Assembly: GCF_003704095.1 (NCBI RefSeq)
Contig: NW_020844152.1
Location: 248,001 to 312,000 of the forward strand
Length of the DNA stretch: 64,000 bases
Direction: 5' to 3'
DNA from: Pocillopora damicornis
Lineage: Eukaryota
The notes under the pieces were generated by a model. It saw nothing but the letters and a program-made list of their open reading frames with translations, ran no database searches and had not been told where the DNA came from. Positions 1 to 64,000 of this stretch are shown here, one piece after another (position 1 is the first letter of the stretch; every line of letters begins with the position of its first letter). The position numbers and the translations under genes were made by a program.

Positions 1-14597: not shown

Positions 14598-17500
14598 AGG
14601 TTTCTATCCTCATTCAAGAGATTTAAGACTGGTTGTTACCAACTTGACTTGATGTGTGCCCTCTTGACTGGGAGACTAAGATTATTAAGACTGGTTATTT
14701 TATGCCGTTTATGAGTAAGAGAACATCACTGTGCGCAATAATTGCGCTCAAGATAACCCAGTTGTACTTCGTGGAGTATATTTCACAGACAATGTAATTA
14801 AATGTTATTTGGAGACAGAAGCTTAATTGTTTTAAGCAGCAATTAACAGAACATCACAGAAAATGTCAGAGATCACAATACTGTATTGTATTTATTGAAA
14901 TAATAAACCATCATCGCCTAATAGCTATTTTTGTTTTGCTTGTTTTATTGTAACAGTTGACATGACAAATTAAAAAGGGCATGAAAATGGTTCACAGTAG
15001 TATTAGACAAATCTGTTTATCGATGGATGCTTCTTAAAAGGCTGCGGAGTCGAGAAGCGCTTCTCTGTCAATATTACCATGGTGTCGAAGGTAAGCAAAA
15101 ATTCTGAATTTATCTAAACGTGGCTAGCCTTGTAAGAGATTGGCAAGTGATTATGAATCATGAAATTATTGTTTCTCTTCATTTTGGGCAATCTACAACC
15201 TCGTCTTTAATTTCACGCTAAAGTTTGTAATAATCATTCGGTTCTGACTCACTAAGGATCAATTAACTTAAGTACGGAATTTTGCGTGAGCCATGAATTT
15301 TTTTCAGAAACAGTTTCTTGCTTAATATATAAGCTTCTTGAAAAAGTTATTTTTTTGCCTTCTAACTCGACTTGGCTTCCCAACTTTCTTTCGAGATTAC
15401 GATCTTTATGACTAATGTACTTCTTTCGATTATTTGCTTAATACTCGAAGGTATTTGACTTCACGCAGTTCGCTTTCCGCCTTCTCTTTTCTCATATCCG
15501 GTCTCAGTAATCTCTATTCCTACTCAACTCCCTCCCCTGCTGAAGTTGAACAGGCACTCCCAGACATATTGAGCGGGTTCGCGGTTAAATTTCTTTACAT
15601 GATCCCGAGAAAAAAAAAACAAAAACAAAAAAAACCAATTATTTATCATTCGTCGTTAGTCAAACGACAAAAGCGAACTGTTAAATATCATTAACTTTGT
15701 GGCTGAGTCGATCAACAGATGCGATGAAGACCCATGACAATCTTCCCGGGTCATACCCACTGCTTGGTTTTGGTTTTACCACAAAACTGGTGGAAATTCC
15801 ATCACGAATCTCATATGCCGGAACAAGTTCCCTCCTTGTAAAATTTTGTCCATTACATCATATTTTACGCTAGTGTTTTACTAACCCAAAAAAGGACGAA
15901 AAATCTTCTTTGTGCTTGACAAATAATAACGGAAAACCTTGGTAAGAGATAAACATATAGTTATAAAAAGTGTGATAAACCCCGTGGTTACAATCGAAGG
16001 TGTTCTTATTTTCAAGATGGAATTTTAAGAAATTATGGAAATATAACCACCGAGAAATTATACAACTTAACTCTACGTGCGTACTTATACAAATCGGCGA
16101 TTGTAACGTAAATGAAAATTTCGTCATTTCGAGTAAAACCTTTTCTGTAATTACTGACAAATCGATTTCATTATAGACGCTTATAATCATTTTATTTCAA
16201 ATACTTTCTTTTAATCGTATGAAAATTTTAAAGAGATTAATAAAAAAAAAAAGTGTAAAAAATGAAGACAAAATTTTCATTTCTCTCTATGGCCCTAATG
16301 AAAATGGCGTCGTTTGGTAATGAAAATTTTTTACAGTTTTTTTTCTTCTCTTTTTTTTTATTTCAGAACTCTTCACTTAGTATATGTATCATGGACAAAG
16401 TAACAATGACTCATTCGAAACAGGAACTGGCCGGAACCAGACAGAGACAAAAATACGCTTTTCGAAAAATAACTTGGGATTGTTTTTTAAGCAGGCATAA
16501 AAAAGCAGAGACGTTGAACTAGTGTCAAGTAACTGTGATGAAAGCTTCCGTAAGTACTGAAATCAAACCAACGAAAATGATAGATTTCATTTCAACCATT
16601 GTGACGAAACTTGGTCACGAAATCGCATCGAAGTGTAATGTCGTTGAGATTTTGCCGAATGTGCTTAGTTTCCTTTGAAAACGAATTTAAAATTTGCGGA
16701 TCTCGGTAGTTAAGGTGACGTTAAAATGCAGAATGATCGAAACTGGTTTCGTGCAGAAAATCGTTCGTGTGAGTCATCTGTGACCAGGTGAAGTACAGAC
16801 GTGAGAGAAAGGATAATCTTGTAAACATTGCACTTGAAACTCAGCCAGACTGGGCTCCCTGCTGCAGCCTTCAGGAGAGTTACTCTGTTCATATCCGTTT
16901 GGTGATGATTACGAGACTTCATCGCTGTTAAATTGAAGATACACTGCCTCTTGCTTTAAATAATCTAATGATGGTAAGCTGAACACCACATGCTATGTTC
17001 GTCTCGTGAAGATACACTTACGGCGTTAAATCTATTCTAAGTAACATTTGGAAAGTACCATATTTGACCACTGATGAAAACCATGCTAATTTTAATTTGT
17101 ATTTCTCCAGAATGAAATTAGTGATTAGATAAGGGAGGAGACAAAATGGCGCGCACCACAAGTCTTCTGGAGTTTGTTTTATTAAGACTAAACAAATTAT
17201 CTGATTTGTGCAATATATCAGTTGGATTGCGGTAAATAAAGGGAACCCTCACAGTTTGGACGTCGTCAAGGACAACGAAAGTACGTGTTGTCAATCTTTC
17301 AGAATTTCTATTCCATTTCTCATAATAGAATTCATCCACTCTGTTGAACCCCTCCCTTCTGTCACACGAAACAGTGATGAGAAGGAAAGGAATGTCTTCA
17401 ATTGATTAGTAAATTCCCACCATAGACATGAAAGCAAAATTATGGGGATCAGTTTTGAGAATTGAAATACTGAGCTTTAACTGAAGAAAAGTGTTAAGCA

Positions 17501-17832
17501 GCTGCCACTCAAACAACTACTAATTTGCGTCAAAACGCACAGTTAGAGGTTGCACCCGTGATGTGGATGAAAGAAATGTCCTGTAATCCAATTTAGGTAA
17601 CTATAATTTGTTAATCGAATCAGTTAATGAATTCACGCAAGAACGCCGAGCAACACAAAGGGAAGAACCATCGATCACATATGAATTTTTCTACAGGAGT
17701 ATATTTTTCTTCCTAAATAAAAAAATAACAAAATATCTATGGCTATCACTTCACAATTTCAATGATCTGGTTTTGACACAATTCGCAAAAGATACTTCAA
17801 GTTCAGTTATGAACAAGTCGAAATCAGATTTG

Positions 17833-30713
<12,881 letters not shown>

Positions 30714-30784
30714 TTTAGAAAAAGTAATTAAAAAAACCCTCTAAGTACGAAATAAGTGCACAGTTGGCTGAAGAAACGACAAAA

Positions 30785-30792
30785 TTCCCGCC
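30785..30792. promoter_or_regulatory. E2F-like site upstream of RTEL1
   Basis: TTCCCGCC ~70 nt upstream of the ATG; CRE palindrome TGACGTCA at ~30877-30884. Confidence 0.4.
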
Positions 30793-31977
30793 ATCTTTGA
30801 CAAAGTTTTTCGAACAGCAGCCAAGCCTCCTGTCCTTGACTCCAGACGCCTGGGTAAGTAAAGGCGAAGAATCATGTGACGTCATTAAGGGTGTTCTTTC
30901 AGTGGACAGGATCGGATTGAGCATCACAACTTTTCCCACGTTAAAACAACCTTGCAAAGTAAGTTTTTGCTGCACTATCAGACAATAAGTCTTTTATAAA
31001 TGAATGCATGTTACGGTTAAACATGGAGCCTGAACAATTTAAGGACATCAGTGACAAACTCGGTTGCACTTCGTGCGCCTCTTATGGTTCTTGCCACATT
31101 TAATTTTATGAGTGCTTGACGGTTCCAAGAGCGACTGCAAAGGAGGCTATGAAATGCACAGCGACACAGAGTCTACTTGTTAAATTTTTTTAATTCAACC
31201 CTGCAGGAACAGGGAATATTGGTCATCATAATCATCCTAAACGACTGAGAACCAGTCTCTTTGGAGCAAGGTCAAGTCGTGCGTGTAAATGACCTTCTTC
31301 AGGGATTTACTTTTGTCAACCTGCGCTTCTTACTTCACCCTCAAAGTGAGCCTCGGGTCTCTGACAAAAAAGTAAATGAATAAGAAAAATGACTTTACCT
31401 CTCTTGGATCATGAGCACATACCATAGTTTACTTCTTTTTACTACTGCTGTAGCTTTTTAATTGCAAGGTAGTTTAGGTTTAATAGGAATTATCACATTC
31501 AGCAAAAACTAGAGATATGGTGCTGCCTAACGTTGGATGGATGTGAACTTCTCTGTTTCCAAAAGATATTTCTGAGATAGGTGTAAAACAACAGTTCAGC
31601 ATCGTTACTGATGATACTCAGTGCATTTCTTTTAGTCTACATGGTTACTATCTAGATTCATTGTCCTTTTAAGTTCCTTAGGTCACTCCCTCTCAGAGAA
31701 AGACTTCTTTAATTGAATGGAAATCCATACGAGATAATCAGCAAACAGTGATACACAGAAGGAGTAGAGTATCATTTTCTCTAAGGTCACTGTCCAAAGT
31801 GAGAATGAAATAAAAGCCACAATAGAGCAAAAGGAACATCTGTGAAAAAGCTATACAACTCCTCCTTACTAGCCTCCTACTTTCAGAGGCATGCAACCAG
31901 TTATATGTTTTCTTGTTTGATAAATATACTTCTATGGAGAACTTTTCAGTGAAAAGGAGAGTATTATTTATGATTTC

Positions 31978-32278
31978 TAATAGGATACATGAAAAAAGTA
32001 CTCAGTTCTGATTGGTTAAGATAAATGCAGTAATCAGGTAATTCAATGCAGAAGAGGTTTAATGCACTTGATGCATGCGTTTTGCATCTGCATAATTATG
32101 ATAAGCTATCTTGTATTTTTTCATGTATATTATTATGTAATCGCATGATTTTGAGCATAATTTGGAAGAAATAAGCACAAGTAAAGTTTTTCAAAGACCA
32201 CAAGTTAGTTTGTTAGTATTCGTGAAAATTTACTCATGCTTATTTATTCCAAATTGCACTCAAAATCATGTGATTACC
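31978..32278. mobile_element. Two abutting palindromic MITEs
   Basis: 31978-32135 TIR taataggatacatgaaaaaa / ttttttcatgtatattatta; 32137-32278 TIR gtaatcgcatgatttt...aatttggaa / ttccaaattgcactcaaaatcatgtgattac. Confidence 0.75.
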
Positions 32279-32719
32279 AATGTAAATGGGTTAGGCAATA
32301 TTTTGTCAATATTATGAGTTCAAGAAACAATTCTTTCTTAGCAAAATCATGTTTGAATAACCAAAAATCTCTCAATTTTGAAAGATCAACCAGCTCTTGC
32401 AAGAGACCGCCAAAGAATGTCTCAATAGTTTACACCCAATTTGTGGAGAAATGTTCAAAATTTATTCGCAAACTAATTTACTTTAATTGTAACATTTGAA
32501 TCCTTGGATGGAAATCCTTATTGATAAACACAACAATATACAATAATATTTAAAGTTTGTTTTCATTAACTATTATCATTAAGTTTAAAGCGAAGTATCA
32601 AATTTAACAAGACAACATGAAAAACTTTTGAAAACTACAGCCTTGTAACCATGTTTTCAGGGAAGGATATTAGATAGGGTTTGTGCGACAGGTGATGGTC
32701 ATGACTCAATCTCTGTTTA

Positions 32720-34212
32720 TTAACCCTGAGCTTTCTCAGCTCTCTGTGTCTTAACTTGGTGGTAAACCTCCTCTACATGCTTGTCATGTGCCTCCAATCT
32801 TTCTTGTAAAGCTCTGAGCAGTGCATTGCGTTTCTCCTCTGATTGTTCCAGTTTCTGCTGTAACTTCTGTTTGCAAACTTTGCTTTGTTCCTGAACAAGA
32901 GCATCTACAAGTTGCCGTGCTTGCTCAATCTTCTGAGACTTAAACTGCAGTCTCTCCTGCAGTGAGCGGATCAAAGCTTCTCGCTTCTCTGTAGTTGTTT
33001 CCATCTTCTGCTGCAAGTTAACCTCAGCTATTTTGGATTGCTTCTCAATACTCTCTTGTAAAGAAGCCAACACTTCTTGAATGCGCTTTTCATGAGCTTG
33101 CCAACGTTCCATCTGAGCTTTGCGGTGTAACTCAAGGTTTTCCTTGCTTACAGCTTCTTTTTGTTGAATCTTCTCTTCTGCTTTTTTAGAAAATGATGCA
33201 ATGATCTCTCGCAGGTTTGCTTGCACTTCTTTGATGTGTTGTTCTTTTGCGTGAAGGCGGCTGTACAACGCCTTAATCTGGGCTTCCTTGTTTTCAGAAT
33301 GTGTACACATCTTTTGTTTGAGCTTTTCTTCTGCCATTCTACTTTTCTCTGCAACTGTCAACAGTTTATTCTGCTGAACTTGAACAACGTGTTCACTTCT
33401 GCTAGCAGCTTTGGCCAAAACTTCACCTTCAATACTCTGTTGTAGAGATGAGATAAACAGATGCTGAATGTGGCTTTTAAGTTGCCTCACAACCTTCTAT
33501 TACATGCAAAATCATTTGAGTTCTTTAAATTTTTTTGGCAGATAAAAAGAGGGCCCTTTTATCACTTAGTCCTTTGATCTCCTCTGAGGTGCCAGGGATG
33601 AAAGACATAACTTAATTTGGTTGTAGGAGCTAAGCAGCACATAAATAACTACAGATGAACCTAAATTAATTAAAGAGTGATGTAATCTTGTTAAAATCCG
33701 AAAAAAAAAAAACACTTCAACCCGTCGTTCAACCCTTCAGTGTTGTAAATATGTTAGAAATATGTCCCTTTTATTTAAAAATTTTCAATGTTTGCCAACT
33801 GATCATGAACAATTCCGGTGAGAGCAGATGGATGAAAGCTGAAATAAGCGTATTACTTTAATTTCTACTGGTACCTGGGTTTTTTTCCTCTAAAATAGGT
33901 AATCTTAAGGAACTCTAACCTTTCTTCGTTTTTCGGCTGCTAGCTGCTTTTCTACCAGCAGCTGTATGTTAAAACTTTCTTTTCCTTTCAATGGAGTTAA
34001 TCGCGGCTTCCTTGCATTCTCCACTTTGGGACTCAACATGACTTCGAAAGCTACGCTGGTCCCAGTACAATTGCCTGCTTGTTCGCAGAATAACATAAAT
34101 GAATTAAGAGTATGGAACAGAACATAAAGCCCACCGATAACCGATTACAACATTCTTCCACATTTAAAGATCTTAGAAACTCTGGCTCACCTTGAGATAC
34201 TACAGACGCCAT
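32720..34212 (-). CDS. Stathmin-family protein with five tubulin-binding repeats (~297 aa)
   Basis: Exons 34212-34191, 34074-33920, 33436-32720; stathmin head TSVAFEVMLSP, Pro/basic linker, LAAEKRRK/SIEGEVL, MAEEKLKQKM...ENKEAQ...HIKEV, continuing with 51-aa periodicity. Confidence 0.9.
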
Positions 34213-34915
34213 TTCACAGATTCAAATTGAACTGGCGGTAACTTTTTTAAATGTGATGCTATTACTTCAAGTAAAACTGCGCTTCTTCAACACGATAACA
34301 AAAAACAGAGTCTTTCCAGTAAACGAACAACAGCTAGCTTCTAGTTCCTCAAGTCTCATAAATGGCACAACCAACGTACGATCCAACTGACAAATGTAAA
34401 GGGCCTGGTCGCGTGTTTCAAATTCCTCCCATTTTCACGTGATTTTGTAGTAGTGATTTGATTGGCCAAAATGTCTTTCGCAAAGCGCGAAACTACACCT
34501 GTGTGACTGTGTGGTCTGTAAGTAGAATGGACTGCCTCTTTCTGCTTACATATGGTTATTGTCTTGAAACAATTTATTTTTTTGTTTGGCTTTGTGTTTT
34601 GTTGTTGTTGTTCCCTTTATTTATTTATAATTCTGTTGACAGAAAAGAATTAAGATTATATATGCACGTTCTGATGAGTCAACTACTTGTATTTTTTTGG
34701 ATTGGTAAAGCCACGGAAAACTTGAACCTTGTTACACTTTGACAAGTCTTATAACCTAGCATTTAATAACTGGCCTCAAGGGAAACAGCGAGTTTTGTTT
34801 CCCCGAAACCTTTAGTGCCCTTCTCCTCCAATCGGTAAAAGTCCTTTAATTGGGTTGGGAGGTATGACAATAAATATTGTTTGTTTTATTTATAGCTTGA
34901 ATAGAAACACGGAAT

Positions 34916-36606
34916 ATGGCAGCTGGGTTGCGATTTCTTCCTAAGCCTTGGCGCTTCCTTCATCAGTTGAACACTGAATTCAGCCGCCTTCCGAGAACTG
35001 CTATCCCAGCATGCAGGCTGAGTAGTACAACCTCTAAAACTCTCCTAGGTGAAGAAGCCCAAGCCGAAAATTGGCGACGCCGAGTTGATCTAGCAGCTTC
35101 TTATCGCATCTTAGAGAAGTACAACTTACATGAAGGGGTGTGTAATCATTTGAGTATGATGGCTCCTGCGGCAAATGGAGACGGTGAGGTGATGTTAGTC
35201 ATTCCATATGGACTGCACTGGAGCGAGGTATCTAATCTTTTACTATCCTTTATGAATGAAGAATCTTCTTCATTGCACTCCTGCTTTTGGCATACTGTTC
35301 TGAAGGAGATATACGATACACGCATACCAGGAGTGCCCCTATAATAAAATTTAGAAGCACATTCTGTGTTCAGACGAGTTTAAGGCAAAGGCAAAATCGG
35401 CCTGGGAGATTGAGATATTTCGGGATCGGCTTGGTGCCACGCTAATTGTGACAATGGTATTTTTTATTCTGATTCATAGTTGTTTGTTTTAAAGGTTAAA
35501 GCCTCTTCATTTGTTGGCTTAAATGTCAAGCGTGAAGTGGTCGAGGGAGAAGGTGAAGCAGACATAGCTGCCTCTACAATTCACATGGGAGTTCATAGAG
35601 CTCGACCAGATGCTGTTTGTGCCTTCCACGTACATCCACCATACTGCACGGCTTTAGGTATCTTTCCAAATTGTCATCGATTTTTCTTAATATCGTTGGG
35701 ACGAGGATTCCCCCGCGTAGTCGAAATTTTGCTTGATCGTATTTTAATCGTTTTAGCCGATGATTTTTGTTTCTTTTTAGGAACCTTAAAAAATCCCGAG
35801 CTTGGAATGCACAGTCAAAACGCCTGTATGTTTTACAACCAAATTGCTTACGATCGAGTGTACAGTGGGCCAAGTGTAGATGAGGAAGAGGGCATGCGCA
35901 CAGCAAAACAGCTTGGGGACAAGTCGGTACTGTTTATGTGTAATCACGGGGTACTAGTGGTGGCTCCTAATGCTGCAAGAGCTATGGATCATACTTATTA
36001 TCTAGAGCGTGCCTGCATGAACCAGGTTAGATTTGCCGAATTATTATGAATTATTCCTGCTATTACAAAAGTAGGGATCCATGATTTATTCTCTCGCTGG
36101 CACCATATGTGCAAGGACATGAGGACTATACAGGTGATGAATTCCCAAGTATTATCATTTGAATCAGTCTGCCTATTCACAGTGCGAGGTCCGAGACAAT
36201 AGCGTTCTAATTATTTAATGAACTAAAATCTATGACAACAAGCTATGATTAATTAAACTTCGGAAGTCACCCCTAAGTAAGGGAACTTTTAGCAACATAG
36301 AGTAAGAAATTTTGTAGGTGAGCACAACGCATTCGTTGGGTGACGGCCTCATCAAATTTGTGCGCACCAAGCTAAAGTAAAAGGAACCTTTCCGAGAGAT
36401 TGATGGAAACTTTAACAAGAGTTTCTTTCTTTCCTTAGGTCCTGGCAATGTCGACTGGACAAGAATTGTTTGAAATACCGGACGAAGTAGCCAAGTTTGC
36501 ATATGAACAAATTGACGGACCAGGAATAAGACAAAAATATTGCGATGCTCATTTTGAAGGCATGAAAAGAATTCTCTCCAAGGAGTGTCCCGACTTCATG
36601 GAATAA
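34916..36606 (+). CDS. Class II aldolase/adducin-family metalloenzyme with predicted mitochondrial presequence (295 aa)
   Basis: Exons 34916-35227, 35495-35657, 35781-36025, 36439-36606; RVDLAASYR...HEGVCNHLS...PYGLHWSEVKASS...IH...HRARPDAVCAFHVHPPY...NHGVLV...YYLERAC..QVLAMSTG; metal ligands HxH and NHG present. Confidence 0.92.
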
Positions 36607-37205
36607 GCAGTCATGGGCCATGAAGTTCATCTCCCTTATGGGAGAAATTGACTTGGTTGGCTTTTTTTTTTTCATAAACTATCAGTGACTGTTTGCAGTA
36701 TCTTACAAAAACTTAGCCAGAGTGTTGAACGGTTTTCCTCATGTAGTAAACTTCAAAACGATCCTGTTTTGTCGTTGTTGTTTGAGGTTTTGTGTTTTTA
36801 CTTCGACATATATTCACATAAAGTATTGAATTGCTCAACAAACGTACAGCTAAAACAGCGTATCAGCTAAATGTGTATACCTTTTTTTCCAGTGATGGTC
36901 CGAGAACTTCTACATTTTGCCCTGAAAATAGCGCAGATTATACTTTAGTAGAGCTTTTTTGTATTGATGGAAGAGAATGTGAATCTAATGTCGGGTTATA
37001 GATAAGACATCAAATAACTTAGAAGTTGCAAATAAAAGATATTTTGTTGTACCTGGCGAGCTTAATAGCCCACACTTTCGAAGCTTTACCATGACGCGGC
37101 TAGCGAGCTGTTTCTGCTTTTAACCCCAAGATGAGTTGAAAAAAGATTGAACAATTGAAAGAAAAAGAATTCATACATATATATTTTTATATATACATAA
37201 CAGGC

Positions 37206-37307
37206 TAGCCTACGTGTAGCCGTACCCTTCCCCCGCCAAGGTGAAACGGTGGCGAGGCATCGCTACCGTTTCACTTTTGGGGGGAGGGTATGGCTACACG
37301 TAGGCTA
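37206..37307. mobile_element. ~100-bp near-perfect hairpin MITE with TA ends
   Basis: tagcctacgtgtagccgtaccct...gtgaaacggtggcga / tcgctaccgtttcac...agggtatggctacacgtaggcta. Confidence 0.85.
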
Positions 37308-38880
37308 ATAAAAGGCGCACTAAGAAGGAGGAAAACGCGTCTCCTTCCTTCCTCCTGCAGAAGATCCCAAGCTCTTCGCACTCGTAACTGGTCCTTCGCG
37401 AAGTTACTCGCGTTTTGCGCTTATGTACCAGACAGGAAAGCAGCTAATTGGTACTGTGGGCGCCTCAACTCAAGGTAGTCTAACCACCGGAGCCCAGATG
37501 ATCGGCGGGTTCGTAACCGGTAATAATACAGTATACTTTTAAATATTGATAGACAAATTTTGGTACCTTCGCTAAATTTCTCGAGTCCCAAGTACTGATG
37601 ATATAAATAAGATAAGTACTCTTTAGCAAAGCGGTATCAAGATTATTCACTCACAAAGGAAGAACGCATTGAAAGAAGTTAGTGACTGAATTTTCATTCG
37701 TTCTTTCACATTTCACTGAATTAAAGATGGTCAAATCAGATGGTAGAACGAAGTCAGCAACTGGTATTTGCTGAATAACACATCACTATTGACTGGTATG
37801 GTGCATAAGATATTAACCATGACAGTTCCATTTTCCACTTGCTGTTTTTTTCATGAACTTAAGTAACTGAGATTCTTTTATGTCACACAAGTTAGCTGTG
37901 AATGTTTCTTGTTAGAGGATCTTATACGTGTCCCGTGACTTGTGGAAAAATTCAATTTAAAGGTACCCGTGGTGGCCTTTTCTATATATTCATTAAGATA
38001 ACTGAGGCAGATATAGAGTTGTTCATAGCTCATAACATATTTGCACAAAAGTTTTTTGGTTAAGTTCAATTTAGCCGCCGAACTCGGCGATCTTTTTACC
38101 ATGTAATAAACAAAGAAGTATTATCCGTAGCAGGAATCTTCTGCTCAGGGAGGAACATTTTCCCGAATTGAAAATAAATTCAATTAGTAACAACATTGAG
38201 TAGGAGGTCTATGACGTCATAAACTGAGAGTAGAATTCTCGCTATTGGAGTACTTCAGTTGCGTAGATTTAGATGCTTACCACAAAAAGTTCACGAACAC
38301 ATTTTAGGGAGAGTCAGAGAGATGAAAGCTTGATCATGCCTTCTATGCACGTGAACGACATAGAGCTTTAATGATCGCCATGCTGACATGTGATCACCCC
38401 GTGTAAAGCTATTCACTAAACGGTCATTCTACACGAGGATCGTGTTCTAAAATTGAACACAGAAAGAAACCTAATGGTTCCTTTTTGTTGCTCTGAAATG
38501 GAATTCTGCAACTAAAACATGAATCAAGATTTGGTACGCCTTATTGCAGCTGATATCACAAAATACATAATTTAAAAATGTTTTGGTTTTGCTCTATTGA
38601 ACACTTCTGATAACCTTTAGATCGATCAATATTCTCAATTTTGTGATGTCGGGTTTGTCACGGGCTGGTAAGCTGAAGTGAATCTACGCATTTTCCGTAA
38701 AAACTGCGTCATCACCCTAAAAGGATACCTCTAATTAAATGTCTTACTCGGCATTCTACGCGTTATTCACACGGGAAATATTGGGGCACACAGGATGGCT
38801 GACAGTCCTGCGATGTACAAATTACATAACGATGAAATGAGTCCAAAATAGATGACATGACATCAGTACGGTCTCCAATG

Positions 38881-38894
38881 GGTGCCATAGCAAC
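38881..38894. promoter_or_regulatory. RFX X-box upstream of MAPK15
   Basis: GGTGCCATAGCAAC vs consensus GTTGCCATGGCAAC, ~150 nt upstream of ATG; CCAAT at 38921. Confidence 0.65.
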
Positions 38895-39041
38895 TATTTA
38901 TCGTAAACCATTTACGAAAACCAATCAGAACAAAGAATCGATTGAGTTCTGTTTTAAACCACAATGCAAGCTTGGTATTGTTTCATAGTTGAGCGAAATT
39001 CATCGTGGGTCCCTCTGTTCTCCGTGACGAAGTTTTGAATC

Positions 39042-42000
39042 ATGAGTGCTGAAATAGATACGCACATAACGAAGAAGTATGAAATCAAGAAACGTTTGGG
39101 AAAAGGAGTAAGTAACTGGCTTTTATCGTTGAGATTTGGCGCAATGCGCGCCATGTTTCACCGCAAGTTATCGATTTGCCGGCGAGTTCGCTCTTACTAA
39201 GTTTCACGATGTTTGTAGGCTTATGGAATCGTCTGGAAAGCTATCGATCGACGAACGGGAGAAGTCGTTGCCGTCAAAAAGATTTTTGACGCTTTTAGAA
39301 ACCAAACTGACGCTCAGGTATGTGTTGTACATAAATTTTGCCGCGTGATGTACTTTGGACGCTATTTCTATGAAATATTTGGATCTGTAAAGAAGAGTAC
39401 TCTCCTGTATGAACCACTCGAAATTACGGAATTGTAATTATTACTCATCATTGTGTTATACTTTGTATTACAGAGAACCTTTCGTGAGATTTGTTTCCTT
39501 CAGGTATGTAATTTAAATAACTAGTGAAAATTTTTCGTAGAGGAAGTTATATTTTTGTACCGCTGTAGTCTTTCATTTTCTGCGCGAAATGTTGATTTCC
39601 GTGTCCTGTGTTTATTCCAGGAATTTGGAGATCACGACAACATCATCAAACTGCTAAACGTAATAAAAGCAGATAATGATAAAGACATCTACCTGGTTTT
39701 TGAATATATGGGTAAGTTAATTTTTGAATTAATTGTGAGTTTTGAATCCCAATCATAGAATTTGTTCATTCAACTTTAGGGTTTTAGTTGAAACCATGAT
39801 TTTGTGATACATACATAATTTTTATGAACCGACATTAAGTTGAGCCTTGGAATATTCCAGTTCATATTGCTTAAAATCAGACATTTCGTTCAGGGCCAAT
39901 AGCCGACTCGTTTAGCTTATGCTAAAATGGGATCGCGTCTGTTTCCTATCGTGTTTTGGTAATTTGCATGTTCGGCCTCCTTCGATTATATTGAGTAATT
40001 TCCTTCGCTCTAGTTCTCTTAGTTTAGGTGAGCATGCCGAGTATCTTAGTTTCAGAGCCGATATTCGAGGAAGCTAGTGTAATTCTATGGCCTAACACTA
40101 AATAACACACAACTTTCTACGTGAAAAGAATGAAATTTGTTCACCAACGATGAAGCATCGTGCTTTTTTATTAATCATAACATTCGGTAATCCGTGCAAT
40201 TCATTATGCTCTTGAATTCGTGACAGATAAAGAAGAAAAGCAAATCAACAATATGGTATTTTGAGGGAATGTCTGGTTTCTGACATTTTCAATATTATGT
40301 ATTTTGGTGTGTTATTTATTCATATTTCTAGAACTTGTGTATTGTGATTTGAACGTTTAATATTCATAATTCTTAAGGGGTTTGGATTAACTCATCCCTT
40401 TGGAAATTGTACAAGAACTTGTGGCTGCATGAGTGCTTCAGTGCACAAGTGTGATTGGACTAGATCTATTTTCAGCTTGCAAGTCAATAATTTTAACATT
40501 AATTTCTCTAAGTTTTAAGAGTACTCCACCTAAAGAGCAAGGGTAATACAAGTTTATGAACTTTCTTTCAGTTGTCAAACTTTCAAGCACAGTTCGATTT
40601 GGATTGCAAATTTTCTTCATCTATTATTATGATTTTTAAGTGCATGGACATGAAATACTTGTATGATGAACGATCCTAAAGACAGAACCATTTGTAACCT
40701 TTTTCTCTATTTTAGTCCCTAATAGCTTTTCAAATTGTCATTTTTGCATTCCATTTCACAGCTTTGTGGTCAAATCCTAGTGTTAGCACCTGTAAGCCTT
40801 ATGGTACATCACTTACAACTATGAAAGGATGTAGGAATTTTGACCAGTGATTTACATCATCAGTTGAAATAGTTAACACATTTATATCAAAATTAGGAAT
40901 TAGCTGTGTTTTTTACACTTTTGATTTTACTGACAGATACTGATCTTCATAATGTAATAAAGAAAGGAAACATTCTTAAAGATATACACAAAAGATATAT
41001 TATGTATCAGGTAAGGTACTTCAGTTTAATAAATTAGTATAAAGTTGATTACAGGTGGAAAACAGTTGTAACTTCTCCTGAAGAAGACACTAAGGAATCA
41101 TAATATTGTATCATTTAAATTTCTATGCATTTCAATTCTTAATATTAAGCGGGAAATTGTACCTGTCAGAGTTGGGTTTATTAACTTGCCTCATACATTT
41201 ATTGAAGACCATTATGGCAATTATTTTGAAGAGTAGAACTCTTGCATAAATCTAAGTGCTCTAAATGGCTGAAGATCTTTGAAGAACTTTTCCCAGAAGC
41301 TTTTAATTAACTTAATTTATTGTCAAAGGAAGGCATCAAGCGTGATGTGCTTTTCTCGCCAATGATCAATATTGTTTGAGAGTTTTCTGTATTGTTCAAT
41401 GGTCATAAGACAAAATTCTCATTTTAAAATCTACTCTGAATTTTTTGTGCTTTCATTCTCTGGATACAAACATTATTTTGTACTCACAAAACTTTGAAAA
41501 TCATCTTGAAGGTTAAATTTAAAATCTTGATGTATAGTTGGAAATTATCATCTCATTATATGAGGGGCTGTTTAACATCAGTGGACATTATATTTATCAT
41601 AACGTACTAGTCATTTTTAAGATGAACAAATGTGCCTTCACATGTAAGAATTTATGGATTGCTGATCATGTTTTATTCTGTTCTTGGCAAGTTGTAACAT
41701 CTTTGGAATGTTTTGGATGGTGGTATTATTCGCCCCTTTAATGGTAATTAGTTCCTTCTGTGACATCAGGAGGGAGAACCCTCCATTTTATCAGCAGTAT
41801 ATTGGATATATGGTTTGTAATATTGTGATTATTTGTGCTGCAGATATTTAGGGCAGTTATGTACCTACACTCAGGAAATGTCATACACAGAGATCAAAAG
41901 GTATGATAATAATTCATAGTACATCTTCCTAATTTTCATATTTGTTCTGCAAAGCTGAGTGGTATTCAAAAGATTTTTTTGGCTTAACATGCAGTGGAAA

Positions 42001-42108
42001 GTATGCTGAAAAATTATAGTATAACATGTAACTTTTCAAAATGTAATTCATCATCCAGCAAATAGGGATTATAGTAGGGAGAGGTTGTTGATGGAATACC
42101 AAATTCTC

Positions 42109-42144
<36 letters not shown>

Positions 42145-45100
42145 GAGATGTATGGCAGCTAGAAGAGAGAAACTGTAATCAGACTGTGGAAGTTGATGGG
42201 ATTAAAATTATCTCAGGATTTGTTTAAAAAGGCTTGGCAAATGAGTCGAAAAGCAAGTTTACAAGGTATTCTTAATTTTCTTTCAGCCAAGTAATGTCCT
42301 CCTGGATTCAGAGTGTTTTGTTAAGGTAAGTCATAAATTTTTATCAAATGTTGCAAGATTTCCAGCTAGAATGGTAGGAATAAACTATGATTTATGATGT
42401 ACTCCTTCTTTAGCACATTCATTCACATTCATTCTAATATACAGATGTAGTGCTGTTGTTGTTTTATTGTGTTTATATACTCAAAGAATATTTTACTGTA
42501 ACATGCCAGGTTTGTTGAATGAAAATAGCAAGGATGAAAAATACTCATTTTAGGCAGGATTCATAGTATTTCTATTTACCTGATTGATTAAATTGCACGT
42601 TGCAGATGTGTGACTTTGGTCTAGCTAGATCAGTTACCAGTATGACGCAAGAAGCTGGTGATCCAAGTTTAACAGATTATGTGGCAACACGCTGGTACAG
42701 AGCTCCTGAAATTCTGCTAGCATCACCAAGGTAAAGCAAGAGAATCTCTTCATCTTTAATAAGTTCAAGAGCTTTAACTTCATATTTCTAAACGTGTCTG
42801 ACATAGTGTTAACTACAATCATTGTAAAAATTATTTTATCATTTCTTCCTCTCAGGTATACAAAGGGTGTAGATATGTGGTCTCTAGGATGTATTTTAGG
42901 AGAGATGCTTTTAGGTAAGTTCAAAATCTGTCACTTGAAGAACTTACTTGATGCTCACCTCTCTCCTCTCATTGTCATTTTTTCAGCTGAATTTTTTTCT
43001 TCGTTCATAATCCAAAAGCTTTAGTGTGGCATTCAAATTATCACAGTCAGTCAATTGTATGTGAAATACTGGTAATTCAGTTTAAGGCTTGGCTTCCATT
43101 CAGTTAAGAGTATCTGAACCACCCAATTGGAGTAGAGGGAAATTCTAACTTGTATTTGTTTTTGTAAAAACTGAAGAAGAAATCATCTTTACCCGTACTG
43201 TATTTTGCATTTTTTATTAACAATTGTACTATGGTTGCAGGGAAACCAATATTTCCAGGAACATCAACTTTAGATCAAATAGAGAAAATTATGACAATAA
43301 TCCCAACACCATCTAGACAAGGTAATGTTGCTGTTGGCAAAATCCCTCATTTCTGTGATAGTGTGAAATTGCAGTTTGTTGTCAGTGGTAGCTAATGTTA
43401 CACCCATGGTTTTAACTCCTTTGCTAAGGAGGAAATTAATTTTTTGTCATTTTCTTCTGAAAATTACTTGCTGTTACAGCTGTATTAACATGATCTTTCT
43501 TCTGTGTATCATAGATATTGACAGCATCAAGTCACAATACAGTTCATCAGTGTTAGACAGAATGACCTGCAAACCTAAGAAAAGTCTTGAAGAAATTCTT
43601 CCAAATGCACCACCAGATGGAATTGATCTGTTGAAAAAACTACTTCAGTTTAACCCTGACAAGCGACTGACAGCAGAGCAGGCTTTAAGTCATCCATATG
43701 TAGCAAGATTTCACAACCCTGAAGAAGAACCATCAATGGACTATGATGTGATTCCTGCCCTGAATGACGATGTTCAGTTAAGCGTGGAGGAGTATCGTGT
43801 TAAACTTTATGAGGTTGGTTTGAGGCTTAATTTCAGCTTGAGTGTCACGAAAGAGTCTAGTTTTGAGGCGGGATTGTTTAAAAAGTGACTGTAGTTATTT
43901 TAATAGCTTTGGACTTTTCAGTTGAAATTTTTTGTGGTAAATTTTGTGACACATCTTAGATGGTATACTCATTATTAACCTCTCTTTATTGTTTTTTTGG
44001 CAGAGTATCATTCAGAAGAAAACCACCATCAGAAGAAAAAGAAGGGAGATTTTTCTTCAGGATCAGAAGCAGAAACATGCACAGGCTGCTGAGCAAGCAA
44101 GGCAGCAGGAGAGGGAGTCTCAGCCCCTCAAACAAGTTGAAAACTACACTCATACTTCAAGCATCACTCAAGCACACCAACCCACACACAGCTCACCAGT
44201 CAAATCACCTGTTCATAGGAGTGAGGGAGTGACTGTAGCTTTTGGAAGAACTACCAAGATACAGCACCAAAGATCACCTTCTGCTGGAAAGAGCATGGTG
44301 AGAAGGCACAGCTTAGAAAATGACAGTGTAAGCACAGTTCAGTTGTCTAGTCAGCTTTTACTCTTTCCTTAACCTTCATCTCTCTTAATTATTTTGTATA
44401 CCTTCAAATCACAGAAGATTTGTTTCCTGTCCTTACAGGTTATGTCCCCACCAAGGCAAAACCCAGCAGGACGTGCAAGGCCCATATCTGCACAAGTGAA
44501 GCCCAAGAACACCATAATCACACGTAGTAATAGTGCTGACAAACTTCTACAAGTGACAAGTGCTCGCCTCGTAAGTTTTCAACTGATCTTACTCCTTATT
44601 CTCAAATCTAATTACCTTGCATGCTAGTCTTGAGAACATATTTTGCTATTTAACACAGTGTCCTGTATAAAGTATTTTACTTGTATCACTTGTTCACTTG
44701 AAGATAATGTAGTCCCATCTGTTCATTCATTGAGTGAGTTGAAGGGTTAGATTAATCAAAGCAGGAGTTGTTGTAAGAATGAGGCTATTCCCTTCTTTCT
44801 GTTTTATTTGCTTGTTTTCATTTTTACCTCTTATTTTTTAATTTGCGATATATATTAGTTTTCCAGTCTTCTTCCTCATTAGTTACCCATATTGGTATGG
44901 ATAGGAACTTGATCTTGTTGCACTCTCTAATGGTCCTTTAACCTACTGTATATGTGTAACTTGAATTTCATAAGTAACCTCCTTGTTTGGTTCTTAGGTT
45001 CCAGCTCAAAGACCTCCTTCAGCTAAAGCAATACACAGACCAGCCAGGAAACCTGTCCCCAATCCTAATCTGAGTCGATCCCCTTTTGAAAGTTATGCAC

Positions 45101-45159
45101 AAACACATGGAACAATATCAAAAAGTTCACTAAAATCTCTACAATCCAGAGTTTGGTAA
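39042..45159 (+). CDS. MAPK15: Mitogen-activated protein kinase 15 (ERK7/8), 14 coding exons
   Basis: [30 protein letters not shown]...TDAQRTFREI, diagnostic HRDQKPSN, DFGLARS...[45 protein letters not shown]-terminal [14 protein letters not shown]; stop 45157-45159. Confidence 0.96.
42112..42139. repeat. (TA)n microsatellite
   Basis: ~14 TA units in a MAPK15 intron. Confidence 0.9.
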
Positions 45160-47635
45160 ATTTATTATCTATAGGCTCTTTTATAATTGAACCGTTTTAT
45201 TGCTTGAAATTTCTCAATTGCTTTCCTGAGGTTATCCACAGGGAACTTTGTACTTAATTAATTTATTCAGTATGTAAGTGTAATAAAGATATAAATCAAT
45301 TTATGCAGACTTTGAATTTTGCTTAGCTTCTTTTTGCCACAGTTTTATATGTTGGGAAAGTACTACTTTAACAATTTTTATGTAAAAATTATTGAGTTAG
45401 TCAAATTGTAAATAAATTATATCAGCAGCCAAATGATTGTAAAAATTATTGTAAATCTCTTAATTACCTGCTAAATTGAAAAGTGATCACATCAAAGCAT
45501 TTTTTCTTATCAGCAGTTCAGAGTATTATTTTGCCATATGAAGTACAATTAAAGGAAACATCTTTTCCACCCAATATTTAAATTTCGAGTTTATTTGCAA
45601 GATTTTGTAGATGATAGTATTGAAAATTGAGTTAGGAAACTGTGATATTTCAAAGAACAATTGTTGTTTTGAGAAGTATTTCTATAATATGAAGCTTACA
45701 TGTCAGGGTAAATTAAGGCTACAACTCAGAAACAAATGCTCATACTAAGGAAGAGTTCAATAAACTGTCATTCTCTCTACATCTTGATTCTCTTTACATT
45801 ATATTGACCACAACTGAATTCAGCTAATTTCCTTGAAATTTCTGTGAATAGTAAGTTATATTTTGGAAGAGGAAATATGGTAGATTTGTACATATTGCTT
45901 CTGTTGCATATTTTTGTCTCTTGTATAACTATGGAAAAAGTTGAGGATTTATTGTCAACTGTGGATTTGTCAAAAATAAACTTTCAAAGCCTAGTGTTGC
46001 CTACCAAGTAGTTTGTCAATTGATTCTTGACTCCACCTGCTAAAAATTGCAGGAAGAGAAATAAGTTTCATGTCGGTAATGAATTACAGTACTCATCACC
46101 AAAGTAATTTTCCTGCCTGCACTAAAAAGTTCGAGATACCCCCAAAAAAGGTCTGGGAATGACCCTGGAGTTCCTATGATCAATATAACAACTAATTAGG
46201 TTCCAAGAGGGGTTTTTCCAGAACAATCTGTCGTGTCTTGTAGAGAGTACAAAATGCTGTTGTATGCAATTGTCTGAGTCTGCCTCTGAGTTTGAGGGCT
46301 GAGAAAGTAGTTGTGAATATAGAAATGATAATTCATTTTCTGTACAAAAGTGACCAATGTTACCTGGGCCCTGAAAAGCTGTGCTCCCAAGCTTAGTATC
46401 AATAATTGTTCTATTATAGTATTCTGTACCTCAAAACATTCCCTGAATAGAGGATATCAGCCTACTCTGCTGAATGTTGTTGAGACAAAAAGTAGATGGA
46501 AGAATTTTGTGAACCCAAATCATATCAATACAAAATCAAACGGCAAAATTACAGAAGCATCTTTTATTGTCTTAAGGCACTAAATTAATCACGTTTGCTC
46601 CTACACAGAAACAAGAGTTCTGAGCGTAGTAACGTACAAACATACGAGAGGTATAATGAACTTCATCAACAGGAAACACCGACATTTTGCATGTAAAGAT
46701 CTCAAACAGATTGTAAACAGAAAACTGTGGAGGTTTATGAAAAGAAGGAGGAAAAATTTCATCTGCCAAACTGCTCAATTCAACACTGATAACTCGCAGG
46801 ATTTAAACCTTAGTGTAGGATAGACTGCATTTCTGGAGTCCCCAGACTGCTTTGGACAACTTTAAAAATCTCTCCAGTCTTTCAAGAGACACTGACCGTA
46901 GTGCACTAGATAATAATGTGACTGACTAAAACTTCCCGTAAAATTGAAAAAGAGAGAGAAAAATGGAAGCTTTTGATGTCCTCAACTGGCTTTTGACAAC
47001 AAAATTCTTCAAGCTAAAGACTTGATCACTTAATTTTTTCGCTCTTTGAGCAGTTTGCTCATTAAGTACTTTTCATCGTCAGTACCCTTTTTAAAATTTC
47101 CCGTTATTTAGATGGGCTATTAAGATTACTTAAGTAAAGTTTTACAACGCTAATTAGAAAAATCTTTAAAAATCCTAAAACCTAAATTCCCAAAAACTTT
47201 CTTTACAGCCACCTAAACAGTCATTTTAAGCTTAGCTATGAATAATCTTTCTTTCTTTTGTCTATTTTGCTGCACTGCTAAGTTTTGAGAATTGTTTCAA
47301 CTTCTTTGCTGGAACACAATCTCGAAGGGGTTTCAGAACAGTTTGTGCACTTTTCAAAATAAGCCAATTTTTTAAGTCCATCATTTGAGATAAATGTTTA
47401 TCTTCTCCATCCTTAAGTGTGCTCATTCCGTTTTGGTTTTTCTACCCTTTCACGTGTTTGTCCATCTGAGCAAAAAATTACTTTCACGTTTATTTGCATG
47501 AAACGAAATTTGGTGTCGTGTCACAACACTTGATAAGACCCCTTGTATATTTAGAGCTTCGCACTATCTCTTATTCTTTTGAAAAGAAAACCTCACTGTC
47601 TTCTTTCACTCTTAATAAAGACGGATCTTGGAAAA

Positions 47636-47988
47636 AGGGAGTTTAAAATGTCACAACGGTAAGGCCTGGGAAAATGTTGATTGAAATAAATATTTAATTT
47701 CTCCTGAGAATTTTGAGAGTAGCTTGCCTGCTACGACGTCGTCAGACCTTCCATTCAGAATAGCATGTGAATGTAGGGTTGAGTTTAAAGGAAAAACGTG
47801 AATACTTTACTGTCGGAGTTCCCATTCTCAGAGTGCGCAAAATTTGGCGATTTAACGCTGTTACCTTGGAGAGAAGGACTTGAAAATGTATAACGTTTTA
47901 AGACGCAGGGTCAAAGTTATTGTTCTGCTCATTAAACCTTTCGTTTTGCTACGTTCTCGTTGCAGTCATGGTTTTCTTTAAACTCCTT
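47636..47988. mobile_element. ~350-bp MITE in the probable USP32 3' UTR
   Basis: TIR agggagtttaa / ttaaactcct with subterminal attaaacct...acgttctcgttgc, resembling an abundant coral MITE family. Confidence 0.65.
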
Positions 47989-48439
47989 ACTGAGAGTTAA
48001 TGAAGAAATCTACAGCGGCTCTCATTCGTATCAACGTTAAATCAAGTCTTCTGTGCATTTTTATAAAATACACAGGGCTTTAAGTAGATTACGTAAGAAC
48101 ATTCCAAATGGGAAAAAACAATTAGTTTTCATTCAATTTCCCATAATACTCAGACCCCCTTCCCGGAAAAAATTAATGTCGCACATTGACACAGAAGAAT
48201 GTCATCGAAAAAAGTAATTCAACGAGCTTAAAGCACACAAACAAATAATGGGTACGCTAATATTATTCCTTTCATAATTTGTGTGATACCAGGGGAATTT
48301 AAAAATAAAATTTCTATGTCGATATATTTACAGCATTTTTGATAATTTACATTTGCGTAAGAGTTCATCCCATAAAAGTTTCAATAGAAAAATTGTCTTT
48401 AAATTAGTTTTGTTCCTGTGCAGAATATTTTTTAGGGTT

Positions 48440-61916
<13,477 letters not shown>

Positions 61917-62840
61917 CTGCAAAAGGAAAAAAATCATTGAGTATTTTGATACTAACCTGAATAAATTTTGTGTTTATTTTGCAAGGGAAAGTGTAGAGAT
62001 TGTTTACATTGAGGTAAGTGAGTTTTGCCTTAAATTGCCCAAAATATATACTGATCAGCTCAGGTTGTAGAGCACCAATCACCCACCAAAAAGAAGTGAA
62101 GAAAATCTCAATGAACCAATTTCAATTTCAGTTCACCTAAAAAAGGGGAAAAAACTTAAAAAAATACAAAGTAAACAAAAATAAACATTTGAACACTAAA
62201 GAAAAACATAGGCACGGTATGCATGCAAGAGTTATTTTTTGGGGAAGGGTGAATTAATTGGAACGTTGTAAGTGATGTCTACATTTTTACAAAAGAAAAG
62301 AAGAATATTAATGAAGAACAAAAATGTTAAATTAACTCACACACAGATATTTTGTGGTAGATTGTGTGTTGTGCGACTAACTGTAACCAAAAATAAACTT
62401 TATTGGTGCCATGGATACTTGTTAGTACAAAATACAGACTGCAGACTGGATACAAAATGTAGACCAGGTGCAAAATGTAGACTGCAGACTGCGGAGTAGG
62501 TACAAAATCCAGACTGAGAATCTAAAGATTTTTTTCACCTGGTATGTGATAACATGTCATCTTACAACTTACTGAGTGTTATGCAATCCCTTTACCATGA
62601 TCAGCTTTAACGATTATTTGCACTATTGTGTACAATTCCTGGCCCATTTCTTGATCAAAATTGATCTTAATATAATTTTAAGCCTTCATATAGTCTTCTC
62701 ATTTTATGCATGAGTTGGTTGGTATGTCTGTACAGATTTTACCAATATAATAAAAGTAACAAAAGTAATAAAATGTAATAACATTATTTTGATAATATAT
62801 TTTTATTACCAACATAATAAAAGTAATAAAAGTAGATGTA

Positions 62841-63657
62841 TCATATTTACTCATGTATAAATTGACTTTTTAGGACCAAAAAATCAGCCCAAAAAATCAC
62901 CCTCAACTTATACATGAGTCATACACATAGACCTGACCCAAGCAATCCAAGAAATTAGCATAACAATTGTCTGAAGTCCATAAGGAAAACTAATTTTATA
63001 AAACCAGTTCGAATTGTGTTCGAGTTTTATCACTTTTCAGCACATTCCTCGTCCACAAAAAAAATTTGAAATAATAAATTTTGAGTGGCTTAACACAAAA
63101 CTACTAGAACTGATTTATATTGTGTCTTCGGATTGTAGAACAGTCATTTTTTCTAACAGCTTGGCTGTTGTTTACAGTGCTGAACTTTTGATTTCATTGA
63201 ATGATTACAGTAACTTAGTAACCTGGCAAATGCCTTTGTCTCACATGGTCTTGCTTGTTACATGTGATCCTTCGAAGCTATTCAAGTGTTCCTTCACTTT
63301 ACTCAAATTAATCTCCTTTCAAACTCAACATTGAGATAAAGGTTTGTTAAATGCAAGAAGATTCCATTTTCAATGTGATTTACAAAATATGGTAAAATAC
63401 TTCTCCCATAAATCAAAGTGTCCTTGTGTGCTTAAATTGTGGTGATATAAACAAGTGCTGATAAACTTCAAAGCACTTGGTTGCATTTTGCTTTGCAGTT
63501 TTTTAATTCCCTGTGCTTTCAATACATTCCAAGAAATACGAGATTAACTTTTGGGAAATTTCTATCTATCTGAATTTTACTTCTTTGACTACAAATGATG
63601 AAAAACCCAATTTTTTAACTTAAAAACGGGGGTCAACTTATACACAAGTAAATACAG
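62841..63657. mobile_element. ~820-bp non-autonomous Tc1/mariner/pogo-type DNA transposon in a USP32 intron
   Basis: TA-flanked imperfect TIR tcatatttactcatgtataaattgac / gtcaacttatacacaagtaaatacag, with an internal TIR copy near 62904; no transposase ORF. Confidence 0.65.
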
Positions 63658-64000
63658 TAGATGCAAACAAGATGTCACTATTGAATATTTAACACATGTA
63701 TGCAGTATTCGAGAAACAATTGACAGCTTTGCACATATTATCATTTTAAGTGGTACCTGTTTATTTTGTTGACAAAAACGGGGACCAAGACCTAAACTGT
63801 TCCTTTGACTTTTCAATGTTAGTAGATTACATCATATTAACTTATCTCCATAACTCATTCATTCCAGATAACAAAATCAAATAAACATGTCAGTGATGGT
63901 ATCTGAATTTGTCCTTGGCCAAACACAAATGACTTCATAAGATCACTTTCTTCAGGCATCAAAAACATACACAAAATCATCCATAGTTAATTTTAATCAG

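Follow-up and report, generated by a model that had tools for sequence, protein, structure and literature searches.

Stathmins with more than two tubulin-binding repeats are known from invertebrates, and a stathmin complex with four tubulin dimers has been engineered. Lachkar et al. (2010) reportedly found three or four repeats and binding of up to four tubulins in Drosophila Stai and surveyed other invertebrates; the title of that study (J Biol Chem 285:11667) reports high and variable stoichiometries. Passages in PMC7491153 describe a cap that blocks the longitudinal face of alpha-tubulin and a helix that keeps the dimers curved, and they state that engineered stathmin-like domains bind one to four dimers. 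The four-repeat domain R4 (PDB 4F61) comes from Mignot et al. 2012, as cited in parts of PMC7491153 and PMC8944587, and a passage of the latter uses 4F61 as the reference for relaxed protofilament shape. PMC11238091 defines a further clade, STMND1, by its lipidation motif, MGC, together with an extended N-terminal region. For Cnidaria, a table of Nematostella apical-organ genes names a single coiled-coil gene as 'Stathmin 4' and gives no analysis of repeats. We found no publication on a five-repeat or coral stathmin, and the figures or supplement of Lachkar et al. could hold a cnidarian case.

We analysed a window of 64,000 nucleotides from the coral Pocillopora damicornis (contig NW_020844152.1, positions 248,001 to 312,000); all coordinates below are those of this window. 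The first-pass annotation had placed a stathmin with five repeats at 32720..34212, and these positions proved to be the exact limits of the coding sequence. Judging from the sequence and from structural models, we consider it fairly probable that the gene encodes a soluble tubulin-sequestering stathmin on which as many as five alpha/beta-tubulin dimers would line up in a single row, curved and capped. Such a protein lies one step beyond the known series. Since complexes of engineered domains with one to four dimers are already solved (PMC7491153; 4F61), the finding is less surprising than was assumed at first.

Gene structure, transcription and neighbouring genes

The coding sequence is on the minus strand, with its ATG at 34212 and its stop at 32720, and consists of three exons encoding 297 amino acids. 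The coding part of exon 1 (34191..34212) encodes residues 1-7 and ends one base into codon 8, and RNA contigs extend the 5' UTR to at least 34428. Intron 1 (34075..34190, 116 bases) and intron 2 (33437..33919, 483 bases) both have GT..AG ends. Between them, exon 2 (33920..34074) encodes the putative cap strand VAFEVMLSP, a proline-rich linker with S22-P and T34-P-L-K, and the first half of repeat 1. The coding part of exon 3 (32720..33436) encodes residues 60-297 and the stop, with the remainder of repeat 1 and repeats 2-5, so that most of the protein lies in one exon, as had been noted. In RNA contigs the 3' UTR reaches at least 32245.

Both intron junctions were present in RNA contigs from all four runs of the first set, which came from four studies. 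In a second set of four runs, one of them common to both sets, intron 2 was found in three and intron 1 in three. The N-terminus supported by RNA is MASVVSQG. A start inside intron 1 (MLFCEQA), as drawn in some gene models, was rejected, because RNA contigs join exon 1. An identical 297-aa protein is already in the protein database, and its 90% cluster contains Pocillopora and Stylophora records of 297 and 298 aa, which differ by one Ala at the intron 1 acceptor. The acceptor is tandem (AAG CAG, 34075-34080, minus strand), with a second AG three bases upstream, and use of this AG would explain the 298-aa isoforms of both genera. An assembly artefact or a pseudogene was rejected as well, given the spliced RNA contigs, the orthologues and a pN far below pS. 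The locus is a real, expressed, spliced and conserved coral stathmin gene.

The entire gene is nested, in antisense, in the first (5' UTR) intron of a gene with a class II aldolase/adducin domain assigned by Pfam (intron 30959..34895, plus strand, GT..AG). That gene (30896-30958 and 34896-36608, plus strand) has a far 5' exon, and its 30958-34896 joint was seen in two of four RNA runs, both from one study. The far exon and the first exon of an RTEL1-like gene (30611-30840, minus strand) are arranged head to head, which suggests a shared promoter. The RTEL1-like helicase gene (about 21400-30840) lies downstream of stathmin, likewise on the minus strand, and the listed RNA contigs of four runs contain no joint between the two. 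A gene model of Acropora cervicornis fuses stathmin and RTEL1 into 1157 aa; the fusion is probably an annotation error, and it shows that the gene order is conserved. A short stretch in an RTEL1 intron (29794-29955) draws a very large number of RNA contigs whose loose ends vary, and it is probably an abundant coral interspersed repeat. On the other side, a MAP kinase gene (about 39200-44400, plus strand), the pieces of which we take to resemble MAPK15/ERK7, follows the aldolase-domain gene.

Stathmin identity and five repeats in register

The Pfam Stathmin model (PF00836) matched the protein with 132.1 bits (cut-off 24.7, E 1.7e-38), confirming the proposed family. The match consists of four stretches, the first of which spans the cap and two repeats; four stretches therefore fit five repeats in all. 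A sequence search of the PDB returned 22 sequences, all of them stathmin-like domains, with the engineered R4 as the best (4F61_I, E 8.9e-16). AlphaFold2, run with an alignment of 22 rows, gave a disordered N-terminus and one helix from residue 44 to 294 (mean pLDDT 82, pTM 0.34). The eight best Foldseek matches of this model were RB3 chains, and no match reached E 0.001. VAFEVMLSP aligns with the second strand of the RB3 cap hairpin, of which the first strand is short here; in the free model, pLDDT stays <50 over residues 1-43. Taken together, the sequence evidence supports stathmin identity.

When the genome was searched with the Pfam model, it yielded the five-repeat locus and one other gene only. 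This second family member is STMND1-like (G000:C2218, about 116100-117800, minus strand; 30.5 bits) and has the N-terminus MGCSASK and an acidic linker; the repeat profile described below found no run of further repeats near it.

Three candidate phosphorylation sites, S22-P, T34-P-L-K and RRKS60, all lie within the first 60 residues. S22, T34 and S60 are putative equivalents of human S25, S38 and S63. Anemone orthologues retain only the candidate site S-P-L-R. In human stathmin, the N-terminal phosphorylation sites given in a passage of PMC5037901 are S16, S25, S38 and S63.

The five motifs quoted in the first-pass annotation begin at residues 75 (HVVQV), 126 (HIKEV), 177 (RIQEV), 228 (KIEQA) and 279 (HVEEV), and the spacing of exactly 51 residues, counted there by hand, was reproduced throughout. 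Self-similarity of the protein peaked at lags 51, 153 and 102 (1.31, 0.99 and 0.99 per residue, respectively); in 1000 shuffles the best lag of 20-109 had a mean of 0.08 and a maximum of 0.42. Prolines are confined to positions 23, 31 and 35, so the helix is proline-free, as had been claimed.

We scored the repeats with an ungapped profile of 39 positions built from 243 repeats of 103 other proteins, where 'other' means not recognisably coral or anemone. These were 97 of 114 representatives (17 rows, namely coral- or anemone-like proteins, short fragments and the engineered R4, were dropped) and six proteins from another search. The core of repeat 1 (residues 42-80; 33374..33973, split by intron 2) carries RRKS60 and scored 21.2 bits. 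Repeat 2 (residues 93-131; 33221..33337) scored 36.4 bits, repeat 3 (residues 144-182; 33068..33184) 32.3 bits, repeat 4 (residues 195-233; 32915..33031) 37.1 bits and repeat 5 (residues 246-284; 32762..32878) 45.0 bits, all on the minus strand. The best out-of-register window reached 6.6 bits and the maximum of 500 shuffles was 10.0 bits, so that all five repeats stand clear of the controls. Repeats 2-5 are identical to one another at 13-23 of 51 residues. Repeat 1 belongs with the divergent first repeats, shares only 2-8 of 51 residues with the others and lies at the bottom of the range of first repeats in four-repeat proteins (20.8-47.6 bits). The recurring AEEKL-type pattern described earlier thus holds for repeats 2-5 and fails for repeat 1. 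At the position of Ser60, repeats 2-5 have Ala or Leu.

Several orthologues bear automatic names of RefSeq type, such as golgin subfamily A member 6-like, calponin homology domain-containing, cingulin-like or CEP164-like, and the long charged helix would also suit a generic coiled-coil protein that has lost tubulin binding. The hydrophobic periodicity speaks against this reading. Its power in the helix was 29.3 at a period of 3.64 (51/14; 99% null 19.0), and the engineered R4 shows the same period; at the heptad period of 3.5 the power was 7.1, below the mean maximum of the null (13.3). Other kinds of helix bundle would still be compatible with this result. Stathmin was moreover the sole Pfam family at E up to 0.01, a cap strand and linker are present, and the top Atlas matches, obtained with a near-identical protein as query, were stathmin clusters (0.93-0.94). 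We regard a generic coiled coil as highly improbable.

The information content of the profile has its maximum at 100 degrees, corresponding to one helix face. Conservation at 12 key positions was not significantly enriched over the rest in any repeat (p = 0.06-0.97), and a test for conservation on one helical face gave p < 0.05 in only two of 15 group-by-repeat cases. The prediction is one long uninterrupted helix of ~250 residues, which would measure ~38 nm (7.65 nm per repeat) and carry only one hydrophobic stripe. The suggested five-dimer arc is thus compatible with the modelled geometry, which combines one helix, the 51-residue register and the period of 3.64.

Possible tubulin binding and the third repeat

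By analogy with the family, the N-terminal strand would cap the first alpha-tubulin, and each repeat would add one dimer, head to tail, in curved form. Dimers held curved cannot enter a microtubule. At 7.65 nm per repeat, five dimers would occupy an arc of ~40 nm. Phosphorylation near the N-terminus, at S22-P, T34-P-L-K and RRKS60, may weaken the grip on tubulin, as in related proteins. The sites are probably unequal, repeats 3 and 1 being the weaker ones; occupancy may therefore be graded, at about three to five dimers.

The weakness of repeat 3 is seen at position 17 of the core, which is Arg or Lys in 235 of the 243 other repeats (several of the eight exceptions look like faulty gene models). 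Here it is Leu160, accompanied by Glu153 and Trp171. All 18 orthologues from corals and anemones (19 rows less one near-duplicate) have Leu, Thr, Ala or Ile at position 17 of repeat 3. In 10 of 10 corals this repeat has Glu at position 10, which is Leu, Met or Ile in 231 of the 243 others, and Trp at position 28. Its key positions are less conserved than the remaining ones (0.43 vs 0.58) and diverge more between corals and anemones (identity 0.23 vs 0.44), and its mean score across orthologues is the lowest of repeats 2-5 (23.1). Since repeat 3 is without the near-invariant Arg and repeat 1 has the lowest score, fewer than five tight sites are possible. All this would fit a true stathmin with four or fewer tubulin-binding repeats, in which repeat 3 or repeat 1 serves as a conserved spacer or as a site for another partner, with 2+2 dimers or a similar arrangement.

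Other features of repeat 3 run against that arrangement. Its score of 32.3 bits is within the range of third repeats elsewhere (27.9-53.6), and it retains the 51-residue register, the hydrophobic stripe and Lys152, which is kept in 18 of 18 orthologues. A dimer between bound neighbours would presumably also gain tubulin-tubulin contacts. Of five regions compared, repeat 3 had the lowest pN (0.095, with pS = 0.735; seven non-independent pairs from seven coral loci of few independent lineages). We quote pN and pS alone, because synonymous sites are near saturation and dS of repeat 2 was undefined. On sequence grounds, repeat 3 is no decaying spacer.

We also modelled residues 134-190 with one dimer of animal-type alpha- and beta-tubulin stand-ins, without alignments; the stand-ins are 90-99% identical to the tubulin exons of this genome in intron-free segments. 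The complex scored 0.79 (best of three controls, 0.00), the runs agreed in at least 95% of contacts and the partner pLDDT was 83. Of 78 solved pairs, 51 attain the mark used for this score, as do 2 of 108 mismatched ones (for eukaryotes, 71 of 105 and 2 of 126). In the model, which supplies the structure prediction with tubulin that had been proposed, repeat 3 is predicted to lie alongside a single dimer, in register with the repeat. Contacts were at 108-112, 152-163, 197 and 409-414 of alpha-tubulin and at 102-110, 153-160 and 400-404 of beta-tubulin, surfaces which we take to match the stathmin groove. Leu160 faces residues 410-412 of alpha-tubulin. The first-pass annotation had foreseen that extra repeats might lack contact residues; this applies to the Arg of repeat 3, yet the model has contacts at 11 of the 12 positions most conserved in the profile. 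With hundreds of tubulin-RB3 structures already solved, the pass may reflect what the predictor has learned from such complexes, and it shows likeness to stathmin, not binding. Weighing both sides, we think four or fewer sites a possible but rather unlikely state, and we keep to the reading with up to five dimers.

Short contigs in assemblies of bacterial isolates carry full-length, intronless ORFs for animal-type alpha- and beta-tubulin, which most likely stem from contamination with eukaryotic cDNA. Scans of viral contigs gave no full-length tubulins.

The main role could also go beyond buffering, either through an avid grip on peeling protofilaments at microtubule ends or through a curved five-dimer oligomer that is kept after phosphorylation releases the cap. 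Candidate phosphorylation sites are confined to the cap and repeat 1, with Ala or Leu in place of Ser60 further on. A passage in PMC7491153 states that a helix without the cap still inhibits assembly and yet permits curved assemblies. Corals, in addition, hold the exact 51-residue spacing four times, and none of 26 other proteins with at least three repeats has three successive 51s. Sea anemones, however, tolerate spacings of 47, and plain sequestration accounts for every observed feature; a main role of this kind therefore seems quite improbable to us. The fuller proposal appears unlikely too: that this is the highest-capacity natural stathmin and a ruler for a curved five-dimer protofilament of ~40 nm, controlled at the cap and repeat 1 alone, so that phosphorylation would do more than release dimers: it would uncap an intact oligomer or make the protein bind avidly to peeling microtubule ends. 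Unless the oligomer does remain uncapped and intact, the mechanism of the family is unchanged by a sequestering protein with up to five dimers.

Distribution and comparison with known stathmins

The survey combined a single-sequence search of 50% representatives with three word-index searches, all among proteins of up to 564 aa; the word-index search with the broad alignment returned 21 proteins. Five repeats were found in records of Pocillopora, Stylophora, Porites, Montipora and Acropora, in two further transcripts and in the sea anemones Actinostola, Actinia and Exaiptasia. The five-repeat stathmin is thus common to stony corals and sea anemones and not peculiar to this genome. Among the 103 other proteins, four have one repeat, 73 have two, six have three, 20 (including Mytilus stathmins) have four and none has five. 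The number five therefore stands apart, as had been supposed, but is less surprising beside so many four-repeat proteins. Survey matches included no octocoral, hydrozoan or Nematostella-named protein, which is no evidence of absence.

The spacing is 51,51,51,51 in corals, 47,51,51,51 in Actinia and Exaiptasia, and 47,51,47,51 in Actinostola; in the 26 other proteins that have at least three repeats, the commonest is 51,47,47 (8/26). Across 18 aligned coral and anemone relatives, repeats 2-5 are free of indels except for one 4-residue gap in one anemone. In a tree of repeats (19 proteins, 76 rows, 39 columns) all first repeats formed one group (100/99). Coral and anemone copies grouped together for repeat 2 (99/91), for repeat 3 (98/91) and, more weakly, for repeat 5 (97/72), and repeat 4 was left unresolved. 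This grouping implies that the five-repeat layout is likely older than the split of corals and anemones. The tree does not tell which duplication gave the fifth repeat; repeat 3 joined repeat 5 with just 92/73.

If these readings are true, natural stathmin stoichiometry would rise from four, the number reported for Drosophila, to five, and the expansion to five would be placed before the coral-anemone split. With its exact spacing, the protein would be a natural scaffold for a curved protofilament of defined length, five dimers against the four of 4F61, and repeat 3 would be a natural test of the need for the near-invariant arginine of the family. Annotations are corrected as well: only some UniRef or GenBank entries of orthologues carry the name Stathmin, and the golgin-, cingulin-, CEP164- and calponin-homology-like names are misleading, as the fusion to RTEL1 probably is.

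In comparison with known systems, the coral protein shares with vertebrate STMN1-4 and RB3 (T2R complexes, e.g. PDB 3RYC and 4I4T) the putative cap strand, the proline-rich linker, the 51-residue spacing, a divergent first repeat with AAEKRRK and a Ser at the presumed Ser63-equivalent position. It differs from them in having five repeats instead of two on a predicted helix of ~250 residues, in having no lipid-anchor or membrane-targeting N-terminus, and in the missing Arg of repeat 3. With STMND1 it shares the stathmin-like domain, but its N-terminus, MASVVSQG, has neither the MGC motif nor the extended region of that clade. Like the multi-repeat stathmins of invertebrates (Drosophila Stai, Mytilus), it has more than two repeats behind one cap; it has one repeat more than these, and its spacing is exact where 51,47,47 is their commonest pattern. 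As repeats 2-5 lie in one exon, exon skipping cannot alter their number. The engineered R4 (4F61) shares both the exact spacing (46, 97, 148, 199) and the helical period, but R4 is an artificial protein of four repeats made from pieces of RB3, whereas the coral stathmin is natural and its five repeats have diverged.
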